Assembly (NCBI RefSeq): GCF_016026235.1
Contig: NZ_CP065613.1
Reading direction: 5' to 3' (one strand)
Length of the DNA stretch: 64,000 bases
Source: Escherichia coli
Lineage (GTDB): Bacteria > Pseudomonadota > Gammaproteobacteria > Enterobacterales > Enterobacteriaceae
Shown: positions 1 through 64,000 of the stretch, piece after piece
How positions within the stretch are numbered: the first letter of the stretch is position 1
How the letters are laid out: each line of letters opens with the position of its first letter
The notes under the pieces: generated by a model
What the model saw: only the letters and a program-made list of their open reading frames with translations
Database searches by the model: none
What the model was told of the DNA's origin: nothing
Made by a program: the position numbers and the translations under genes

Positions 1-11151: not shown

Positions 11152-11673
11152 TTAGTTGCTTTCCAGCATGTGAATAATCTGGTTAGCGACCACTTTAGCG
11201 CTTTGATCATCAGTACGAATGGTCACGTCGGCAATCTCTTCATACAGCGGATTGCGTTCATTGGCCAACGCTTCCAGAACTTCACGTGGCGGTGTTTCAA
11301 CGTGCAGCAACGGGCGTTTTTTATCACGCTGCGTGCGTGCAAGTTGCTTTTCGATGGTCGTTTCAAGATAAACGACAACGCCACGAGCGGAAAGACGGTT
11401 ACGCGTTTCACGGGATTTCACAGAGCCGCCGCCAGTAGCCAGCACAATACCCTGTTTCTCGGTCAACTCATTGATGACCTTTTCTTCGCGATCGCGGAAG
11501 CCTTCTTCGCCTTCTAAATCGAAAACCCAGCCCACATCAGCTCCGGTTCGTTTCTCAATCTCTTGATCGGAATCGTAAAATTCCATATTGAGTTGTTGAG
11601 CTAACTGGCGCCCAATAGTGCTTTTTCCGGCACCCATAGGCCCAACCAGAAAGATATTGCGTTTCTCTGCCAT
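11152..11673 (-). CDS. aroK: shikimate kinase I
   Basis: Track ORF 11152..11874 trimmed to ATG at 11671-11673 ([28 protein letters not shown]..., 173 aa) with a Walker A motif. Confidence 0.95.
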
Positions 11674-12073
11674 TTTTTCGGTACTACTAAGACTATTCGT
11701 TAATGATAAACCCGCTTCGCTCAGAGAGCGCCGCAGGACATGAACTGAAACCTCATAAGATATTGCGAGAGTCAGACTGAAAATTATCTCAATACTCCAG
11801 CGGGTTTGGCAACTGAATAAATCACCCATCCCTCTGCATATCTGGTCGCTGCAAGCGCGCTGCCTTGCTACCACCGCTCTGGCGATAAATCACCGGGTAA
11901 GATTAGCGTAAAAAAGACAGCAAAATGCCGCCTGAATGATAAATCATCATCATGGAACGCAGGCAGCGAAGAGCACCAACTCTCAAATCGGTACTCCTTG
12001 TATGCTAAATACCTGCGCGCGTCAAATAGATGAAACACGTTCAGCGTAAAAACATTACCGCTTTTACGGCTGT

Positions 12074-13312
12074 TTACTCACTGGAAACCAGTCGTGGCGT
12101 GATAAACACCACTAACTCGCGTCGTTCATCTTCTTTTCCGTCATGACGAAATAATTGCCCGAACCAGGGAATGTCGCCAAGCAACGGCACGCTATCCTGA
12201 CCCGATTTATTTTTACGGGTAAAAATGCCGCCCAGCGCCAACGTTTCTCCGCTTTTGACCTCGACCTGCGTTTCGATCTCCTGCTTATCAATCGCCAGCA
12301 CTTCGCCATCGGCCTGCTGTAGCACCTGCCCCGGAACGTTCTGGCTGATGTGTAATTTCAGCCGGATGCGACCTTTTTGTAACACCGTGGGCGTGACCTC
12401 CATCCCCAGGACGGCCTCTTTAAATTCCACCGACGTCGCGCCACTTTCCCCGCTGGAAACCTGATATGGAATTTCGCTCCCCTGTTTAATGCTGGCAGGT
12501 TGAAGATGTGAGGCCAGCAGACGCGGACTGGCGATAATATCCAGCTGCTGTTTTTGTTCGAGCGCGGAAAGCTCAAGATCCAGCAAACGTCCGTTGATGC
12601 GCCCAATGTTAAAACCGACATGCGTTGTCGCCGTCGCTACGGAGAGGTCGCTACCAAGCGTGGTGACTTGCCCAACGCCACCAGCGTGTTGCGCATCGGC
12701 CAGCGTCCATTTCACGCCTAACTCACGCAAACTTTTTTCATTAATGGTGACAATATGCGCCGACAGCTCAACCTGCCCGACCGGCAGATCCATTTGCGCT
12801 ACCCATTGTTCAAGCGCGCTTAACGCCGTTTTGTTATCTCGCAGCAAAAGGCGATTGGTGCGTTTATCGACGGTCATACTCCCTTTGGCACTCAGTAGCT
12901 TCTCCCCCGCTTTCGCCAGCTCTCCGGCGTCGGCGTATTGCAGAGTAATATTGCGATTTTCCAGCGGCAGATTTGCCTGCGCCCGCGCCTGCTCCGCCTC
13001 CTGACGGGCGATATTGTCATTCTGCCAGGCAACGGAATGCACTGAGAGAATGTTGCCCTCCTGGCGCGTTATCAGTCCGGCGCTTTTCACTACAGTTTGT
13101 AATGCCTGCTTCCAGGGAACATCTGTTAGATGTAACGACACCGTACCGCTGACGTCTGGCGACACCACCAGGTTCAACTTCTCCTGTTCAGCCAGCGCCT
13201 GCAACACCTGAGCTACCGGAACGTCATCCACCATCAGCGTCACTTTTTGCGGCTTTGCCGCCTGTACGCCGGGTATCAGCATCAACAGTAGTGCGGCTAT
13301 CCATTGCTTCAT
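12074..13312 (-). CDS. hofQ: outer-membrane secretin of the cryptic DNA-uptake (type IV pilus-like) system
   Basis: 412-aa ORF MKQWIAALLLMLIPGVQAAKPQ... with a signal peptide and secretin-like C-terminal region. Confidence 0.9.
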   Translation of the reverse strand: MKQWIAALLLMLIPGVQAAKPQKVTLMVDDVPVAQVLQALAEQEKLNLVVSPDVSGTVSLHLTDVPWKQALQTVVKSAGLITRQEGNILSVHSVAWQNDNIARQEAEQARAQANLPLENRNITLQYADAGELAKAGEKLLSAKGSMTVDKRTNRLLLRDNKTALSALEQWVAQMDLPVGQVELSAHIVTINEKSLRELGVKWTLADAQHAGGVGQVTTLGSDLSVATATTHVGFNIGRINGRLLDLELSALEQKQQLDIIASPRLLASHLQPASIKQGSEIPYQVSSGESGATSVEFKEAVLGMEVTPTVLQKGRIRLKLHISQNVPGQVLQQADGEVLAIDKQEIETQVEVKSGETLALGGIFTRKNKSGQDSVPLLGDIPWFGQLFRHDGKEDERRELVVFITPRLVSSE

Positions 13313-13628
13313 TTGTATCTCCTTGCCGTTGCCACAACCATTGTGGCGGTTCGCAGTTTGTCCCGGTACCCAGCGTTAGTACGTCTGGCGTCAGCTGTAA
13401 AATTGTCCAGCCGTTTTCCAGCACATCGTTTTGCTGCACCCGTCGCCATTTCTTTTGCCCGTCTTTTATTACACCGATGATGCGCTCGCCTCGCCCTACC
13501 ATCCCCTGATAGCGCCACTGGCTAAGTTCGCTAATCCGGCATAGATCTTCCGGCGGTTTAAAAGGGTCACGCATACCGGTTAAAAGGCACAATGCAATAC
13601 CTGCCAACAACCAGCGTTTAACCCTCAT
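13224..13628 (-). CDS. hofP: DNA-utilisation protein HofP (PilP-like)
   Basis: Track ORF trimmed to ATG at 13626-13628 (MRVKRWLLAGIALCLLTG..., 134 aa); its 3' end overlaps the hofQ start. Confidence 0.8.
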   Translation of the reverse strand: MRVKRWLLAGIALCLLTGMRDPFKPPEDLCRISELSQWRYQGMVGRGERIIGVIKDGQKKWRRVQQNDVLENGWTILQLTPDVLTLGTGTNCEPPQWLWQRQGDTNEAMDSRTTVDADTRRTGGKAAKSDADGG

Positions 13629-14058
13629 GCGGCGTCTCCAGTTGTAGCGTGAACAAAAGATCATCACCTTCCACGCTTAATGAAAAACGGCTCACGCTGA
13701 CGTTGCGCTCTGCCAGCCGTGTAAATGCCGACGGCACTGCTTCCCACAGCGTTTTCAACGCCAACTCGCCTCCCTGCGCGGATGGATGCCAGAAAACCAG
13801 TTGTGCGCCGGGCAACTGAAAATCCAGTGGCGAAAAGGGCAGCGTTTTTTCTTCGCTGAAGGGAGTGGTGTCTACCAGGCGATACAGTGCGGCCCACTGC
13901 TGGTGATGACTTGCCCGTAGTCGAATTAATGCGTCGCTCTCTTCATGGTGTGTCGATGACAGAAAAATGAGCGTAACTAACATCAGCAACCAGACTGCCC
14001 AGCAAAACTGGCGGAGGCGGGGTGATGTGGCGAACCACCAGTCAAAGAACATGTTCAT
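13618..14058 (-). CDS. hofO: DNA-utilisation protein HofO (PilO-like)
   Basis: 146-aa ORF MNMFFDWWFATSPRLRQFCWAVWLLMLVT...; operon position. Confidence 0.85.
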   Translation of the reverse strand: MNMFFDWWFATSPRLRQFCWAVWLLMLVTLIFLSSTHHEESDALIRLRASHHQQWAALYRLVDTTPFSEEKTLPFSPLDFQLPGAQLVFWHPSAQGGELALKTLWEAVPSAFTRLAERNVSVSRFSLSVEGDDLLFTLQLETPHEG

Positions 14059-14581
14059 CGCTAACCTTCCTTGTTAACTGATACTCAAATTGCCAGCGTC
14101 CCTGCGCATCCTGCTGCGTGGCTCCCCGCTGATTGAGATGAAAAGACGCATCCTGGCGGAGTGACGTTTCTAGTGCGTTTAACGCGGTAATGCTTGTTGT
14201 CAGCCCCTTGATCTCCAGCGTTCCCTGCTGCCAGCTTATCGTTGTCAGCCAGGCGTGCTCGGGTAAAAGCGCCGCCAGTGCTTCCAGCGCAGATTGCCAG
14301 TCGCGGGTAAATTGTCGCTGGCGCTGCCTTTGCAAACGCTGCTCACGAATTTGTTGGCGCTCCAGCAAACGTGGTTTCGTTATCTGTAAGCTGCGGGCGA
14401 GTTGTTGTTCCGCCTGAAGCAAAACGGCGTCTATGCGCGCTTCGGCGCTGCCTGTCAGACGCAGTATTAGCGTTATCCCGACGGCCAGCAGCAGAGGCGC
14501 AACGAACATCAGCAACCAGAAACGAAGAAAAGCGGTCCGGCGTTGCTGTCGCCAGGGCAAAAAATTAATTGGCGGGTTCAT
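14042..14581 (-). CDS. hofN: DNA-utilisation protein HofN (PilN-like)
   Basis: 179-aa ORF MNPPINFLPWRQQRRTAFLRFWLLMFVAPLLLAV...; operon position. Confidence 0.85.
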   Translation of the reverse strand: MNPPINFLPWRQQRRTAFLRFWLLMFVAPLLLAVGITLILRLTGSAEARIDAVLLQAEQQLARSLQITKPRLLERQQIREQRLQRQRQRQFTRDWQSALEALAALLPEHAWLTTISWQQGTLEIKGLTTSITALNALETSLRQDASFHLNQRGATQQDAQGRWQFEYQLTRKVSDEHVL

Positions 14582-15360
14582 CAGTACGCCTTCCCAAGCG
14601 CCAGCCCCAGCGCGATGGCAAAGTCTCCACCAGGCGGCGGTAGCGGCGGCTGACGAACAGAAACGGCCTCCCAGGGATCAAATCCCCCTTCGCCACATAT
14701 CGCGACGCTTTCGGGATCAACGGATAACGCTGCCGCCAGCTCCTTCGCGCTAGTCATCCCCACCGCCAGTTTGCGCCCCCAGCGATAGCGTGTCGCCCAC
14801 AGCCACTGTTCGTTATCACGCCAGGCCAGACATTGCTGATGAGAAGGTAAAAAAGGCAGGAATCGCTGTAATGCACTGGCATCCGGGGTGATCGCACTAA
14901 CATGAACACGCAACCTTTCTGCCAGAGTAAGCAGCGTTGCCAGCTCTTTGCTTTGCGCGGCAGTCACGTTATAGGCGGGACTGAGTGAGTCTTCGCTGTA
15001 ATCGAAGCGCAGGGAGTCCGGATCCATATCCAGCTCGCGGGCCATCGTCCCGGAAAGCCAGGCCGTTTGCTCCCGCTCACCGAGGGACATCGACGGGCGC
15101 GGAAATGACCGCTGTAATGTGCGACTGGCGGGAAACGCCAACATAATGTGATGACGCTGCGGCAGTTCGCGACTCCACGGTAACAACGTTTTAGCCAGCC
15201 GCTGCGCATCAACAATCCGCCCATCTTTGATAATGTCGTGCGCCAGCGGCAACCGCCACCAGCGTTGCAAAAAGCATTCTTTTGCGCCCCGCACAATAGC
15301 AACCGCTACCGCTTCTTGCTGTTGTAAATGCAAACCAATTTGCCAGATCTTAAATGCCAT
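14581..15360 (-). CDS. hofM: DNA-utilisation protein HofM (PilM-like)
   Basis: Track ORF 14581..15387 trimmed to ATG at 15358-15360 (MAFKIWQIGLHLQQQEAVAVAIV..., 259 aa). Confidence 0.85.
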   Translation of the reverse strand: MAFKIWQIGLHLQQQEAVAVAIVRGAKECFLQRWWRLPLAHDIIKDGRIVDAQRLAKTLLPWSRELPQRHHIMLAFPASRTLQRSFPRPSMSLGEREQTAWLSGTMARELDMDPDSLRFDYSEDSLSPAYNVTAAQSKELATLLTLAERLRVHVSAITPDASALQRFLPFLPSHQQCLAWRDNEQWLWATRYRWGRKLAVGMTSAKELAAALSVDPESVAICGEGGFDPWEAVSVRQPPLPPPGGDFAIALGLALGKAY

Positions 15361-15455
15361 TGTGATGATCTCCTTATCACCCGTCACTCTGACGGGTATA
15401 TCAATGCGTCTGGCTTGCCTTTATACTACCGCGCGTTTGTTTATAAACTGCCCAA

Positions 15456-18032
15456 ATGAAACTAAATGGGAAATTTCCAGTGAAGTTCGTAAAGTATTTT
15501 TTGATCCTTGCAGTCTGTTGCATTCTGCTGGGAGCAGGCTCGATTTATGGCCTATACCGCTACATCGAGCCACAACTGCCGGATGTGGCGACATTAAAAG
15601 ATGTTCGCCTGCAAATTCCGATGCAGATTTACAGCGCCGATGGCGAGCTGATTGCTCAATACGGTGAGAAACGTCGTATTCCGGTTACGTTGGATCAAAT
15701 CCCACCGGAGATGGTGAAAGCCTTTATCGCGACGGAAGACAGCCGCTTCTACGAGCATCACGGCGTTGACCCGGTGGGGATCTTCCGTGCGGCAAGTGTG
15801 GCGCTGTTCTCCGGCCACGCGTCACAAGGGGCGAGTACCATTACCCAGCAGCTGGCGAGAAATTTCTTCCTCAGTCCAGAACGCACGCTGATGCGTAAGA
15901 TTAAGGAAGTCTTCCTCGCGATTCGCATTGAACAGTTGCTGACGAAAGACGAGATCCTCGAGCTTTATCTGAACAAGATTTACCTCGGTTACCGCGCCTA
16001 TGGTGTCGGTGCTGCGGCACAAGTCTATTTCGGTAAAACGGTCGACCAACTGACGCTGAACGAAATGGCTGTGATCGCCGGGCTGCCGAAAGCGCCTTCC
16101 ACCTTTAATCCGCTCTACTCAATGGATCGTGCCGTCGCGCGGCGTAACGTCGTACTGTCGCGGATGCTGGATGAAGGGTATATCACCCAACAACAGTTCG
16201 ATCAGACACGCACTGAGGCGATTAACGCTAACTATCACGCGCCGGAGATTGCTTTCTCTGCGCCGTACCTGAGCGAAATGGTGCGCCAGGAGATGTATAA
16301 CCGTTATGGCGAAAGTGCCTATGAAGACGGTTATCGCATTTACACCACCATCACCCGCAAAGTGCAGCAGGCCGCACAGCAGGCGGTACGTAATAACGTG
16401 CTGGACTACGACATGCGCCACGGCTATCGCGGCCCGGCAAATGTGCTGTGGAAAGTGGGCGAGTCGGCGTGGGATAACAACAAGATTACCGATACGCTGA
16501 AGGCGCTGCCGACCTATGGTCCGCTGCTGCCTGCCGCAGTCACCAGCGCCAATCCTCAGGAAGCGACGGCAATGCTGGCGGACGGGTCGACCGTCGCATT
16601 GAGTATGGAAGGCGTTCGCTGGGCGCGTCCTTACCGTTCGGATACTCAGCAGGGACCGACGCCGCGTAAAGTGACCGATGTTCTGCAAACGGGTCAGCAA
16701 ATCTGGGTTCGTCAGGTTGGCGATGCATGGTGGCTGGCACAAGTGCCGGAAGTGAACTCGGCACTGGTGTCGATCAATCCGCAAAACGGTGCCGTTATGG
16801 CGCTGATCGGTGGCTTTGATTTCAATCAGAGCAAGTTTAACCGCGCCACCCAGGCACTGCGTCAGGTGGGTTCCAACATCAAACCGTTCCTCTACACCGC
16901 GGCGATGGATAAAGGTCTGACGCTGGCAAGTATGTTGAACGATGTGCCAATTTCTCGCTGGGATGCAGGTGCCGGTTCTGACTGGCAGCCGAAGAACTCA
17001 CCACCACAGTATGCTGGTCCAATTCGCTTACGTCAGGGGCTGGGTCAGTCGAAAAACGTGGTGATGGTACGCGCAATGCGGGCGATGGGCGTCGACTACG
17101 CTGCAGAATATCTGCAACGCTTCGGCTTCCCGGCGCAAAACATTGTCCACACCGAATCGCTGGCGCTGGGTTCAGCGTCCTTCACCCCAATGCAGGTGGC
17201 GCGCGGCTACGCGGTCATGGCGAACGGTGGCTTCCTGGTGGACCCGTGGTTTATCAGCAAAATTGAAAACGATCAGGGCGGCGTGATTTTCGAAGCGAAA
17301 CCGAAAGTAGCCTGCCCGGAATGCGATATTCCGGTGATTTACGGTGATACGCAGAAATCGAACGTGCTGGAAAATAACGATGTTGAAGATGTCGCTATCT
17401 CCCGCGAGCAGCAGAATGTTTCTGTACCAATGCCGCAGCTGGAGCAGGCAAATCAGGCGTTAGTGGCGAAGACTGGCGCGCAGGAGTACGCACCGCACGT
17501 CATCAACACTCCGCTGGCATTCCTGATTAAGAGTGCTTTGAACACCAATATCTTTGGTGAGCCAGGCTGGCAGGGTACTGGCTGGCGTGCAGGTCGTGAT
17601 TTGCAGCGTCGCGATATCGGCGGGAAAACCGGGACCACTAACAGTTCGAAAGATGCGTGGTTCTCGGGTTACGGTCCGGGCGTTGTGACCTCGGTCTGGA
17701 TTGGCTTTGATGATCACCGTCGTAATCTCGGTCATACAACGGCTTCCGGAGCGATTAAAGATCAGATATCAGGTTACGAAGGCGGTGCCAAGAGCGCCCA
17801 GCCTGCATGGGACGCTTATATGAAAGCCGTTCTTGAAGGTGTGCCGGAGCAGCCGCTGACGCCGCCGCCGGGTATTGTGACGGTGAAAATCGATCGCAGC
17901 ACCGGGCAGTTAGCTAATGGTGGCAACAGCCGCGAAGAGTATTTCATCGAAGGTACGCAGCCGACACAACAGGCGGTGCACGAGGTGGGAACGACCATTA
18001 TCGATAATGGCGAGGCACAGGAATTGTTCTGA
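15456..18032 (+). CDS. mrcA: penicillin-binding protein 1A (bifunctional glycosyltransferase/transpeptidase)
   Basis: 858-aa ORF with a membrane anchor, glycosyltransferase region (EDSRFYEHHGVD...) and transpeptidase region. The start may instead be the in-frame GTG at 15480, giving the 850-aa form I recall. Confidence 0.95.
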   Translation: MKLNGKFPVKFVKYFLILAVCCILLGAGSIYGLYRYIEPQLPDVATLKDVRLQIPMQIYSADGELIAQYGEKRRIPVTLDQIPPEMVKAFIATEDSRFYEHHGVDPVGIFRAASVALFSGHASQGASTITQQLARNFFLSPERTLMRKIKEVFLAIRIEQLLTKDEILELYLNKIYLGYRAYGVGAAAQVYFGKTVDQLTLNEMAVIAGLPKAPSTFNPLYSMDRAVARRNVVLSRMLDEGYITQQQFDQTRTEAINANYHAPEIAFSAPYLSEMVRQEMYNRYGESAYEDGYRIYTTITRKVQQAAQQAVRNNVLDYDMRHGYRGPANVLWKVGESAWDNNKITDTLKALPTYGPLLPAAVTSANPQEATAMLADGSTVALSMEGVRWARPYRSDTQQGPTPRKVTDVLQTGQQIWVRQVGDAWWLAQVPEVNSALVSINPQNGAVMALIGGFDFNQSKFNRATQALRQVGSNIKPFLYTAAMDKGLTLASMLNDVPISRWDAGAGSDWQPKNSPPQYAGPIRLRQGLGQSKNVVMVRAMRAMGVDYAAEYLQRFGFPAQNIVHTESLALGSASFTPMQVARGYAVMANGGFLVDPWFISKIENDQGGVIFEAKPKVACPECDIPVIYGDTQKSNVLENNDVEDVAISREQQNVSVPMPQLEQANQALVAKTGAQEYAPHVINTPLAFLIKSALNTNIFGEPGWQGTGWRAGRDLQRRDIGGKTGTTNSSKDAWFSGYGPGVVTSVWIGFDDHRRNLGHTTASGAIKDQISGYEGGAKSAQPAWDAYMKAVLEGVPEQPLTPPPGIVTVKIDRSTGQLANGGNSREEYFIEGTQPTQQAVHEVGTTIIDNGEAQELF

Positions 18033-18086
18033 TTAAAAAGGCGCTTCGGCGCCTTTTCAGTTTGCTGACAAAGTGCACTTGTTTAT

Positions 18087-18115
18087 GCCGGATACGGGTG
18101 AACGCGTTATCCGGC
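18087..18115. repeat. REP-like palindromic element
   Basis: GCCGGATACGGGTGAACGCGTTATCCGGC, an imperfect palindrome of the REP type, in the convergent mrcA/nudE intergenic. Confidence 0.6.
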
Positions 18116-18196
18116 TAACAAAATCGTGAAAACTCAATATATTGCAGGAACCCCATAAGCCTGATAAGCGTTGTGCATCAGGCAAACTTCACGCAT

Positions 18197-18757
18197 TTAC
18201 ACTCGCCCCTGCCCTTTCAACCATTCGCGCACGAGGAACAGCGCGCTGACATTACGCGCTTCGTTGAAGTCAGGGTCTTCCAGCAAATCCATCATATGCG
18301 CCAGCGGCCAGCGCACCTGTGGTAGCGGCTCTGGCTCATCGCCTTCCAGCGATTCCGGGTAGAGATCTTGCGCTACCACGATATTCATTTTGCTGGAAAA
18401 GTAAGACGGTGCCATGCTGAGCTTCTTCAAAAAAGTCAGATCGTTCGCACCAAATCCAACCTCTTCTTTTAGCTCGCGGTTAGCGGCTTCGTAGACGCTT
18501 TCACCCGGATCAATTAATCCTTTCGAAAAACCTAATTCGTAGGATTCAGTTCCCACTGCGTATTCGCGGATCAGGATCAGGTGATCGTCCACAATCGGCA
18601 CAATCATCACTGCTTCCCGGTTGGTTGGACGCATTCGTTCATAAACACGCCGCACGCCATTGCTGAACTCCAGATCCACGCTCTCGACGGTAAACAGTCG
18701 GGAACGGGCTACAGTTTCAACATTCAGAATGGTGGGTTTTTGTAATGATTTGCTCAT
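18197..18757 (-). CDS. nudE: ADP-compounds hydrolase (Nudix)
   Basis: 186-aa ORF MSKSLQKPTILNVETVARSRLF... with a Nudix box (GLIDPGESVYEAANRELKEEVG). Confidence 0.95.
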   Translation of the reverse strand: MSKSLQKPTILNVETVARSRLFTVESVDLEFSNGVRRVYERMRPTNREAVMIVPIVDDHLILIREYAVGTESYELGFSKGLIDPGESVYEAANRELKEEVGFGANDLTFLKKLSMAPSYFSSKMNIVVAQDLYPESLEGDEPEPLPQVRWPLAHMMDLLEDPDFNEARNVSALFLVREWLKGQGRV

Positions 18758-19076
18758 CGTGGGATCTATGCTGTGAAATCAGCGGTTATTGTGCGATATC
18801 GGACACGCTTTCGGCAATGTGAATTGCATGTTATTTACATTTATGTAACTTAATAAATAATCGTCCTCAAATCAAATTAAAAGTCAATAGGTTGAAATAA
18901 CTCCAGGAATTTGCTGATATTCCGCCTTCAGAGGGTTTGCTATGATCAGCGGTTACTGTGATGTGCTTAATGATGCTCAAGTTAAACTCCACGCTTGCCG
19001 ATAGCCAACCGCAGAATCATGTATTGTGTCCGGTGCGACTGACCACGCCTGACAGACTAAGTAAGATGGGGAAAGC

Positions 19077-21212
19077 ATGAGCACCATTGTGATTTTTTTA
19101 GCTGCTTTGCTGGCCTGCTCACTACTTGCGGGATGGCTGATAAAAGTGCGATCCAGACGGCGTCAGCTGCCCTGGACCAACGCCTTCGCGGATGCGCAAA
19201 CGCGTAAACTCACACCTGAAGAACGTAGCGCCGTTGAAAATTATCTTGAGAGCCTGACGCAGGTATTACAGGTGCCTGGCCCAACGGGAGCTAGCGCGGC
19301 ACCGATCTCTCTGGCGCTGAATGCCGAAAGCAACAACGTCATGATGCTGACACACGCTATCACGCGTTACGGCATCTCTACCGACGATCCGAATAAATGG
19401 CGTTACTACCTCGATTCGGTAGAAGTCCACCTGCCCCCTTTCTGGGAACAATACATCAACGATGAGAATACCGTTGAACTGATTTATACCGATTCGCTGC
19501 CGCTGGTTATTTCACTCAACGGTCATACGCTGCAGGAGTACATGCAGGAAACGCGCGGCTATGCCTTGCAACCTGTTCCGTCCACGCAGGCGTCGATTCG
19601 CGGGGAAGAGAGTGAGCAAATCGAGCTACTCAATATTCGCAAAGAAACGCATGAAGAATATGCGCTGAGTCGTCCGCGCGGGCTGCGTGAAGCGTTGCTG
19701 ATCGTCGCCTCCTTCCTGATGTTCTTTTTCTGCCTGATTACCCCGGATGTATTTGTTCCGTGGCTGGCAGGCGGCGCATTACTGCTGCTGGGCGCAGGTC
19801 TGTGGGGGCTATTCGCGCCCCCGGCAAAATCCTCCCTGCGAGAAATTCATTGTCTGCGCGGTACACCCCGTCGTTGGGGATTGTTTGGCGAAAACGATCA
19901 GGAACAGATCAACAATATTTCACTCGGTATTATCGACCTGGTCTATCCCGCACACTGGCAGCCATACATTGCTCAGGATCTCGGTCAACAAACCGATATT
20001 GATATCTATCTCGACCGCCACGTAGTGCGTCAGGGGCGATATCTTTCGCTGCATGATGAAGTAAAAAACTTTCCGTTACAGCACTGGCTGCGCAGTACGA
20101 TTATCGCTGCGGGCTCGCTGCTGGTGCTGTTTATGCTGTTATTCTGGATCCCGCTGGATATGCCGCTGAAATTCACTCTCTCATGGATGAAAGGCGCGCA
20201 GACCATTGAAGCCACCAGCGTAAAACAACTGGCTGACGCTGGCGTGCGGGTAGGCGATACATTGCGTATTAGCGGTACGGGAATGTGTAATATTCGCACT
20301 TCCGGAACCTGGAGCGCGAAAACCAATTCACCTTTTTTACCGTTTGACTGCTCGCAGATCATCTGGAATGACGCCCGCTCATTACCATTACCAGAATCTG
20401 AACTGGTCAACAAAGCGACGGCATTGACTGAAGCAGTTAATCGCCAGCTGCACCCTAAACCGGAAGATGAATCTCGCGTCAGTGCCTCATTACGTTCAGC
20501 GATTCAAAAATCCGGCATGGTATTGCTTGATGATTTTGGCGACATTGTACTGAAGACAGCGGATTTATGTTCTGCCAAAGATGACTGTGTGCGACTGAAA
20601 AATGCGCTGGTCAATCTCGGCAACAGTAAAGACTGGGACGCGCTGGTAAAACGCGCCAACGCCGGGAAGCTCGATGGCGTGAATGTGTTATTACGCCCGG
20701 TGAGTGCGGAATCGCTGGATAACCTGGTGGCAACCTCCACCGCGCCGTTTATCACGCATGAAACGGCGCGAGCGGCACAATCACTAAACAGTCCGGCCCC
20801 CGGCGGATTCCTGATTGTCAGCGACGAAGGCAGCGATTTTGTTGATCAGCCCTGGCCTTCGGCATCACTTTACGACTACCCGCCGCAAGAACAGTGGAAC
20901 GCTTTCCAGAAACTGGCACAAATGCTGATACATACGCCGTTTAACGCCGAGGGTATCGTCACAAAAATCTTCACTGACGCCAATGGTACGCAGCATATTG
21001 GCCTTCATCCAATCCCGGATCGTTCCGGCCTGTGGCGCTATCTCAGCACCACATTGCTGCTACTGACGATGCTGGGTAGCGCCATTTACAATGGCGTACA
21101 GGCCTGGCGTCGTTACCAGCGTCATCGCACTCGCATGATGAAGATTCAGGCCTATTATGAAAGCTGCCTGAACCCGCAACTGATCACCCCTTCAGAAAGC
21201 CTTATCGAATAA
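19077..21212 (+). CDS. igaA: inner-membrane attenuator of the Rcs phosphorelay (IgaA/YrfF)
   Basis: 711-aa ORF MSTIVIFLAALLACSLLAGWLIKVRSRRRQLPW...; length and sequence match IgaA. Confidence 0.93.
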   Translation: MSTIVIFLAALLACSLLAGWLIKVRSRRRQLPWTNAFADAQTRKLTPEERSAVENYLESLTQVLQVPGPTGASAAPISLALNAESNNVMMLTHAITRYGISTDDPNKWRYYLDSVEVHLPPFWEQYINDENTVELIYTDSLPLVISLNGHTLQEYMQETRGYALQPVPSTQASIRGEESEQIELLNIRKETHEEYALSRPRGLREALLIVASFLMFFFCLITPDVFVPWLAGGALLLLGAGLWGLFAPPAKSSLREIHCLRGTPRRWGLFGENDQEQINNISLGIIDLVYPAHWQPYIAQDLGQQTDIDIYLDRHVVRQGRYLSLHDEVKNFPLQHWLRSTIIAAGSLLVLFMLLFWIPLDMPLKFTLSWMKGAQTIEATSVKQLADAGVRVGDTLRISGTGMCNIRTSGTWSAKTNSPFLPFDCSQIIWNDARSLPLPESELVNKATALTEAVNRQLHPKPEDESRVSASLRSAIQKSGMVLLDDFGDIVLKTADLCSAKDDCVRLKNALVNLGNSKDWDALVKRANAGKLDGVNVLLRPVSAESLDNLVATSTAPFITHETARAAQSLNSPAPGGFLIVSDEGSDFVDQPWPSASLYDYPPQEQWNAFQKLAQMLIHTPFNAEGIVTKIFTDANGTQHIGLHPIPDRSGLWRYLSTTLLLLTMLGSAIYNGVQAWRRYQRHRTRMMKIQAYYESCLNPQLITPSESLIE

Positions 21213-21276
21213 CACGTTTGCGCGGCAGGTTATGCTACCCTGTCGCGCAAATTGCTTCACTCTGGAGATTTCCCTC

Positions 21277-21945
21277 ATGCATATCAACATTGCCTGGCAG
21301 GACGTAGATACCGTTCTGCTGGATATGGACGGCACGTTGCTCGACCTCGCCTTCGATAACTATTTCTGGCAAAAGCTGGTGCCTGAAACATGGGGCGCGA
21401 AAAACGGGGTTACGCCACAGGAAGCGATGGAATATATGCGCCAGCAATATCACGACGTACAGCATACGCTAAACTGGTACTGTCTTGATTACTGGAGTGA
21501 GCAACTGGGTCTGGATATCTGTGCGATGACCACCGAGATGGGACCGCGTGCCGTACTGCGTGAAGATACCATTCCGTTTCTTGAGGCACTGAAAGCCAGC
21601 GGTAAGCAGCGAATTTTGCTCACCAATGCGCATCCGCACAACCTGGCGGTAAAACTTGAGCATACCGGTCTGGACGCACACCTTGATTTATTACTTTCCA
21701 CCCACACATTTGGTTATCCGAAAGAGGATCAGCGGTTATGGCATGCGGTGGCCGAAGCTACGGGTCTGAAAGCTGAAAGAACGCTGTTTATTGATGACAG
21801 CGAAGCGATTCTCGATGCTGCCGCGCAATTTGGTATTCGTTACTGCCTCGGCGTGACTAATCCTGACTCAGGGATTGCCGAGAAACAGTATCAACGCCAT
21901 CCGTCACTGAATGACTACCGCCGCCTGATCCCCTCGCTAATGTGA
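21277..21945 (+). CDS. yrfG: HAD-family nucleotidase YrfG
   Basis: Track ORF trimmed to ATG at 21277 (MHINIAWQDVDTVLLDMDGTLLD..., 222 aa) with the HAD DxDGT motif. Confidence 0.9.
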   Translation: MHINIAWQDVDTVLLDMDGTLLDLAFDNYFWQKLVPETWGAKNGVTPQEAMEYMRQQYHDVQHTLNWYCLDYWSEQLGLDICAMTTEMGPRAVLREDTIPFLEALKASGKQRILLTNAHPHNLAVKLEHTGLDAHLDLLLSTHTFGYPKEDQRLWHAVAEATGLKAERTLFIDDSEAILDAAAQFGIRYCLGVTNPDSGIAEKQYQRHPSLNDYRRLIPSLM

Positions 21946-21955
21946 AGGAGACGCC

Positions 21956-22357
21956 ATGAAAGAAAAACCTGCTGTTGAGGTTCGACTGGATAAATGGCTA
22001 TGGGCTGCCCGTTTTTATAAAACCCGCGCGCTGGCCCGTGAAATGATTGAAGGCGGTAAGGTGCATTACAACGGGCAGCGCAGCAAGCCGAGCAAAATCG
22101 TCGAGCTGAATGCCACGCTCACTCTGCGCCAGGGAAATGACGAACGCACGGTGATTGTAAAGGCGATTACTGAACAGCGTCGCCCCGCCAGCGAGGCAGC
22201 CTTGCTGTATGAAGAGACTGCGGAAAGTGTAGAGAAACGCGAAAAAATGGCGCTGGCACGTAAACTTAATGCCTTAACCATGCCGCACCCGGACCGACGC
22301 CCGGACAAAAAAGAGCGCCGCGACCTGTTACGATTTAAACACGGCGACAGTGAATAA
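21956..22357 (+). CDS. hslR: ribosome-associated heat-shock protein Hsp15
   Basis: 133-aa ORF MKEKPAVEVRLDKWLWAARFYKTRALAREMIEGGKV... (S4-like RNA-binding). Confidence 0.95.
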   Translation: MKEKPAVEVRLDKWLWAARFYKTRALAREMIEGGKVHYNGQRSKPSKIVELNATLTLRQGNDERTVIVKAITEQRRPASEAALLYEETAESVEKREKMALARKLNALTMPHPDRRPDKKERRDLLRFKHGDSE

Positions 22358-22381
22358 CTGTCACCTGCAAGAGAGATGATT

Positions 22382-23260
22382 ATGCCGCAACATGACCAAT
22401 TACATCGCTATCTGTTTGAAAACTTTGCCGTGCGCGGCGAACTGGTAACCGTTTCGGAAACCCTGCAACAGATCCTTGAGAACCACGATTATCCGCAGCC
22501 CGTTAAAAACGTGCTGGCAGAACTGCTGGTTGCGACCAGCCTGTTAACCGCTACGCTGAAGTTTGATGGTGATATCACCGTACAGCTGCAGGGCGACGGT
22601 CCGATGAATCTGGCGGTTATTAACGGTAACAACAACCAGCAGATGCGCGGTGTGGCGCGCGTGCAGGGCGAAATTCCAGAAAATGCCGACCTGAAAACGC
22701 TGGTCGGCAATGGTTACGTGGTGATCACCATTACCCCGAGCGAAGGTGAGCGCTATCAGGGCGTGGTGGGTCTGGAAGGAGATACCCTGGCGGCCTGCCT
22801 GGAAGATTACTTTATGCGTTCTGAACAGCTGCCGACGCGCCTGTTTATTCGCACCGGCGACGTAGACGGCAAACCGGCTGCGGGCGGTATGTTGTTGCAG
22901 GTAATGCCTGCGCAAAATGCCCAGCAGGACGACTTCGACCACCTGGCGACGCTAACCGAAACCATCAAAACCGAAGAACTGCTGACCTTACCGGCAAACG
23001 AAGTGTTGTGGCGTTTGTATCACGAAGAAGAGGTGACGGTTTACGATCCGCAGGATGTGGAGTTCAAATGCACCTGCTCGCGTGAACGTTGCGCCGATGC
23101 GCTGAAAACGCTGCCTGATGAAGAAGTCGATAGCATCCTGGCGGAAGATGGCGAAATTGACATGCATTGTGATTACTGCGGTAACCACTATCTGTTCAAT
23201 GCGATGGATATTGCTGAAATCCGCAACAACGCGTCTCCGGCAGATCCGCAAGTTCATTAA
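22382..23260 (+). CDS. hslO: redox-regulated chaperone Hsp33
   Basis: Starts at ATG 22382 ([22 protein letters not shown]..., 292 aa) with the C-terminal zinc-binding CxC...CxxC motif (CTCSRERC...CDYCGNHY). Confidence 0.95.
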
Positions 23261-23269
23261 TGAGTATGT

Positions 23270-23296
23270 CCGGCAGAGAGGGCTCTGCCGGATTTT
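23270..23296 (+). terminator. Rho-independent terminator after hslO
   Basis: Perfect 9-bp stem CCGGCAGAG / CTCTGCCGG with a 4-nt loop, followed by ATTTT. Confidence 0.7.
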
Positions 23297-23394
23297 ACAA
23301 CTTAATGGCCTGATGTGCTGCGCTTACCAGCGCCTATGAAATAAATCGCAAATTATTTTGGTCAGATACAGCGTCGTATCCGATAAAAGCGTTG

Positions 23395-25119
23395 TCACTT
23401 ACTTAAGTTTATTTCCAGCGTTTCACCATCTACCGTCAGATCGCGCCACGCTTTCGGCCTCGTCCCCAGTTTTCCATCCTTCGCAGCTGTGAGTAATTTT
23501 TCTTTCGTTATTTCGTTCGGAAGTAAACTCATATCAAGCGCGTCCCATTCTTTTCTGTCTGAGTCAAAGCCATAGACAATGACTCTGTCATCATTAAAAG
23601 CAAACAGGATCCGCTCCGCCTGACCATCACTATTCAGATCTTGCTCGACCAGTACGCAGGCGTCTTTTTCAATACAGGTCATCACGTTATAGCGTTCTTT
23701 GATTAATGCCGACCAGAATGCCGCATCCGGTTTACCAGAACCTGGGGCAATGAACACATTTTCGGCTAATACTTTTTCCGATATCTGTTGCTGAAGATGT
23801 TGCTCTCCATCTAACGCCATCAACAGATCCCGCGCACGTTTCGGGTCTTTCATATACTCGGCATCGCTTTTCAGCGACTCAAGCGCCGCACGTCCATAGC
23901 GACCGCTCTGTTCGAGCATGTAGATAGTTACCTGGTCTGGCGTGTTTTTGCCGCTCTGATAACGCGCCATATGACTGTTCACGCTAATGCGCATACTGTC
24001 CAGCACCGGAGAATTAAGAAGCACCAGTATTACCAACACCAATAACGAAACCGCAAGGTTCACTTTGCCCTGAAGAACAAGGGGATTTTGCCCTTTACGC
24101 CATACGATACTGACAAAATACCCCAGCGACCATACCAGTAACACCAGCACCGCCAGCGCGCCCTGCAAGCGGTCGACAGTCCAGCCGTACTGAGCGACCC
24201 GCAGCCATAACGCCCAGGCGGCGACGAACACATACAGCGGAGCAACCAGCAAAGCGGTTTTAATCAGGCAACGCAACGGCCCCGTCCAGGGAAGAGACGC
24301 TTTTTGCGGATCGCGGACAATAGCCATTAAGATCAATTGCAAAAAGGCCAGCGTCAACAGCAACCCAGCGGCGGAGATGTGGCGAGAAATCGCACTCAGG
24401 CCTGTAAACGGCAGGGTGATGATAAACATCAGGGTTAGCAATGATACTAACGGCAGCAACCCCGTGGCGATTAACGTGAACAACTTTTGAATAGAGTCGA
24501 TTAAACGTGACTGTGTTCGCGCGAGGATCACCGCCAGCGCGGTAACCAGACCTAATGTAAGATACATAAACCAGTCGGTTGCAAAAAAGAGCGTATTGAA
24601 AAACGTGATGCCAACAAGTTTAAACAACTCACCCCACAGTAAAAGCACCAGCCACGTCAGGCCATTGGCGAGAAAAATAACCTGTAATATAAGTACGTTA
24701 TGCCATACTGACTGGTAAAAATAGCGATAGCGGCTACTGTCATTGCGGATACGAAGGCTTTGTTGTATCCACGGTAGCAACAACATTGCCATCAGCAGCA
24801 GATAGCAGCCAAAATCCCAAAGCGCCTTTTCAGCTCTCCAGGGGTTCATGCCATCAGTTTGCCACTTCAACCAGCCGCTCATCCCCAGCGTGGCAATAAA
24901 CACCAGCGCCAGCCATCCCCAAAGGCGCTTCTGTTTAAAAGAGATCACGGAGAAGAGTAAAACGGATGAAAACGCGACGGTCGCAGGCACGCCATAAACA
25001 ATCCAACTGTGATTTTTTCCGGAAAGCCAGGCGATCAGCAGGTAGCAAACCAGACCCTGAAGTAATCCGGTAGCAATCATCCCCCAGCGTGTTGCGGGTG
25101 AAAGTTCAACGTTATCCAT
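23395..25119 (-). CDS. yhgE: polytopic inner-membrane protein YhgE
   Basis: 574-aa [37 protein letters not shown]..., highly hydrophobic; length matches YhgE. Confidence 0.85.
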
Positions 25120-25497
25120 GTTGGTTATCCAGAATCAAAAGGTGGGTTAATTATCGCATCCGGGCAGTAGTATTTTGCTTTTTTCAGAAAATAATCAAAA
25201 AAAGTTAGCGTGGTGAATCGATACTTTACCGGTTGAATTTGCATCAATTTCATTCAGGAATGCGATTCCACTCACAATATTCCCGCCATATAAACCAAGA
25301 TTTAACCTTTTGAGAACATTTTCCACACCTAAAATGCTATTTCTGCGATAATAGCAACCGTTTCGTGACAGGAATCACGGAGTTTTTTGTCAAATATGAA
25401 TTTCTCCAGATACGTAAATCTATGAGCCTTGTCGCGGTTAACACCCCCAAAAAGACTTTACTATTCAGGCAATACATATTGGCTAAGGAGCAGTGAA

Positions 25498-27120
25498 ATG
25501 CGCGTTAACAATGGTTTGACCCCGCAAGAACTCGAGGCTTATGGTATCAGTGACGTACATGATATCGTTTACAACCCAAGCTACGACCTGCTGTATCAGG
25601 AAGAGCTCGATCCGAGCCTGACAGGTTATGAGCGCGGGGTGTTAACTAATCTGGGTGCCGTTGCCGTCGATACCGGGATCTTCACCGGCCGTTCACCAAA
25701 AGATAAGTATATCGTCCGTGACGATACCACTCGCGATACTTTCTGGTGGGCAGACAAAGGCAAAGGTAAGAACGATAACAAACCTCTCTCTCCGGAAACC
25801 TGGCAACATCTGAAAGGCTTGGTGACCAAACAGCTTTCCGGCAAACGTCTGTTCGTTGTCGACGCCTTCTGTGGTGCGAATCCGGATACTCGTCTTTCCG
25901 TCCGTTTCATCACCGAAGTGGCCTGGCAGGCGCATTTTGTCAAAAACATGTTTATTCGCCCGAGCGATGAAGAGCTGGCAGGTTTCAAACCAGACTTTAT
26001 CGTTATGAACGGCGCGAAGTGCACTAACCCTCAGTGGAAAGAACAGGGTCTGAACTCTGAAAACTTCGTGGCGTTTAACCTGACCGAGCGCATGCAGCTG
26101 ATTGGCGGCACCTGGTACGGCGGCGAAATGAAGAAAGGGATGTTCTCGATGATGAACTACCTGCTGCCGCTGAAAGGTATCGCTTCTATGCACTGCTCCG
26201 CCAACGTTGGCGAGAAAGGCGATGTTGCGGTGTTCTTCGGCCTTTCCGGCACTGGTAAAACCACCCTTTCCACCGACCCGAAACGTCGCCTGATTGGCGA
26301 TGACGAACACGGCTGGGACGATGACGGTGTGTTTAACTTCGAAGGCGGCTGCTACGCGAAAACCATCAAGCTGTCGAAAGAAGCGGAACCTGAAATCTAC
26401 AACGCTATCCGTCGCGATGCGCTGCTGGAAAACGTCACCGTGCGTGAAGATGGCACTATCGACTTTGATGATGGTTCAAAAACCGAGAACACCCGCGTTT
26501 CTTATCCGATCTATCACATCGATAACATCGTTAAGCCGGTTTCCAAAGCGGGCCACGCAACGAAAGTTATCTTCCTGACCGCAGACGCCTTTGGTGTGCT
26601 GCCACCGGTTTCTCGTCTGACTGCCGATCAAACCCAGTACCACTTCCTCTCTGGCTTCACCGCCAAACTGGCCGGTACAGAACGCGGCATCACCGAACCG
26701 ACGCCAACCTTCTCCGCTTGCTTCGGCGCGGCGTTCCTGTCGCTGCACCCAACTCAGTACGCAGAAGTGCTGGTGAAACGTATGCAGGCGGCGGGCGCGC
26801 AGGCTTATCTGGTTAACACTGGCTGGAACGGCACTGGCAAACGTATCTCGATTAAAGATACCCGCGCCATTATCGACGCCATCCTCAACGGTTCGCTGGA
26901 TAATGCAGAAACCTTCACTCTGCCGATGTTTAACCTGGCGATCCCAACCGAACTGCCGGGCGTAGACACGAAGATTCTCGATCCGCGTAACACCTACGCT
27001 TCCCCGGAACAGTGGCAGGAAAAAGCCGAAACCCTGGCGAAACTGTTTATCGACAACTTTGATAAATACACCGACACCCCTGCGGGTGCCGCGCTGGTAG
27101 CGGCTGGTCCGAAACTGTAA
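25498..27120 (+). CDS. pckA: phosphoenolpyruvate carboxykinase (ATP)
   Basis: Track ORF trimmed to ATG at 25498, preceded by AAGGAG ([22 protein letters not shown]..., 540 aa) with the [11 protein letters not shown] kinase motif. Confidence 0.97.
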
Positions 27121-27168
27121 TGATTTGAAGCTGGAGAATATCTATCCAGTATCTTATAGAAAGCAAAA

Positions 27169-27195
27169 CGGGAGGCACCTTCGCCTCCCGTTTTT

Positions 27196-27197
<2 letters not shown>
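27169..27197 (+). terminator. Rho-independent terminator after pckA
   Basis: Stem CGGGAGGC / GCCTCCCG followed by a run of seven T (27191-27197). Confidence 0.75.
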
Positions 27198-29264
<2,067 letters not shown>

Positions 29265-29491
29265 TGTTTGTACTCCCAAAGGTTCGCAACAATTTGTAAG
29301 CGTGTATTCTTAAAAAAGCTCACGTTCGTCACCAGCTAAATCTGGTATGAATTTCAGCCTAAATTGTTACAAAGCATATTAAACAGCAGCTTAAGTATAC
29401 AATTTATTCGGCGAAACATTATTGATTCTGTTGATATGATCACGTTATACCCAATGTGCGCATTATCAAACAGACAAAGGGAATCAACGAG

Positions 29492-29968
29492 ATGAAAACG
29501 CCCCTGGTTACCCGGGAAGGGTATGAAAAACTCAAACAAGAGCTTAATTATCTCTGGCGTGAAGAACGCCCGGAGGTCACAAAAAAGGTGACCTGGGCCG
29601 CAAGTCTGGGCGACCGCAGCGAAAATGCTGACTATCAGTATAATAAAAAGCGTCTGCGTGAAATCGACCGTCGCGTGCGCTATCTCACTAAATGCATGGA
29701 AAATCTCAAAATCGTCGATTACTCCCCTCAGCAGGAAGGCAAAGTCTTTTTTGGCGCGTGGGTGGAGATTGAAAACGACGATGGCGTGACTCACCGTTTC
29801 CGTATTGTCGGCTACGATGAAATTTTTGGCCGTAAAGATTACATCTCTATCGATTCCCCGATGGCCCGCGCATTGCTGAAAAAAGAAGTCGGCGATCTGG
29901 CTGTGGTGAATACTCCTGCCGGGGAAGCGAGCTGGTATGTTAATGCTATCGAGTACGTGAAACCGTAA
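29492..29968 (+). CDS. greB: transcript cleavage factor GreB
   Basis: Track ORF trimmed to ATG at 29492 (MKTPLVTREGYEKLKQELNYLWREERPEV..., 158 aa). Confidence 0.95.
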   Translation: MKTPLVTREGYEKLKQELNYLWREERPEVTKKVTWAASLGDRSENADYQYNKKRLREIDRRVRYLTKCMENLKIVDYSPQQEGKVFFGAWVEIENDDGVTHRFRIVGYDEIFGRKDYISIDSPMARALLKKEVGDLAVVNTPAGEASWYVNAIEYVKP

Positions 29969-30064
29969 GGAAGAGTCTTAACCTCCTGCCGATGGCTGGC
30001 ATTTTTGCCAGCCAGTCCGTATAACTATCCCCTGATTTTTGATCCGAAAAGATGAACTCAAACC

Positions 30065-32386
30065 ATGATGAATGATTCGTTCTGCCGCATTATTGCGGGT
30101 GAAATTCAGGCGCGCCCGGAACAGGTTGACGCTGCCGTTCGCCTGCTTGACGAAGGGAATACCGTGCCGTTTATCGCACGTTATCGTAAGGAAATCACCG
30201 GCGGTCTGGATGACACGCAGCTGCGTAATCTGGAAACGCGTCTGAGCTATCTGCGCGAGCTGGAAGAGAGACGTCAGGCGATCCTCAAGTCCATTTCCGA
30301 GCAAGGCAAACTCACCGATGATCTGGCGAATGCCATCAACGCCACCCTAAGCAAAACCGAACTCGAAGACCTCTACCTGCCCTACAAACCTAAACGCCGC
30401 ACCCGCGGGCAAATCGCCATTGAAGCAGGGCTTGAGCCGTTGGCTGACCTGCTGTGGAGCGATCCGTCACACACGCCAGAAGTCGCCGCTGCGCAATATA
30501 TTGATGCAGATAAAGGCGTGGCAGATACCAAAGCCGCGCTGGACGGCGCGCGCTATATCCTGATGGAACGGTTTGCCGAAGATGCCGCGCTGCTGGCGAA
30601 AGTGCGTGATTATCTGTGGAAGAACGCGCATTTGGTTTCTACGGTGGTGAGCGGTAAAGAAGAGGAAGGGGCGAAATTCCGCGACTATTTCGATCATCAC
30701 GAACCATTGTCCACGGTGCCTTCTCACCGCGCGCTGGCGATGTTCCGTGGGCGTAACGAAGGCGTACTCCAGCTTTCGCTGAATGCCGATCCGCAGTTCG
30801 ATGAGCCGCCAAAAGAGAGCTATTGCGAGCAAATCATCATGGATCATCTCGGCCTGCGCCTGAACAATGCTCCGGCGGATAGCTGGCGCAAAGGCGTGGT
30901 GAGCTGGACCTGGCGCATCAAGGTGCTGATGCATCTGGAAACCGAACTGATGGGCACCGTGCGCGAACGCGCGGAAGATGAAGCAATCAACGTCTTTGCC
31001 CGTAACCTGCACGATCTGCTGATGGCGGCCCCTGCCGGACTGCGTGCAACGATGGGCCTCGATCCGGGTCTGCGTACCGGGGTAAAAGTGGCGGTGGTCG
31101 ATGCCACTGGCAAACTGGTAGCGACCGATACCATTTACCCGCACACCGGACAAGCCGCAAAAGCAGCGATGACTGTTGCTGCGCTGTGTGAAAAGCATAA
31201 CGTTAAACTGGTGGCGATCGGCAACGGTACAGCTTCCCGCGAAACCGAACGTTTCTATCTCGACGTGCAGAAGCAGTTCCCGAAAGTGACCGCACAGAAA
31301 GTGATCGTCAGCGAAGCTGGCGCGTCGGTTTACTCGGCTTCCGAGCTGGCAGCGCAGGAGTTCCCGGATCTCGACGTTTCGCTGCGTGGCGCGGTTTCTA
31401 TCGCCCGCCGTTTGCAGGATCCGCTGGCGGAGCTGGTGAAAATCGATCCGAAATCTATCGGCGTAGGTCAGTATCAGCATGACGTCAGCCAGACGCAACT
31501 GGCCCGCAAACTGGATGCAGTAGTAGAAGACTGCGTAAACGCCGTTGGCGTCGATCTCAACACCGCTTCTGTTCCGCTATTAACTCGCGTGGCGGGCCTG
31601 ACGCGCATGATGGCGCAAAACATCGTGGCCTGGCGCGATGAGAACGGCCAGTTCCAGAACCGTCAGCAACTGCTGAAAGTCAGCCGTCTGGGGCCGAAAG
31701 CCTTCGAGCAGTGCGCGGGCTTCCTGCGCATTAACCACGGTGATAACCCGCTGGACGCCTCTACCGTTCACCCGGAAGCCTATCCGGTGGTGGAACGCAT
31801 TCTGGCAGCAACACAGCAGGCACTGAAAGATCTGATGGGTAACAGCAGCGAACTGCGTAACCTGAAAGCGTCTGACTTTACTGATGAAAAATTCGGTGTG
31901 CCGACAGTAACTGACATCATCAAAGAGCTGGAAAAACCGGGTCGCGATCCGCGTCCGGAATTTAAAACCGCTCAGTTTGCCGATGGCGTCGAGACAATGA
32001 ACGACCTGCAACCGGGTATGATCCTCGAAGGCGCTGTCACCAACGTCACCAACTTTGGCGCGTTTGTCGATATCGGCGTGCATCAGGACGGCCTGGTTCA
32101 CATCTCTTCATTGTCGAACAAGTTTGTGGAAGATCCGCATACCGTGGTGAAAGCGGGCGACATTGTGAAGGTGAAAGTGCTGGAAGTGGATCTTCAGCGT
32201 AAACGTATCGCCCTGACTATGCGTCTGGACGAGCAGCCTGGCGAAACCAACTCTCGTCGCGGCGGCGGTAACGATCGCCCGCAAAACAACCGCCCGGCAG
32301 CCAAACCACGCGGTCGTGAAGCGCAGCCTGCCGGTAACAGCGCGATGATGGACGCGCTGGCGGCAGCAATGGGCAAAAAACGTTAA
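30065..32386 (+). CDS. tex: Tex-like transcription accessory protein (S1 RNA-binding domain)
   Basis: 773-aa [46 protein letters not shown]... with YqgF/HhH/S1 architecture (yhgF). Confidence 0.93.
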
Positions 32387-32410
32387 ACGCCCGGACTGGC
32401 CCCTAAACCT

Positions 32411-32445
32411 GCGCGATAAGGCGTTCACGCCGCATCTGGCAACGA
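32411..32445. repeat. REP-like palindromic element (inverted orientation)
   Basis: GCGATAAGGCGTTCACGCCGCATCTGGCA is the reverse complement of the REP-type consensus core; lies downstream of tex. Confidence 0.55.
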
Positions 32446-32467
32446 ACGCCTTGCCTGACATAAAAGT

Positions 32468-32495
32468 GCCGGAGAATATCTCCGGCATATTTATT
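32468..32495 (+). terminator. probable terminator after tex
   Basis: Stem GCCGGAGA / TCTCCGGC with a 3-nt loop, followed by a T-rich tail (ATATTTATT). Confidence 0.55.
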
Positions 32496-32688
32496 CCACA
32501 GCCAAACTCACAATATATTTCGTTAATATTTATCACTTCATTAACAACTGAAACCTTAATTAAACATTAGCCAGTCTTGGTAATTCGCTATTCGAATTAT
32601 ATTTTCGCTGCGATATAACCTTGAGCCACATCAACATTGAGTCAGATTATTATTCAAACCAACATTCGCACACATTTTAAGTATTGCT

Positions 32689-32714
32689 GATAGAAACCAT
32701 TCTCATTATCATTG
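32689..32714. promoter_or_regulatory. Fur-box-like sequence in the feoA upstream region
   Basis: GATAGAAACCATTCTCATTATCATTG contains a TCATTATC half-site resembling the Fur consensus GATAATGATAATCATTATC; it lies in the AT-rich region upstream of the iron-regulated feoABC operon. Confidence 0.4.
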
Positions 32715-32823
32715 TACTGTTGATTATTTAATCTCTCCTTCGTTGGCAAATCATCTGGTCTCATGTCGCTGTCAAACGCCCCATGAGGTAGTTATCCAGT
32801 TAATGAGAAACAAGTAGGCACCT

Positions 32824-33051
32824 ATGCAATACACTCCAGATACTGCGTGGAAAATCACTGGCTTTTCCCGTGAAATCAGCCCGGCATATCGCCAAAAACT
32901 GCTTTCTCTTGGCATGTTACCTGGCTCCTCTTTTAATGTGGTGCGCGTCGCTCCACTCGGTGACCCCATTCATATCGAAACCCGTCGTGTGAGCCTGGTA
33001 TTACGCAAAAAAGATCTGGCCTTATTAGAAGTGGAAGCGGTTTCCTGTTAA
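32824..33051 (+). CDS. feoA: ferrous iron transport protein A
   Basis: 75-aa [55 protein letters not shown]... Confidence 0.95.
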
Positions 33052-33067
33052 TACGGTGATAACAACA

Positions 33068-35389
33068 ATGAAAAAATTAACCATAGGCTTAATTGGTAAT
33101 CCAAATTCTGGCAAGACAACCTTATTTAACCAGCTCACTGGCGCACGTCAGCGTGTAGGTAACTGGGCTGGCGTTACCGTCGAACGTAAAGAAGGGCAAT
33201 TCTCCACCACCGATCATCAGGTCACGCTGGTGGACCTGCCCGGCACCTATTCTCTGACCACCATCTCATCGCAGACCTCGCTCGATGAGCAAATCGCCTG
33301 TCACTACATTTTGAGTGGCGACGCCGACCTGCTGATTAACGTGGTGGATGCGTCTAACCTTGAGCGTAACCTGTACCTGACGCTACAACTGCTGGAACTC
33401 GGCATTCCCTGCATCGTGGCACTGAACATGCTCGACATTGCCGAGAAGCAAAATATTCGTATTGAAATTGATGCTCTGTCGGCGCGTCTTGGCTGCCCGG
33501 TGATCCCGCTGGTTTCAACCCGTGGTCGCGGTATTGAAGCGCTCAAGCTGGCGATTGATCGCTATAAAGCTAACGAGAATGTGGAACTGGTGCATTACGC
33601 ACAGCCGCTGCTCAACGAAGCAGATTCACTGGCAAAAGTGATGCCTTCCGACATCCCGCTGAAACAACGTCGCTGGCTGGGCCTGCAAATGCTGGAAGGC
33701 GATATCTACAGCCGCGCCTACGCCGGTGAAGCGTCGCAGCATCTGGATGCCGCCCTCGCCCGTCTGCGTAATGAGATGGACGATCCGGCGCTGCACATTG
33801 CCGATGCGCGTTACCAGTGCATTGCTGCCATCTGTGATGTGGTAAGCAACACCCTGACGGCAGAACCCAGCCGTTTCACCACTGCGGTAGATAAAATCGT
33901 GCTCAACCGTTTCCTCGGTCTGCCGATTTTCCTCTTTGTGATGTACCTGATGTTCCTGCTGGCTATCAACATCGGCGGGGCGTTACAGCCGCTGTTTGAC
34001 GTCGGCTCCGTGGCGCTATTTGTGCATGGTATTCAATGGATTGGCTACACGCTCCACTTCCCGGACTGGCTGACTATCTTCCTCGCCCAGGGCCTGGGTG
34101 GCGGCATTAACACCGTGCTGCCACTGGTGCCGCAGATTGGCATGATGTACCTGTTCCTCTCCTTCCTTGAGGACTCCGGGTATATGGCGCGTGCGGCGTT
34201 TGTGATGGACCGTCTGATGCAGGCGCTGGGCTTGCCGGGGAAATCCTTTGTGCCGCTGATCGTCGGTTTCGGTTGTAACGTACCGTCGGTAATGGGTGCA
34301 CGTACGCTTGATGCACCGCGTGAACGTCTGATGACCATCATGATGGCACCGTTTATGTCCTGCGGCGCGCGTCTGGCTATCTTCGCAGTATTCGCGGCTG
34401 CCTTCTTCGGGCAGAACGGTGCGCTGGCGGTCTTCTCGCTGTATATGCTGGGTATTGTGATGGCGGTGCTGACTGGCCTGATGCTCAAGTACACCATCAT
34501 GCGCGGTGAAGCGACGCCGTTTGTCATGGAGTTGCCGGTCTATCATGTACCACACGTTAAAAGCCTGATTATCCAGACCTGGCAGCGTCTGAAAGGCTTC
34601 GTTCTGCGTGCTGGTAAAGTGATCATCATCGTCAGCATTTTCCTGAGCGCTTTCAACAGCTTCTCGCTGAGCGGGAAAATCGTCGATAACATCAACGACT
34701 CGGCGCTGGCGTCCGTCAGCCGGGTGATCACCCCGGTCTTCAAGCCAATTGGCGTGCATGAAGATAACTGGCAGGCAACGGTTGGCCTGTTTACAGGTGC
34801 CATGGCGAAAGAAGTGGTAGTGGGTACGCTCAACACCCTCTACACCGCAGAAAATATTCAGGACGAAGAGTTCAATCCGGCAGAGTTTAACCTCGGTGAA
34901 GAGCTGTTCAGTGCGATAGATGAAACCTGGCAGAGCCTGAAAGACACCTTCAGCCTTAGCGTACTGATGAACCCCATTGAAGCCAGCAAAGGCGACGGCG
35001 AAATGGGTACTGGGGCGATGGGCGTGATGGATCAGAAATTCGGTAGCGCAGCAGCAGCTTACAGCTACCTGATTTTCGTCCTGCTGTATGTACCATGTAT
35101 CTCGGTGATGGGAGCCATCGCCCGTGAATCAAGCCGTGGCTGGATGGGCTTCTCCATCCTGTGGGGGCTGAATATCGCTTACTCGCTGGCAACATTGTTC
35201 TATCAGGTCGCCAGCTACAGTCAGCACCCAACTTACAGCCTGGTGTGCATTCTGGCGGTTATCCTGTTTAACATCGTGGTTATCGGTCTGCTGCGCCGCG
35301 CGCGTAGCCGGGTGGATATCGAACTGCTGGCAACCCGCAAGTCGGTAAGCAGTTGCTGCGCAGCCAGCACCACCGGTGATTGCCATTAA
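33068..35389 (+). CDS. feoB: ferrous iron transporter B (G-protein-coupled permease)
   Basis: Track ORF trimmed to ATG at 33068 ([25 protein letters not shown]..., 773 aa) with an N-terminal GTPase domain and a polytopic membrane domain. Confidence 0.97.
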
Positions 35390-35625
35390 TGGCTTCACTT
35401 ATTCAGGTGCGCGATTTGCTGGCGTTACGGGGCCGTATGGAAGCGGCCCAGATAAGCCAGACATTGAACACTCCACAGCCAATGATTAACGCCATGCTGC
35501 AACAACTGGAAAGTATGGGCAAAGCCGTGCGGATTCAGGAAGAACCTGACGGCTGCCTCTCTGGCAGTTGTAAAAGCTGCCCGGAAGGAAAAGCCTGTCT
35601 GCGCGAGTGGTGGGCGCTGCGTTAA
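35389..35625 (+). CDS. feoC: FeoC (winged-helix, Fe-S) protein
   Basis: Starts at ATG 35389, overlapping the feoB stop (TAATG): [24 protein letters not shown]..., 78 aa, with the cysteine cluster [15 protein letters not shown]. Confidence 0.9.
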
Positions 35626-35650
35626 CCTTACTCCATCGCCTGTTTTGGAA

Positions 35651-35682
35651 AGCCCGGTATGCGTCTGCATCCGGGCTTTTTT
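35651..35682 (+). terminator. Rho-independent terminator after feoC
   Basis: Long stem AGCCCGG...CCGGGCT followed by a run of six T. Confidence 0.75.
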
Positions 35683-35827
35683 GCGTGCGGCTTTCCATAA
35701 AAATGCAACTCTTGCAGCACGGCGTAAGTTCCTTTGAAAGCATCTCGCAGGGATGAAAACTCGCTAATACACAGGTGTGAAGTGGCGCGTAGAGTCGCGG
35801 CATTCAAACAACAGGTGAAGGAACGCC

Positions 35828-36706
35828 ATGAGCAAAAAGCAGAGTTCCACCCCACACGATGCGCTGTTCAAACTCTTTTTACGCCAACCGGACACGGCTC
35901 GTGATTTTCTTGCGTTTCATTTACCGGCACCCATTCACGCGCTTTGTGATATGAAAACCCTCAAGCTGGAGTCGAGCAGCTTTATTGATGACGATCTGCG
36001 TGAAAGCTATTCCGATGTGCTGTGGTCGGTGAAAACGGAACAAGGACCAGGATACATCTATTGTCTGATTGAACATCAAAGCACCTCAAACAAACTGATC
36101 GCATTTCGCATGATGCGTTACGCTATTGCCGCAATGCAAAATCACCTTGATGCTGGATACAAAACGTTGCCGATGGTGGTGCCATTGTTGTTTTACCACG
36201 GTATTGAAAGCCCCTATCCCTATTCGCTGTGTTGGCTGGATTGTTTCGCCGATCCCAAACTGGCAAGGCAGCTTTATGCCTCCGCATTTCCGCTGATTGA
36301 TGTCACCGTCATGCCTGATGATGAAATCATGCAGCACCGACGTATGGCGCTGCTGGAGTTAATTCAAAAACATATTCGTCAACGCGATCTGATGGGGCTG
36401 GTAGAGCAAATGGCCTGCTTATTAAGTAGTGGATACGCTAATGACAGACAAATCAAAGGGCTGTTTAATTACATACTGCAAACCGGCGACGCGGTACGTT
36501 TTAACGATTTTATCGACGGCGTTGCCGAACGTTCACCGAAACACAAGGAGAGTTTAATGACAATTGCGGAAAGATTGCGGCAGGAGGGGGAACAATCCAA
36601 AGCCCTGCATATAGCCAAAATAATGCTTGAATCCGGAGTCCCTCTTACAGACATCATGCGCTTTACCGGGGTGTCAGAAGAAGAGTTGGCTGCGGCGAGC
36701 CAGTAA
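35828..36706 (+). CDS. rpnA: Rpn-family recombination-promoting nuclease (transposase_31-like, PD-(D/E)XK)
   Basis: 292-aa [36 protein letters not shown]...; the N-terminal HDALFK motif is characteristic of YhgA-like/Rpn proteins. Confidence 0.85.
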
Positions 36707-36734
36707 ATTTCTGTCTCGCCATTTCAAAAGTTGC

Positions 36735-38226
<1,492 letters not shown>

Positions 38227-38284
38227 AGCCTCGATGATGGGCGTATTATAACCAACTAAAATAGTCAACTATTAGGCCATTACT

Positions 38285-38860
38285 ATGATCCGTATTTCCG
38301 ATGCTGCACAAGCGCACTTTGCCAAACTGCTGGCAAACCAGGAAGAAGGGACACAAATCCGCGTATTTGTGATTAACCCTGGCACGCCTAACGCTGAATG
38401 TGGTGTTTCTTATTGTCCGCCGGATGCCGTGGAAGCCACCGACACTGCCCTGAAATTTGACCTGCTGACCGCGTATGTTGATGAGTTAAGCGCTCCTTAC
38501 CTGGAAGATGCAGAGATCGATTTTGTTACCGACCAGTTGGGTTCTCAGCTAACACTGAAAGCGCCTAACGCCAAAATGCGTAAAGTGGCAGACGATGCAC
38601 CACTGATGGAGCGCGTGGAGTATATGCTGCAGTCGCAGATCAACCCACAGCTTGCTGGTCACGGTGGCCGCGTTTCACTGATGGAAATCACCGAAGACGG
38701 TTACGCCATTCTGCAATTTGGCGGCGGCTGTAACGGTTGTTCCATGGTCGATGTGACGCTGAAAGAAGGGATCGAGAAGCAGCTGCTAAACGAATTCCCG
38801 GAGCTGAAAGGTGTGCGCGATCTCACCGAACACCAGCGCGGCGAACACTCCTACTACTAA
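38285..38860 (+). CDS. nfuA: Fe-S cluster carrier protein NfuA
   Basis: 191-aa [50 protein letters not shown]... with the C-terminal CxxC (GGGCNGCSM). Confidence 0.95.
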
Positions 38861-38918
<58 letters not shown>

Positions 38919-39044
38919 GTTGAACATGTGCCAGACGTTGGCGCAGCATTGCTTTGGCAAATCCCTCCCTTCGTTTCTCCGCGATAATATGACCAACCTC
39001 TCATAATTTAAATTTACCCCGCTCTGGTGATTCTCAAACGCCAG

Positions 39045-39060
39045 ATGTTACCCGTATCAT
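39045..39060. promoter_or_regulatory. putative GntR operator 1 upstream of gntT
   Basis: ATGTTACCCGTATCAT, a near-palindrome of the ATGTTACC...GTAACAT type; the second site 39184-39200 (TGACGTTACCCATAACA) shares the GTTACCC core. Confidence 0.5.
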
Positions 39061-39183
39061 TCACATGGGTACCAAACATACTCCTGACATCTGACTACAA
39101 TAATTAGTTTTAGTGGGTATCAGTCGTGGTGCCGCAATATCTCTGTTCCCGATTGGGATAATTAGAGTTTGTCGTCAGAAAAT

Positions 39184-39200
39184 TGACGTTACCCATAACA
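39184..39200. promoter_or_regulatory. putative GntR operator 2 upstream of gntT
   Basis: TGACGTTACCCATAACA, about 20 bp upstream of the gntT ATG; shares the core with the site at 39045-39060. Confidence 0.45.
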
Positions 39201-39220
39201 AATGAAAGGCCAGGTAAATC

Positions 39221-40537
39221 ATGCCATTAGTCATTGTTGCTATCGGTGTAATCTTGTTGTTGCTCCTGATGATCCGTTTCAAAATGAACGGCTTCATCGC
39301 TCTCGTCCTCGTGGCGCTTGCTGTTGGATTAATGCAAGGGATGCCGCTGGATAAAGTTATTGGCTCCATCAAAGCCGGTGTCGGCGGGACGCTCGGTAGC
39401 CTTGCCCTGATCATGGGTTTTGGCGCGATGCTGGGCAAAATGCTGGCAGACTGCGGTGGCGCACAACGTATCGCCACCACCCTGATTGCCAAATTTGGTA
39501 AAAAACACATCCAGTGGGCGGTGGTACTGACCGGTTTTACCGTTGGTTTTGCCCTGTTCTATGAAGTGGGCTTTGTGCTGATGCTGCCGCTGGTGTTTAC
39601 CATCGCGGCTTCTGCGAATATTCCACTGCTGTATGTTGGTGTACCAATGGCAGCTGCACTGTCTGTGACCCACGGCTTCCTGCCACCGCATCCGGGTCCG
39701 ACTGCGATTGCCACCATTTTCAATGCCGATATGGGTAAAACCTTGCTGTACGGTACTATTCTGGCAATCCCGACCGTGATTCTCGCCGGTCCGGTTTACG
39801 CTCGCGTGTTGAAAGGTATCGATAAGCCAATCCCGGAAGGTCTCTACAGCGCGAAAACCTTCAGCGAAGAAGAGATGCCGAGCTTTGGCGTCAGCGTCTG
39901 GACCTCTCTGGTGCCGGTAGTACTGATGGCGATGCGTGCGATTGCCGAAATGATCCTGCCGAAAGGTCACGCTTTCCTGCCGGTAGCGGAGTTCCTCGGT
40001 GACCCAGTAATGGCTACGCTGATTGCCGTGCTGATTGCCATGTTCACCTTTGGTCTGAACCGTGGTCGTTCAATGGATCAGATTAACGACACGCTGGTTT
40101 CTTCCATCAAAATCATTGCGATGATGCTGTTGATCATCGGTGGTGGCGGTGCGTTCAAGCAGGTGCTGGTAGACAGCGGCGTGGACAAATACATTGCTTC
40201 CATGATGCACGAAACCAACATTTCTCCGCTGCTGATGGCCTGGTCGATTGCTGCCGTACTGCGTATCGCGCTGGGTTCCGCAACCGTTGCGGCAATCACT
40301 GCGGGTGGTATCGCGGCACCGCTGATTGCAACGACGGGTGTTAGCCCGGAGCTGATGGTTATTGCGGTGGGTTCCGGTAGTGTGATTTTCTCTCATGTGA
40401 ACGATCCGGGCTTCTGGCTGTTCAAAGAGTACTTTAACCTGACTATCGGCGAGACCATCAAATCCTGGTCGATGCTGGAAACCATTATCTCGGTGTGCGG
40501 TCTGGTAGGCTGTCTGCTGCTGAATATGGTGATTTGA
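39221..40537 (+). CDS. gntT: high-affinity gluconate:H+ symporter
   Basis: 438-aa ORF MPLVIVAIGVILLLLLMIRFKMNGFIALVLVALAVGLMQG... (GntP family). Confidence 0.95.
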   Translation: MPLVIVAIGVILLLLLMIRFKMNGFIALVLVALAVGLMQGMPLDKVIGSIKAGVGGTLGSLALIMGFGAMLGKMLADCGGAQRIATTLIAKFGKKHIQWAVVLTGFTVGFALFYEVGFVLMLPLVFTIAASANIPLLYVGVPMAAALSVTHGFLPPHPGPTAIATIFNADMGKTLLYGTILAIPTVILAGPVYARVLKGIDKPIPEGLYSAKTFSEEEMPSFGVSVWTSLVPVVLMAMRAIAEMILPKGHAFLPVAEFLGDPVMATLIAVLIAMFTFGLNRGRSMDQINDTLVSSIKIIAMMLLIIGGGGAFKQVLVDSGVDKYIASMMHETNISPLLMAWSIAAVLRIALGSATVAAITAGGIAAPLIATTGVSPELMVIAVGSGSVIFSHVNDPGFWLFKEYFNLTIGETIKSWSMLETIISVCGLVGCLLLNMVI

Positions 40538-40548
40538 TAACACTGACT

Positions 40549-40569
40549 GCCGGATGCATCGCATCCGGC
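40549..40569. other. perfect 9-bp inverted repeat between convergent gntT and malQ
   Basis: GCCGGATGC-ATC-GCATCCGGC; no adjacent U-tract on either strand, so it may be a structural or REP-like element rather than an intrinsic terminator. Confidence 0.45.
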
Positions 40570-40581
40570 ATCAACCGCACT

Positions 40582-42666
40582 CTACTTCTTCTTCGCTGCA
40601 GCTCTGCGCCGTCTGTCCAAATCCTTCAGCAACTTGTTCACGCCATCATCGGCAAACATCGACTCAAGCGTTGCGGAAAGCTTGCGTCGCCAGTTTTTAT
40701 ACTGGTAACTGGTGCCAGGAATATTCACCGGTTCGGCCATATCCAGCCAGTCTTCCGGCTGTAGTCCTAACAGAGCACTGTTACTGTCGGCAATGTAGCG
40801 CTGCAAACCACGGTTCAGCGTCGGCGTCATCGACATCAACGATGCCTTATGCCCGGCACGTTTTGGCAGACAACCATATTTATGCAGTGCATCCAGCAGC
40901 CCTTGCTTCGCCAGTTCGCGATCCTGATACAGACCGCGCAGTACCACTTCATCCGGATACAGCCCCAGGGTTTTGCCCAGCGTTAGATCCCCGCTCTCCC
41001 AGTAACCGCGTAGCGTAGGCAGGTCATGTGTCGCCGCAACCGCCATCGACTGCTCCGGATACGCTTTCGGTGCACGGAACGTCTTCTCGTGGTCGTTTTC
41101 GAAATAGAGCACTTTGTAGGAGTACACACCGCTGCTGCGCAGCTTACCGACAATCTCTACCGGTACGGTACCGAGATCTTCACCAATCACCATACAGCGA
41201 TGACGTTTACTTTCGAGTGCCAGAATCGAGAGCAGATCATCCACCGGATAGTGAACATACGCGCCCTGATCTGCCGTCTCGCCATACGGTATCCACCACA
41301 AACGCAGCATCGACATCACATGGTCAATTCGTAATGCGCCGCAGTTTTGCATATTGGCACGCAACAGCTCGATAAACGGTTCATAGGCACGCGCGGTGAT
41401 GATATGCGGGTCCATTGGCGGTAATCCCCAGTTCTGCCCCAACGGGCCGAGGATATCCGGCGGCGCGCCAACCGACGCTTTCAGGCAATATAGTTCACGG
41501 TCACACCAGGTTTCCGCCCCACCTTCCGCTACGCCAACCGCCAGATCACGATACAAGCCAATCGGCATTTCATAGCCCTGGCTTATCTCCCAGCAGGCGG
41601 CAAACTGGCTGTAAGCCAGCCACTGCAACCAGAGATAAAAATCGACGTCATTACGATGTTCTTCGCAGAACTGACGCACTTCTGGTGAATCCACGTTCTG
41701 ATACATCTCTGGCCATGCAGGCCAGCCCCAGCGCATTTCGTCCTCTTTCACTTGCTGGGCATGTAGCGCATCAAAGGCTGCCTGCCAGAACAGGCTGTCG
41801 CCCTGCTCTGCAACAAACTGGCGAAACGCGGCCATCTGCTCATCATCACGTTGCGCGAAACCTTTCCACGCCATTCGTAATGCTGTCATTTTTAGGGCGG
41901 TAACCGTGGAGTAATCGACCCAGTCGGCATCGCGCGCCTGTTGCAGCGTCTGTTGCGTGGTCGGCAACTGCCACCAGGCCTGAGCCTCTTCGCTAAGATG
42001 GAAATCTTCGACGGCGTTAACGTCGATATAAATCACATTCAGCCAACGGCGAGAAGACGGGCTGTATGGGCTGGCACTCTCCGGATTTGCCGGATAGAGC
42101 GCATGAATCGGGTTCAGGCCGATGAACGCCCCGCCACGTTTTGCCACATCCACCAGCATCGCTTTGAGATCGCCAAAATCCCCAATACCCCAGTTTTTTT
42201 CCGATCGCAGCGTATAAAGCTGAACGCAGGCACCCCACAGCTTTTGTTTATTCAGCAACGCCTGCGGTTCGTAACAGCGTTTCGGGGCGACAATCACCCG
42301 GCAATGCGCGCGCTGGTCGTCCTGGGTGAGTGTCAGCGTGTGATAACCTTCCGGCAGCTTCGTCGGTAGATTGAACGCTTTGCCCCCCGTTACATGGCCT
42401 TTGTACTGTGTTCCTTCTTCGGTGGTCAGCAGCCAGCTATATTCGCCGCTGCCCTCCACCACCATCGGCATTTTTTTGCCGCTGGTATAAACCATGACAT
42501 TCGGGACTGGCGTTACCGCCACTTTCGTGGCGGTACTTTGATGCATCGCGTCAAGCAAACGCCGTTTGGTTTCGGCGCCAATCGACTGCGGTTTTCCGTG
42601 GGCATTAATGTAATTGGGGCTGATCCCCGCCGCCAGTGCGGCTTTGTCCAGACGTTTGCTTTCCAT
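40582..42666 (-). CDS. malQ: 4-alpha-glucanotransferase (amylomaltase)
   Basis: 694-aa ORF MESKRLDKAALAAGISPNYINAHGKPQSI... Confidence 0.97.
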   Translation of the reverse strand: MESKRLDKAALAAGISPNYINAHGKPQSIGAETKRRLLDAMHQSTATKVAVTPVPNVMVYTSGKKMPMVVEGSGEYSWLLTTEEGTQYKGHVTGGKAFNLPTKLPEGYHTLTLTQDDQRAHCRVIVAPKRCYEPQALLNKQKLWGACVQLYTLRSEKNWGIGDFGDLKAMLVDVAKRGGAFIGLNPIHALYPANPESASPYSPSSRRWLNVIYIDVNAVEDFHLSEEAQAWWQLPTTQQTLQQARDADWVDYSTVTALKMTALRMAWKGFAQRDDEQMAAFRQFVAEQGDSLFWQAAFDALHAQQVKEDEMRWGWPAWPEMYQNVDSPEVRQFCEEHRNDVDFYLWLQWLAYSQFAACWEISQGYEMPIGLYRDLAVGVAEGGAETWCDRELYCLKASVGAPPDILGPLGQNWGLPPMDPHIITARAYEPFIELLRANMQNCGALRIDHVMSMLRLWWIPYGETADQGAYVHYPVDDLLSILALESKRHRCMVIGEDLGTVPVEIVGKLRSSGVYSYKVLYFENDHEKTFRAPKAYPEQSMAVAATHDLPTLRGYWESGDLTLGKTLGLYPDEVVLRGLYQDRELAKQGLLDALHKYGCLPKRAGHKASLMSMTPTLNRGLQRYIADSNSALLGLQPEDWLDMAEPVNIPGTSYQYKNWRRKLSATLESMFADDGVNKLLKDLDRRRRAAAKKK

Positions 42667-42675
42667 CGCGCTTCC

Positions 42676-45093
<2,418 letters not shown>

Positions 45094-45138
45094 TCAACAC
45101 AACGTTATCGCTAGTTTGCCAGGCTCGATGTTGACCTT

Positions 45139-45184
45139 CCTCATCCTGCGGGGGATTAGGCAGGGAGGAGTTGCGGGGATGAGC
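45139..45184. promoter_or_regulatory. MalT-box-like motifs of the malPQ promoter
   Basis: GGGGATGAGC (45175-45184), GGGAGGAG (45163-45170) and reverse-strand GGATGAGG (45139-45146) resemble the MalT box GGGGA(T/G)GAGG, 70-115 bp upstream of malP. Confidence 0.5.
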
Positions 45185-45674
45185 AAGGAAATGTGATCTC
45201 AACCACTTAAAGCTAGTGCAAACCACAGGATTAGCAGCAAATCAATGCAATACAGCGCAGAAAATCTGTATCTAAGTGCAAAAAATGGCCGTTGCGTATT
45301 TTCAAAAAGCGGAAGGTAACTCTATAAATTAAGTAAAGGAGTGAAACAGTTTCACAAGTAAAATATCCAGTGTGCTCCATCTCATTCTTAATAGATTTAT
45401 TAAGATCATCTTTTTAGATGGCACTTTCATCAGGAATGAAGAAGAAACCCTTGCTTAAATGAATCTGATGAACATAAGGGAAACCAGTATTCACGCTGGA
45501 TCAGCGTCGTTTTAGGTGAGTTGTTAATAAAGATTTGGAATTGTGACACAGTGCAAATTCAGACACATAAAAAAACGTCATCGCTTGCATTAGAAAGGTT
45601 TCTGGCCGACCTTATAACCATTAATTACGAAGCGCAAAAAAAATAATATTTCCTCATTTTCCACAGTGAAGTGA

Positions 45675-48386
<2,712 letters not shown>

Positions 48387-48428
48387 GTTTAGCCGGATAA
48401 TGCATTGGATCCGGTTTACATCTTTACA

Positions 48429-49448
<1,020 letters not shown>

Positions 49449-50675
49449 TTATCCTTTTACGCACACCACCTGACGCAGGGTGTAGATAACTTCCACCAGA
49501 TCGCTTTGTGCCGCCATCACCGCATCAATATCTTTATACGCCATCGGGATTTCGTCGATCACTTCGGCATCTTTACGGCATTCCACATGCGCGGTAGCAC
49601 GAATTTGATCTTCCACGCTGAACAGTTTTTTCGCTTTAGTACGGCTCATTACCCGCCCGGCACCGTGGCTGCACGAACAGAACGACTCTTCATTTCCCAG
49701 CCCACGGACGATAAAGCTTTTTGCTCCCATCGAACCGGGAATAATTCCATATTGACCAGCACGCGCAGACACCGCGCCTTTACGCGTCACGTAGATCTCT
49801 TCACCAAAGTGCTGTTCTTTTTGCACATAGTTGTGGTGACAGTTGATCTCTTCCATCGCCAGCGTTTGTGGCTGTCTGACCGTTTTCTGCGTAATGCTCT
49901 GCAACGCCGTTACCACGTTTTCCATCATCGCATCGCGGTTAAGGCTGGCGAAAAGCTGCGCCCAGGCCACGGCTCTTAGGTAATCATCAAAGTATTCCGT
50001 ACCTTCCATAAAGTACGCCAGGTCGCGCGATGGCAACGTTTCAAGCTGGTCCTGCATCTCTTTTTGTGCCAAATCGATAAAGTAAGTCCCGATGGCGTTA
50101 CCAATTCCGCGTGAACCGGAGTGCAGCATAATCCACACCTGGTCCGACTCATCAAGGCAGATTTCAATAAAGTGGTTACCCGTTCCCAGCGTTCCCAGGT
50201 GTTTATAGTTGTTAGTGTTAAGGAAACGCGGATATTTTTGCGTTAACCACTGATAACCGGCTTCAAGCTCAGCCCATTTCGCATCGACGTTAACAGGCGG
50301 GTTTTCCCATGCGCCTTTATCACGTTTACAACGGCCAGTGGTACGTCCGTGCGGCACCGCAGTTTCAATCGCCTGACGCAGCTCTGCCAGGTTTTCAGGC
50401 AGGTCTGCCGCCGTTAACGCGGTACGCAGCGCGTTCATTCCACAGCCAATATCCACGCCCACCGCCGCCGGAATAATCGCCCCTTTGGTCGGGATCACGC
50501 TACCAATGGTGGAACCTTTACCCAGGTGTACATCAGGCATTACCGCAATATGTTTGAAAATAAACGGCATCTTCGCCGTATTAATAAGTTGCTGACGCGC
50601 ATCGGCTTCTACCGGCACGCCTTTGGTCCACATTTTTACCGGGGCATTTTCAATGGTCAGTAATTCGTAATTCAT
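49449..50675 (-). CDS. rtcB: RNA-splicing ligase RtcB
   Basis: Track ORF trimmed to ATG at 50673-50675 (MNYELLTIENAPVKMWTKGVPVEA..., 408 aa); this start is consistent with the sigma54 promoter placement. Confidence 0.95.
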   Translation of the reverse strand: MNYELLTIENAPVKMWTKGVPVEADARQQLINTAKMPFIFKHIAVMPDVHLGKGSTIGSVIPTKGAIIPAAVGVDIGCGMNALRTALTAADLPENLAELRQAIETAVPHGRTTGRCKRDKGAWENPPVNVDAKWAELEAGYQWLTQKYPRFLNTNNYKHLGTLGTGNHFIEICLDESDQVWIMLHSGSRGIGNAIGTYFIDLAQKEMQDQLETLPSRDLAYFMEGTEYFDDYLRAVAWAQLFASLNRDAMMENVVTALQSITQKTVRQPQTLAMEEINCHHNYVQKEQHFGEEIYVTRKGAVSARAGQYGIIPGSMGAKSFIVRGLGNEESFCSCSHGAGRVMSRTKAKKLFSVEDQIRATAHVECRKDAEVIDEIPMAYKDIDAVMAAQSDLVEVIYTLRQVVCVKG

Positions 50676-50711
50676 TTTGTTTTTCTCTTTCGTTGTTTGC
50701 TGTCGTGATAA

Positions 50712-50728
50712 TTGCAACCGTCGTGCCA
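50712..50728 (-). promoter_or_regulatory. sigma54 (-24/-12) promoter of rtcBA
   Basis: The minus strand reads TGGCACGACGGTTGCAA, an exact fit to TGGCACG-N4-TTGCA, about 40 bp upstream of the rtcB start and adjacent to the divergent sigma54 activator gene rtcR. Confidence 0.85.
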
Positions 50729-50862
50729 GAAAATTAAATAAGCAGATTAATTTTTTAATTCATTGTTTTTAAATAGGTTAAATCTTTACGTCCGTAAACG
50801 GAGATTTTCCACAAAACCAATTCACCGATAATGAAATATCGTCTTTTATAAGGATATCTAAG

Positions 50863-52461
50863 ATGCGTAAAACAGTGGCTTTTGGCTTTGTCGGAACGGT
50901 GCTGGATTATGCCGGGCGCGGCAGTCAGCGCTGGTCGAAATGGCGTCCGACACTCTGTTTATGCCAGCAAGAATCGTTGGTCATCGATCGACTGGAATTA
51001 TTGCATGACGCCCGCTCGCGCTCGCTATTTGAAACGCTTAAACGCGATATCGCCAGCGTTTCGCCAGAAACAGAAGTGGTGAGCGTTGAGATTGAACTGC
51101 ATAACCCGTGGGATTTCGAAGAGGTTTACGCTTGCCTGCATGATTTCGCCCGTGGTTACGAGTTTCAGCCAGAAAAAGAAGACTATTTAATTCACATTAC
51201 CACCGGCACCCACGTCGCGCAGATTTGCTGGTTTCTGCTGGCGGAAGCGCGTTACCTGCCCGCCCGGCTGATACAATCTTCACCTCCGCGCAAAAAAGAA
51301 CAGCCGCGCGGCGCAGGTGAAGTGACGATTATCGATCTCGATTTAAGCCGTTATAACGCCATCGCCAGCCGCTTTGCCGAGGAACGCCAGCAAACGCTTG
51401 ATTTTCTTAAGTCCGGCATTGCCACGCGTAACCCCCACTTCAACCGCATGATTGAGCAGATCGAAAAAGTGGCGATCAAATCCCGCGCGCCGATTCTGCT
51501 TAACGGTCCAACCGGCGCGGGCAAGTCATTTCTGGCGCGACGCATCTTCGAGTTAAAACAGGCGCGGCATCAGTTTAGCGGCGCGTTTGTGGAAGTGAAC
51601 TGCGCCACCCTGCGCGGCGATACCGCCATGTCGACGCTGTTTGGTCATGTAAAAGGCGCGTTTACCGGGGCGCGGGAATCTCGTGAAGGTTTATTACGCA
51701 GCGCCAACGGCGGAATGTTGTTTCTTGATGAGATTGGCGAACTGGGCGCAGACGAACAGGCAATGCTGCTTAAAGCCATTGAAGAAAAAACCTTTTATCC
51801 GTTTGGCGGCGATCGCCAGGTGAGCAGTGATTTTCAGCTTATCGCCGGAACGGTGCGTGATTTGCGCCAGCTGGTTGCCGAAGGAAAATTTCGCGAAGAC
51901 CTGTACGCGCGGATCAATCTCTGGACCTTCACCCTGCCGGGGCTGCGCCAGCGCCAGGAAGATATTGAACCTAACCTGGATTATGAAGTGGAGCGCCACG
52001 CCTCACTCACTGGCGACAGCGTGCGTTTTAACACCGAAGCGCGGCGTGCCTGGCTGGCCTTTGCGACATCTCCCCAGGCAACATGGCGCGGTAACTTTCG
52101 CGAGCTTTCTGCCAGCGTCACGCGGATGGCTACCTTTGCCACTAGCGGACGCATCACTCTGGACGTGGTTGAAGATGAGATAAACCGTCTGCGCTATAAC
52201 TGGCAGGAGAGTCGCCCCTCCGCGCTTACGCAGCTACTGGGCGCAGAGGCAGAAAACATCGATCTCTTCGACCGTATGCAACTGGAACACGTTATCGCTA
52301 TCTGCCGCCAGGCAAAGTCGCTTTCCGCAGCCGGACGCCAGCTTTTTGACGTTTCGCGCCAGGGCAAAGCCAGCGTCAATGACGCGGATCGGCTACGCAA
52401 ATACCTGGCGCGTTTTGGTCTGACGTGGGAAGCATTGCAGGATCAGCACAGCTCCAGTTGA
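50863..52461 (+). CDS. rtcR: sigma54-dependent transcriptional activator of rtcBA
   Basis: 532-aa ORF with an AAA+ sigma54-interaction domain ([16 protein letters not shown]..., GAFTGA loop). Confidence 0.95.
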
Positions 52462-53201
52462 ATATGGTGGTCCGTCAGCACCTGCATCACGCTTACTGGC
52501 GGCGGGGCGTCGGTGTAGACGGCATCTACCATGCTGATGCTGCCCATATTGACCATCGCGTTACGGCCAAATTTCGAGTGATCGACAACCAGCATAACGT
52601 GGCGCGAGTTCTCAATAATGGCGCGTTTGGTGCGAACTTCGTGGTAATCGAACTCCAGCAGCGAGCCGTCGCTATCGATGCCGCTTATCCCCAGAATGCC
52701 GAAATCAAGGCGGAACTGGGAGATAAAATCGAGCGTCGCTTCGCCAATGATCCCGCCATCGCGGCTGCGTAATTCGCCACCGGCGAGAATAATACGGAAA
52801 TCCTATTTTACCATCAGCGTGTTAGCAACGTTAAGATTGTTGGTGACAATGCGCAAATTGCTGTGATTGAGCAGCGCGTGCGCCACCGCTTCCGGCGTGG
52901 TGCCGATATCGATAAACAGCGTCGAGCCATTGGGGATTTGCTCCGCCACTTTGCGGGCGATGCGCTCTTTTTCTTCGGTCTGGGTGGCTTTACGATCGTG
53001 CCACGGCGTGTTAACCGAACTGGAAGGCAGCGCCGCACCGCCATGATGGCGCAGGATCAGGTTTTGCTCCGCCAGCTCATTGAGGTCGCGGCGAATAGTC
53101 TGCGGGCTGACGGAGAAGTGCTCCACCAGCTCCTCGGTACTGACATAACCCTGCTGTTTAACCAGTTCGATAATACCGTTGTGACGTTGTGTTTGTTTCA
53201 T
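52443..53201 (-). pseudogene. glpR: glpR (DeoR-family repressor of the glp regulon) interrupted by an in-frame TAG at codon 133
   Basis: From ATG 53199-53201: MKQTQRHNGIIELVKQQGYVSTEEL...NLNVANTLMVK, then TAG (52803-52805), then same-frame DFRIILAGGELRSRDGGIIGE... to the stop at 52443. That is 252 codons in all; I recall intact GlpR reading ...MVKEDFRII..., so Glu is replaced by a stop. Confidence 0.8.
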
Positions 53202-53217
53202 TTCTAAATCCCTGGAA

Positions 53218-54060
<843 letters not shown>

Positions 54061-54092
54061 TTATTCCACACAAAAGGGGACAGTATAAAGCG

Positions 54093-54497
<405 letters not shown>

Positions 54498-54557
54498 TTA
54501 TACATATCACTCTAAAATGTTTTTTCAATGTTACCTAAAGCGCGATTCTTTGCTAAT

Positions 54558-54575
54558 ATGTTCGATAACGAACAT
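54558..54575. promoter_or_regulatory. GlpR operator in the glpE/glpD divergent control region
   Basis: ATGTTCGATAACGAACAT is a perfect palindrome matching the GlpR operator half-site pattern TGTTCGAT/ATCGAACA, 34 bp upstream of the glpD ATG. Confidence 0.75.
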
Positions 54576-54608
54576 TTATGAGCTTTAACGAAAGTGAATG
54601 AGGGCAGC

Positions 54609-56114
54609 ATGGAAACCAAAGATCTGATTGTGATAGGTGGCGGCATCAATGGTGCTGGTATCGCGGCAGACGCCGCTGGACGCGGTTTATCCGTGCTGAT
54701 GCTGGAGGCGCAGGATCTCGCTTGCGCGACCTCTTCCGCCAGTTCAAAACTCATTCACGGTGGCCTGCGCTACCTTGAGCACTATGAATTCCGCCTGGTC
54801 AGCGAGGCGCTGGCTGAACGTGAAGTGCTGCTGAAAATGGCCCCGCATATCGCCTTCCCGATGCGTTTTCGCCTGCCACATCGTCCGCATCTGCGCCCGG
54901 CGTGGATGATTCGCATTGGTCTGTTTATGTACGATCATCTGGGTAAACGCACCAGCCTGCCGGGATCAACTGGTTTGCGTTTTGGCGCAAATTCAGTGTT
55001 AAAACCGGAAATTAAGCGCGGATTCGAATATTCCGACTGTTGGGTAGACGATGCCCGTCTGGTGCTCGCCAACACCCAGATGGTGGTGCGTAAAGGCGGC
55101 GAAGTGCTTACTCGTACTCGTGCTACTTCTGCTCGTCGCGAAAACGGCCTGTGGATTGTGGAAGCGGAAGATATCGATACCGGCAAAAAATATAGCTGGC
55201 AAGCGCGCGGCCTGGTTAACGCCACCGGCCCGTGGGTGAAACAGTTCTTCGACGACGGGATGCATCTGCCTTCGCCTTATGGCATTCGCCTGATCAAAGG
55301 CAGCCATATTGTGGTGCCGCGCGTGCATACCCAGAAGCAAGCCTACATTCTGCAAAACGAAGATAAACGTATTGTGTTCGTGATCCCGTGGATGGACGAG
55401 TTTTCCATCATCGGCACTACCGATGTCGAGTACAAAGGCGATCCGAAAGCGGTGAAGATTGAAGAGAGTGAAATCAATTACCTGCTGAATGTGTATAACA
55501 CGCACTTTAAAAAGCAGTTAAGCCGTGACGATATCGTCTGGACCTACTCCGGTGTGCGTCCGCTGTGTGATGATGAGTCCGACTCGCCGCAGGCTATTAC
55601 CCGTGATTACACCCTTGATATTCATGATGAAAATGGCAAAGCACCGCTGCTGTCGGTATTCGGCGGTAAGCTGACCACCTACCGAAAACTGGCGGAACAT
55701 GCGCTGGAAAAACTAACGCCGTATTATCAGGGTATTGGCCCGGCATGGACGAAAGAGAGCGTGCTACCGGGTGGCGCCATCGAGGGCGACCGCGACGATT
55801 ACGCAGCTCGTCTGCGCCGTCGCTATCCATTCCTGACTGAATCGCTGGCGCGTCATTACGCACGCACTTACGGCAGCAACAGCGAGCTGCTGCTCGGCAA
55901 TGCGGGGGCGATAAGCGACCTCGGGGAGGATTTCGGTCATGAGTTCTACGAAGCGGAACTGAAATACCTGGTGGATCACGAATGGGTCCGCCGCACCGAC
56001 GATGCCCTTTGGCGTCGCACAAAACAAGGCATGTGGCTGAATGCGGATCAACAATCTCGTGTGAGTCAGTGGCTGGTGGAATATACGCAGCAGAAGTTGT
56101 CGCTGGCGTCGTAA
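54609..56114 (+). CDS. glpD: aerobic sn-glycerol-3-phosphate dehydrogenase (FAD)
   Basis: Track ORF trimmed to ATG at 54609 (METKDLIVIGGGINGAGIAADAAGRGL..., 501 aa) with an FAD-binding GxGxxG. Confidence 0.97.
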   Translation: METKDLIVIGGGINGAGIAADAAGRGLSVLMLEAQDLACATSSASSKLIHGGLRYLEHYEFRLVSEALAEREVLLKMAPHIAFPMRFRLPHRPHLRPAWMIRIGLFMYDHLGKRTSLPGSTGLRFGANSVLKPEIKRGFEYSDCWVDDARLVLANTQMVVRKGGEVLTRTRATSARRENGLWIVEAEDIDTGKKYSWQARGLVNATGPWVKQFFDDGMHLPSPYGIRLIKGSHIVVPRVHTQKQAYILQNEDKRIVFVIPWMDEFSIIGTTDVEYKGDPKAVKIEESEINYLLNVYNTHFKKQLSRDDIVWTYSGVRPLCDDESDSPQAITRDYTLDIHDENGKAPLLSVFGGKLTTYRKLAEHALEKLTPYYQGIGPAWTKESVLPGGAIEGDRDDYAARLRRRYPFLTESLARHYARTYGSNSELLLGNAGAISDLGEDFGHEFYEAELKYLVDHEWVRRTDDALWRRTKQGMWLNADQQSRVSQWLVEYTQQKLSLAS

Positions 56115-56121
56115 GGATGAT

Positions 56122-56149
56122 GCCCGGTTGAAGTGCAACCGGGCTATTT
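56122..56149 (+). terminator. Rho-independent terminator after glpD
   Basis: Perfect 9-bp stem GCCCGGTTG / CAACCGGGC with a 5-nt loop, followed by TATTT. Confidence 0.7.
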
Positions 56150-56165
56150 GGATTCCTTAGACTAT

Positions 56166-56771
56166 TCATTGTAAATAATTGAATAACGGCCCCTGAGCTA
56201 AAATCGCCAAACTTAAGCACGTTACCCAATCGCCCCACTTCTTCCTCTGGTTTCTATTTTTTCTGCACCAATGGCAATAATATCCCAATGCAAAACCAAG
56301 CTGTGCACTAATCGGGCCGACAAAATCAGTCCAAGGCTGCGGCCAAAAAGGGGAAAAATTCAGGGGAGGCCAGACAAACGTCAGAAAGAAATTTCGGATA
56401 TTTTCCAGCAACGCTGATTTCTCTGGAGAAATATAAAGAATGAAATTCGAGAGAATTAACCAGAAATAGACCGGCGAAAAGACCAGCCAGCAATGCAGTC
56501 TGTTTTTTAATTCAGGAGGCGTTCTGCGGGAGAATTGCCAACCGATGCCAGCCATTACACTGAAAAAAAGTGCATATTCAACCATTAACTCAAGTTGTAA
56601 TTCCTGAAGAGAAATACGCACAACCAGGAGCGGAAAGGAGAATATTATTTCTGCCAGAAAAGTTAACGTGAATATAAGTACGGCTAAGACAATAACCGTC
56701 GGCCATACCAATAATGGCACGATAACAAAACCGAGAATTACAGGGGGAATATAAAGCCGGAATTTAATCAT
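56166..56771 (-). CDS. hypothetical small polytopic membrane protein (island ORF 4 of 4)
   Basis: 201-aa ORF MIKFRLYIPPVILGFVIVPLLVWPTVIVLAVLIFTL...; about four hydrophobic segments; CHWC motif near the C-terminus; starts 2 nt after the upstream ORF stop; AT-rich codon usage. Confidence 0.6.
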   Translation of the reverse strand: MIKFRLYIPPVILGFVIVPLLVWPTVIVLAVLIFTLTFLAEIIFSFPLLVVRISLQELQLELMVEYALFFSVMAGIGWQFSRRTPPELKNRLHCWLVFSPVYFWLILSNFILYISPEKSALLENIRNFFLTFVWPPLNFSPFWPQPWTDFVGPISAQLGFALGYYCHWCRKNRNQRKKWGDWVTCLSLAILAQGPLFNYLQ

Positions 56772-56773
56772 TT

Positions 56774-57541
56774 TTATTTTCCTGGTGATTCGGATGATGC
56801 GTCATACATCGCGCATAAACACTCATCAATTATCCAGTCATCTTCCCAGACCTGATATTCTGTCATTGGTTCGGGCTGTTTTAGCGGGTTCTCAATCGCT
56901 TGCCGCGCTCTTTCTTTCAGTAAAGGATGATTATTTCTAGCCCAGGCATTGATTTGGGTGGTAATGACGTTATCGATATCGTCCTGGTTATCTCTGATAT
57001 AATCCTCACAATATCTGTTCAATAAACAGGCAAGAGAAACGGTCGACCAAAAGCCGGGAACTGAATTAATGGCATCCAGCAATGGCGCAAGAGCGATATC
57101 GGCACGGAAAAACATTTCCAGCATATACTGTAATTCGACAGCTTCATCGCCGGATACCCAATCAGTCATATACTGGCAGGCAAATCGCTGTAAAATTGCC
57201 CGTTCATCCGCACGCCAGTTTTCTTTGTTGGCAAGGTTGATACGGCGCAGAGAAAAAACTACGTGAATATTGTCAAAATGCCCCTGTGCAACAAATTCCA
57301 GTAAACGCGGCAGAAAATAGCGGACCTCATCGCTATTTTGCGGATCAGGCCCTGGGCTACTATTCCAGGCATTGATTAAGGAATACGGGATCGCTCGTAA
57401 CGATGTACTCCGTAATGCCTTTTGTTCCTGCTGACTCAGGCAATATTCACAACAAACCACAAATTTCTGCGGCACCCGATAACGACGAAAGGTGTGATAA
57501 ATCTGCTCAATTAATGCCTGCATGGCGGGGCTGGGTTGCAT
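56774..57541 (-). CDS. hypothetical soluble protein with cysteine motifs (island ORF 3 of 4)
   Basis: 255-aa ORF MQPSPAMQALIEQIYHTFRRYRVPQKFVVCCEYCLSQQEQ...; N-terminal CC-x2-C and C-terminal ECLC motifs; 2-nt gap to both neighbours; no family recognised. Confidence 0.6.
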   Translation of the reverse strand: MQPSPAMQALIEQIYHTFRRYRVPQKFVVCCEYCLSQQEQKALRSTSLRAIPYSLINAWNSSPGPDPQNSDEVRYFLPRLLEFVAQGHFDNIHVVFSLRRINLANKENWRADERAILQRFACQYMTDWVSGDEAVELQYMLEMFFRADIALAPLLDAINSVPGFWSTVSLACLLNRYCEDYIRDNQDDIDNVITTQINAWARNNHPLLKERARQAIENPLKQPEPMTEYQVWEDDWIIDECLCAMYDASSESPGK

Positions 57542-57543
57542 AG

Positions 57544-58254
57544 TTACCCCCTCGCCCGCTGATCGCGTGTAAACGGTTGATAGACAAAACGAGCATTCGC
57601 CGCGTTCAGGCGAATAAGGGCGCTACGCGAAAGGGAAAAGCTGGGGCGAATGCAACTATTGCAGTCTCGACAGCTTTCCTCTGCGCAATTTTCCACTGAG
57701 TAATGACGCGTGTAGAGTTTCAGTTCGGCCTGCTTATCGCGAAATCCGCGTAAACTGTTATTGTTATGAAATTTCCAGGCATCTTTAAAGACCTGAAAGA
57801 TATAGACATCCTCAATCCAGGAGTCACATTTTTTAAGCGGGCGCTTTGCTATTATCACCCGCTCATCCGGATTTAGCATCGCCGTAAATTGTACGGTGAC
57901 GTCATTTGTCGTGTTCAGGTCACATTGAACATCTGGTACATCACTGATATAGGGGTCAAATCCAAAATCAGCACCACAGGCACAAAGACGGCTAATGGTG
58001 GCGGTATCGAGGGAAAATCCCGGCCATACCTTGCTGGAGGTTAAGCCAATATTTAATGTGACATCATATCGAAGCAATCCCTCAAGACCGTCAGCACCGA
58101 CGAACTTTTCCCCTTCATCCAGGGCCTGGTTAATAAGTTGCTGAACAATGCCTTCATCCCAGTATGCCGATTTGCAGTTGGCAATCGTAATATCCACGCC
58201 TGTGAAGGGATCAGTACCGGCAAGGCTTGCAAATAATGTATTAACTAATTCCAT
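57544..58254 (-). CDS. hypothetical soluble protein with C-terminal C-x4-C-x2-C-x2-C motif (island ORF 2 of 4)
   Basis: 236-aa ORF MELVNTLFASLAGTDPFTGVDITIANCKSAYWDEG... ending ...ENCAEESCRDCNSC...; no family recognised. Confidence 0.6.
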   Translation of the reverse strand: MELVNTLFASLAGTDPFTGVDITIANCKSAYWDEGIVQQLINQALDEGEKFVGADGLEGLLRYDVTLNIGLTSSKVWPGFSLDTATISRLCACGADFGFDPYISDVPDVQCDLNTTNDVTVQFTAMLNPDERVIIAKRPLKKCDSWIEDVYIFQVFKDAWKFHNNNSLRGFRDKQAELKLYTRHYSVENCAEESCRDCNSCIRPSFSLSRSALIRLNAANARFVYQPFTRDQRARG

Positions 58255-58269
58255 TTTTATTATCCAGCT

Positions 58270-59787
58270 TTAAGGTAGCGTCTTATACATCGGGACATAA
58301 CCTACATCTTCCACCAAACTCTGTCCCTGCGGCGTTAAAAACCACTCCAACAATTTTTGTGTCTCTGACGTCGTATTTTCCCGCGTTACCATAAAGGCAT
58401 CGACGATATAGGGATATTTGCCGTTGCGAATGTTTTCGGCAGTCGGTGCAATACCGTTAATCGCTAGCAGTTTTATATTTTTATCGGCGTTCATTTGTGT
58501 TGCGTAATAACGGAAGGTGTAACCTATTGCGTTGTTTGTATTACGGTATTCGGCAACGACTTTAATCATTCCCTCCATCATACTTGCCACTTCTGTTTCC
58601 TGCGGCGAGATCATGCGGACATTTTTCATGACCTGGGATTGCATCACCGTCTGGCTGCCAGAGTCTTCCGGGCGCTGCCAGGTCTGGATCTCCTGATCGT
58701 TACCGCCAACAGTACGCCAGTTGGTAATTGCACCACTGAAAATGTCACGCACCTGTTGTTCAGTCAGGGAATTAACCGGATTATCCGCATTGACGATGAA
58801 AACGAATGCTTCACGGGCAAAGGGGGTGTACAGCAAAGTGACACCAGATTCCTTTGCACGTTTTTTTTGCCCACCGGAAGGTTGCGCCACAAAAATAATA
58901 TCAGCATCGCCCTTAACGATTTTGTTATATGCTTCTGGCGTACGAGAGTTTTCCAGATAATCCCAAACGTGAAAATCCTCTGGTATTACACTTAATGCAT
59001 AAAATGCAGAAGCATAAATTGGGTACGCAGCCGTGGCGCCATCGATTCGCGGCCAGTTTTGCCTAAACTGAATTTGCGGTTTGCCACGCAGTGGCGTCAG
59101 TCGATTATTGAGTTTATCGGGTCGCCAGGCCCAGATATCAATATTTTCGCGTACACCGACACCAGGATTTTGCTGCTTATATAAATGGGCCTGATACCCA
59201 GCGACAATACCAAGTAAGAGAAGTAGAAACAGGAGTAAGTTACGGCAACGTAGTCCGGACGTGCCGGATAAAGGATATCTGGTCGGCCAGGCGTATCCCA
59301 GCGAAAAACTGATATGCGCCCCAACGGGAATAATGACCATCCACCAGTACTCACCACCCACTAATGAGACTAAAAAAACGCCCAACCAGGGAAGCATAAG
59401 GTTTGCCAACCAACCAGCTCCCATCTGGCGAAATTGATAATCTGCCAGATGTAGCGTGATTATCCAGCCAACCAGGGTTAATAGCGCGGGTAAGAGAAAA
59501 AAGCATTGCCGCCAGACGGCTATTTCTCTGTTTTCTGGCGCGCTATCACCGGCCCACACGCGACCAGAGAAAAATATTATTACCGCCCCCAGCGTCAGCA
59601 TAAAGACGTTGAGTAGAAGATAAATTGTTGGCGTGATAAGGATATTACAAACTTCAATAATACCGGTAAGCCCGACACCCAGCATGGCAACAACCGCTGC
59701 CAAAAATTGCGCCAGTATGGGGATGCCGAAAAAAGTCATTATCAGCGAGGTCAAAATCCATTTTCTATTTGGCATCATTCTGTCCAT
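58270..59787 (-). CDS. hypothetical membrane-anchored protein with C-terminal PstS/PBP-like periplasmic domain (island ORF 1 of 4)
   Basis: 505-aa ORF: the N-terminal ~200 aa contains about six hydrophobic helices; the C-terminal region (...ADNPVNSLTEQQVRDIFSGAITNWRTVGGNDQEIQTWQRPEDSGSQ...) resembles the phosphate-binding-protein-like (PstS) fold signature. ATG at 59785-59787 is preceded by AGGAAG. Confidence 0.65.
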   Translation of the reverse strand: MDRMMPNRKWILTSLIMTFFGIPILAQFLAAVVAMLGVGLTGIIEVCNILITPTIYLLLNVFMLTLGAVIIFFSGRVWAGDSAPENREIAVWRQCFFLLPALLTLVGWIITLHLADYQFRQMGAGWLANLMLPWLGVFLVSLVGGEYWWMVIIPVGAHISFSLGYAWPTRYPLSGTSGLRCRNLLLFLLLLLGIVAGYQAHLYKQQNPGVGVRENIDIWAWRPDKLNNRLTPLRGKPQIQFRQNWPRIDGATAAYPIYASAFYALSVIPEDFHVWDYLENSRTPEAYNKIVKGDADIIFVAQPSGGQKKRAKESGVTLLYTPFAREAFVFIVNADNPVNSLTEQQVRDIFSGAITNWRTVGGNDQEIQTWQRPEDSGSQTVMQSQVMKNVRMISPQETEVASMMEGMIKVVAEYRNTNNAIGYTFRYYATQMNADKNIKLLAINGIAPTAENIRNGKYPYIVDAFMVTRENTTSETQKLLEWFLTPQGQSLVEDVGYVPMYKTLP

Positions 59788-59870
59788 TCTTCCTGAATGA
59801 CGGAATTATACTCCCCGAGAACCCTCGCCCCCTCTGGACACTTTTCCGAAATGATGGCGAAAAAAAACGG

Positions 59871-59882
59871 GACCCTTTGGCC
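59871..59882. repeat. left copy of the 12-bp target-site duplication flanking IS4
   Basis: GACCCTTTGGCC, identical to 61309-61320. Confidence 0.9.
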
Positions 59883-61308
59883 TAATGCCAGTCAGTTAAG
59901 CAACTGACTGGCTCTTTTTCGGGGCTGTGGGGTATTTCCAGGGCCTCTCCTTTACCACTCTCGGGAAGGCCCTTCCCCTTCTCGTCGGTAATTTCACAAG
60001 TTGTCCCATACTTGCAAGATCGCGCATCAGCTCCGGTATACGTCCCGGTGAAGCGCCCTGCAATGTCATCAGCATTCTCATCACCATTCCGCATGATTCT
60101 GAGAAACTCAGTTGATTCGGCCAGTAACCTTTCAGATGTTCCGCCATTTTAATCATCTGATATCTCACCAGATTATAAGCCAGTAAGACACCCCACAGCT
60201 CTTGCTCCACAAGCTCCGGCTTTTTACTTCTCAGCGTCAGCCTGCTCAGTTGCATCGTCTGTTTTATCTCCCTGTATCCCAGTTCGATTTCCCAGCGATG
60301 ACTGTACAGATCCGCCATTTCTCCTCCGGGGAAGCGCATGGCGTCCGTCATCGACGTCAGCAGATGGCAGACTTTTCCTTTGCGCGTCACGGTCAGCAGG
60401 CGGGCTGTCACTTCATTTCCCAGTCCCGGCCACTTTTTTCGTGCCTGCGGGCTGGTTTTCAGCTTCACCAGATGATCGCCTTTACCCAGTTTTCTGAGCT
60501 CTTCATATTGCGCTCCCTTTCTGAGAGGTATCATCCAGTGGCGGTGTTCTCCCGCCAGGCTCCAGGCATTTAACAGTCCCAGTGAGTAATAACCTTTATC
60601 CATTAACGTCAGAGTGTTATCGCCGGTTTGTTCTATAAGTTGCTCAGCAAGCTCATTTTCGCTGTTCTTCATCGTGCCGAAGGCTGCAGCCGTCAGCAGA
60701 TGGCTGGTCAGTTCCATCTGGCAGACCATTTTGACCTGCGGGTAGAGCGCCGGGTTCCCGGCATGTGTCTGGCGGGGGAAGGCTGCATCGTTCTCTGGTG
60801 TATCCGGTGTGCGCCAGAACACACCATCGATGGCCAGCAGGGTCAGGCCGCACCAGTGCGGATGCGGCGTGGCGTTATGCCAGAGCTGCGCTGTTTTCGT
60901 GAACACGCGGCGGACAGCCTCACTTCCCAGGCGCTGGCGGGCCTGAATAACGGCACTGGGGGCAACGAAGGGGCGATTGCCCGGCAGCATGATGTCCAGG
61001 CGATTCACAATCTGGTGAAGAGGTTCTTTACGCTCAAGCGCCATGCCAACAATACACCAGACCATCATTTCGAGGGGAAGACGGCGCTTGCGTAGCGTTA
61101 CAGTACCTGATTCGGCAAGGCAACGAGAGATGAGTTCGGGGTCGAGGTAATCCCCCAGAGAAGTCAGTGGGTTACGCAGAGAATCGTAACGGGATACCAG
61201 ATCAAGAGCCTGTCCAATGTGCATAAAAAAATCCGGAAACAAGTGAGCGTTTCCGGATTCTTACACAGCCACTGGATCGGTCAACTGATCCTTAACTGAT
61301 CGGCATTA
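59883..61308 (-). mobile_element. IS4: complete IS4 insertion sequence (1426 bp)
   Basis: Terminal 18-bp imperfect inverted repeats TAATGCCAGTCAGTTAAG (left) and TAATGCCGATCAGTTAAG (right, reverse complement), 16 of 18 matching; one transposase ORF inside; flanked by a perfect 12-bp direct repeat; 1426 bp equals the canonical IS4 length. Confidence 0.95.
59896..61224 (-). CDS. insG: IS4 transposase (DDE)
   Basis: Track ORF 59896..61242 trimmed to [48 protein letters not shown]..., 442 aa, recognised as IS4 transposase InsG. Confidence 0.93.
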
Positions 61309-61320
61309 GACCCTTTGGCC
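61309..61320. repeat. right copy of the 12-bp target-site duplication flanking IS4
   Basis: GACCCTTTGGCC, identical to 59871-59882. Confidence 0.9.
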
Positions 61321-61341
61321 CCGTTCTATTTATTGGTGAAA

Positions 61342-63807
<2,466 letters not shown>

Positions 63808-64000
63808 CTATTTCAAGCGATAGTAAAGCTCACGGTACGACTTCGCCGCGACCTGCCAGCTAAAATCCATTGCCATAGCCTGACGTTGCACAAACCGCCA
63901 CAGTGAAGGACGGGACCACAGTACAAAAGCACGTCGAATAGCCCGTAATAGCGACCAGGCATTACTATCTTCAAAGACAAACCCACTGGCGACGCCATCT
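63808..64000 (-). CDS. glgA: glycogen synthase, 3' terminal 64 codons (gene continues beyond the window end)
   Basis: Hand translation of the minus strand ending at the stop at 63808-63810 gives ...[63 protein letters not shown], matching the GlgA C-terminus. The track ORF 63813..63998 is in a different frame. Confidence 0.85.

Follow-up and report, generated by a model that had tools for sequence, protein, structure and literature searches.

We analyzed a 64,000-nucleotide stretch of Escherichia coli DNA (contig NZ_CP065613.1; here called the window) in which five co-oriented hof genes, in the order M-N-O-P-Q, lie on the minus strand at a locus that is conserved among enterobacteria and flanked by mrcA and aroK. 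These genes are hofM (14581..15360; 259 aa, PilM-like), hofN (14042..14581; 179 aa, PilN-like), hofO (13618..14058; 146 aa), hofP (13224..13628; 134 aa) and hofQ (12074..13312; 412 aa), the last of which was recognized as a PilQ-type outer-membrane secretin by its open reading frame, its PGAP name and its profile matches. Internal stops are absent from all five frames, and all five protein lengths equal those of the K-12 proteins. The genes overlap tightly, i.e., the last 89 nt of hofP overlap the start of hofQ, hofO overlaps hofP by 11 nt and hofN overlaps hofO by 17 nt, and the stop codon of hofM shares 1 nt with the start of hofN (ATGA). PGAP gives the same hof coordinates for NZ_CP065615.1, a near-identical genome. 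This annotated record differs from the window by 29 SNPs over 2097-59013 and, as both are collinear over this interval, its coordinates transfer to the window; the annotated record, unlike the window, also has insertions of IS5 and of IS2 and a stop in glpG.

A Shine-Dalgarno (SD) match was found at each hof start, including the hofQ start inside hofP (-6.4 to -9.3 kcal/mol). The placement of the hofQ start within hofP is backed by an SD of -8.5 kcal/mol and by an N-terminal signal-peptide-like sequence, MKQWIAALLLMLIPGVQA. The SD of the hofM ATG at 15360 scores -9.3 kcal/mol, as compared to +0.6 kcal/mol for the in-frame GTG upstream at 15387.

HofQ matched the NCBIfam model NF007851 ("DNA uptake porin HofQ") over positions 1-412 of 412 with 856 bits; it also matched TIGR02515 (PilQ; 448 bits) and showed the Pfam domains STN, Secretin_N and Secretin. 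Residues 3-134 of HofP correspond to positions 1-132 of the 132 in the Pfam HofP model PF10748 (267 bits), and HofO and HofN matched the HofO domain PF25319 (86 bits) and PilN PF05137 (39 bits), respectively, all three above cutoff. For HofM, Pfam gave T2SSL alone, and this below threshold (17 bits versus a cutoff of 25.5); the identity of this protein rests on the 255 of 259 residues that equal K-12 HofM and on the PGAP name. Judged by sequence, hofMNOPQ is the usual cluster conserved in E. coli, homologous to the PilMNOPQ module (alignment and secretin) of type IV pili.

Comparison of the hof cluster with K-12

The K-12 genes hofMNOPQ (yrfD-yrfC-yrfB-yrfA-hofQ), which are homologous to H. 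influenzae comABCDE and to PilMNOPQ, share the position between aroK and mrcA, and in K-12 strain MG1655 the gene order, the lengths and the 89-, 11-, 17- and 1-nt overlaps all equal those of the window. As the K-12 architecture is exactly the same, the tight hof overlaps say nothing about the strain from which the window comes. The two clusters differ by 55 scattered nucleotide substitutions and show no structural difference; hofP is 100% identical to K-12 at the nucleotide level, and HofQ, HofO, HofN and HofM, with unchanged lengths, carry 3, 6, 3 and 4 amino acid differences, respectively.

The 360 bp located 5' of hofM are identical to K-12. This region includes the hofM (yrfD) upstream regulatory fragment (15509..15635; no strand assigned), in which both EMSA primers of PMC1635313 are located. 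In K-12, the yrfD upstream fragment binds CRP, yrfD is induced 16-fold by Sxy, and induction of CRP-S promoters needs the cAMP-CRP signal (PMC1635313). A scan upstream of hofM with the CRP-S consensus found best cores with 3 mismatches, at 15529-15544 and 15610-15625, and the same scan across the window gave fewer matches than in shuffled sequence. The scan is uninformative for such degenerate sites, and we therefore relied on the identity to the tested K-12 region.

Finkel and Kolter in 2001 and Palchevskiy and Finkel in 2006 reportedly found that yhgH/gntX and hof mutants were unable to use DNA as a nutrient. The same inability of these mutants is stated, through citations, in a passage of PMC9273947. 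The dependence of DNA uptake or use on hofQ has been demonstrated in K-12 only (PMC3330819).

The gntX lesion

The plus strand of the window carries gntX (comF/yhgH), for which tblastn placed the ancestral frame at 37543..38226 (227 codons, broken at codon 9). Its 5' end reads ATG CTA ACA GTA CCG GGA TTA TGC TGA CTA TGC CGA ATG, so that the Trp codon TGG at position 9 is replaced by the premature stop TGA (37567..37569; W9*), and the next base is C (i.e., a UGA-C context). A restart ORF of 215 aa runs on the same strand from the ATG of Met13 (37579..38226) and keeps the cysteine knuckles 2-4 and the phosphoribosyltransferase domain. Two structural claims of the original prediction, intact and tightly overlapping hof genes on the one hand and, on the other, a gntX that is cut short by an early stop and reopens as a 215-aa ORF, were hence both borne out. 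In K-12, a collinear 227-aa gntX is annotated with TGG as codon 9, and the window equals K-12 from 37237 to 37568, an interval that spans the bioH-gntX spacer and the gntX start. Past the stop at residue 9 the frame is collinear and clean, and a second lesion is absent (tblastn); the lack of a second lesion counts against a null or strongly hypomorphic allele and could mean that the mutation is recent or that function is retained.

The ATG of codon 1 (37543) is preceded, at a distance of 7 nt, by an AAGGA SD at 37531-37535 (-5.2 kcal/mol), whereas no SD was found at the restart ATG13 at 37579 (+0.6 kcal/mol). The frame that opens at the SD-preceded ATG1 is interrupted in the window by the TGA at codon 9.

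PGAP labels the 215-aa ORF "DNA utilization protein GntX" and applies no pseudogene tag. The 215-aa product matched the GntX equivalog model NF008616 at model positions 13-227 with 405 bits (cutoff 304), as compared to 432 bits for K-12 GntX, and matched the ComF model TIGR00201 with 273 bits (cutoff 233.55), as compared to 276 bits for K-12 GntX. Acceptance of the 215-aa product by both PGAP and NF008616 is a second observation that counts against a null or strongly hypomorphic allele. As the equivalog model scores this product above its cutoff and pipelines accept it as "GntX", the lesion is invisible in RefSeq. The C-terminal type-I phosphoribosyltransferase domain was detected with PF00156 (32.9 bits; cutoff 26.3), and the PRPP-binding motif VDDVVTTGST is retained in the window. 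The window-specific substitution R85Q was considered as a sign of relaxed selection and dropped, since position 85 varies among orthologues.

The N-terminal cysteine array of GntX consists of four CxxC knuckles (C8/C11, C23/C26, C37/C40 and C51/C54); the double zinc ribbon model PF18912 scored below threshold (22.7 bits). Among 113 enterobacterial GntX orthologues, M1, L2, C8, W9, L10, C11 and M13 are invariant. Across 113 representatives of the ComF family (32-48% identity), C8, C11, C23, C26, C40 and C54 do not vary, and conservation of C37 and C51 is 90% or higher; the first knuckle aligns across the family, and D194, D195, T198, T199 and G200 are conserved in the ComF alignment. In the window, the stop separates C8 from the remainder of the array and initiation at Met13 drops both C8 and C11; only a read-through GntX product would have a complete array. 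Outside the Enterobacteriaceae, position 13 is Q, A, L or D instead of M, and M13 is thus not a conserved alternative start.

Frequency of the TGA allele

An exact 61-mer carrying the TGA was found in 6 of 5,426 complete E. coli genomes, as compared to 3,346 genomes with the wild-type 61-mer; such exact counts miss TGA alleles with a second SNP inside the 61-mer. The W9* allele was also found in FDAARGOS_943, in the Logan assembly SRR13627086 (0 differences over 3,648 nt) and in GCA_031665325.1. In total, at least four independent assemblies of the lineage of the window and five further complete genomes carry it, and since several assemblies of this lineage share the TGA, the allele is real. 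A second clone with W9* comprises five genomes of identical haplotype from Hong Kong, China, South Africa, South Korea and the UK; its local gntX haplotype differs from that of the window lineage. Overall, the W9* TGA allele is rare and lineage-specific.

Counts of contigs with the 215-aa protein were dropped as a measure of prevalence, as two metagenome loci (L012 and L013) have gntX called from Met13 despite an intact TGG. Further truncated or frameshifted gntX products are present in public E. coli data.

Interpretation

GntX, a member of the ComF family, presumably functions in DNA import at the stage that involves the inner membrane and the cytoplasm. With the W9* TGA, most ribosomes should stop once 8 residues have been joined; a minority may reinitiate at AUG13, 10 nt past the stop, and produce a 215-aa GntX missing one of the four knuckles, and a small fraction may decode UGA-C as Trp and produce wild-type GntX. 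The sequence itself shows the stop, the rarity of the allele, the conservation of the lost residues and the missing SD at the restart codon; the translation outcomes and the loss of gntX function are inferred from it. The reading that we favor, with a probability of roughly 0.65, is that the rare W9* allele would render the ComF step null or strongly hypomorphic, with the outer-membrane uptake module otherwise intact. The lesion may be a case of sporadic natural gene decay; E. coli expresses this pathway very poorly in any case. Natural nonsense alleles are common in poorly expressed accessory pathways.

The original prediction had also suggested that the DNA-utilization pathway is partially decayed or differently regulated in this strain. 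Partial decay appears plausible, and is reasonable for the gntX step only, since an invariant CxxC is lost, the restart codon has no ribosome binding site and the zinc finger of H. pylori ComFC is required for DNA internalization (PMC9005727). Different regulation is unsupported, as both promoter regions, i.e., the 360 bp upstream of hofM and the bioH-gntX spacer, equal those of K-12.

It is rather unlikely that DNA utilization is essentially unaffected because Trp read-through of a leaky stop yields enough full-length GntX for a pathway of very low flux. Read-through typically amounts to a few percent or less, and RF2 is more active in non-K-12 strains. On the other hand, the frame downstream of the stop is intact, and UGA with C at position +4 is the least efficient stop context in bacteria (reviewed in PMC5289835). 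In E. coli, Trp-tRNA(Trp) competes with RF2 at UGA and inserts Trp, and this read-through increases with cAMP (cAMP-CRP) in rich medium (PMC10570021); cAMP-CRP is also needed at the CRP-S promoters (PMC1635313). As UGA-C is leaky and insertion of Trp restores the original residue, some wild-type GntX could arise.

We consider it improbable that restarting at Met13 yields useful amounts of the 215-aa protein and that this protein works fully, with a dispensable first CxxC knuckle. Such a restart would be within reach of a ribosome terminating 10 nt upstream, M13 is invariant in the enterobacterial orthologues, the TIGR00201 model begins only at residue 23 of GntX, and gene callers at times choose M13 even where the upstream frame is intact (L012 and L013). 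However, C8 and C11 are invariant in the 113 diverse ComF proteins as well as in the 113 enterobacterial orthologues, ATG13 lacks an SD, M13 is replaced outside the Enterobacteriaceae, and disruption of the ComFC finger in H. pylori abolishes transformation (PMC9005727).

The occurrence of W9* on two haplotypes could also be taken as recurrent, positively selected attenuation of ComF, in which a UGA-C read as Trp would make gntX a low-level, cAMP-tuned gene; we regard this as very doubtful. That Met13 is the true gntX start in all E. coli, with the TGA lying harmlessly in a 5' leader, is more doubtful still: some annotations and metagenome calls do give the 215-aa form with an intact TGG, but M1, L2 and the CWLC motif are invariant in 113/113 orthologues, the first knuckle aligns family-wide, and a proper SD is found at ATG1 and none at ATG13. 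A sequencing or assembly error, which the one-base difference from the common allele might have suggested, is effectively refuted by the same base in at least four independent assemblies of the window lineage and in five more complete genomes.

W9*, by which the ComF step is probably impaired or lost, is an ordinary natural lesion, and no new system is involved; the hof operon and gntX are already known as textbook E. coli competence-gene homologues. The allele provides a ready natural test of the need for the first ComF zinc knuckle. For strains of the window lineage, competence for Sxy-induced DNA uptake and DNA-as-nutrient phenotypes should not be assumed.

Relation to known ComF proteins

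The closest relative is K-12 GntX (YhgH), which lies, as in the window, between bioH and nfuA and has the same promoter-region sequence. From residue 13 onwards, the window and K-12 proteins are at least 98% identical; codon 9 is TGA in the window and TGG in K-12, and the product started at Met13 is without C8 and C11.

The AF2 model of the ancestral 227-aa GntX had a pLDDT of 95.4, and its best match among solved structures was H. pylori ComF (7p0h_A; E 1.8e-7, 212 aligned columns); this fold search confirms the overall fold only. In the model, ancestral GntX is predicted to have the ComFC fold, i.e., a zinc finger, a hood and a phosphoribosyltransferase domain. A sequence and profile search of the PDB with GntX matched H. 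pylori ComF on the phosphoribosyltransferase domain only.

H. pylori ComFC shows 16% sequence identity to GntX and has a single 4-Cys finger (C3, C6, C15 and C18), whereas GntX and most of the sampled ComF proteins have four CxxC knuckles; two zinc sites are predicted in GntX, either of which may be the functional equivalent of the one zinc finger in H. pylori ComFC. The finger of H. pylori ComFC is needed for DNA internalization: Cys-to-Ser changes in it abolished transformation, slowed DNA internalization and reduced membrane association, and the zinc-finger mutant proteins could not be purified (PMC9005727). Like GntX, H. pylori ComFC (7p0h) has a Cys4 zinc finger at its N-terminus and, after it, a phosphoribosyltransferase domain that binds PRPP.

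Relationship of the window to its closest complete genome

The window is a segment of the Escherichia coli chromosome. Gene names were taken from the PGAP annotation of the closest complete genome, FDAARGOS_943 (NZ_CP065615.1), and the gene order runs php-yhfW ... trpS-gph-rpe-dam-damX-aroB-aroK-hofQPONM-mrcA ... bioH-gntX-nfuA-gntT-malQP-malT ... glgP. Window positions 2097-59013 are collinear with NZ_CP065615.1 and differ from it by 29 SNPs. NZ_CP065615.1 also carries an IS5 insertion at the left end and an IS2 insertion at the right end, both absent from the window (1-2096 and 59014-64000, respectively), as well as an internal stop in glpG (listed at window 53919); in the window, glpG is intact (53218-54048, 276 aa) and an uninterrupted 505-aa ORF is found at 58270-59787. 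The window thus originates from a close relative of FDAARGOS_943.

The hofMNOPQ operon and its regulatory regions

Both the ORFs and the PGAP annotation place the five hof genes in precisely the span originally given (12074-15360) and agree that they are uninterrupted. All are encoded on the minus strand without internal stops, i.e., hofQ (12074-13312, 412 aa), hofP (13224-13628, 134 aa), hofO (13618-14058, 146 aa), hofN (14042-14581, 179 aa) and hofM (14581-15360, 259 aa), and their coordinates bear out the proposed tight overlaps (hofP/hofQ, 89 nt; hofO/hofP, 11 nt; hofN/hofO, 17 nt; hofM/hofN, 1 nt). A Shine-Dalgarno (SD) match is present at each start codon (-6.4 to -9.3 kcal/mol), including the hofQ start inside hofP; the N-terminus encoded from this hofQ start resembles a signal peptide. 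In a family scan, HofQ was classified as a PilQ-type secretin (NF007851, 1-412/412), HofN matched PilN, HofO and HofP each matched their own Pfam family, with the HofP match reaching through the tail encoded by the hofP/hofQ overlap, and HofM showed a sub-threshold match only. Compared to K-12 MG1655, the hof genes are identical in length and in all four overlaps, with 4, 3, 6, 0 and 3 amino acid differences in HofM, HofN, HofO, HofP and HofQ, respectively. As K-12 shares these overlaps and the operon is found at a coverage of at least 80% in 5,424 of 5,426 complete E. coli genomes, tight overlap is the norm of the species and is uninformative on this strain. Two tracts are free of SNPs as compared to K-12, i.e., 13167-13680 (the entire hofP gene with the hofP/hofQ overlap) and 11288-12187 (the aroK-hofQ spacer and the adjoining aroK and hofQ ends), within surroundings that are 1.4-2.6% divergent; these tracts suggest either a recombination mosaic or strong constraint.

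The proposal that the pathway is differently regulated was not supported. The 360 bp upstream of hofM, the hofQ-aroK spacer and positions 37237-37568 (the bioH-gntX spacer and gntX start) do not differ from K-12, and these three regions thus provide no sequence evidence for altered regulation. In K-12, Sxy raises the transcription of hofM (yrfD) 16-fold, an induction that depends on CRP and cAMP, and CRP bound weakly to an EMSA fragment upstream of the gene (PMC1635313); this fragment of Cameron & Redfield is located at 15509-15635 in the window. Scanning with a simple CRP-S consensus gave no useful information.

A nonsense codon in gntX

Comparison of the DNA sequence with K-12 confirmed the premature stop in gntX and the 215-aa restart ORF. 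The ancestral frame (37543-38226, 227 codons) is intact apart from codon 9 (37567-37569), which is TGA in the window and TGG in K-12, and the next in-frame ATG, codon 13 (37579), opens the 215-aa ORF. PGAP does not flag this ORF as a pseudogene and names it "DNA utilization protein GntX" because its score against the GntX equivalog model (405 bits) is still above the cutoff (304).

Residues M1, L2, C8, W9, L10, C11 and M13 are invariant in 113 full-length enterobacterial GntX orthologues (66-99% identity), while C8, C11, C23, C26, C40 and C54 are also invariant in 113 diverse ComF representatives (32-48% identity), in which conservation of C37 and C51 reaches at least 90%. GntX thus has four conserved CxxC knuckles, which would form a double zinc ribbon followed by a phosphoribosyltransferase domain; the match to the double zinc ribbon family PF18912 was sub-threshold. 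Judging from the sequence, ATG1 is the true start, with an SD (AAGGA) 7 nt upstream (-5.2 kcal/mol); ATG13 has no SD (+0.6 kcal/mol) and M13 is not conserved outside Enterobacteriaceae. The AlphaFold model of ancestral GntX is confident (pLDDT 95.4), and its best match among solved structures is H. pylori ComF (7p0h). H. pylori ComFC no longer complemented transformation when two of its four finger cysteines were replaced; in finger-cysteine mutants, DNA foci in the periplasm persisted for longer and membrane association was reduced, and the mutant proteins could not be purified (PMC9005727).

Frequency and origin of the TGA allele

An exact 61-mer with TGA was found in 6 of the 5,426 complete E. 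coli genomes and the wild-type 61-mer in 3,346, with the remaining genomes carrying other SNPs inside the 61-mer and hence falling in neither count. As GCA_031665325.1 and a Logan assembly (3,648 nt compared, 0 differences) also encode the same 215-aa protein with the upstream TGA, the TGA is a lineage allele rather than an error. The remaining five of the six complete genomes (Combat13F7, EA13, VTB96935v, PEC414 and AHB21), which originate from three continents (Hong Kong, China, South Africa, South Korea and the UK), are mutually identical over 8 kb. SNPs between this clone and the window flank the stop (changed base at 37569) on both sides (37230-37236 and 37630-37796); the TGG to TGA change is therefore present on two distinct local haplotypes, which would reflect either two origins by recurrent mutation or exchange of a very short tract (< ~400 bp) by recombination.

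Database counts of 215-aa GntX overstate the prevalence of the nonsense allele, since some gene callers begin at Met13 with TGG intact; for example, the gene at 1501-2148 in two JGI metagenome contigs (L012 and L013) was called as 215-aa GntX from Met13 despite an intact upstream TGG frame. Public E. coli data contain further gntX products that are truncated or frameshifted, including proteins with frameshifted N-termini (P0003, P0034, P0039, P0076 and P0084), which indicates that sporadic gntX damage is not unusual; some of the frameshifted products may stem from misassembly of read-derived contigs. In P0003, the start is ATG 37572, which is out of frame, and the gntX frame is regained at residue 21.

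Predicted effect of the TGA allele

We infer that the TGA allele is most likely null or a strong hypomorph (probability approx. 0.65). Most ribosomes would terminate at the UGA, after eight residues. Leaky expression sufficient for function ranks second and is unlikely. In its favor, the base after the stop is C, and UGA followed by C is the least efficient context documented for bacterial termination (PMC5289835); in E. coli, Trp-tRNA(Trp) competes with RF2 at UGA, and reading of UGA as Trp is raised by cAMP-CRP in rich medium (PMC10570021), so that read-through would regenerate authentic wild-type GntX. A functional 215-aa GntX ranks third and is improbable; its synthesis would call for SD-independent reinitiation at AUG13 and yield a protein without knuckle 1.

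Other lesions and pathway context

A second pseudogene within the same 64 kb is yhfW (phosphopentomutase-like; 1216-2442, minus strand), which is interrupted by a TAG at codon 133 (2044-2046) in the window; in FDAARGOS_943, an IS5 insertion additionally splits the gene. An unrelated 50 kb of the latter genome (NZ_CP065615.1, 100000-149999) contains a truncated gene next to an ISNCY transposase, an incomplete yfaZ, and yfaL split by IS5, suggesting that FDAARGOS_943 is an IS-active, pseudogene-rich strain. The gntT-malQ spacer of the window (~40555) is without a 66-bp segment that both K-12 and the five-genome clone carry; this segment may be a REP-type element. The yhfW nonsense codon, together with the IS5, IS2 and glpG lesions of the sister genome, shows that gntX is one among several gene lesions in the lineage.

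Of the two interpretations originally offered, partial decay and altered regulation, only the former received some support, in that the ComF step may plausibly have decayed. K-12 mutants in hof and yhgH (gntX) reportedly fail to grow on DNA as sole carbon source and are said to lose stationary-phase competitions. A lesion in one gene of a pathway so weakly expressed is unsurprising, and hof/gntX is an already known system with an ordinary natural nonsense polymorphism.

Follow-up and report, generated by a model that had tools for sequence, protein, structure and literature searches.

Short co-directional open reading frames (ORFs) that carry a Shine-Dalgarno (SD) sequence, precede a regulated gene and overlap RNA able to pair downstream are known from thrL, hisL, pheL, tnaC, mgtL, speFL, mdtU and toiL. 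A 20-codon ORF upstream of igaA in Escherichia coli resembles them in each of these features. However, its start codon and SD are not conserved, it has no run of regulatory codons and no terminator or attenuator, it shows no conservation of the coding or arrest-peptide kind, and the ribosome evidence for it is weak. Other described systems also come close to parts of this locus. The rpoS leader is likewise long (that of igaA is predicted at ~125 nt) and has an upstream conserved segment complementary to the SD and AUG; in igaA, by contrast, the predicted pairing lacks covariation, is not known to be opened by any sRNA or protein and is seen in one sub-clade only. Sigma-70 promoters of the galP1 type have an extended -10 (TGn) element, with TG at -15/-14, one free base, TAnnnT and no recognisable -35, and a candidate site upstream of igaA has this form. 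It differs from them in having strongly conserved upstream blocks at fixed spacing, which suggest extra factors or a tandem promoter. Finally, the 20-codon ORF is like the sORFs of "pervasive translation" (PMC11188072; bioRxiv 10.1101/2021.07.02.450978) in that it stands in Table S4 of the former among the potentially translated ismORFs without a coding signature; it differs from them in that the DNA beneath it is strongly conserved, for non-coding reasons.

We studied this ORF in a 64,000-nt stretch of the E. coli chromosome (the window; NZ_CP065613.1), in which a position plus 3,507,392 gives the coordinate in MG1655. The window carries mrcA (15456-18032, plus strand), nudE (18197-18757, minus strand) and, divergent from nudE, igaA (yrfF; 19077-21212, plus strand), which is followed by yrfG and then hslR. 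The nudE-igaA spacer (18758-19076, 319 nt) is identical to that of K-12 MG1655 and at least 99% identical in 5425 genomes, and a 501-nt query around the ORF matched many E. coli genomes at 100% identity. The annotations of K-12 MG1655, of the O157 record and of the E. coli RefSeq rows listed show no feature in this interval. We found no relevant report in the literature on an igaA uORF, leader, sRNA or RcsB box. IgaA is the essential brake on the Rcs envelope-stress phosphorelay; when its expression falls modestly, E. coli becomes mucoid, resistant to phage and able to evade macrophages (PMC3861542, PMC5495878, PMC11541549). Mucoid strains with Rcs switched on arise, for instance, from insertions of IS1 and other IS elements at -47, -43 and -20 relative to igaA (PMC3861542, PMC5495878, PMC11541549). 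These sites correspond to about 19030, 19034 and 19057 of the window, all downstream of the ORF. Their phenotypes place the igaA promoter before about 19030 and show that a small fall in igaA expression already affects the cells, so that a leader peptide acting on igaA would be of consequence. The IS-insertion genetics has no bearing on the ORF itself.

An earlier note on this DNA had described an ATG at 18942 preceded by GAGGG at a plausible spacing, 20 codons and a TAG about 70 bp before igaA, and all of this is exact in the sequence. The ORF spans 18942-19004 on the plus strand, with its ATG at 18942-18944, 20 sense codons (MISGYCDVLNDAQVKLHACR) and a TAG at 19002-19004, which leaves a gap of 72 nt to the igaA ATG at 19077. 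The SD-like GAGGG (18931-18935, plus strand) ends 6 nt before the ATG and is specific to Escherichia. A frame of this kind is within chance expectation: in 2000 dinucleotide-preserving shuffles of the spacer (18758-19076), a plus-strand ATG ORF of 20 codons or more occurred in 85%, and in 14% such an ORF had an SD-like 4-mer placed 4-14 nt upstream. Several other ORFs, overlapping and 20-41 codons long, occur in the 319-nt spacer on either strand. A collection of about 15 billion proteins did not contain the exact 20-aa peptide, and neither this peptide nor the product of a 40-codon frame that overlaps it had a family match in Pfam or NCBIfam at E values up to 10.

Conservation was then followed across the family. 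A scan for the IgaA N-terminus gave 80 species-level Enterobacteriaceae loci, 76 of which were aligned with the window (77 in all) over 330 nt upstream of igaA. The ATG of the ORF is kept in 30 of the 77, namely in Escherichia, Salmonella, part of Citrobacter and one distant group whose frame stops after 6-12 codons, and 17 have the complete 20-codon ORF through to the aligned TAG. The remaining 47 species have ATC, ATT, ACT, AAG or another non-start triplet at this place. The SD-like motif varies too: few columns of the spacer are less conserved than those of GAGGG, where identity to E. coli is 0.1-0.8 per column and relatives have GGTGG, AGTGA, CAGGC, TTGCC and others. Neither the start codon nor the ribosome-binding site is thus conserved in the way expected of a leader peptide or uORF. 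Escherichia, Salmonella and several Citrobacter do keep the ATG together with a purine-rich upstream stretch. In several Citrobacter the frame is cut short by a stop at codon 10. One species of the 77, Intestinirhabdus alba, has the whole igaA-upstream region swapped for unrelated GC-rich sequence.

The frame itself was found to be kept in many genera, as one would look for in a coding sequence, yet it is kept equally where it has no start. Twenty-three of the 47 start-less species, with ATC, ATT or ACT in place of the ATG, retain an open 20-codon frame that ends at the same TAG. In none of them does another in-frame start lie there or close by, though in one, L043, the third codon is of the start type; the frame is thus maintained irrespective of whether ribosomes could translate it. 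It stays open because a conserved non-coding block tolerates no indels, and not through selection on a peptide. The conservation of a frame in relatives is accordingly no evidence of coding where the DNA is constrained for other reasons.

The substitution pattern agrees with this. In Escherichia, Salmonella and Citrobacter, the mean column entropy of codons 2-20 is 0.41, 0.20 and 0.30 at the first, second and third codon positions, compared with 0.32, 0.21 and 1.02 for codons 2-100 of igaA in those species; the ORF gave 0.86, 0.91 and 0.72 across the 51 species without indels. No excess of third-position substitutions of the kind seen in igaA was therefore detected in the ORF. By the Nei-Gojobori method against 18 relatives, the ORF frame had a pS of 0.136 and a pN of 0.210 (pN/pS 1.54), and the second and third frames had pN/pS values of 1.00 and 0.70. 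The pS of igaA is 0.56 when pooled, a pool that includes indel-distorted pairs, and about 0.5 in indel-free pairs of Escherichia, Salmonella and Citrobacter, so that the nominally synonymous sites of the ORF are about fourfold more constrained than those of igaA, indicating that the constraint acts on nucleotides. The independent analysis of Fesenko et al. (PMC11188072) points the same way: the row for this exact ORF in their Table S4 gives a cluster size of 1874, a dN of 0.128, a dS of 0.023 and a dN/dS of 5.5 within Escherichia, and assigns the ORF to the class "Intergenic", which lies outside the coding-signature set, and not to "Entero67K". With the 23 start-less open frames, the pN/pS of 1.54 and the published dN/dS, we see no signature of a frame kept by translation, either for its peptide or for regulatory codons.

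What is conserved around the ATG looks different. An extended -10 element of sigma-70 promoters has an information profile of the TGnTAnnnT type. At the aligned position, 76 of the 77 species have TGnTAnnnT, which in the window is TGcTATGAT (18938-18946, plus strand) and contains the ATG of the ORF; Intestinirhabdus alba (L044) is the only species in which the motif and the leader block discussed below are both lost with the rest of the region. The column counts over TTTGCTATGATC (18936-18947), out of 77, are T 75, T 68, T 76, G 76, c 48, T 76, A 77, t 56, g 39, a 53 and T 76. The TG and the bases T-12, A-11 and T-7 are near-invariant. Differences between species fall at -13 and at -10 to -8, the hexamer occurring as TATGAT, TATCAT, TATTAT, TACTAT, TAAGCT or TATGCT and the G of the ATG being present in 39 of the 77. 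With TG at -15/-14 and TAnnnT at the correct spacing, this sequence has the form of an extended -10. We suggest that 18938-18946 is most likely the extended -10 of an igaA promoter, here called P2, with the ATG of the ORF as its middle. A -35 is not recognisable at P2, and it is for this reason that a scan for two-hexamer promoters gave no match there. Transcription from P2 would be predicted to start at about 18951-18955, 6-9 nt past the hexamer, so that the leader would be about 125 nt long and lack the ATG of the ORF. The placement of the ORF in the igaA leader, as the earlier note had it, is thus only partly right: its ATG lies inside the conserved motif and may be outside the main transcript.

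Further upstream, the blocks AAAAGTCAATAGGTTGAAAT (18879-18898) and GGAATTTGCTGATAT (18907-18921), both on the plus strand, are near-invariant in the 77 species. A consensus scan identified a candidate promoter, P1, made up of TTGAAA-18 nt-GATATT (18892-18921, plus strand), whose 18-nt spacer and 19-nt distance to the P2 hexamer are fixed in 76 of the 77. These blocks may be a tandem promoter P1, or sites at which an activator or other factor assists P2; their conservation is more even than a simple -35/-10 pair would require, which suggests transcription-factor sites or a tandem promoter. A transcript from P1, which we infer would start near 18928, would contain the ORF. Sites for sigma-E, CpxR and LexA and an RcsAB box were also considered for the upstream blocks by informal comparison with their consensus sequences, and none fitted both the spacing and the conservation.

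A published table supplies the only ribosome evidence for the ORF. In BL21, the corresponding row of Table S4 reports 10 retapamulin initiation reads, 56 footprints and footprint coverage of 100% of the ORF, while no MG1655 row for it, with either retapamulin or Onc112, is among the Table S4 rows listed (PMC11188072). For scale, MG1655 retapamulin reads in this source are 202 for thrL, 3481 for cydX, 21 for hisL and 8 for ecnA, and the 10 reads in BL21 fall in the range of some accepted small proteins of the same table (hisL 21, ecnA 8, yadW 7). The authors of that study state that the majority of such ORFs are without signs of selection and may be spuriously translated (PMC11188072). Ribosome density over the ORF is not zero, yet it is weak, was reported in one strain only, and belongs to an ORF which its source classes as intergenic with a dN/dS well above one. 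The full footprint coverage in BL21 suggests that some transcripts include the ATG, and low-level translation from longer transcripts may occur in Escherichia.

Taken together, these results make it probable that the 20-codon ORF is a fortuitous frame lying over the igaA promoter and leader, rather than a conserved leader peptide or a small-protein gene. RNA polymerase at TGcTATGAT would start 6-9 nt downstream and produce a leader of ~125 nt lacking the ATG. The rest of the ORF would cross a leader block (18968-19004) in which constraint on nucleotides, with indels not tolerated, could hold the frame open. Longer transcripts, possibly from the candidate P1, would carry the ATG with the Escherichia-specific GAGGG, and the few initiation reads in BL21 would then reflect low-level, unselected translation of such P1-type transcripts. 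The earlier note had left the choice between a leader peptide or small protein and chance; chance is favoured, and the first two are unsupported given that the start and SD are not conserved and no coding pattern was seen. The evidence indicates that the ORF itself is most likely not a control element of igaA.

Some observations stand against this reading. The motif at 18938-18946, taken for a -10 on the strength of its conservation, has no recognisable -35, and the upstream blocks, which are even more conserved, could be the sole promoter. If they were, the mRNA would contain both the ATG and GAGGG, and the -10-like motif would fall at about +12 to +18 of the transcript. The BL21 reads with full coverage of the ORF, the retention of the ATG in Escherichia, Salmonella and part of Citrobacter, and a leader pairing without covariation in a leader no more stable than shuffles also count against it.

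That pairing concerns the part of the ORF downstream of its start. The region 18968-19004 is conserved at all three codon positions of the ORF. It contains a leader block (18968-18998, plus strand), UAAUG-A-UGCUCA-A-GUU-AAA-CUCCA-CG-CUUGC, which is complementary to the igaA translation initiation region (TIR; 19061-19089, plus strand), made up of the SD UGGGG (19067-19071), the AUG (19077-19079) and the first codons, and in which AAGTAAGATGGGGAAAGCATG is near-invariant. By minimum free energy and partition function in E. coli, the leader and the TIR are predicted to form 24 bp over the SD and start codon with a pairing probability of about 0.9. In this fold UAAUG (18968-18972) would pair with CAUUG (19085-19089), UGCUCA (18974-18979) with UGAGCA (19078-19083), GUU (18981-18983) with AGC (19074-19076), CUCCA (18987-18991) with UGGGG (19067-19071) and CUUGC (18994-18998) with GUAAG (19061-19065). 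Compared with leaders shuffled upstream of -20, TIR pairing has a z of 2 to 3.5 only in the clade with this block in common (Escherichia, Salmonella, Citrobacter, Enterobacter and Lelliottia); in Klebsiella, Raoultella, Kluyvera, Pluralibacter and Trabulsiella z is about zero or negative. In the 25-species alignment a standard pair is kept in 80% of cells, versus 31-48% with slid partners, a difference that is inflated by the derivation of the structure from one aligned sequence. Covariation is negligible (0.070, versus 0.057 in shuffles and 0.065 at a slide of -3), and the RNAalifold consensus holds just a weak, invariant 10-bp long-range pairing of -2.1 kcal/mol. The fold of the whole leader is no more stable than its shuffles (z = 0.1), which together with the weak RNAalifold pairing indicates that the leader is not a notably stable structured RNA. 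We tentatively propose, as a possibility to be held at somewhat below even confidence, that the leader block pairs with the igaA SD and start-codon region and so keeps IgaA synthesis low or adjustable.

An attenuator was also looked for. No terminator-like site was found between the ORF and igaA, and the Rfam search returned no family, just two chance minus-strand matches below threshold (E = 1.6 and 1.9), indicating that a leader peptide would have no attenuator partner here. The reverse complement of GCCGATAGC had no meaningful copy elsewhere in the window. As other candidates, a Rho utilisation site was rejected on a C/G ratio that peaked at just 1.33, and complementarity to the sRNAs RprA and MicF amounted to just 5-6 bp.

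Among the other readings, the one that survives best is a lineage-specific regulatory uORF. It holds that transcripts from an upstream promoter carry GAGGG or GGTGG-N6-AUG, and that ribosomes entering there would cross the block complementary to the TIR (18968-18998), stop at 19004, open the pairing and raise igaA translation, the act of translation mattering and not the peptide. Such action would need no coding signature, the ORF covers precisely the segment whose pairing with the igaA SD and AUG is predicted, and the ATG with its purine-rich stretch in Escherichia, Salmonella and several Citrobacter, as well as the BL21 initiation reads and footprints of Table S4 (PMC11188072), would be in line with it. 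However, 47 of the 77 species keep the block without the start, among them most members of the clade in which the predicted pairing is strongest (Enterobacter, Lelliottia), several Citrobacter carry the early stop at codon 10, and the ATG sits in a motif that is conserved like a -10 hexamer. MG1655 also has no row for it in either initiation data set among the Table S4 rows listed (PMC11188072). We consider this reading unlikely.

A second reading, which we rate as slightly less probable still, is that the upstream frame which is translated is a different one. A 40-codon ORF in another frame (18958-19080, plus strand) begins with GTG at 18958, has in-frame ATGs at 18961, 18970 and 18973, and ends in a TGA that overlaps the igaA ATG as ATGA; it appears in old annotations as "hypothetical protein c4168". 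Starting at GTG 18958, ATG 18961 or ATG 18973, a frame of 35-40 codons could couple its termination to re-initiation at igaA in E. coli through the ATGA overlap, which is present in the window. Its initiation reads in Table S4 come from two inhibitors in MG1655 (10 with retapamulin, 8 with Onc112) and amount to 50 in BL21 (PMC11188072), and the ATG at 18973 is kept with the first 14 codons (MLKF[ND]S[TI]LADSQPQ) in about 45 species. Nevertheless, it has a pN/pS of 1.0 and varies least at its third codon positions (0.457), and its Table S4 row gives the class "Intergenic" and a dN/dS of 3.1 (PMC11188072). The C-terminal length ranges from 11 to 37 codons among the species that keep the ATG, and owing to a 2-nt indel neither the C-terminus nor the ATGA overlap is conserved even within Escherichia, the overlap being gone in its other species. 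Moreover, no SD precedes 18973, and the ATGCTCA sequence is equally well explained by its complementarity to the UGAGCA of the igaA start.

The two upstream frames and the pairing could also be combined: the anti-RBS block (18968-18998) would mask the igaA SD and AUG, and translation of a short upstream frame, either the 20-codon ORF in Escherichia and Salmonella or the 18973 frame in the wider clade, would unmask igaA. We give this combination an equally slim chance. If it were true, the set-point of the Rcs phosphorelay would be tied to promoter choice and translation status.

Most validated small proteins of E. coli are hydrophobic or membrane-like. We regard it as very improbable that the ORF encodes a functional 20-aa protein acting in trans, for example on the Rcs system: it is present in essentially all E. 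coli, in line with its cluster size in Table S4 (PMC11188072) and the near-identity of the spacer among the 5425 genomes, but the peptide is not of that membrane-like kind, has no family match, shows no purifying selection by our pN/pS and codon-position entropies or by the same table's dN/dS, and loses its start in most genera.

With the fortuitous frame as the preferred reading, the by-product of the analysis is a comparative map of the igaA control region, consisting of the candidate extended -10, the two invariant upstream blocks and an invariant octamer, together with a testable hypothesis in which the ribosome-binding site of igaA is masked by a conserved part of the leader. This conserved architecture is a modest lead in its own right. 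The octamer, GCCGATAG, includes the TAG of the ORF (18997-19004, plus strand); it is invariant in all 25 sequences of the smaller alignment (A1) and conserved at about 85-90% across the 77 species. GCCGATAG is invariant even in clades where the remainder of the leader has diverged, and the predicted pairing does not explain it.

Further conserved elements were observed outside the ORF. On the minus strand, the conserved ATTGTGCGATA and CTTTCGGCAATG form TTGCCG-18 nt-CACAAT (18788-18820), which lies some 25 nt ahead of the nudE ATG and is a plausible promoter for that gene. TATTTACATTTATGTAAC at 18832-18849 contains an inverted repeat, TTACAT-TT-ATGTAA (18835-18848), that is highly conserved in the 77 species. 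It also supplies the -35 of TTTACA-16-AATAAT, a third match to the promoter consensus (10 of 12), the -10 of which is not conserved. Within igaA, codons 6-8 (ATT TTT TTA) contain a run of seven T (19092-19098). A T7-to-T6 frameshift in this run has been reported in the viable mucoid, phage-resistant mutant HT022, although igaA is essential (PMC11541549).

Follow-up and report, generated by a model that had tools for sequence, protein, structure and literature searches.

The rpnA (yhgA) gene between feoC and bioH of Escherichia coli: a nuclease gene with a probable nested antitoxin gene

The rpnA gene and its neighbourhood

We analysed a 64-kb stretch of DNA (the window) and here describe the gene at positions 35828–36706 on its plus strand. 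In the list of open reading frames, this interval is an ATG-initiated reading frame that encodes 292 aa, and it is a real gene. Its product matches the Pfam family Transposase_31 (YhgA-like, PF04754) over residues 8–209 (E 1.5e-91, 305.9 bits, cut-off 21). Furthermore, the NCBIfam equivalog NF007361, 'recombination-promoting nuclease RpnA', is matched over residues 1–292 of 292 with 695 bits (cut-off 583). Several E. coli chromosomes share the 2-kb region around the reading frame with 100% identity and are annotated there as feoB-feoC-rpnA-bioH, and an rpnA match is present in 5424 of the 5426 complete E. coli genomes. Thus, the window derives from a chromosome of E. coli, and the reading frame is rpnA (yhgA).

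The gene order in the window is tex (yhgF)-feoA-feoB-feoC-rpnA-bioH-gntX-nfuA-gntT-malQ, with rpnA on the plus strand and bioH on the minus strand. The feoC gene ends at 35625, 202 nt upstream of rpnA, and the stop codon of bioH, which is transcribed convergently, lies 28 nt downstream of rpnA. As rpnA has the same position between feoC and bioH in annotated E. coli genomes, it occupies the orthologous position. An earlier note on this DNA, made from the sequence alone, had described an Rpn-family (YhgA-like) recombination-promoting nuclease next to the feo operon; the family assignment and the location are both confirmed here. The gene is already known: its biochemistry was described in 2017 and its toxin–antitoxin architecture in 2023. 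With a G+C content of 47.8%, rpnA departs mildly from the 52.3% of the whole window, and such a departure is often seen in accessory or defence-type genes. The features of the locus are listed in Table 1.

Table 1. Features of the rpnA locus. Positions are those of the window.
Feature	Position	Strand	Basis
feoC–rpnA intergenic region, with the feoC intrinsic terminator and the presumed rpnA promoter and 5' UTR	35626..35827	+	Terminator-like site
rpnA (yhgA), full-length CDS; RpnA-L, 292-aa toxic DNA endonuclease	35828..36706	+	Open reading frame, Pfam, NCBIfam, RefSeq annotation of identical DNA, 2 aa from K-12
Transposase_31/YhgA-like domain, aa 8–209, PD-(D/E)XK nuclease core	35849..36454	+	Pfam limits
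Key residues	D11 (35858), D63 (36014), E82 (36071), Q84 (36077), R94 (36107), D165 of the PDDE motif (36320)	+	Mutagenesis in PMC5350276
Candidate sigma-70 promoter inside rpnA, for the short rpnAS transcript; ATGACA-17-TTTAAT	36441..36469	+	Position weight matrix (PWM); weak, inferred
Internal Shine-Dalgarno sequence AAGGAG, codons K240-E241, 6 nt before the internal start	36545..36550	+	Read from the sequence
rpnAS, nested in frame, M244–Q292; 49-aa antitoxin RpnA-S	36557..36706	+	ATG with ribosome-binding site, match to 7TH0
Short GC-rich hairpin over the rpnA stop codon, possible bidirectional terminator	36685..36704	.	Terminator-like on both strands

The spacer upstream of rpnA contains the intrinsic terminator of feoC, with a hairpin at about 35650–35676 and a T-run to 35682. 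It is followed by two weak PWM promoter candidates (TTGAAA-16-AAAACT at 35734–35761 and TACACA-16-TAGAGT at 35768–35795). Just before the start of rpnA, E. coli and Salmonella share the conserved block GCGCGTAG(A/T)GTC..CATT. A search for known RNA families (Rfam) in and around rpnA gave nothing above threshold. The sole match, to the Burkholderia sRNA Bp2_287 (35647–35780, over the feoC terminator and the region upstream of rpnA), reached 24.7 bits compared to a gathering score of 70 (E 0.007) and is probably due to chance. On the other side of the gene, the GC-rich hairpin in the 28-nt convergent junction scores as terminator-like on both strands and may be a bidirectional terminator. The pair rpnA and bioH is included in the ExcludonFinder list of convergent overlapping transcript pairs as an 'excludon' candidate (PMC12288877).

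A resident gene, not an active mobile element

The names given to the family suggest a different reading, in which rpnA would encode the transposase of an IS-like element (Transposase_31 or 'ISNCY family transposase'), either domesticated or still active. The Pfam family carries the title 'Putative transposase, YhgA-like', rpn paralogues are annotated in RefSeq as ISNCY family transposase, and a second NCBIfam model of that name matches RpnA with 414 bits, which is under its cut-off of 583 bits. In addition, the rpn family is patchy in its distribution and multicopy in some genomes (PMC10400941), and there are many copies in Photorhabdus.

The borders of the gene do not look like those of an element. 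We compared the 202-nt feoC–rpnA spacer to the 194 nt that follow the stop codon of rpnA and repeated the comparison with 300 shuffles. The best inverted match between the flanks, a candidate for terminal inverted repeats, was 8 nt long and was equalled or beaten in 49% of the shuffles; the best direct match, a candidate for a target-site duplication, was also 8 nt long and was equalled or beaten in 45%. A repeat search over 35300–37300 returned short imperfect pairs only, and the 28 nt between the stop codon of rpnA and bioH leave no room for the end of an element. Furthermore, tblastn detected no paralogue of RpnA in the 64-kb window (next best match with E 0.9).

The distribution of rpnA among genomes likewise differs from what the transposase reading would need. 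In 5424 of the 5426 complete E. coli genomes, rpnA is at this one locus; the median number of megablast places is one for each genome, and of the 5428 places all but one are chromosomal. In Salmonella enterica, the slot between feoC and bioH is also occupied by an rpn gene. Given that inverted repeats and target-site duplications are at chance level, that the gene resides at a single fixed locus and that the slot is occupied in Salmonella too, we conclude that rpnA is a host-resident gene and not a transposon or an active element. The earlier note, which saw no inverted repeats or target duplication around the gene and considered it host-retained, was right on both points, and the search for cryptic terminal repeats that it proposed left its view unchanged.

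This agrees with Zhong et al. 2023 (PMC10400941), who describe rpn genes as free of terminal repeats and target duplications and hold it very unlikely that Rpn proteins ever function as transposases. For the PD-(D/E)XK fold no autonomous transposase is known, and a transposase function has been rejected by authors who investigated the family (PMC10400941). The transposase reading is thus largely refuted and we give it hardly any weight. The 'domesticated transposase_31-like nuclease' of the earlier note is only partly upheld: the protein is a PD-(D/E)XK nuclease, but an origin from a transposase, for which only the historical Pfam name speaks, is unsupported.

The nuclease RpnA-L

RpnA of K-12 is an Mg2+-dependent, Ca2+-stimulated and sequence-nonspecific PD-(D/E)XK DNA endonuclease that leaves 3'-OH ends (Kingston et al. 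2017, PMC5350276), which can be used by polymerases (PMC5350276). Its over-expression is toxic, induces the SOS response and increases the RecA-independent recovery of recombinants in conjugal crosses (PMC5350276). All three phenotypes are lost in the mutants D11A, D63A, E82A and Q84K, and the mutant D165A is hyperactive (PMC5350276). Reading the sequence of the window allele, we find D11, D63, E82, Q84 (in place of K), R94 and D165 of the PDDE motif all at their expected positions, and residues 1–273 are exactly those of K-12 RpnA. The full reading frame would yield RpnA-L, an endonuclease that, when over-expressed, would damage DNA, induce the SOS response and inhibit growth. At the native chromosomal locus of K-12, full-length RpnA-L was undetected under the conditions tried (PMC10400941), and thus the toxin may be barely expressed.

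A probable nested antitoxin gene within rpnA

In each rpn gene of E. coli, a promoter and a translation start in the same frame have been reported to lie inside the coding sequence (Zhong et al., PNAS 2023, PMC10400941). In rpnA, the internal start is M244 and its ribosome-binding site lies in codons K240-E241; when K240R, E241D and M244L were combined on the K-12 chromosome, the short product RpnAS was abolished (PMC10400941). RpnAS is a protein of 49 aa that forms a dimeric three-helix bundle (PDB 7TH0). Together with RpnAL it assembles into a 74-kDa L2S2 complex in which toxicity, SOS induction and DNA cleavage are blocked (PMC10400941). At alkaline pH, the complex falls apart and DNA cleavage goes up (PMC10400941).

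The same arrangement is present in the window. The AAGGAG, the 6-nt spacer and the internal ATG are intact and the same as at the experimentally validated site of K-12. Residues 244–292 of the window protein align with chain A of 7TH0 over all 49 aa (E 2.3e-22), with 47 of the 49 positions identical; the substitutions are T274 for A and V282 for L. The precomputed Pfam label of homologues for the RpnAS region is PF27070 (HTH_Rpn_C). We conclude, with a probability of about 90%, that rpnA is a two-product toxin–antitoxin system in the form of a gene within a gene. The earlier note had seen a plain single nuclease gene; the nuclease is correct, but the single product is not, as the internal ribosome-binding site and the start at M244 encode the antitoxin RpnAS.

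The proposed mechanism follows the K-12 system. An internal promoter, the Shine-Dalgarno sequence and the ATG of M244, which is in the frame of rpnA, would direct the synthesis of the 49-aa RpnA-S, which has the same sequence as the C-terminal tail of RpnA-L. RpnA-S would dimerise via the helix that it shares with RpnA-L, form the L2S2 complex and block DNA cleavage. That RpnA-S of the window allele neutralises its RpnA-L is expected from the near-identical K-12 allele, which has two differences in the shared region. Since T274 and V282 both lie in the shared tail, the toxin tail and the antitoxin change together by construction.

The internal promoter is less clearly visible. An internal transcription start has been reported by dRNA-seq for all rpn genes (PMC10400941). 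In the window, the best PWM match upstream of the internal start is the candidate listed in Table 1. It has a score of 8.78, which is just under 9.13, the 90th percentile of the best scores per 300 nt in this window. Its 29-mer is kept in the alleles of K-12, JJ1886, WCHEC000837 and Escherichia whittamii. A stricter consensus scan found no sigma-70 promoter, neither upstream of rpnA nor inside it. We infer the promoter positions of both rpnA and rpnAS from PWM candidates that score at background level. A literature search for work on RpnL and RpnS after 2023 returned nothing beyond the PNAS paper and a commentary on it.

Comparison to paralogues, relatives and other toxin-antitoxin systems

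The closest known system is RpnA/YhgA of K-12 (b3411; 7TH0), which is the same gene at the same locus, feoC-rpnA-bioH, with DNA that is 99.1% identical. It has the same catalytic residues, the same internal ribosome-binding site and start, and the same form of RpnAS with zero extra repeats as the window allele. The two proteins differ at residues 274 and 282, which are A and L in K-12 and T and V in the window.

We also compared RpnA to the rpn paralogues, as the earlier note had proposed. RpnB (YfcI), RpnC (YadD), RpnD (YjiP/Q, a pseudogene in K-12), RpnE (YfaD) and the plasmid-encoded RpnP2 likewise combine a PF04754 nuclease with a variable C-terminal HTH_Rpn_C. As in RpnA, the context of the internal start is conserved in the E. 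coli paralogues (..K-E-x-[LI]-M-T-[IL]-A..), and an RpnS product has been reported for all of them (PMC10400941). RpnB, RpnC, RpnD and RpnE share the architecture of RpnA at other chromosomal loci. The E. coli paralogues differ from RpnA in their sequence, with an identity of just 54–71% over the N-terminal 235 aa, and in the number of 4-aa repeats. The antitoxins are specific for their cognate toxins; for instance, RpnBS does not block RpnA (PMC10400941).

A positional homologue exists in Salmonella enterica (GCA_037155365.1, 3501–4427; 308 aa, protein cluster P0071), where the neighbourhood tex-feoABC-rpn-bioH-gntX-nfuA-gntT is the same. This homologue was reached by a protein search followed by a look-up of the contig, and not by the scan of contigs for synteny. 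That scan, which looked for synteny across genera, retrieved mostly unlinked paralogues (in Photorhabdus, Xenorhabdus, Erwinia and others), and only E. whittamii shared the locus. In the Salmonella gene, the context of the internal start is conserved with RpnA, and parts of the intergenic DNA upstream of the gene can still be aligned. However, the protein has only 61–65% amino acid identity to RpnA, compared to 79–98% for FeoA, FeoB, FeoC, BioH, GntX and NfuA. In its N-terminal 235 aa, the protein is no closer to RpnA (67.7% identity) than to the unlinked paralogues RpnB (71.1%) and the gene at the rpnD locus of Citrobacter koseri (76.2%). Furthermore, its RpnS helix is 16 residues (four 4-aa units) longer than that of RpnA. 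This pattern could be due to rapid divergence, to gene conversion between paralogues or to replacement in situ.

In other species, rpn genes were observed at further positions that are known from E. coli. On a contig of the Citrobacter koseri type, an rpn gene lies between an MFS transporter gene and a gene for a GntR-type aminotransferase regulator, as in mdtM-rpnD-yjiR of K-12. In E. marmotae, an rpn gene is found at the locus hisP-rpnB-yfcH. Taken across species, the occupied positions suggest several long-lived chromosomal rpn slots.

Compared to toxin–antitoxin systems in general, RpnA resembles the classical type II, as a protein antitoxin binds the toxin directly. In addition, the antitoxin has its own promoter and is produced in excess (PMC10400941), as in classical type II systems and in intragenic two-product genes. 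The two designs differ in that classical type II systems have a separate, adjacent antitoxin gene, whereas the antitoxin of RpnA is the toxin's own C-terminal domain, made from an internal in-frame start. As the antitoxin is the in-frame C-terminus of the toxin, toxin tail and antitoxin co-vary automatically. Another example of an intragenic two-product gene is that of Cas10d and Cas11d.

Allelic variation of rpnA

The differences between the window and K-12 are unevenly distributed. Across 2079 nt we counted 16 differences, of which 12 fall into codons 187–292 of rpnA and the 28-nt gap that follows (36386–36734). There are none in codons 1–186 of rpnA or in feoB and feoC, and 4 of the 28 nt differ in the gap between rpnA and bioH. 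Within rpnA itself, eight nucleotides differ; they are confined to the last 320 nt and result in only two amino acid changes, both in RpnAS. This clustering fits the published hypervariability of the C-terminus.

Other alleles of rpnA have a C-terminal cassette that is swapped or extended in 4-aa units. For instance, in E. coli WCHEC000837 an insertion of 206 bp directly after G254 (36589/36590 in the window) results in a protein of 297 aa. The insertion brings in a divergent C-terminal (RpnAS) cassette with one extra 4-aa unit (contig piece 1354–1713), and a shortened remnant of the old cassette is retained downstream, with its own ATG and a sequence that resembles a ribosome-binding site. 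The WCHEC000837-type protein matches a protein cluster (P0003) of 2393 members.

Disrupted alleles were also detected. The coverage of rpnA is below 80% in 763 of the 5424 genomes (14%). In E. coli JJ1886 (NC_022648.1, 3879480–3881121), an out-of-frame deletion of 437 bp has removed the nuclease core (approximately 35905–36341 in the window), and the internal ribosome-binding site and the 49-aa rpnAS reading frame are intact despite the deletion. A JJ1886-like pattern with 51% coverage occurs in four of 30 evenly spaced records of the genome listing. In E. coli STEC299 (401–1025), rpnA is annotated without its N-terminus, at a coverage of 72%, and in E. coli CP131_Sichuan (401–2056) an IS1A has inserted near codon 53. 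In E. whittamii (NZ_JACSQI010000009.1, 3001–5177), some 1.4 kb of DNA interrupts rpnA near codon 216 and contains a 376-aa reading frame (3760–4890) that by eye looks TnpB-like, of the IS200/IS605 type; the rpnAS reading frame is intact at 5028–5177.

From these alleles, it appears that an orphan RpnAS may be retained after the loss of the nuclease half, as in JJ1886. A broader scenario would be that the slot between feoC and bioH is an ancient and fixed rpn slot that predates the split of Escherichia and Salmonella and whose genes have diverged like unlinked paralogues, and that in E. coli the nuclease half has been repeatedly destroyed, with the orphan RpnAS kept for a function of its own. 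Diversifying selection or gene conversion between paralogues could be the cause of the divergence in the slot. If the scenario were true, the orphan RpnAS would be kept, for instance, as immunity against incoming toxins of the RpnA type. However, 83% of rpnA lies upstream of M244, and thus the four disrupted alleles do not prove selection for an orphan antitoxin. We consider this scenario to be rather unlikely. It concerns the locus across strains; the allele in the window is intact and ordinary.

Possible function of RpnA

By analogy with its family, the role of RpnA is likely antiphage defence of the abortive-infection type. RpnA-L that is freed from RpnA-S would then act as a nuclease against phage infection, upon a putative trigger. 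Protection against phages has been published only for the plasmid paralogue RpnP2 and not for chromosomal RpnA (PMC10400941), and the label of a defence system is thus not established for this paralogue. Genes of the rpn family are enriched near defence genes (PMC10400941). In the window, we found no defence island around rpnA, as its neighbours feo, bioH, gntX and nfuA are core metabolic genes. The models of PADLOC v2.0.0, a database of the same year as the discovery of the system, gave no match for RpnA-L or RpnA-S.

The alternative that was proposed in 2017 is that rpnA encodes a housekeeping recombination-promoting nuclease that aids the RecA-independent acquisition of foreign DNA; the small protein would then be a mere regulatory by-product. 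This proposal is in line with the additional RecA-independent recombinants that over-expressed RpnA yields in conjugal crosses, with the polymerase-usable 3'-OH ends (PMC5350276), and with the long conservation of the locus among core genes. Yet the effects on recombination depended on over-expression, and the constructs used also expressed RpnAS, which was not realised at the time (PMC10400941). Furthermore, the reduced allele coverage in approximately 14% of complete E. coli genomes, which includes deletions of the nuclease core and IS insertions, argues against an essential housekeeping role, and the hypervariable C-terminus together with the enrichment near defence genes (PMC10400941) is a better fit to a conflict system. 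We thus regard the housekeeping proposal as improbable and retain the two-product toxin–antitoxin system as our reading of rpnA.

Conclusion

The labels 'Transposase_31' and 'ISNCY family transposase', which Rpn genes carry in databases, are misleading annotation. Inside the reading frame of rpnA, there is very probably a second and functionally opposed product, RpnAS, that is hidden from view, as standard gene calling does not report it.

Follow-up and report, generated by a model that had tools for sequence, protein, structure and literature searches.

Rtc RNA-repair systems and the locus examined here

In Escherichia coli K-12, expression of the RNA-repair genes rtcB and rtcA requires both sigma-54 and the activator RtcR, as found with reporter and in vitro assays (PMC9650030, PMC5175333). 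The K-12 promoter upstream of rtcB has also been recovered by sigma-54 ChIP-seq (site OS35, with the 17-mer CTGGCACGACGGTTGCA at a distance of 28; PMC4591121 Table 1), and its EcoCyc status is experimentally confirmed (PMC4591121). A second arrangement is the Salmonella-type rsr-Y RNA-rtcBA operon (PMC7790460; Karls lab 2023, PMC9879122), in which rtcR is divergent, roughly 135 nt separate a sigma-54 promoter from the start codon of rtcR, rtcB-rtcA come last in the operon, and rsr (Ro60) and YrlA/YrlB stand between the promoter and rtcB. The E. coli arrangement resembles other sigma-54 systems of the species, such as pspF/pspA, norR/norVW, and prpR/prpBCDE, in combining a GG-N10-GC promoter, a divergent AAA+ activator with a GAFTGA motif, and an A/T-rich IHF-type region; RtcR is unlike the PspF/NorR/PrpR-type activators in that its sensory domain is of the CARF type (PF06956), and the output of the system is the healing and sealing of RNA ends rather than a metabolic or envelope function.

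We analysed a 64-kb stretch of E. coli DNA, hereafter the window, that carries the genes malT, rtcA, rtcB, rtcR, glpR, glpG, glpE, and glpD in the same order and at the same chromosomal position (malT, rtcA rtcB, rtcR, glpR) as in K-12 MG1655. The Rtc genes, which have the same lengths as their K-12 counterparts (408, 338, and 532 aa for RtcB, RtcA, and RtcR), 98-99% protein identity to them, and the same rtcB ATG, are as follows.

48429..49445, minus strand: rtcA, RNA 3'-terminal phosphate cyclase, 338 aa (RefSeq CDS; NF003247, PF01137 and PF05189)
49449..50675, minus strand: rtcB, RNA 3'-phosphate/2',3'-cyclic-phosphate to 5'-OH ligase, 408 aa (RefSeq CDS; PF01139)
50863..52461, plus strand: rtcR, divergent sigma-54 activator (bacterial enhancer-binding protein), 532 aa (NF038308, PF06956, PF00158)

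Between rtcB and rtcR lies an intergenic region of 187 nt (50676-50862), with the rtcR ATG at 50863; the span of the original prediction, 50675-50862, takes in this region plus the A of the rtcB ATG. We consider it very likely that this region serves as divergent control region for the Rtc RNA-repair module of E. coli, and that a sigma-54 promoter within it drives rtcBA, with rtcB translated from the ATG at 50675.

The closest relative recovered was E. coli FDAARGOS_943 (NZ_CP065615.1), which matched a 4.3-kb stretch at a rounded identity of 100%, the next genome standing at 98.9%. The two differ by eight SNPs over 10.3 kb (about 99.9% identity), and FDAARGOS_943 is hence a very close relative and not the same record. 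Damaging SNPs were seen in the neighbouring glp genes of both, namely a stop at Glu133 of glpR in the window and a stop at Gln44 of glpG in the sister record. The rpoN gene is located outside the 64-kb window.

The Salmonella-type operon differs from the locus in the window, which has neither rsr nor YrlA/YrlB and whose predicted transcription start is only 27 nt from rtcB; the window does not belong to the rsr-Y RNA-rtcBA type. Rfam gave no matches in the window, and none when the region 50400-51000 was searched at E <= 1, while the same search served as its own positive control by detecting YrlA upstream of rtcB in both Klebsiella spallanzanii and Superficieibacter electus, with YrlB in addition in K. 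spallanzanii. The 529-aa ORF between the promoter and rtcB of K. spallanzanii is presumably rsr (Ro60), and the leader of K. oxytoca is 161 nt long; all three Klebsiella and Superficieibacter loci that we examined have a long leader, or else rsr and/or Y RNA genes, before rtcB. For most of the 80 distant loci, no promoter directly upstream of rtcB came up under the strict sigma-54 pattern. The module in the window is of the minimal E. coli type, and in its short leader it is like other sigma-54 promoters of E. coli, for which distances of 25-45 nt are listed (PMC4591121 Table 1).

A unique consensus sigma-54 promoter upstream of rtcB

The sequence of the region bears out the original prediction that an exact-consensus sigma-54 promoter precedes rtcB. 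The motif TGGCACGACGGTTGCAA is found at 50712-50728 on the minus strand and is the only exact match in the window, where 100 shuffles gave an expectation of 0. A search for TGGCAC-N5-TTGCA with 0 mismatches likewise returned 50713-50728 on the minus strand as the sole site in 64 kb. When up to two mismatches were allowed, the pattern matched 28 times, compared with 28.5 expected, and is therefore not enriched; because these relaxed matches are at chance level, only the exact match is informative, and we claim no further sigma-54 sites in the window. The elements between the intergenic motif and the rtcB start are listed below.

50712..50728, minus strand: core sigma-54 promoter of rtcBA (-26 to -10), TGGCACG-ACGG-TTGCA-A, with GG at -25/-24 and GC at -13/-12
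50715..50717, minus strand: TTG that opens a mechanically called 422-aa ORF; part of the -12 element, not a start codon
50702, minus strand: predicted transcription start (+1, a C, preceded by A50703), placed by the -12/-24 spacing rule
50676..50701, minus strand: remainder of the A-rich leader of 27 nt, including a weak Shine-Dalgarno-like element (AAGAG, 50685-50689) placed 9 nt before the ATG

Within TGGCAC-N5-TTGCA, the GG at -24 and the GC at -12 are exactly 10 bp apart. The motif sits in the 187-nt rtcB-rtcR intergenic region and points to rtcB, with the predicted +1 at 27 nt from the ATG, and the divergently encoded RtcR provides a cognate AAA+ activator with a GAFTGA loop. When its flanking C is included, TGGCACGACGGTTGCAA also fits the extended sigma-54 consensus YTGGCACGrNNNTTGCW, which was reportedly derived by Barrios et al. 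in 1999. In an alignment of the window with K-12, CFT073, E67, and E. albertii, a 28-nt block around the motif is unchanged in all five sequences, and the -24/-12 element and its flanks are identical to those of K-12. Sigma-54 binding and transcription dependent on sigma-54 and RtcR, shown for the identical K-12 sequence, would carry over to the promoter in the window.

In E. coli, the majority of the sites recovered by sigma-54 ChIP-seq fall within genes, and their function is unclear (PMC4591121); moreover, the native rtcBA promoter of K-12 has been reported to be 'very weak in vitro' (PMC9650030), which could suggest that the motif is a chance or non-productive site, like many of those intragenic ones, and that rtcBA is driven by other means. 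The weakness of a native consensus promoter in vitro indicates that promoter strength is not predictable from the consensus match. Against a chance or non-productive site stand its intergenic position in the correct orientation, 27 nt from rtcB and beside a dedicated divergent activator, the expectation of 0 exact matches by chance, the invariance of the motif across Escherichia, and the published dependence of expression on RtcR and sigma-54 (PMC9650030, PMC5175333). An equivalent promoter is moreover found in other genera: in Escherichia, Klebsiella, Superficieibacter, Kosakonia, Enterobacter, Pantoea, and Pectobacterium, the -24 element and the start codon of rtcR are 134-137 nt apart, and the persistence of this spacing across seven enterobacterial genera points to a constrained architecture. 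We regard the chance or non-productive site as extremely unlikely and treat the motif as the promoter of rtcBA.

Transcription start and leader

The transcription start had been predicted to lie about 25 nt upstream of the ATG at 50675. Taking the C of TTGCA (50714) as position -12, we arrive at a predicted +1 of C50702, or 27 nt upstream, which is near enough to the earlier figure; this placement is rule-based and good to 1-2 nt. In vitro transcription from the native K-12 promoter was primed by the dinucleotide ApC at -1/+1 (PMC9650030); this agrees with A50703/C50702 in the window and so supports the predicted start. The distance of 28 in K-12 is equivalent to the 27 of the window because the K-12 leader has one base more.

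Alignments placed this difference in the A-run at 50688-50690, where the window has a strain-specific 1-nt deletion; relative to K-12, the leader thus has one A fewer (27 compared with 28 nt), and it also has a SNP at -3 (C for G). The leader of E. albertii is 26 nt long. For the leader of the window together with the first codons, the minimum free energy was 0 kcal/mol, that is, no structure is predicted. The exact 76-nt promoter-plus-leader allele of the window was present in two of 5426 complete E. coli genomes, compared with 2716 that carry the K-12 allele exactly. Eleven other matches were sampled evenly down the ranking, and all ten that span the leader have one base more than the window query; the eleventh (23AR0998) covers only the first 37 nt of the 76-nt query. 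The leader deletion, which is the sole strain-specific feature of the finding, looks neutral.

The start codon of rtcB

A list of longest ORFs gives rtcB as a 422-aa ORF (49449..50717) that begins with TTG and is open in the window, whereas the RefSeq CDS (49449-50675, 408 aa) begins with the ATG at 50675-50673. The geometry of the promoter had been used earlier to argue against the longer frame, and this argument stands: the TTG is part of the -12 element, and it is in frame only in this allele. The predicted +1 comes 15 nt after the TTG at 50717, so that no transcript from the sigma-54 promoter can contain this TTG. Read-through from farther upstream is unlikely, since the neighbouring rtcR is divergent and there is no same-strand gene upstream.

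Comparison among relatives provides a second line of evidence. In the window, TTG and ATG are 42 nt apart and thus in frame with each other. In the four relatives they are out of frame, at 43 nt for each of K-12, CFT073, and E67 and at 41 nt for E. albertii. Indels of one and two bases are thus tolerated in the leader, as in non-coding DNA, and only the loss of one leader A in this lineage has brought the TTG at 50717 into frame, so that the longer ORF is an accident. Between the rtcB ATG and the nearest upstream stop, K-12, E67, and E. albertii have no in-frame ATG, GTG, or TTG. When RtcB was compared with 80 other species by tblastn, the matches began at residues 1-6 of the 408-aa protein with a single exception (Superficieibacter electus, at residue 10); at these 80 loci, in-frame stops are mostly found within a few dozen codons upstream, and the 14 extra N-terminal residues of the 422-aa ORF have no counterpart among the 80 homologues. 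This comparative evidence is stronger than the promoter-geometry argument. The N-terminal extension of the 422-aa ORF contains LQLSRQQTTKEKNK, and the 408-aa RtcB begins (M)NYELLTIENAPVK. A PDB sequence search was uninformative with regard to the start, as it returned only longer archaeal, Thermus, and eukaryotic structures whose N-termini extend beyond the E. coli protein.

For the 422-aa protein to be made from the TTG, a transcript would have to come from farther upstream, for instance from a sigma-70 promoter in the A/T-rich intergenic DNA. The ORF is indeed open in the window, and some conditions have been reported to induce rtcBA without RtcR, 'likely due to ... the use of alternative promoters' (PMC9650030). 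A sigma-70 consensus scan of 48300-51000 recovered neither an alternative rtcB promoter nor an rtcR promoter, however, and no Shine-Dalgarno sequence could be read before the TTG at 50717. With a frame that depends on a 1-nt deletion whose exact allele is found in 2 of 5426 genomes, extra residues unmatched among homologues, and a RefSeq annotation that uses the ATG, translation from the TTG is highly improbable. The evidence supports the ATG at 50675 as the start of rtcB and the 422-aa longest-ORF call as wrong.

Integrity of the rtcR, rtcB, and rtcA genes

The prediction further held that the rtcR/rtcB/rtcA module is complete and intact, and we found all three genes to be full-length, free of internal stops, and in possession of their catalytic and motif residues. 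RtcB matched Pfam PF01139 over profile positions 1-426 of 426 (E = 2.9e-133) and retains D75, C78, H168, H185, H281, H337, R341, and R345. Of these, Cys78, His185, His281, and His337 (E. coli numbering) are what we take to be the metal-binding and guanylylation residues of RtcB from the work of Tanaka, Chakravarty, and Shuman. RtcA scored 783 bits against NCBIfam NF003247 (cutoff 333), matched PF01137 and PF05189 (RTC and RTC_insert), and contains His308, the adenylylated histidine. Catalytic mutants of both enzymes, RtcB H337A and RtcA H308A, have been described (PMC5175333).

The NF003247 alignment starts at the second Met of RtcA, there being another ATG one codon upstream of the annotated start, at 49448, from which a 339-aa reading is also open. 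The junction between the two genes reads GGA TAA ATG ATG, and the position of rtcA directly after the rtcB stop TAA suggests that rtcB and rtcA are translationally coupled. Downstream of rtcA, the 42-nt gap to malT holds a hairpin that lacks a U-tract on the rtcA strand and falls short of significance (z = -0.62). We claim no rtcBA terminator; terminator-like matches in 48300-51000 were at chance level only.

RtcR scored 850 bits against NCBIfam NF038308 (cutoff 650), an equivalog model that covers residues 1-527, and its domains comprise PF06956 (RtcR/CARF, residues 2-185) and PF00158 (AAA+ sigma-54 interaction, residues 187-354). A Walker A motif (GPTGAGKS) begins at residue 215, GAFTGA at 265, and a Walker B match (MLFLDE) at 285. 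The C-terminal HTH had no Pfam match at E <= 0.001, and its support as a DNA-binding domain comes only from the full-length equivalog match. Relative to K-12, there are five substitutions in RtcB, six in RtcA, and five in RtcR, none of which falls at a known essential position.

An intact Rtc module is the majority state in E. coli but is not universal, as about 10% of complete genomes have lost it. Of the 5426 complete genomes, 4848 have at least 80% of rtcBA; in about 575, at least two different deletions have left no more than the 3' ends of rtcR and rtcA, and in at least one genome an IS1 is inserted in the 5' end of rtcB. Selection for the module is therefore not absolute, and together with the damaging SNPs scattered nearby (in glpR here and in glpG of the sister record), this leaves some room for a module that looks intact but has become silent or functionally decayed in this lineage, through either the leader deletion or the amino-acid substitutions. 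The genes themselves have neither stops nor frameshifts, however; every catalytic and motif residue that was checked is intact, the few substitutions spare the essential positions, and the 1-nt leader change leaves the Shine-Dalgarno-like element, its spacing, and the lack of structure as before. We therefore consider such decay very unlikely and read the module as intact.

Candidate enhancer and IHF sites

The literature reports both an upstream activator site (UAS) for RtcR and an IHF site at rtc (PMC9650030, PMC5175333); an 'rtc IHF binding site' is mentioned without coordinates (PMC9650030), and the supplements of that paper do not give the sequence of either the RtcR UAS or the IHF site. 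The enhancer of a sigma-54 promoter, to which its activator binds, is usually found 80-150 bp upstream. In the window, three elements of the intergenic DNA are candidates for these roles.

50826..50841, unstranded: palindrome CGATA-N6-TATCG, a candidate enhancer (UAS) for RtcR, spanning -139 to -124 and situated 22-37 nt upstream of the rtcR ATG
50791..50802, unstranded: second palindrome, TCCGT-TT-ACGGA, at -100 to -89, a putative alternative or additional activator site
50737..50768, unstranded: candidate IHF bending site, an A/T-rich block between the palindromes and -24, with three overlapping 1-mismatch matches to WATCARNNNNTTR

In E. albertii, Klebsiella oxytoca, and Superficieibacter electus, the palindrome CGATA-N6-TATCG keeps its offset from the start of rtcR, and in CFT073 it has one arm mismatch; its conservation is inseparable from that of the overlapping leader and promoter of rtcR. 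On the plus strand, the palindrome holds a -10-like hexamer, GATAAT (50827-50832). The second palindrome, TCCGT-TT-ACGGA, is shared by the window, CFT073, E67, and E. albertii and has one mismatch in K-12; it was not found in Klebsiella and is absent outside Escherichia among the loci compared. About 12 SNPs separate the window from K-12 in the enhancer-side intergenic DNA, one of which makes TCCGTTTACGGA a perfect palindrome in the window and not in K-12. As a main UAS we ranked TCCGT-TT-ACGGA below CGATA-N6-TATCG because of its absence outside Escherichia. Within the A/T-rich block, the sub-block AAAACAATGAATTAAAAAATTAA is unchanged in five Escherichia sequences.

The enhancer and IHF assignments are candidates that derive from palindromes and from weak consensus matches in A/T-rich DNA. 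We tentatively propose, as a possibility that may well prove wrong, that the 16-bp palindrome CGATATTTCATTATCG (50826-50841) is the RtcR enhancer, in which case, given the -10-like hexamer within it, RtcR bound there would activate rtcBA and auto-repress rtcR from one site. The assignment of the RtcR UAS to CGATATTTCATTATCG may be unpublished, as the literature that we searched yielded no UAS coordinates.

A proposed mechanism for rtcBA activation

In the model that we propose, which follows the standard sigma-54 scheme, the holoenzyme of RNA polymerase with sigma-54 would occupy the -24/-12 element at 50712-50728 and wait there as a closed complex. RtcR would bind upstream, probably at the palindrome at -139..-124 and/or that at -100..-89, with an A/T-rich, IHF-type bend between enhancer and promoter. 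An RNA-damage signal would then relieve the N-terminal CARF-type domain of RtcR; in Salmonella, the signal has been described as tRNA fragments ending in 2',3'-cyclic phosphate (PMC7790460), and the CARF domain in E. coli has RtcA and RtcB themselves as binding partners (PMC9650030). Once relieved, the AAA+ domain of RtcR would touch sigma-54 through its GAFTGA motif, and ATP hydrolysis would open the promoter. Transcription would start at about C50702, and the 27-nt unstructured A-rich leader would bring the ribosome to the ATG at 50675, with the 408-aa ligase RtcB made first and then the 338-aa cyclase RtcA, to which it would be tightly coupled. RtcA converts 3'-phosphate ends into 2',3'-cyclic phosphate ends, and RtcB joins these to 5'-OH ends.

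The motif, its uniqueness and conservation, the reading frame, and the intactness of the genes come from the present analysis, and sigma-54 binding, the dependence on RtcR, and the signal are taken from the K-12 literature. The exact +1 in this strain, the enhancer site, and the IHF site are the predicted parts of the model.

Significance

The promoter, its dependence on sigma-54 and RtcR, and the gene starts are already published for K-12, whose promoter is identical, and nothing here is new. The primary paper on the rtcBA promoter and start site is said to be that of Genschik, Drabikowski & Filipowicz (1998, J Biol Chem 273:25516). Since about 10% of complete E. coli genomes are without the module, the record of its intactness in this strain has modest descriptive value. 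The finding matters solely as an annotation check: the RefSeq and K-12 start (408 aa, from the ATG at 50675) is right, and the call made by taking the longest ORF, which gives 422 aa with the TTG at 50717 as its start, is wrong. It also makes a teaching case, in that the mistaken start codon belongs to the promoter, being the TTG of its -12 element, and was brought into frame by a lineage-specific single-base deletion. The finding leaves knowledge of Rtc regulation unchanged, for a module that is of current interest in responses to tRNA and rRNA damage and in transient tolerance to ribosome-targeting antibiotics.

Start codon of rtcA

The start of rtcA, which lies on the minus strand with rtcB, is marked by two candidate codons:

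49445-49451, minus strand, two ATG codons adjacent to each other and abutting the TAA stop codon of rtcB

The first ATG corresponds to the mechanical ORF start and yields a protein of 339 aa, while the second yields 338 aa. The second ATG is preferred by the RefSeq annotation as well as by the NCBIfam profile, and the spacing to the AAGGA Shine-Dalgarno sequence is also better for this codon than for the first.

Loss and disruption of rtc genes in Escherichia

Among 5426 complete E. coli genomes, approximately 575 (~10.6%) are missing rtcB, the promoter and the greater part of both rtcA and rtcR. We found at least two distinct deletions in the species, each of which leaves rtcR and rtcA with nothing but their 3' ends, and in one genome, 23AR0998, the 5' end of rtcB is interrupted by IS1A. 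The reading frame of rtcB in the Escherichia albertii type strain, NBRC 107761 (positions 3001-4224 of record L003), apparently ends after 262 codons (ORF 3001-3789), although all 408 RtcB residues were aligned to the same locus by tblastn at 98% identity; this rtcB may be a pseudogene or reflect an assembly error.

Leaders and Y RNAs upstream of rtcB in other genera

The Salmonella operon has two Y RNAs, whereas the loci of Superficieibacter electus and Klebsiella spallanzanii have more copies: three YrlA-type modules lie in tandem immediately 5' of rtcB in S. electus (L007, 2578-2951), and one YrlB and two YrlA occupy the same place in K. spallanzanii (L004, 2659-2977). The leader of Klebsiella oxytoca NBRC 105695 (L006, 2814-3000) has 161 nt between the sigma-54 promoter and rtcB; rsr is absent from this region, and Rfam detected neither YrlA nor YrlB there. 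This long leader might be what is left of a degenerated Y RNA, or else an RNA that has gone unrecognised.

Comparison with the closest database relative

Across 10.3 kb (45300-55600), eight SNPs separate the window from E. coli FDAARGOS_943 (NZ_CP065615.1), which is its best match in the database; seven of them are transitions and six change a protein. Both sequences carry a single nonsense change: in the window Glu133 of glpR is replaced by a stop, and in NZ_CP065615.1 Gln44 of glpG is; the remaining protein changes are D463G and A518T in malT, S176L in rtcA, and T156A in glpD. The ratio of damaging changes is high for relatives so close, and its source could be errors in sequencing, a lineage with a mutator phenotype, or passage in the laboratory.

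The nonsense change in the window affects the following gene:

52443-53201, minus strand, annotated glpR, with a premature TAG at 52803-52805

Codon 133 reads TAG in the window (A at 52805) and GAG (Glu) in the FDAARGOS_943 record, a difference predicted to leave 132 of the 252 residues of GlpR. In K-12 MG1655 glpR is likewise a pseudogene, but through a lesion other than the codon-133 TAG. Given the predicted truncation of GlpR, the glycerol-3-phosphate genes may be derepressed in this isolate.

Follow-up and report, generated by a model that had tools for sequence, protein, structure and literature searches.

The convergent genes rtcR and glpR share the last 19 bp of their reading frames in the window, the stretch of 64,000 nucleotides of the Escherichia coli contig NZ_CP065613.1 that was analysed here. 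This overlap is very probably a passive, evolutionarily tolerated meeting of two unrelated regulator genes and not a regulatory device. It is already known: it is long-annotated, species-wide and part of the standard E. coli annotation. A feature that the original prediction overlooked is that the window copy of glpR is a nonsense pseudogene, interrupted by an amber codon. Thus, in this strain, rtcR overlaps the remnant of a glpR pseudogene that is probably untranslated. The reasons for these conclusions are found in the geometry of the junction, in the way the overlap varies among enterobacteria while the end of GlpR stays fixed, and in the published information on termination in this region.

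Geometry of the overlap

The window region has the gene order malT / rtcA-rtcB / rtcR / glpR-glpG-glpE / glpD, and the features of the rtcR-glpR junction are collected in Table 1. The 19-bp overlap had been predicted with exact coordinates, as verified with the ORF list and the translations. The rtcR stop codon (TGA, 52459-52461) lies, as had also been stated, inside the final codons of glpR on the opposite strand, and the glpR frame is open to its own stop apart from the amber codon. That stop is the TGA at 52443-52445 of the minus strand (tca on the plus strand). On the RtcR side, the overlap consists of the codons for Q528-S532, the stop codon, and the third base of the D527 codon; on the GlpR side, it consists of the codons for Q248-C252, the stop codon, and the third base of the I247 codon.

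Table 1. Positions of the features in and around the rtcR-glpR junction (window coordinates)
Feature	Position	Strand	Basis	Remark
rtcR CDS (532 aa), sigma-54-dependent activator of rtcBA	50863-52461	+	ORF list, Pfam, RefSeq annotation	
glpR frame (252 codons + stop), DeoR-family glycerol-3-phosphate regulon repressor	53201-52443	-	translation, Pfam	
Tail-to-tail overlap of both frames (19 bp)	52443-52461	both		third codon positions coincide
Premature TAG at glpR codon 133 (Glu elsewhere)	52803-52805	-	translation	360 nt upstream of the overlap
Sigma-70-like site, TTAACG-18-TAAAAT, preceded by TG	52805-52834	-	consensus scan	pattern match only
Equivalent of MG1655 position 3559514 (highest Rho score)	52109	-	coordinate transfer	inside rtcR, 334 nt past the glpR stop
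Candidate rut, C-rich and G-poor glpR-strand RNA	52364-52480	-	78-nt sliding windows	C/G 1.3-1.4, modest; straddles the glpR stop

The proteins on both sides are well recognizable. The RtcR of the window is 99% identical to that of MG1655 and carries the Pfam domains RtcR (residues 2-185), Sigma54_activat (187-354) and AAA_lid_14 (362-442), and the amber-repaired GlpR sequence carries HTH_DeoR (6-61) and DeoRC (74-231). The 3′ nucleotides are shared on opposite strands, which makes rtcR and glpR a convergent overlapping gene pair, and both partners are real, conserved coding genes up to the stops given above, the window copy of glpR being a pseudogene.

Occurrence in E. coli genomes

The same arrangement is a general property of the species. 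In the MG1655 annotation, rtcR (3558268..3559866) and glpR (3559848..3560605) also overlap by 19 bp. In FDAARGOS_943, which is the complete genome closest to the window, the geometry is that of the window and glpR is annotated as intact, with 252 aa. A 30-mer placed across the overlap was found with at least 29 of 30 identical positions in 5,398 of the 5,426 complete E. coli genomes, and among the matches listed, both annotated genes cover it every time. Convergent overlaps are also not rare as such: one count for an E. coli reference genome gave 663 overlapping adjacent gene pairs, 75 of which are convergent (PMC4161906), so that the rtcR-glpR overlap is no statistical oddity.

Much longer overlaps seem to occur in a few strains. 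The plus strand of the window carries a 115-codon open frame antisense to glpR (52425-52772), and the C-terminal tails of rare 636-aa RtcR variants of E. coli (P0153 and P0157) match this frame, which implies an overlap with glpR of ~330 bp in those cases.

Conservation and origin of the overlap

In a scan with GlpR that used one genome per species, 80 enterobacterial loci were obtained. In 73 of them, rtcR is absent beside glpR, and malT is then mostly the gene directly opposite glpR. In the remaining 7 loci, the rtc module sits between glpR and malT, and rtcR overlaps glpR in every one of them. The overlap is 19 bp long in three Escherichia species (E. albertii and E. whittamii included), in Klebsiella oxytoca and in K. 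spallanzanii, while it amounts to 35 bp in Intestinirhabdus alba and to 4 bp in Superficieibacter electus. Protein searches added two further forms: the overlap with glpR is 4 bp in a 527-aa RtcR type, whose gene has a Ro60/rsr homologue as its neighbour, and 38 bp in a 536-aa type, Salmonella enterica by its source name. The former type, with its Ro60/rsr neighbour, is what we take to be a Salmonella-like arrangement. RtcR proteins ending in QHSSS, as in E. coli, were also found by protein search in sequences named Enterobacter sp. and Phytobacter.

The junction without the rtc module provides a useful comparison. In Citrobacter, Enterobacter, K. pneumoniae and Kosakonia, among others, glpR has the same invariant protein end and a convergent neighbour, malT. 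The two stops are, however, separated there: in the 12 rtc-less loci examined, they lie 7-63 nt apart, and the gap contains in most cases a hairpin or a REP-like palindrome, for example ACCGCCTTGCGGCGGTTTTT in Kosakonia, whereas rtcR and glpR meet without any spacer. In the rtc-bearing genomes, the comparable gap is the one between malT and rtcA, which is 42 nt long in the window. These two genes are convergent as well, and the palindrome CCGGATCCAATGCATTATCCGG lies within their gap (48387-48428). In the 536-aa RtcR type named Salmonella enterica, there is no such gap, malT and rtcA overlapping by 4 bp (locus L084, 573-576).

The two protein ends that meet in the overlap differ clearly in their constraint. 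Irrespective of an adjacent rtcR, each of the 80 loci encodes a GlpR with the C-terminus [I/L/V]QLELC, and the length of this protein is 252 aa in 78 of them. In an alignment of 97 diverse full-length homologues of RtcR, on the other hand, conservation ends at the column of L525, and the tail beyond this residue is 0-23 aa long, with a median of 6 and a value of 7 in E. coli; no conserved position was found among these homologues for residues 528-532. The idea that the E. coli tail is an abnormal extension was rejected, since its 7 residues are close to the family median. A length of 532 aa is shared by the RtcR proteins of several genera. The tail QHSSS is simply the antisense reading of the glpR codons CAA-CTG-GAG-CTG-TGC-TGA.

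The following course of events would account for these observations. Where the rtc module sits between glpR and malT, rtcR adjoins glpR without a spacer. The unconstrained tail of RtcR, a short stretch behind the DNA-binding region of the protein, would then run into the constrained end of glpR and continue up to the first stop codon in its frame. For Escherichia and a number of further genera, this codon is the TCA within glpR codons 247-248, giving the QHSSS tail and the overlap of 19 bp. Short convergent overlaps are believed to originate when a stop codon shifts. The rtcR-glpR pair resembles other short convergent overlapping pairs of prokaryotes in that the last codons are shared and the length shifts with the position of one stop, and nothing essential sets it apart from them, except for the unusual stability of the 19-bp form, which does not change between Escherichia and K. 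oxytoca, and for the fact that one partner is a pseudogene in the window. The common 4-nt overlap of two stop codons has the same third-position frame relation, and this is the form seen in the 527-aa RtcR type and in Superficieibacter. The junction is therefore a tidy example of how convergent overlaps form: the length drifts among 4, 19, 35 and 38 bp, and the end of the neighbour remains fixed.

The overlap nevertheless leaves a trace in the DNA sequence. The 15-mer CTGGAGCTGTGCTGA at the end of glpR is identical in all 6 loci with an overlap of 19 or 35 bp, as against 12 of the 73 rtc-less loci (Fisher p 6.7e-5; this value is not corrected for phylogeny, and the overlapping loci amount to about three independent lineages). 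This invariance in the overlapping loci indicates that the overlap does constrain the sequence. Dual coding explains it, and a functional element might also reside within CTGGAGCTGTGCTGA.

Some observations concern the rtc module itself. In Superficieibacter sp. 1612_C1 (L025), rtcB and rtcA are located between glpR and malT and no rtcR was detected there; this module may have lost its activator. Among the homologues listed, the closest named RtcR proteins from outside the Enterobacteriaceae (P0208-P0270) show ~70-76% identity and come mostly from Betaproteobacteria, such as Chitinimonas, Chitinibacter, Ralstonia and Caballeronia. Horizontal transfer is hinted at by these relatives and by the scattered distribution of the rtc module at the glpR-malT junction. 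Against such a transfer, the RtcR proteins of E. coli and K. oxytoca are 83% identical, a value similar to those of the flanking core genes.

A nonsense mutation in glpR

The amber codon of the window (context ...NTLMVK*DFRIIL...) truncates GlpR within the DeoRC sensor domain and leaves a product of 132 aa. Codon 133 is TAG in the window, GAG in FDAARGOS_943 and GAA in MG1655, and the only difference between the glpR sequences of the window and FDAARGOS_943 is A52805 in place of C. Among the 5,426 complete E. coli genomes, none contains the exact 61-mer around the amber codon. The 132-aa product was, however, found without any change on 107 public contigs, and a contig of run ERR3372598 agrees with the window at every position over 3.4 kb (51303-54701). 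An artefact of the window sequence is ruled out by these two findings.

The consequences of this mutation are of two kinds. One is that the distal codons of glpR, including those that overlap rtcR, are probably untranslated in this strain. Another concerns the regulon: as the genes of glycerol degradation are repressed by GlpR (PMC5442614), the glp regulon is probably expressed constitutively here. In this sense, the amber codon is a more useful fact about the locus than the overlap.

The MG1655 glpR is likewise a pseudogene, owing to a 1-bp deletion with a frameshift at codon 51. In run SRR18429019 (L088), which belongs to another E. coli lineage, GlpR is also cut at codon 133, in this case by a TAA that matches a G-to-T change at the equivalent of 52805; its contig differs from the window at 81 positions over 3.4 kb. 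From these alignments, nonsense at codon 133 through one and the same base in two lineages looks independent and recurrent. The GlpR protein cluster includes members of 131-185 aa, some of which are marked as partial by the source, and these short members suggest, without establishing it, that glpR is frequently lost. FDAARGOS_943 differs from the window at 4 positions in 7 kb and has an internal stop in glpG (window position 53919; position 4720 of L001), where the gene is annotated as a pseudogene; glpG is intact in the window. Thus, close relatives were hit differently within one glpEGR operon.

In the sigma-70-like site of Table 1, the T that closes the −10-like hexamer is the amber mutation, which thereby yields the extended −10-like sequence TGgTAAAAT. 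A site completed in this way could, in principle, drive transcription from inside glpR towards the overlap and the antisense strand of rtcR.

Termination of transcription around the overlap

The original prediction held that the junction leaves no room for separate terminators and that antisense read-through between the two regulators is possible. The first statement is right insofar as there is no intergenic space and no convincing intrinsic terminator nearby, but termination still takes place on the glpR strand of MG1655, namely by Rho inside rtcR. In the consensus scan, 8 terminator-like sites were found in the 4.1-kb region of 50500-54600, as compared with 5.9 ± 2.4 expected, and no intrinsic terminator was found on either strand within ~170 nt of either stop. 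The nearest matches, which are weak, lie at 52274-52260 on the minus strand and at 52955-52967 on the plus strand. A long stem, CGCGCCAGG...CCTGGCGCG, followed by TTTTGG on the plus strand (~52352-52419), was discarded as a terminator of rtcR because it is located upstream of the rtcR stop.

The geometry itself determines a minimum overlap of the transcripts. The stop codon of either gene forms the distal border of the overlap as seen from that gene, and a complete mRNA, having to include it, spans all 19 bp. The antisense overlap of two complete mRNAs is therefore obligatory and not merely possible, and full-length mRNAs that can be translated cannot end short of it on both strands.

How far transcription proceeds beyond this minimum is known for one strand. 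By DirectRNA-seq of MG1655 with and without bicyclomycin, a Rho termination region was assigned to position 3559514 on the minus strand and labelled 'antisense rtcR' (Adams et al. 2021; PMC7815308, Supplementary file 2). The upstream and downstream read numbers of this region are 154 and 29 without bicyclomycin and 153 and 256 with it, and its Rho score is 8.89 (p 2.7e-27; PMC7815308). The score derives from 800-nt windows and the source strain was K-12, so that the corresponding position in the window is approximate. Since this region lies well past the glpR stop, glpR-strand transcription runs into rtcR in MG1655, and since the downstream reads without bicyclomycin still amount to ~19% of the upstream reads, some antisense RNA over rtcR exists. 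The predicted read-through is accordingly real in MG1655 for the glpR strand, although limited by Rho, while cross-talk between the two regulators is unsupported. The MG1655 glpR being a frameshift pseudogene, these Rho data may not reflect a strain with an intact, translated glpR.

Among the many Rho regions of Adams et al. (2021; PMC7815308), the one antisense to rtcR is an ordinary case of an end located inside a convergent neighbour. For the rtcR strand, Supplementary file 2 of PMC7815308 has no Rho termination region, and the Term-seq tables of the same study contain no curated 3′ ends for glpR, rtcR or glpG. In the base composition, the glpR-strand RNA of 52480-52364 could be the Rho-loading region, and its position fits the downstream Rho region. 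Its bias of C over G is only weak, and it is listed as a candidate. On the plus strand, C/G values of at least 1.3 occur only in scattered 78-nt windows.

Since neither gene possesses an intrinsic terminator, both mRNAs have to continue into the partner gene and would end there. On the glpR strand, this has been demonstrated in K-12, where the end is Rho-dependent and lies ~330 nt past the stop; on the rtcR strand, termination would likewise occur inside the partner and would be Rho-dependent or diffuse. In the strain of the window, translation of glpR would stop at codon 133, leaving the glpR-strand RNA that crosses the overlap untranslated. Such RNA should be more exposed to Rho, and increased polarity would be expected. 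Both rtcR and glpR are thought to be weakly expressed, and interference between them is therefore probably negligible. On the whole, this is an ordinary convergent pair without a hairpin terminator, and the transcription past glpR into rtcR was already contained in the published table of Rho termination regions (PMC7815308).

Regulatory and other readings of the overlap

Antisense coupling with a regulatory role, either of the excludon type or by transcriptional interference, would mean that transcription of glpEGR and that of rtcR each lower the expression of the partner, through polymerase collision, through double-stranded RNA cleaved by RNase III, or through occlusion, and would link the glycerol regulon to RNA repair. 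This reading is very unlikely. It agrees with the overlap of the mRNAs by at least 19 nt, with the K-12 transcription of the glpR strand several hundred nucleotides into rtcR (PMC7815308), with the fact that the adjacency and overlap of rtcR and glpR are kept in every rtc-bearing enterobacterial locus examined, and with the unusual invariance of the overlap sequence. Nevertheless, the length of the overlap varies from 4 to 38 bp according to the chance position of a stop, 73 of the 80 species loci have no rtcR beside glpR, most of the read-through is removed by Rho, and the invariance is accounted for by dual coding alone. Moreover, glpR is inactivated in both MG1655 and the window, while rtcR is intact in both. 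An excludon consists of long overlapping transcripts that repress each other reciprocally, whereas the transcript overlap of rtcR and glpR is documented for one strand only. In the literature searched, the glp regulon and rtc are nowhere described as functionally linked or opposed; rtcR and glpR are named together only in gene tables, and the rtcR literature searched is silent on the junction. A passive overlap of two unrelated genes fits these findings better.

A slimmer chance is given to the view that the overlap is an annotation artefact, in which one of the genes actually ends earlier and no true coding overlap exists. In the window, this view has a certain basis, because glpR translation should stop at codon 133 and leave the distal codons probably untranslated. 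A 3′ end is, however, fixed by the stop codon and not by the gene-caller, both frames are open to their stops apart from the amber codon, and the full-length products are conserved in length, as described above for the 252-aa GlpR and the 532-aa RtcR. In strains with an intact glpR, the coding overlap is genuine, and for the species the conservation of both stops refutes the artefact view.

Collision of the two polymerases could also serve termination itself, as in the overlapping bidirectional terminators proposed from SEnd-seq, where converging polymerases would pause at a hairpin-encoding element between or within the 3′ ends and displace one another, so that defined, overlapping 3′ ends form independently of Rho. 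The likeness is that rtcR and glpR are a convergent pair without canonical terminators and that such terminators (Ju et al. 2019; the ynaJ-uspE model) also belong to convergent genes with 3′-overlapping transcripts; according to a preprint citing that study, they are reported to serve hundreds of E. coli genes (bioRxiv 10.1101/2022.10.23.513370). These terminators encode a hairpin, are Rho-independent and give sharp ends, whereas no hairpin was found at rtcR-glpR and the mapped end there is Rho-dependent and distal. In the RNA folds around the overlap, no hairpin with a U-tract was found on either strand: the z values were −1.9 and −2.0, and 13 and 8 of 200 shuffled sequences folded equally well on the two strands. 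A G+C-rich hairpin between an A-tract and a U-tract, which would characterize a bidirectional intrinsic terminator, is likewise absent at the stops, and sharp Rho-independent 3′ ends at a hairpin element, the mark of a collision-dependent bidirectional terminator, do not appear for glpR, rtcR or glpG in the Term-seq tables. The mapped end of the glpR strand is Rho-dependent and ~330 nt downstream, and the lack of curated Term-seq ends points in the same direction (PMC7815308). The frequent collisions that this kind of termination needs are also hard to reconcile with the supposed weak expression of both genes, and we regard it as highly improbable here. Equally little credence is given to the proposal that read-through from glpEGR into rtcR tunes RtcR in cis, with the −10-like site made by the amber mutation, if active, adding a transcript through the overlap; if it were true, raised transcription of the glp operon or weakened Rho would dampen the RNA-repair response.

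Neighbouring region

A difference from MG1655 was seen farther along the window. Between glpD and glgP, MG1655 has only yzgL, while the window carries at 56166-61242 four minus-strand ORFs (56166-59787) followed by an ORF at 59896-61242, which, by eye only, looks like an IS4-family transposase. A 24-kb query gave up to 34 matches per genome, and 215 matches were on plasmids, as expected for a mobile element.

Follow-up and report, generated by a model that had tools for sequence, protein, structure and literature searches.

GlpR binds tandem operators as an oligomer, and glycerol-3-phosphate releases it from them; in repressors of the DeoR family, the C-terminal domain supplies both effector binding and oligomerisation. 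Defective glpR alleles are in general a known and ordinary phenomenon. For the C600 lineage, PMC2763269, citing Holtman 2001, describes a Gly55Ala (G55A) substitution that gives constitutive glp expression with catabolite repression kept. In the same paper, laboratory alleles such as Gly55Ala and glpR200 (Holtman, Thurlkill & Pettigrew 2001) appear as unselected or unnoticed repressor defects with constitutive glp expression. An MG1655 stock variant (Freddolino 2012) had derepressed glp operons, again with catabolite repression kept, according to PMC6918082. During growth on glycerol, GlpR is already relieved by its inducer, and evolution on this substrate converges on glpK, crr and cyaA rather than on glpR (PMC7382830). 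Mutations in glpR have also been recorded by Frazao et al. 2022 during the evolution of Escherichia coli in the mouse gut (PMC9509342).

The sequence analysed here, a stretch of 64,000 nucleotides of E. coli DNA (64 kb, hereafter the window), carries a glpR allele interrupted by a nonsense codon. Very probably, this allele is a genuine and very recent GAG-to-TAG change in a single tip of an enteroinvasive E. coli (EIEC) O143:H26 clone, and it would leave the strain glpR-null. The codon-133 GAG-to-TAG allele itself appears to be undescribed. The parts of the gene are as follows.

52443 to 53201, minus strand: glpR (759 nt, 252 codons plus TGA), broken by an in-frame amber, as read from its translation
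52803 to 52805, minus strand: amber codon 133 (TAG; ancestral GAG, Glu), with the mutated base at 52805, where the plus strand has A and relatives have C
52806 to 53201, minus strand: the stretch still translated, encoding 132 aa: HTH and linker, followed by ~59 residues from the start of the sensor domain
52443 to 52802, minus strand: untranslated remnant, codons 134-252 plus the stop, with no further changes relative to intact relatives

Translation from 53201 down to 52443 gives 132 residues (MKQTQ...NTLMVK), a stop, another 119 in-frame residues and then the normal TGA; on the plus strand, the amber reads CTA. The preliminary description had placed an amber at glpR codon 133, and its peptide (...TLMVK*DFRIILAGGELRS), coordinates and codon number are all correct. 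It had also called the gene otherwise full length and in frame, which the translation confirms, and had taken TAG to replace a Glu codon, in agreement with the GAG present at codon 133 in relatives. With an in-frame stop inside a conserved domain and a sense codon at the same position in close relatives, this is a nonsense allele. The window gene shares 99.9% identity with the gene annotated as a DeoR/GlpR regulator in strain FDAARGOS_943 and 99.6% with its counterpart in O157:H7 Sakai, and the allele is closest to those of O157:H7 and O55:H7. Of 5,426 complete E. coli genomes, 5,425 have a glpR match of at least 90% identity, in every case chromosomal.

The comparison with K-12 MG1655 shows a common target reached by different lesions. 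In both strains, the same gene (b3423 in MG1655) in the same operon context bears a loss-of-function lesion and is otherwise intact. However, MG1655 belongs to phylogroup A, has GAA at codon 133 and lacks one base at nt 151 (codon 51), whereas the window, from a phylogroup E EIEC background, has a G-to-T nonsense change in codon 133. In NC_000913.3, glpR is annotated as a pseudogene of 758 nt; the window gene has 759 nt, with a C at nt 151, and differs from the K-12 gene at 14 positions plus the 1-bp indel. The earlier suggestion that the amber is distinct from the MG1655 frameshift allele is therefore upheld. The laboratory alleles of Holtman 2001 differ from it as well, being, as summarised in PMC2763269, missense or other lesions in K-12 derivatives, while the window allele is a nonsense allele in an EIEC strain.

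The order of the surrounding genes matches the annotated loci of FDAARGOS_943, Sakai and MG1655, with glpE-glpG-glpR in one operon, glpD divergent from it and rtcR convergent.

50863 to 52461, plus strand: rtcR, convergent with glpR, the two 3' ends overlapping by 19 bp
53218 to 54048, minus strand: glpG (rhomboid protease), intact, 276 aa, upstream of glpR in glpEGR
54093 to 54419, minus strand: glpE (rhodanese), first gene of glpEGR
54558 to 54575, no strand assigned: perfect 18-bp palindrome ATGTTCGATAACGAACAT, a candidate GlpR operator, 34 bp upstream of the glpD ATG
54609 to 56114, plus strand: glpD, intact, 501 aa, the GlpR target beside the operon

Because glpR ends the glpEGR operon and no gene lies downstream of it, a polar effect of the amber is not expected. 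No site in the 64 kb other than the palindrome upstream of glpD comes within 3 mismatches of the GlpR operator consensus, which the palindrome matches; 0.03 such sites would be expected by chance. GlpD itself carries a derived A156T substitution (window 55074, codon 156), which is clone-wide, is present as the exact protein on 25 contigs and predates the glpR amber. In FDAARGOS_943, glpG has a CAG-to-TAG change, Q44* (window-equivalent 53917-53919), just upstream of glpR, and in run ERR3372538 the glpG call is shortened (177 aa). The related lineages of the window and of FDAARGOS_943 thus have one nonsense mutation each in glpEGR. Internal promoters are reported for glpR.

Sequence identity indicates that the strain belongs to the EIEC O143:H26 / 4608-58-like clone of phylogroup E. 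Positions 7-21095 of the window are 100% identical over 21,089 bp to JTCO01000039.1, and JTCO01 is the assembly of 4608-58, an EIEC strain of serotype O143:H26 and phylogroup E that comes from the Walter Reed collection (PMC4319576). Among complete genomes, that of FDAARGOS_943 is the nearest, a sister genome with 99.95% identity and 33 substitutions in about 60 kb. Transitions account for 31 of these 33 substitutions, and the glpR amber is among only two or three transversions. When the substitutions are polarised with Sakai, 17 of the 21 derived on the window lineage are GC-to-AT transitions, and about half are non-synonymous. The maltose and glycogen genes hold a cluster of derived missense changes (malT G463D, malP T135M and A158V, glgP P576S).

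An IS4 copy of 1,426 bp lies at 59883-61308, with a 448-aa transposase on the minus strand and a 12-bp target duplication, GACCCTTTGGCC. Its neighbours are glgP and a PstS-like gene, the latter starting 95 bp downstream of the insertion. GCA_001907395.1 has the IS4 copy too, and GCA_018228945.1 and FDAARGOS_943 lack it. Three other insertions, IS1, IS5 and IS2, interrupt genes in the homologous region of FDAARGOS_943, where IS2 lies inside the PstS-like gene. The affinity of the glpR allele to O157:H7 and O55:H7, the IS4 copy of the window and the insertions of FDAARGOS_943 all fit the EIEC 4608-58 identity. This is a young pathogenic clone that is gathering mildly deleterious changes, nonsense mutations and IS insertions, and not a classical laboratory lineage. 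Shigella dysenteriae, which the IS elements and the phylogroup E affinity might bring to mind, was rejected: the proteins all bear the label E. coli, and the clone is EIEC O143:H26.

A second amber is found in yhfW (phosphopentomutase-like), where TGG has become TAG at window 2044-2046 on the minus strand and splits the gene into ORFs of 132 aa and 249 aa; the match of the first length to truncated GlpR is coincidental. The yhfW amber is common to EIEC 4608-58 (JTCO01) and must therefore be older than the glpR amber, while yhfW of FDAARGOS_943 is broken by IS5 instead. Another departure from most E. coli concerns gntX (37579-38226), which encodes 215 aa in the window and in FDAARGOS_943 as against 227 aa; at its N-terminus, a different or lost start codon is possible.

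The ancestral state of codon 133 was read from relatives at several distances. FDAARGOS_943, O157:H7 Sakai and the same-clone assemblies all have GAG, and K-12 has GAA. As judged from these alignments, the change is a G-to-T substitution at the first position of codon 133, corresponding to C-to-A on the plus strand at 52805. The allele comparison with related strains that the preliminary description had proposed thus gives GAG in the relatives and TAG as the derived state. Members of the same clone were fetched through proteins that carry derived substitutions of the window (glpD A156T, malP T135M/A158V, aroB S311P/E342K, gntX R73Q, glgP P576S), each found on 11-58 public E. coli contigs. GCA_001907545.1, aligned with window 32676-55069, differs from it only at 52805 in 22,394 bp. 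The same base is the sole difference in 7.5 kb of GCA_018228945.1 and in about 3.1-3.4 kb of GCA_021506395.1 and GCA_012752895.1. Compared with these intact same-clone relatives, no secondary changes were found 3' of the glpR stop. A difference of one base with nothing altered beyond it shows that the amber is very recent and private to one tip of the clone.

The amber itself is also seen in other public data. The Logan assembly of ERR3372598 has a 54,711-bp contig, recorded for 2 samples, that matches the window at 100% identity over the 6,399 bp surrounding glpR, including the TAG; the exact 132-aa product is called on it. The second sample is probably SRR13627086, judged by a contig whose length and span are the same. 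ERR3372598 does not match the runs of the Dutch IBESS study of Shigella/EIEC, which are numbered ERR33310xx (PMC7011524). Among the 10 places listed for the 132-aa product, TAG occurs only in ERR3372598. Elsewhere, TAG at codon 133 is absent from the 668 complete RefSeq E. coli genomes that share the local background, and TAA is absent from 1,872 B1-like and 1,461 A-like complete RefSeq genomes, the short queries on codon 133 leaving aside about 1,400 complete genomes with other local backgrounds. A 40-mer bearing the TAG has 0 matches in the GTDB species-representative genomes, to which the source genome does not belong.

Other lesions have arisen in the same part of the gene. TAA is found at codon 133 (G397T) in SRR18429019, which is B1-like, and in DRR090524 and ERZ23869444, which are both K-12-like, while GCA_900448875.1 has a 10-bp deletion at glpR nt 399-408 that starts in codon 133. 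All four cut the product at the same place as in the window. However, their backgrounds are only 97-98% identical to the window, and their ancestral codon is GAA where that of the window is GAG. The different backgrounds and the GAA ancestry indicate independent events and separate alleles. The gathering of lesions at glpR nt 397-408 could reflect chance, given how they were ascertained, or a local hotspot.

Two larger sets of apparent truncations were discarded. The 132-aa product is called on 107 contigs, and this could be mistaken for a widespread allele, but most of these contigs simply break off within codon 133, where the third base varies between GAG and GAA (ends in AAAAGA|). An antisense ORF of 102 aa, which appears in gene calls once glpR is broken, occurs in 164 collection blocks that could pass for disruptions of glpR in gut metagenomes; their lesions are scaffold gaps of 100 N, and the 10-bp deletion of GCA_900448875.1 is the sole real lesion among the cases with this ORF. 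Other shortened forms of GlpR exist, including a 185-aa form labelled Shigella flexneri on 33 contigs and a 167-aa form from NCTC-type complete genomes, whose tail diverges past residue 146 and looks like an insertion junction.

To locate the stop within the protein, Pfam domains were placed on the read-through GlpR sequence.

53019 to 53186, minus strand: HTH_DeoR region (residues 6-61), retained (Pfam PF08220, E=4.3e-26)
52509 to 52982, minus strand: DeoRC sensor and oligomerisation region (residues 74-231), of which residues 133-231 are untranslated (PF00455, E=8.7e-56)

About 63% of the DeoRC domain is lost, and about 59 of its roughly 158 residues are left. This bears out the earlier prediction that the HTH would be kept and most of the C-terminal domain would be gone. 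The only solved relative detected by sequence is the C-terminal domain of DeoR (7L6L), which aligns to residues 69-239. Past the amber, the first in-frame start codon is Met203, which has no obvious ribosome-binding site. Since a restart could occur no earlier than Met203, and without such a site, a functional C-terminal fragment is unlikely.

With most of the effector and oligomerisation domain missing, we infer that the product is a null repressor. Translation would stop after Lys132, and the 132-aa fragment would be expected to misfold or, failing that, not to assemble into the oligomer that binds glp operators. The result would be a glpR-null strain that expresses glpD, glpFKX, glpTQ and glpABC without inducer while keeping cAMP-CRP catabolite control. 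A constitutive, still catabolite-repressed glp regulon would be the most likely outcome by this analysis; derepression is to be expected because the published defective alleles are constitutive and because the sensor domain is lost here.

Could the base be wrong, or the stop harmless? An error of sequencing or assembly at 52805 in the source assembly of the window might be suspected, given that relatives otherwise identical to the window differ at this single base. Yet the same base stands in the separate short-read assembly recorded for two samples, which makes an artefact unlikely, and a substitution such as this, unlike a homopolymer indel, is not typical of long-read errors. If the source assembly used those reads, the ERR/SRR support cannot count as wholly independent of the DNA preparation, but it is still support at the level of reads, and we regard an error as exceedingly improbable. 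A real stop might also be ineffective or fall short of a null, either through read-through by a suppressor tRNA or because the 132-aa fragment still represses, possibly in a non-inducible manner. The HTH domain is wholly kept, and the fragment that bears it could retain some DNA binding; the window also holds the second amber in yhfW. A suppressor would have to be encoded elsewhere in the genome, since the 64-kb window contains no tRNA genes. Against repression by the fragment stands the loss of most of the domain for effector binding and oligomerisation. The yhfW amber is no pointer to suppression, because it is older and is shared with relatives whose glpR is intact. Amber suppressors are rare in natural E. 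coli isolates. Both ways of escaping the stop are, taken together, highly improbable, and a genuine stop in a glpR-null strain is by far the better reading.

Among the origins considered for the amber, the likeliest is an unselected or weakly selected tip mutation that arose in the host or in culture, perhaps during passage in a culture collection. The preliminary description had proposed that the amber may mark a domesticated or glycerol-selected lineage. Defective glpR is indeed common in laboratory E. coli, as the C600-derived G55A allele and the MG1655 stock variant illustrate (PMC2763269, PMC6918082). The clone includes the old collection strain 4608-58, and the occurrence of the amber contig in two sequencing runs would fit one strain shared between laboratories. 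However, the background is a pathogenic EIEC clone and not one of the K-12, B, C or W type that would be expected of a laboratory lineage. All other clone members read have GAG at codon 133, in DNA that does not differ in any other respect, and the amber is thus the mark of a single tip and not of a lineage. In addition, ALE on glycerol finds its targets outside glpR (PMC7382830), and since glpR is also mutated in vivo during colonisation of the mouse gut (PMC9509342), the laboratory is not the only setting in which it is lost. Other loci where domestication lesions occur, for example rpoS, rph and the rfb cluster, lie outside the 64-kb window. The proposal is thus not sustained, and domestication or glycerol selection of a lineage marked by the amber seems unlikely. 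Host-associated selection, in which constitutive glycerol/G3P catabolism is favoured in the gut or in host cells and glpR (or glpEGR) is a recurrent target, is rather more doubtful again. In its favour, selection acted on glpR in mouse guts, both in resident E. coli and in invaders (PMC9509342); FDAARGOS_943 has a nonsense mutation of its own, glpG Q44*, just upstream in the same operon; and codon 133 has been hit independently by TAA in B1-like and K-12-like backgrounds and by the 10-bp deletion of GCA_900448875.1. The mouse-gut mutations resemble the window allele in that the same gene is altered outside the setting of laboratory media; they come from experimental evolution, whereas nothing seen here ties the window allele to selection. 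The recurrences at codon 133 were found by searching for that exact product length, and with sequenced E. coli numbering in the hundreds of thousands, a few matches at any one site would be expected even if selection played no part. That two of three nonsense mutations in 60 kb should lie in a single 1.9-kb operon has a chance probability of roughly 6%, which is neither significant nor compelling. Moreover, the amber has not spread within the clone, and glpG Q44* need not lower glpR expression. It is very doubtful that glpR or glpEGR is a recurrent target of inactivation in invasive (EIEC/Shigella-like) lineages in particular, where constitutive glycerol/G3P catabolism might aid growth in the gut or cytosol; the hints in this direction are the window amber, glpG Q44* in FDAARGOS_943 and the independent lesions at glpR nt 397-408.

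The allele leaves the knowledge of GlpR and of the glp regulon unchanged, and its first use lies in strain bookkeeping: glp expression in this EIEC strain is probably constitutive, which would set it apart from relatives that are identical in other respects. For users of the strain in metabolic, persistence or infection work, this is a warning about its physiology. TAG and GAG on identical flanking DNA also form a natural one-SNP pair for studying the fitness effect of glpR loss in invasive E. coli.

What the first reader, a model, noticed from the sequence alone, without database searches (positions are those of the whole stretch)
56774..58254. Two adjacent soluble proteins with clustered cysteines and no recognisable family
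The 236-aa ORF ends with C-x4-C-x2-C-x2-C (ENCAEESCRDCNSC) and carries a CAC pair mid-protein. The 255-aa ORF has CC-x2-C near its N-terminus and ECLC near its C-terminus. Such spacing suggests metal or Fe-S binding. Together with the neighbouring membrane proteins this could be a redox or metal-handling pair.
Basis: inference. Interest (0 to 1): 0.5.

Follow-up and report, generated by a model that had tools for sequence, protein, structure and literature searches.

The report
Two cysteine-rich orphan proteins, optional cassette
Two small cytoplasmic E. coli proteins of unknown function sit as an optional, horizontally acquired pair between glpD and glgP; one belongs to a large unnamed family with three near-invariant cysteines and a predicted fold unlike any solved structure, while the other's four-cysteine cluster is a dispensable loop insertion.

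Summary
Both ORFs are real genes under purifying selection (dN/dS 0.14-0.29). They have about three times the local cysteine content and match no model in Pfam, NCBIfam, PHROGs, PADLOC or PDB.

- **The 236-aa protein** is confined to Enterobacteriaceae and is an internal tandem duplication of a ~110-aa alpha/beta domain. Its C-x4-C-x2-C-x2-C cluster is a ~12-residue loop insertion in repeat 2. It is absent or nearly absent in 4 of 19 homologues, and the CAC pair is not conserved. At most it is an optional structural zinc knuckle.
- **The 255-aa protein** belongs to a family of at least 1,289 clusters at 50% identity, with no curated model. C30 and C34 are 98-99% conserved, and a third Cys sits at position 31 or 33. 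This motif is probably a metal site. The C-terminal ECLC occurs only in the enterobacterial subfamily. The AlphaFold model is confident (pLDDT 91), all-alpha, and has no PDB match.

The two genes are not an obligate pair, and the family of the 255-aa protein has no conserved partner. The neighbouring membrane proteins are PstS-like, not redox proteins. The cassette is often deleted, frameshifted or replaced. The best guess is stand-alone, zinc-stabilised binding proteins, possibly immunity-like. Function remains unproven.

The parts
57544..58254 (-). p236: 236-aa soluble protein confined to Enterobacteriaceae, made of two tandem copies of a ~110-aa alpha/beta domain
   Evidence: ORF. Homologues occur only in Escherichia, Shigella, Klebsiella, Salmonella, Pseudocitrobacter and Superficieibacter. 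The internal duplication is supported by hhalign (probability 85%, E 6e-6). The AF2 N-domain has pLDDT about 90 and the C-domain is poor. dN/dS is 0.14-0.18.
57940..58242 (-). p236 repeat 1 (residues 5-105), beta-beta-alpha-beta-alpha-beta core
57562..57906 (-). p236 repeat 2 (residues 117-231), which carries the Cys4 insertion
   Evidence: hhalign self-alignment. PGFSLD...ISRL in repeat 1 aligns with RPSFSLS...IRL in repeat 2.
57652..57687 (-). p236 C-x4-C-x2-C-x2-C cluster (residues 190-201), a ~12-residue loop insertion in repeat 2
   Evidence: Positions. It is an insertion relative to repeat 1. It is present in 15 of 19 homologues with variable spacing, absent in P0073 and P0088, and reduced to one Cys in P0089 and P0092. 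The model is low-confidence here.
57976..57984 (-). p236 CAC (residues 91-93)
   Evidence: Positions. It is not conserved: CTC, CAS, SAC, SDC and SDS occur in homologues.
56774..57541 (-). p255: 255-aa all-alpha protein, member of a large family with no curated model
   Evidence: ORF. The exhaustive profile search found 1,289 clusters at E<=1e-3 and 362 at E<=1e-10. None of 53 members hits a Pfam or NCBIfam model. The AF2 model has pLDDT 91.1, pTM 0.90 and 12 helices. No PDB fold match.
57440..57454 (-). p255 CC-x2-C (residues 30-34), the family's near-invariant tri-cysteine loop
   Evidence: C30 98%, C34 99%, third Cys at position 33 (76%) or 31 (24%) in 116 full-length representatives. It lies in the loop between helices 1 and 2, where pLDDT is 92-94.
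56813..56824 (-). p255 ECLC (residues 240-243), a subfamily-specific Cys pair in the last helix
   Evidence: All 14 close homologues keep at least one of C241 and C243. It is absent from the wider family (1%).
58270..59787 (-). p505: N-terminal multi-pass membrane domain plus a PstS-like solute-binding domain; first gene of the operon
   Evidence: PBP_like_2 E 1.9e-31 and TIGR02136 at 123 bits, below its 206.6-bit cut-off. Five to six hydrophobic segments in residues 15-202. Annotated as PstS family in RefSeq.
56166..56771 (-). p201: membrane protein homologous to the membrane domain of the p505 family; last gene of the operon
   Evidence: BLASTP against p505 paralogues: 26% over 177 aa, and through the Superficieibacter homologue 34% over 168 aa, E 1e-15. 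Its start codon lies 2 nt after the p255 stop.
56122..56144 (.). GC-rich hairpin between the convergent glpD and p201 genes, a likely shared terminator
   Evidence: Terminator scan.

Best explanation
These are two unrelated, horizontally acquired cytoplasmic accessory proteins. They form an optional cassette inside a variable operon at the enterobacterial glgP-glpD hotspot. Their cysteines are best read as structural metal (zinc) ligands, not redox or Fe-S centres.

p255 belongs to a widespread unnamed family. It has an all-alpha fold with no solved counterpart, and a near-invariant tri-cysteine loop (C-x2-CC or C-x-C-x2-C, here CC-x2-C). In the enterobacterial branch a C-terminal Cys (C243 or C241) may complete the site.

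p236 is a tandem duplication of an alpha/beta domain. Its Cys4 cluster is a lineage-specific, dispensable zinc-knuckle-like loop.

Both most likely act by binding a partner macromolecule as stand-alone inhibitor or immunity-like proteins, not as enzymes.

Shown here: the anatomy, the conservation pattern, the family size, the fold predictions and the variability of the locus. Inferred: metal binding, zinc rather than iron, and the binding or immunity role.
For: - **Cysteine conservation.** The p255 tri-Cys is 98-99% conserved across 116 distant homologues. The third Cys shifts between two positions, as expected for a ligand in a flexible loop. The enterobacterial branch always keeps C241 or C243.
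- **The p236 cluster.** It is an insertion relative to the sister repeat, its spacing varies, and it is lost in 4 of 19 homologues.
- **No enzyme signal.** No enzyme or redox family matches either protein.
- **Accessory behaviour.** GC is 45-47% against about 52% in the flanks. The pair is present at >=80% coverage in 2,279 of 5,426 complete E. coli genomes. p236 is deleted in L013. p255 is frameshifted in L012 and L017 and truncated in L018 and L019. O157 Sakai lacks the cassette. dN/dS is relaxed but below 0.3.
- **Paralogy.** Two tandem p255 copies occur in L009, and two p236 copies in L007 and L016.
- **Immunity-like company.** In Klebsiella a YbbD-like lipoprotein gene lies between the two homologues. 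YbbD in K-12 directly follows the Rhs fragment ylbH. One distant p255 relative is flanked by an Imm5 gene (E 3.5e-36) and DUF4288. Others sit in same-strand arrays with DUF1877, GNATs, PIN and ParE modules, glyoxalase, DUF4262 or an ankyrin protein.
- **DUF4279 hint.** Precomputed faint DUF4279 hits exist on some p236 homologues. DUF4279 is described as the immunity family FdL-Imm5 (PMC9424270).
Against: - No toxin gene (Rhs, CdiA or a T6SS effector) lies next to either gene in the window or in roughly 40 related loci. The neighbours of distant p255 relatives are mostly housekeeping genes with no recurring family.
- The DUF4279 hint was not reproduced in my own Pfam scan of 19 family members.
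- Strongly conserved polar residues in p255 (E72, R79, E82, E113, and P78 at 100%) look more like a conserved functional site than like a fast-evolving immunity surface.
- Three Cys alone do not make a canonical Zn(Cys)4 site, and no universal fourth ligand was found.
- I could not inspect model coordinates, so the proximity of C243 to the N-terminal loop is untested.
- The tight translational coupling of all four genes could mean that they work together.
Confidence: 0.4

Rival explanations
1. p236 and p255 are a metal- or Fe-S-binding pair that works with the flanking membrane proteins in redox chemistry or metal handling.
For: Cysteine content is high (3.1-3.8% against 1.09%). The p255 tri-Cys is near-invariant, which could hold a cluster with an open coordination site. 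All four genes are translationally coupled in one operon.
Against: The p236 cluster is dispensable. No Fe-S, thioredoxin, cytochrome or metal-transport family matches any of the four proteins. The membrane partners are PstS-like, that is oxyanion-binding, not redox. The two genes are separable, and p255 relatives have no conserved membrane partner. The locus decays often.
Confidence: 0.1
2. The four genes form one functional membrane-associated module. A periplasmic PstS-like sensor or binding protein (p505) and its membrane-only paralogue (p201) would signal to, or be regulated by, the cytoplasmic proteins p236 and p255. The output could be regulatory or an undescribed phage or competitor defence.
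For: The gene order p505-p236-p255-p201 is conserved at the same locus in Escherichia, Pseudocitrobacter, Klebsiella and Superficieibacter. Intergenic gaps are 2 nt with embedded Shine-Dalgarno sequences. One variant carries an SF1 helicase with DUF2726 inside the cassette, which is typical of defence hotspots. Deleting O-island 133, the O157 version of this locus, lowered type III secretion in a screen (PMC3378721; mapping from PMC4041753, PMC2907692).
Against: The O157 island that gave that phenotype contains no p236 or p255. p236-p255-p201 persists where p505 is replaced by a fimbrial operon. p255 occurs widely without any of the other three. There are no PADLOC hits.
Confidence: 0.25
3. 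p255 is an enzyme whose tri-cysteine loop holds a catalytic metal with an open coordination site. p236 is a degenerate deaminase-like accessory subunit.
Confidence: 0.15

Closest known systems
Orphan or arrayed immunity proteins of polymorphic toxin systems (for example Imm5 PF14423; FdL-Imm5 = DUF4279, PMC9424270)
   Same: They are small, cytoplasmic and stand-alone. They are sporadically distributed, tandemly duplicated and often decayed. They sit in low-GC variable loci. One relative lies next to an Imm5 gene, and a YbbD-like gene lies inside the Klebsiella cassette.
   Different: No adjacent toxin was seen anywhere. There is no significant match to any Imm model. The p255 family has strongly conserved polar residues and an invariant Cys motif, which is unusual for immunity proteins.
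Structural zinc knuckles and zinc ribbons (Cys4 loops)
   Same: p236 residues 190-201 provide four Cys as short C-x2-C-type pairs in a surface loop. As with many accessory zinc loops, the element can be lost without losing the fold.
   Different: There is no match to any zinc-finger family, and metal binding is untested. The loop is predicted with low confidence.
Cytidine/guanine deaminase-like fold (CDA superfamily; tandem active plus pseudo domains as in E. coli CDA or APOBEC3G)
YbbD family (NCBIfam NF007301/PRK09781; Pfam YbbD_head PF26610), the name PGAP gives to some p236 alleles
   Same: Residues 7-49 of p236 match positions 6-48 of NF007301 (E 6e-5).
   Different: NF007301 is a chimera. 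Its positions 1-48 are a p236-type N-terminus and positions 45-177 are the YbbD-like lipoprotein. The p236 family and the YbbD-like protein are unrelated (hhalign probability 0.25%; no tblastn hit to K-12 ybbD). The label is an annotation artefact.
PstS phosphate-binding proteins (relevant to the neighbour p505, not to the two soluble proteins)
   Same: The C-terminal half of p505 matches PBP_like_2 and PstS-family models, and its O157 paralogue matches PstS crystal structures.
   Different: It is fused to a multi-pass membrane domain. It scores below the PstS family cut-off (123 against 206.6 bits). No pstCAB transporter genes are adjacent.

Membership tests
Polymorphic-toxin immunity proteins | Gene lies immediately downstream of, or next to, a cognate toxin gene (Rhs, CdiA, T6SS or T7SS effector) | tested here: not met
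   There is no toxin-like gene in the window island or in about 40 related loci.
Polymorphic-toxin immunity proteins | Significant match to a described immunity family model (Pfam Imm*, SUKH, DUF4279/FdL-Imm5 and others) | tested here: not met
   Pfam finds nothing for p255 and its 53 relatives. p236 relatives carry only precomputed 'faint' DUF4279 hits, which an E<=1 scan of 19 members did not reproduce.
Polymorphic-toxin immunity proteins | Occurs in arrays with other immunity genes | tested here: inconclusive
   One relative is flanked by Imm5. Klebsiella has a YbbD-like gene between the pair. Most other neighbours are unannotated or housekeeping genes.
Polymorphic-toxin immunity proteins | Binds and neutralises a specific toxin | not testable with these tools
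   This needs co-expression or competition experiments.
Fe-S cluster proteins (ferredoxin-type or radical-SAM-type motifs) | Canonical motif (CxxCxxCxxxCP or CxxxCxxC) and a match to an Fe-S family model | tested here: not met
   The spacings are C-x4-C-x2-C-x2-C and CC-x2-C. No Fe-S family scores above noise; NADH_4Fe-4S reaches E 0.088 in 2 of 19 p236 relatives.
Fe-S or zinc metalloproteins in general | Candidate ligand cysteines conserved across homologues | tested here: inconclusive
   Met for p255 C30, C34 and the third Cys (98-99%). Not met for p255 C241/C243 outside Enterobacteriaceae, for the p236 Cys4 cluster (lost in 4 of 19) or for CAC.
Fe-S or zinc metalloproteins in general | Bound metal in the purified protein | not testable with these tools
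   This needs ICP-MS and UV-visible spectroscopy.
Cytidine-deaminase-like superfamily (for p236) | Fold similarity at a significant level | tested here: inconclusive
Cytidine-deaminase-like superfamily (for p236) | H/C-x-E at the start of helix 2 and PCxxC at the start of helix 3 (zinc and catalytic site) | tested here: not met
   The helix starts carry W32-D-E-G and P78-G-F-S-L-D in repeat 1, and D149 and R203-P-S-F in repeat 2, with no Cys or His ligands.
YbbD family (NF007301 / YbbD_head) | Full-length match above the model cut-off, or homology to the YbbD head domain | tested here: not met
   22.6 bits against a 373-bit cut-off, covering 43 residues only. hhalign probability is 0.25%. The model is chimeric.
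Known anti-phage defence systems | Match to a PADLOC model | tested here: not met
   None of the four island proteins hits a PADLOC model.

The most novel reading that the evidence does not exclude
p255 would be the founding E. coli member of a large, phylogenetically broad protein family (at least 1,289 clusters at 50% identity, from Proteobacteria to Deinococcota) with no curated model. The family would have a new all-alpha fold built around a previously undescribed tri-cysteine metal centre with a specific biochemical role. In Enterobacteriaceae this protein, its lineage-specific partner p236 and the membrane-anchored PstS-like proteins would together form a new kind of envelope-linked conflict or signalling module.
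Probability: 0.2. Interest if true: 0.6.

Novelty: new variant of a known kind. Interest (0 to 1): 0.35.

Why it matters
If the tri-cysteine loop of p255 is a real metal site on a new helical scaffold, it defines a family of more than a thousand sequence clusters. That family currently has no Pfam or NCBIfam model, no solved structure and no name. One biochemical characterisation would therefore annotate many genomes.

The work also clears up a misleading public annotation. The label 'YbbD family protein' on p236 comes from a chimeric NCBIfam model.

Finally, it shows that the glgP-glpD interval (O-island 133 in O157) is a cassette-swapping hotspot framed by PstS-like membrane proteins. For the finding as written, the practical message is more modest. 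Clustered cysteines alone were a poor guide: one cluster is ancient and probably essential, and the others are lineage-specific decoration.

Tried and rejected
- **Library scans.** Pfam, NCBIfam, PADLOC and PHROGs scans of all four island proteins found nothing for p236 or p255.
- **PDB searches.** Single-sequence and profile searches found nothing.
- **YbbD lead.** PGAP labels some p236 alleles 'YbbD family'. I rejected this: there is no tblastn similarity to K-12 ybbD, hhalign probability is 0.25%, and the model is chimeric.
- **DUF4279 (FdL-Imm5) lead.** It rests only on faint precomputed hits, which my own scan did not reproduce.
- **Homology between the proteins.** Profile-profile tests of p255 against the neighbouring Imm5 protein and of p236 against p255 showed no relation.
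- **Mobile carriers.** No p255 relatives were found in viral contigs. Neither protein is on plasmids; the one E. coli 'plasmid' hit is a 4.8-Mb record, which is chromosome-sized.
- **Conserved partner for p255.** All-against-all BLAST plus Pfam on about 100 neighbours from about 25 loci found no recurring family.
- **Universal fourth ligand in p255.** Only subgroup-specific His columns turned up.
- **O-island 133 phenotype.** It cannot be transferred to these genes, because the O157 island lacks them.
- **Tool limits.** The AFDB Foldseek library was unavailable. Alignment A7 was too diverse for a pattern scan. Literature searches for yzgL and YbbD_head gave nothing useful.

Full report
**Where the finding lies.** The window is E. 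coli chromosome. The gene order is rtcR, glpR, glpG, glpE, glpD, a four-gene minus-strand island, an IS4 copy, then glgP.

The island reads, in transcription order:
- p505 (58270-59787)
- p236 (57544-58254)
- p255 (56774-57541)
- p201 (56166-56771)

Its GC content is 45-47% against about 52% around it. The gaps between genes are 15, 2 and 2 nt, and Shine-Dalgarno sequences lie inside the upstream genes. The four genes are therefore one translationally coupled operon. A hairpin shared with convergent glpD ends it.

**Checking the observation.** Cysteine content is 3.8% and 3.1%, against 1.09% for the window's 45 long ORFs. Given each protein's own composition, the clustering itself is only mildly unusual (shuffle P about 0.03 each).

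Neither protein has a membrane segment. Neither matches anything in Pfam, NCBIfam, PADLOC, PHROGs or PDB sequences. Comparison of E. coli alleles gives dN/dS of 0.14-0.18 for p236 and 0.18-0.29 for p255. That is purifying selection, but looser than for glpD at 0.02-0.07. The genes are real and the description is accurate.

**p236.** Word-indexed searches found relatives only in Enterobacteriaceae: Escherichia, Shigella, Klebsiella, Salmonella, Pseudocitrobacter and Superficieibacter.

The protein is an internal duplication. Residues 5-105 align with residues 117-231 (hhalign probability 85%, E 6e-6). For example, WPGFSLDTATISRL aligns with IRPSFSLSRSALIRL. The four-Cys cluster is a roughly 12-residue insertion in repeat 2 with no counterpart in repeat 1.

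Across 19 homologues the cluster behaves as follows:
- Its spacing drifts between C-x4-C-x2-C-x2-C, C-x4-C-x2-C-x3-C and C-x3-C-x2-C-x3-C.
- It is completely gone in P0073 and P0088.
- It is reduced to a single Cys in P0089 and P0092.
- The CAC pair varies freely.

**The 'YbbD family' label.** RefSeq calls some p236 alleles 'YbbD family protein'. This is an artefact. NCBIfam NF007301 is a chimera. Its first 48 positions match the N-terminus of the p236 family. Positions 45-177 match a YbbD-like lipoprotein that lies just downstream of the p236 homologue in Klebsiella. The two families are unrelated.

**p255.** The word-indexed search suggested another enterobacterial orphan. The exhaustive profile search changed that picture. 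It found 1,289 clusters at E<=1e-3 and 362 at E<=1e-10, almost all 240-270 aa long. None of 53 diverse members hits a Pfam or NCBIfam model. Named members come from Acinetobacter and a Deinococcus megaplasmid. The rest are metagenomic.

In 116 full-length representatives:
- C30 is present in 98% and C34 in 99%.
- A third Cys sits at position 33 (76%, C-x2-CC) or position 31 (24%, C-x-C-x2-C or CC-x2-C, the window's form).
- The [YH]FLPR motif is nearly universal, and P78 is present in 100%.
- The C-terminal ECLC occurs only in the enterobacterial branch. There, all 14 close homologues keep C241 or C243.
- About 40% of the family instead has co-occurring His residues near columns 92 and 169. 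The window protein lacks both.

**Are the two genes a pair, and do they work with the membrane neighbours?** The order p505-p236-p255-p201 recurs at the same glgP-glpD site in several genera. The parts are nevertheless separable:
- p236 is deleted in L013.
- p505 is replaced by a fimbrial operon in L012 and L014, while the other three genes stay.
- p255 is frameshifted or truncated in L012, L017, L018 and L019.
- Two p255 paralogues stand alone at a different locus in L009.
- Klebsiella has a YbbD-like gene between the pair, plus three tandem p505 paralogues.
- Superficieibacter has a second p236 paralogue and an SF1 helicase with DUF2726.
- O157 Sakai has p505, a PstS-like lipoprotein paralogue and p201, but neither soluble protein.
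- K-12 lacks the cassette: it has only the pseudogene yzgL at this site (my own knowledge, not checked here), and 2,406 of the 5,426 complete E. coli genomes gave no match to the pair.

Only 2,279 of 5,426 complete E. coli genomes carry the pair at 80% coverage or more. Distant p255 relatives never neighbour a p236 relative and share no recurrent neighbour family.

The membrane neighbours are a PstS-like binding domain on a multi-pass anchor and a copy of that anchor alone. Nothing about them suggests redox chemistry.

**What the proteins most likely do.** The behaviour is that of dispensable accessory genes at a cassette-swapping hotspot. They have low GC, patchy presence, frequent decay, tandem paralogy and relaxed constraint.

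Several contexts hint at the immunity-protein world:
- The YbbD-like insert in Klebsiella. YbbD in K-12 directly follows the Rhs fragment ylbH.
- An Imm5 gene and DUF4288 flank one p255 relative.
- Same-strand arrays contain DUF1877, GNATs, PIN and ParE modules, glyoxalase, DUF4262 or an ankyrin protein.
- Some p236 homologues carry faint DUF4279 hits. DUF4279 is described as the immunity family FdL-Imm5 (PMC9424270; see also PMC13304343).

Against that reading, no toxin gene lies next to any of about 40 loci. The DUF4279 hint did not reproduce. The conserved polar residues of p255 look like a fixed functional site.

My best reading, at about 40% confidence, is that these are stand-alone binding or neutralising proteins whose cysteines hold structural zinc. 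The rivals are a single four-gene envelope-linked module (25%), an enzyme with a catalytic metal (15%) and the original redox or metal-handling idea (10%).

**Comparison with what is known, and novelty.** Both proteins are present in thousands of genomes as 'hypothetical protein'. They fail the tested membership criteria for immunity families, Fe-S families, deaminases, YbbD and known defence systems.

The new points from this analysis are:
- the size of the p255 family and its tri-Cys signature;
- its confident predicted fold with no match;
- the tandem-repeat architecture of p236;
- the chimeric origin of the YbbD label.

Without a function I rate this as a new variant of a known kind, namely cysteine-loop metal-binding accessory proteins. 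Interest is moderate (0.35).

Noticed in passing
window 59896-61242 (transposase ORF, minus strand); element spans roughly 59.89-61.3 kb: An IS4-type element (448-aa transposase) is inserted between the island's first gene and glgP, about 100 nt upstream of the p505 start. It is absent from the otherwise collinear strain mip270_04 (L001). It may separate the operon from its native promoter; a TATAAT-like box remains at about 59806-59811.
   Followed up: partly
window 56166-56771 and 58270-59787; L004:2381-6924; L062:6809-9937: p201 is homologous to the N-terminal membrane domain of the p505 family. Klebsiella carries three tandem p505 paralogues. O157 Sakai carries p505 plus a PstS-like lipoprotein paralogue (ECs_4271), which RefSeq labels 'ABC transporter ATP-binding protein' although it matches PstS crystal structures. 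Membrane-anchored PstS-like proteins in tandem, with no pstCAB genes nearby, remain unexplained.
   Followed up: partly
L062 (O157:H7 Sakai NC_002695.2, 4276809-4279937): By gene numbering this locus is O-island 133 of EDL933. A published screen reports reduced type III secretion after its deletion (PMC3378721). The O157 island contains no p236 or p255, so that phenotype concerns the PstS-like genes and p201.
   Followed up: partly
NCBIfam NF007301 (PRK09781); L004:8001-9124: This 'equivalog' model is a chimera of a p236-type N-terminus (positions 1-48) and a YbbD-like lipoprotein (positions 45-177). It was probably seeded on a deletion-fusion gene. It causes PGAP to name some p236 alleles 'YbbD family protein'.
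   Followed up: yes
L020/L021 (Acinetobacter wuhouensis CP033133.1), 4795-9734: A p255-family gene sits inside an rtc RNA-repair operon, between rtcB and rtcA, with DUF7684, DUF6847 and two small unannotated genes. In Enterobacteriaceae the p255 island also lies only five genes from rtcR-rtcB. This may be coincidence or a link to RNA-damage responses.
   Followed up: no
L007:8741-11440 and L016:4564-7260 (Superficieibacter): An 899-aa SF1 helicase (AAA_11/AAA_12) with a C-terminal DUF2726 is inserted between two p236 paralogues at the same glgP-glpD locus. This suggests the site also collects defence-like genes.
   Followed up: no
L012 and L014 (E. coli FDAARGOS_1286 and 23AR0151): In some E. 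coli lineages a chaperone-usher fimbrial operon replaces p505 upstream of p236-p255-p201. In one of them p255 is frameshifted.
   Followed up: partly
L003 (K-12 MG1655, 527949-529130): The K-12 pseudogene ybbD overlaps the end of ylbH, an Rhs C-terminal fragment, in the rhsD locus. That layout is typical of an orphan toxin-immunity pair, and a YbbD-like gene is part of the Klebsiella version of the island studied here.
   Followed up: partly
window 37579-38226 (+): A 215-aa ORF has the highest cysteine content among the window's long ORFs (4.65%). I did not examine it.
   Followed up: no
p255 family alignment: About 40% of distant family members share two co-occurring His motifs, P[ST]HSxE near column 92 and LHF near column 169. 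The E. coli protein lacks both. This may be an alternative set of metal ligands or a subfamily-specific site.
   Followed up: partly

Follow-up and report, generated by a model that had tools for sequence, protein, structure and literature searches.

An intact, very recent IS4 insertion at the apex of the predicted glgP terminator of Escherichia coli

Introduction

IS4 is a classical insertion sequence of the textbooks. It reportedly has the target consensus AAA-N20-TTT, and an IS4 insertion in the pheST attenuator is said to have been described by Mayaux et al. in 1984. The IS4 of E. coli K-12 (insG; IS4 family, IS4 subgroup) has the same length, 18-bp inverted repeats and single 442-residue DDE/YREK transposase as the copy described here. 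There is no structural difference between the two, and the nucleotide identity of the present copy to RefSeq-annotated copies is 99.6-100%.

Conservation of the target arms of IS4 was described by De Palmenaer et al. 2008 (PMC2266710). In the literature that we searched, the AAA-N20-TTT consensus was not found, only a general remark on "target arms" in that paper, from which the word "terminator" is absent. An explicit link between IS4 and intrinsic terminators, or a cross-genus survey, was likewise not found in this literature. A preprint (bioRxiv 10.1101/2024.06.02.596822) was rejected as a source on IS4, since "IS4" was matched there through "IS481" only. Several other insertion sequences, IS1397/ISKpn1, IS621 and ISPpu9, home to extragenic palindromes of the REP/BIME type (PMC1525189). 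They resemble IS4 in occupying intergenic palindromes downstream of genes, with limited damage to host genes. However, they are IS3- and IS110-family elements that target REP sequences, whereas IS4 uses A/T-flanked sites, such as terminators, and also inserts at coding sites.

Results

An intact IS4 copy adjacent to glgP

We analysed a 64-kb stretch of E. coli DNA (the window), which contains a complete IS4 of 1426 bp on the minus strand (59883..61308), its ends defined by terminal inverted repeats. The right repeat (IRR), at the 3' end of the transposase gene, is TAATGCCAGTCAGTTAAG (59883..59900, plus strand), and the left repeat (IRL), at the 5' end, is TAATGCCGATCAGTTAAG read on the minus strand (61291..61308). 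These 18-bp imperfect repeats begin TAATGCC and agree at 16 of 18 positions. They are the only matches to the IS4 inverted repeats in the 64-kb window, with no third (chance expectation 0.01). Both are abutted by the direct repeat GACCCTTTGGCC, 12 bp long, 100% identical and spaced by 1438 bp, with one copy beside IRR (59871..59882) and one beside IRL (61309..61320); empty sites hold a single copy. An exact 12-bp repeat at precisely both borders of the element is not a chance occurrence.

The transposase gene (59896..61224, minus strand) encodes 442 residues plus a stop codon from an ATG start, with no frameshift; RefSeq chooses an alternative TTG start at 61242, which gives 448 residues. The protein matches the NCBIfam IS4 family transposase profile NF033592 over its full length (303.8 bits, cut-off 115), and the Pfam entries Nterm_IS4 and DDE_Tnp_1. 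Its Y(2)R(3)E(6)K signature spans residues 307-321. The putative catalytic triad is D133, D209 and E314, with the two aspartates as tentative assignments, and the D(75)D(104)E spacing lies inside the family range given in PMC2266710. IS4 isoforms are about 1.4 kb long, with 18-bp imperfect inverted repeats and a single DDE/YREK reading frame, and duplications in the IS4 subgroup are of 10-13 bp. The element shows all of these features: the length, the repeats, an uninterrupted reading frame and a duplication of 12 bp, about one helical turn.

Comparison with RefSeq-annotated copies revealed 100% identity over 1426 bp to the annotated IS4 of the enteroinvasive (EIEC) strain CFSAN029787, whose chromosome and large plasmid both carry such copies, and 99.7% identity to one annotated insG. 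Where other E. coli have IS4 at this site, their copies are 99.6% identical, differing by 5-6 SNPs. Relative to WP_000483766, the commonest variant in E. coli, the transposase has two substitutions, L243 (not I) and G417 (not E). The L243/G417 variant is that of CFSAN029787, large plasmid included, and the same transposase occurs at 10 more places in other assemblies, of which GCA_016026215.1 accounts for 9. A preliminary description, made from the sequence, had reported a 1426-bp IS4 with 18-bp imperfect repeats, an intact 442-residue transposase and a perfect 12-bp duplication, the whole spanning 59871-61320. These coordinates and features all hold, and the identification as IS4 is borne out by the complete identity to the CFSAN029787 copies. 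The element is thus a known one, an ordinary IS4 copy with the known target-arm specificity, and offers little that is new in itself.

The element lies between glgP (glycogen phosphorylase, 815 residues; 61342..63789, minus strand), defined by its reading frame and the annotation of homologous loci, and four downstream reading frames. The glgP gene, the transposase gene and all four are on the minus strand. The glgP stop codon (61342-61344) is 21 bp from the duplication. The first downstream frame (ORF1; 58270..59787, minus strand; 505 residues, 502 in public records) has its ATG at 59787, 83 bp from the duplication, or 92 bp with the RefSeq-style Met4 start. The spacing of 21 and 83 bp and the shared orientation given in the preliminary description were correct.

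An empty site with identical flanks

The assembly GCA_018228945.1 has the empty site, with one copy of GACCCTTTGGCC, and its flanks of 2692 + 4613 bp (7.3 kb) show 0 mismatches. E. coli FDAARGOS_943 is also empty, with 100% identity over 963 bp at the site and 6 mismatches in 9.85 kb. Because an empty site matches both flanks without a mismatch and contains a single 12-mer, the insertion is a very recent event. Identical copies at many loci, together with this empty site in relatives of identical sequence, are indirect evidence of transposition activity. The preliminary description had called the element intact and recent and had suggested a comparison with IS-free genomes. The uninterrupted transposase and the recovered empty site, with its single GACCCTTTGGCC and its identical flanks in GCA_018228945.1, agree with this. 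It had also stated that nothing in the sequence could refute the insertion. This was too strong: had the search for an empty site failed, the claim would be weaker, but the site was found.

The target is a predicted glgP terminator

Reconstruction of the target in window orientation gives AAAAAAAACGG(GACCCTTTGGCC)CCGTTCTATTT, with the duplicated segment in brackets. On the minus strand this reads AACGG(GGCCAAAGGGTC)CCGU8, a hairpin with a U8 tract. Folding of this site gives a GC-rich stem of 10 bp (-16.7 kcal/mol, z = -3.7), followed directly by U8, and the hairpin starts 18 nt past the glgP TAA. The fold points to the IS4 target being the apex of a predicted Rho-independent terminator of glgP, now split in two. 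The right target arm CCGTTCTATTT (61321..61331), on the minus strand the former terminator's 5' stem arm, is still joined to glgP. The left target arm AAAAAAAACGG (59860..59870), on the minus strand the 3' stem arm with U8, is now 1438 bp away. The folds that remain are weak, at -4.1 kcal/mol before U8 and -7.5 kcal/mol on the glgP side, which has no U-tract. It had been proposed that the insertion may have displaced the glgP terminator; this was right and can be sharpened, in that IS4 sits in the hairpin apex and separates the two arms.

A consensus terminator scan called no terminator at the empty glgP site (lineage L005). The likely cause is that the upstream A-rich sequence pairs greedily with the U-tract, so that the tail is absorbed into the stem; the scan makes the terminator less certain but does not contradict the fold. 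The same scanner did not flag the hairpin inside IS4 that is described below. Since it missed both, terminator function rests on folding and position. Disruption of a known 3'UTR sRNA was considered and rejected, as no Rfam family overlaps the site, whether occupied or empty.

Hairpins and a promoter-like site within IS4

A hairpin of about 15 bp followed by a U-run (61227..61262, minus strand; -18.8 kcal/mol) was identified within the element as an inverted repeat and by folding. It lies 47-82 nt into IS4 and ends 2 nt short of the transposase ATG. The glgP transcripts would run into IS4 and most likely end at this hairpin and U-run, which is likely to act both as a stop for glgP read-through and as an attenuator of transposase expression. 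Close to IRL is a promoter-like site (61257..61284, minus strand) with TTGACC, a 16-nt spacer and TG-n-AAGAAT, a candidate transposase promoter as a consensus match only. At the other end, a perfect 11-bp hairpin (59887..59912; -19.0 kcal/mol) covers IRR and the transposase stop codon. It is terminator-like on the plus strand only, where TCTTTTT follows, and has no U-run on the transposase-sense strand.

The downstream operon retains a candidate promoter

The preliminary description held that the insertion probably separates the downstream operon from its native promoter or imposes read-through or promoter control by the element. Indeed, IS4 lies just 83 bp upstream of ORF1 in the same orientation, and an uncoupled four-gene operon would be silenced, or driven by read-through or by an outward IS4 promoter. 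Read-through is physically possible, as the IRR hairpin has no U-run in the transposase sense and the residual terminator half folds at only -4.1 kcal/mol. However, a perfect TATAAT (59805..59810, minus strand), which precedes the ORF1 ATG by 17 nt, lies within the block GGGGAGTATAAT, which is conserved in the window and in three divergent lineages (L001, L002 and L005). This candidate -10 of the operon is the sole conserved promoter-like element, and it falls in the 83 bp still attached to the operon. No good -35 is recognizable for it in the aligned lineages, the consensus promoter scan did not report it, and it might need upstream sequence that is now displaced. Other observations speak against uncoupling. 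IS-free genomes have a strong predicted terminator between glgP and the operon, so that the operon cannot have depended on transcription from glgP. The consensus scan predicted no outward promoter-like site at the operon-facing end of IS4, contrary to the proposed control by an IS-borne promoter, and transcription of the transposase gene would meet the -18.8 kcal/mol hairpin and U-run first. We consider uncoupling unlikely. The operon would instead keep its own 83-bp upstream region with the conserved -10 box, and its expression is probably little changed, judging from the sequence, save for possible weak read-through from the transposase gene.

The operon had also been described as an island, which was an overstatement. 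Of the complete E. coli genomes, 5,426 in number, 4,582 have the 5' end of ORF1 next to glgP, and K-12 yzgL is a remnant of ORF1. ORF1 combines a membrane N-terminal half with a PstS-like periplasmic binding domain. Residues 250-500 match TIGR02136 at 123.5 bits, below the cut-off of 206.6, and this PstS-like domain was the only one that NCBIfam recognized, below cut-off, in the downstream ORFs. The possibility of a catalogued defence system was rejected after PADLOC gave no match for the four ORFs. A literature search on the promoter or function of yzgL gave nothing useful.

Recurrent occupation of the glgP site

IS4 occupies the identical glgP position, in the identical orientation, in 19 of the 5,426 complete genomes, and these 19 comprise at least four haplotypes of flank and element. 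The L001 lineage has its own local allele, GACCTTTTGGCC, duplicated on both sides of IS4. The other occupied alleles have flank SNPs no more than 10-20 bp from the element, and their IS4 sequences differ by 0-11 SNPs. From these sequences, the glgP terminator appears to be a recurrent hot spot that IS4 has hit independently several times. We also note that the four or five apparently independent insertions all share one orientation, which could hint at some shared ancestry.

An insertion that arose once and spread among E. coli lineages by homologous recombination, with no hot spot, would account for the exact likeness of position and orientation in all occupied alleles. It would also fit two flank backgrounds, L002/L128 and L126/L129, whose IS4 copies show 0 differences. 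Against this, L001 has its own variant of the target duplicated on both sides, the different backgrounds have flank SNPs no more than 10-20 bp away from the IS ends, and the window IS4 is 5-6 SNPs from the others and its nearest relatives are empty with identical flanks. In addition, occupied terminators at adhE (both orientations), bamD and rpoD indicate a general preference. A single origin is therefore very unlikely.

Selection could likewise favour repeated occupation of one site in one orientation. The insertion destroys the only obvious terminator of glgP, and might be adaptive through glgP 3'-end formation or mRNA stability, or through expression of the PstS-like operon. Yet the insertion is present in just 19 of the 5,426 genomes, and related backgrounds have lost ORF1 function independently, through IS2 (FDAARGOS_943), an internal stop (14EC007) or the truncation seen in yzgL, which suggests weak selection on the locus. 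Target-sequence preference by itself predicts recurrence. We regard an adaptive origin as highly improbable, and favour recurrent insertion into a preferred target.

Target preference of IS4 and its relatives

Other IS4 copies have duplications of 11-14 bp and occupy the terminators of bamD, adhE (in both orientations) and rpoD. Others lie in coding DNA with the same A-tract and T-tract arms, several of them without a hairpin. The 5,426 complete E. coli genomes have roughly 5,500 IS4 places. AAA within the left 10 nt together with TTT within the right 10 nt was found at 16 of 21 distinct IS4 targets, compared with 1.5% of random window positions. This is like the reported specificity, in which arms flank the duplication (PMC2266710). 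The glgP site differs in that its T-arm is interrupted (TTCTATTT), and it fails the strict AAA/TTT test; it has A8 on one side and inner CGG/CCG arms. There is no second AAACGG-N11-14-CCGTT site in the 64-kb window. A strict rule for the orientation of IS4 relative to the terminator was rejected, since the adhE terminator is occupied both ways. The hairpin as the sole targeting determinant was also rejected, given the several coding sites that have A/T arms and no hairpin; in view of these sites the hairpin itself may even be irrelevant to targeting.

We also surveyed 115 unique flanks of IS4-clade elements from Gammaproteobacteria, whose transposases show 40-100% identity in the parts that align. 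Five or more T among the 8 nt just past the duplication were present in 96 of the 115 flanks versus 13% of controls, and an apical hairpin with 4 bp or more was present in 57% versus 22% of shuffles. The 19-mer CCTTAACTGATCGGCATTA of IRL is found unchanged in IS4-clade elements from many Gammaproteobacteria, and relatives share this 19-bp left end without a difference despite transposases with only about 50% identity. We tentatively raise the possibility, which on balance we doubt, that IS4 and its gammaproteobacterial relatives home systematically to intrinsic terminators flanked by A/T-tracts as a "safe haven". In that case the transposase may sense the hairpin-forming palindrome besides the A/T arms, and the uniform orientation at glgP may reflect an asymmetric read-out of the target. 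The hairpin and U-run inside IS4 may then replace the destroyed terminator and shield the transposase gene from host read-through.

Discussion

Taken together, the data make it highly probable that an intact IS4 very recently transposed into the apex of the Rho-independent terminator of glgP, a recurrent and preferred target, and that the downstream operon retained its candidate promoter. The staggered cuts that IS4 makes are 11-14 bp apart (12 bp at glgP), and it strongly favours targets with an A-tract at a distance of 3-4 bp from the duplicated segment on one side and, on the other, a T-tract, also 3-4 bp away. Terminators flanked by A- and T-tracts naturally have this geometry. The glgP terminator is a near-ideal and locally unique match to the preference, which would explain why it was independently hit several times in E. 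coli.

The insertion matters little for biology at large and is already annotated in public genomes. With occupied and empty alleles and flanks without a mismatch, IS4 at glgP is a clean, datable marker between strains that are otherwise identical in sequence. Recurrent insertion at the same site and in the same orientation can mislead the phylogenetic use of IS positions. Insertion of IS4 at terminators can change the 3'-end formation of the upstream gene while its coding sequence is untouched. Finally, the cross-genus survey suggests a wider occurrence of terminator homing in the IS4 clade than the searched literature states.

Structure of the insertion

The insertion in the window is real and was correctly described from the outset. 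Direct reading of the sequence places a 1426-bp IS4 at 59883-61308, adjoined at both ends by a perfect 12-bp duplication, GACCCTTTGGCC (59871-59882 and 61309-61320). The terminal repeats, TAATGCCAGTCAGTTAAG and, on the opposite strand, TAATGCCGATCAGTTAAG, match at 16 of 18 positions, and the inverted-repeat pattern has only two matches in the 64-kb window, both at the IS4 ends (chance expectation 0.01). A single intact transposase ORF of 442 aa lies on the minus strand (59896-61224), with the 448-aa form in RefSeq beginning at an in-frame TTG at 61242. The protein scores 303.8 bits against the NCBIfam profile NF033592 ("IS4 family transposase", cut-off 115) over its whole length, contains the Pfam domains Nterm_IS4 and DDE_Tnp_1, and carries the Y(2)R(3)E(6)K signature at residues 307-321. 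The distances of 21 bp to glgP and 83 bp to the first downstream ORF agree with the preliminary description, as does the shared orientation of glgP, the transposase and the downstream ORFs.

IS4 bisects the predicted glgP terminator

On the glgP strand, the empty site, which lacks IS4 and holds one copy of the 12-mer, reads TAA-TTTCACCAATAAATAG-AACGGGGCC-AAAG-GGTCCCGTT-TTTTTT. Starting 18 nt past the glgP stop codon, it folds into a 10-bp GC-rich hairpin (-16.7 kcal/mol) with U8 directly after. Within its 70-nt context the fold has a z-score of -3.7 and is equalled by 1 of 200 shuffles. The predicted structure is that of a canonical intrinsic terminator. A simple consensus scan called no terminator at the empty site in E. 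coli FDAARGOS_943, a miss probably caused by the upstream A-rich run, which can pair into the U-tract. The 12 duplicated bases form the hairpin apex, AACGG[GGCCAAAGGGTC]CCGTT, and the staggered cuts are symmetric about the dyad; thus, the terminator has been bisected. The half kept beside glgP folds at -7.5 kcal/mol and lacks the U-tract, and the half before the U8 tract folds at -4.1 kcal/mol. Since both residual halves are weak, the earlier suggestion that IS4 may have displaced the glgP terminator was correct and even understated.

The insertion is recent

The window IS4 is identical over its full length to copies in EIEC CFSAN029787 (chromosome and ~290-kb plasmid) and related strains, and shares 99.7% identity with many further copies in E. 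coli, one of them annotated insG. Two residues set its transposase apart from the commonest E. coli protein. The exact 448-aa protein occurs in ten more places, all in other assemblies and nine in GCA_016026215.1; in all ten, the element is 1426 bp long with duplications of 11-13 bp. Searching with a 963-nt reconstruction of the empty site (flank, one 12-mer, flank) recovered the predicted IS-free allele from public genomes. E. coli FDAARGOS_943 matched the reconstruction at 100% identity; this genome lacks the IS4, shows only 6 mismatches to the window across the 9.85 kb surrounding the site, and is 99.9-100% identical to the window as a whole. Stronger evidence still comes from GCA_018228945.1, whose empty site, among the matches listed, has 0 mismatches across 2692 bp of glgP-side flank and 4613 bp of operon-side flank; the two alignments overlap by exactly 12 nt, a single copy of the duplicated segment. 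GCA_901482675.2 carries the occupied allele (99.96% identity over 7.5 kb), and fifteen further similar places exist beyond these listed matches. Because empty sites occur in sequence-identical genomes, the reading of a recent, intact insertion is upheld: IS4 arrived very recently, and it very probably remains active.

Recurrent insertion at glgP

IS4 is present at the identical phosphodiester bonds and in the same orientation in 19 of 5,426 complete E. coli genomes. These insertions represent at least four combinations of flank and IS: the window's flanks and IS4; CMZE120, in which its own local allele, GACCTTTTGGCC, is duplicated on both sides; a K-12-like background that has yzgL, the remnant of the downstream gene; and a background with a full-length downstream gene, which includes strain EC596, whose IS4 differs by 11 SNPs. 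The duplicated local allele in CMZE120 is direct evidence for a separate insertion event. A single ancestral insertion spread by recombination could also place IS4 at the same bonds in different backgrounds; this is unlikely, given that SNPs between backgrounds lie as close as 10-20 bp to the IS4 ends. The glgP terminator is thus a recurrent IS4 hot spot.

Predicted consequences for expression

Transcripts from glgP would now enter IS4 through its left end. There, 47-82 nt inside the element, a hairpin of ~15 bp (-18.8 kcal/mol; 61227-61262, minus strand) leads into a U-run whose end is 2 nt short of the transposase ATG, and this is most likely the new stop for glgP transcripts. Since it lies downstream of a promoter-like TTGACC-16-AAGAAT (61284-61257, consensus scan) and before the transposase ATG, it would also attenuate transposase expression. 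The arrangement resembles a built-in terminator or attenuator acting against host read-through and the element's own transcription.

The preliminary description further proposed that IS4 separates the downstream operon from its native promoter or imposes IS-borne promoter control. Neither proposal found support. Three divergent lineages conserve the block GGGGAGTATAAT, with a candidate -10 at 59810-59805, whereas the bases around it vary. The block lies inside the 83 bp retained by the operon; counted from the implied start, the IS boundary falls at about -85. The consensus scan predicted no outward promoter-like site at the operon-facing IS4 end, and in IS-free genomes the strong predicted glgP terminator would already have shielded the operon from glgP transcription. 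The transposase gene may still feed weak read-through into the operon, because an 11-bp hairpin at the IS4 right end scans as terminator-like for the opposite strand only.

The downstream four-gene locus

The operon comprises four tightly spaced minus-strand ORFs (56166-59787; 505, 236, 255 and 201 aa) between glpD and glgP. It had been called an island; the locus is instead common and variable in E. coli rather than strain-specific, with the cluster found in most members of the species and the 5' end of ORF1 adjoining glgP in 4,582 of 5,426 complete genomes. Among records sampled at even intervals along the ranking, ORF1 was full in ~60%, truncated as in K-12 yzgL in ~24% and absent in ~16%; the K-12 pseudogene yzgL is its remnant. 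In the ORF1 product, a PstS-like binding domain (TIGR02136 at 123.5 bits, under the profile's cut-off) is fused to a multi-pass membrane domain. ORFs 2-4 gave no convincing match to NCBIfam or to Pfam on record, and none of the four matched a PADLOC family. FDAARGOS_943, the complete genome closest to the window, has an IS2 inside the PstS-like gene (locus L005, 6370-7598) and a glpG with an internal stop, and 14EC007 (L126) has an internal stop in the PstS-like gene; the downstream gene has thus been inactivated repeatedly, in different ways. In addition, FDAARGOS_943 (NZ_CP065615.1, 3919205-3944995) aligns to window positions 1-25000 in two pieces, its own span being ~0.9 kb longer, which implies an extra insertion in that genome, possibly another IS.

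IS4 target preference

Other terminators also carry IS4: that of bamD, AAAACGG[CAGCCCTTGAGCTG]CCGTTTTTTT; that of adhE, in both orientations with duplications of 11 and 12 bp; and that of rpoD. The adhE terminator, occupied in the adhE-tdk intergenic region of three E. coli genomes (L004, L136, L140), is another recurrent hot spot. Further copies lie in coding DNA where, at a distance of 3-4 bp, the duplication has an A-tract on its left and a T-tract on its right. AAA in the left 10 nt together with TTT in the right 10 nt was found at 16 of 21 distinct IS4 targets, compared with 1.5% of random window positions. The glgP target has A8 and the inner CGG/CCG arms, with an interrupted T-arm; the motif AAACGG-N11-14-CCGTT has no second occurrence in the 64-kb window. 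One copy, between kup and a truncated GntR-family gene in E. coli SCU-172 (L137), adjoins the truncated gene and lacks a target-site duplication, which suggests IS-mediated deletion or recombination between two copies.

A search for the exact 19-nt left end of IS4, CCTTAACTGATCGGCATTA, with each species represented by one genome, gave at least 120 loci (L006-L125). The matches listed, to which all survey figures refer, include Pseudomonas, Aeromonas, Vibrio, Budvicia, Pectobacterium, Photorhabdus and other genera. Where present, their transposases are 40-100% identical to that of IS4 over the aligned part, most near-full-length matches falling at ~48-56%; the left end is thus far more conserved across many genera than the transposase that binds it (~50% identity). 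The 115 unique outward flanks are GC-rich at positions 1-4, AT-rich at 5-7 and GC-rich at 8-13, with a T-run at 15-22 (T frequency up to 0.83). At least five T in 8 nt of the T-run zone were seen in 96 of 115 flanks versus 261 of 2000 controls, and an apical hairpin of 4 bp or more in 57% of flanks versus 22% of shuffles. Six full copies have both flanks in the locus; five of these carry an A-run on the opposite side, and a duplication of 10-12 bp is seen in at least four of the five. This flank profile, together with the A-runs, points to terminator-like, A/T-flanked palindromes as the typical landing site of the IS4 clade. Eight loci (L007, L015, L062, L071, L082, L089, L091, L112), from Pseudomonas and uncultured Gammaproteobacteria, hold MITE-like elements of 122-178 bp that begin and end in IS4-type inverted repeats. 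Two are bounded by perfect duplications of 11-12 bp, and the elements, too, lie in hairpin and T-run targets (e.g. L071, L089).

The 1980s literature reportedly holds both an AAA-N20-TTT target consensus for IS4 and an insertion in the pheST attenuator. Conservation of the IS4 target arms was reported by De Palmenaer et al. 2008 (PMC2266710). The targeting behavior is thus known in essence; an explicit reading of IS4 targets as terminators was not found in the literature searched. IS4 is here a known element behaving as known, and what is added is the recognition that the glgP terminator has been cut in two by it and is a place to which IS4 returns.
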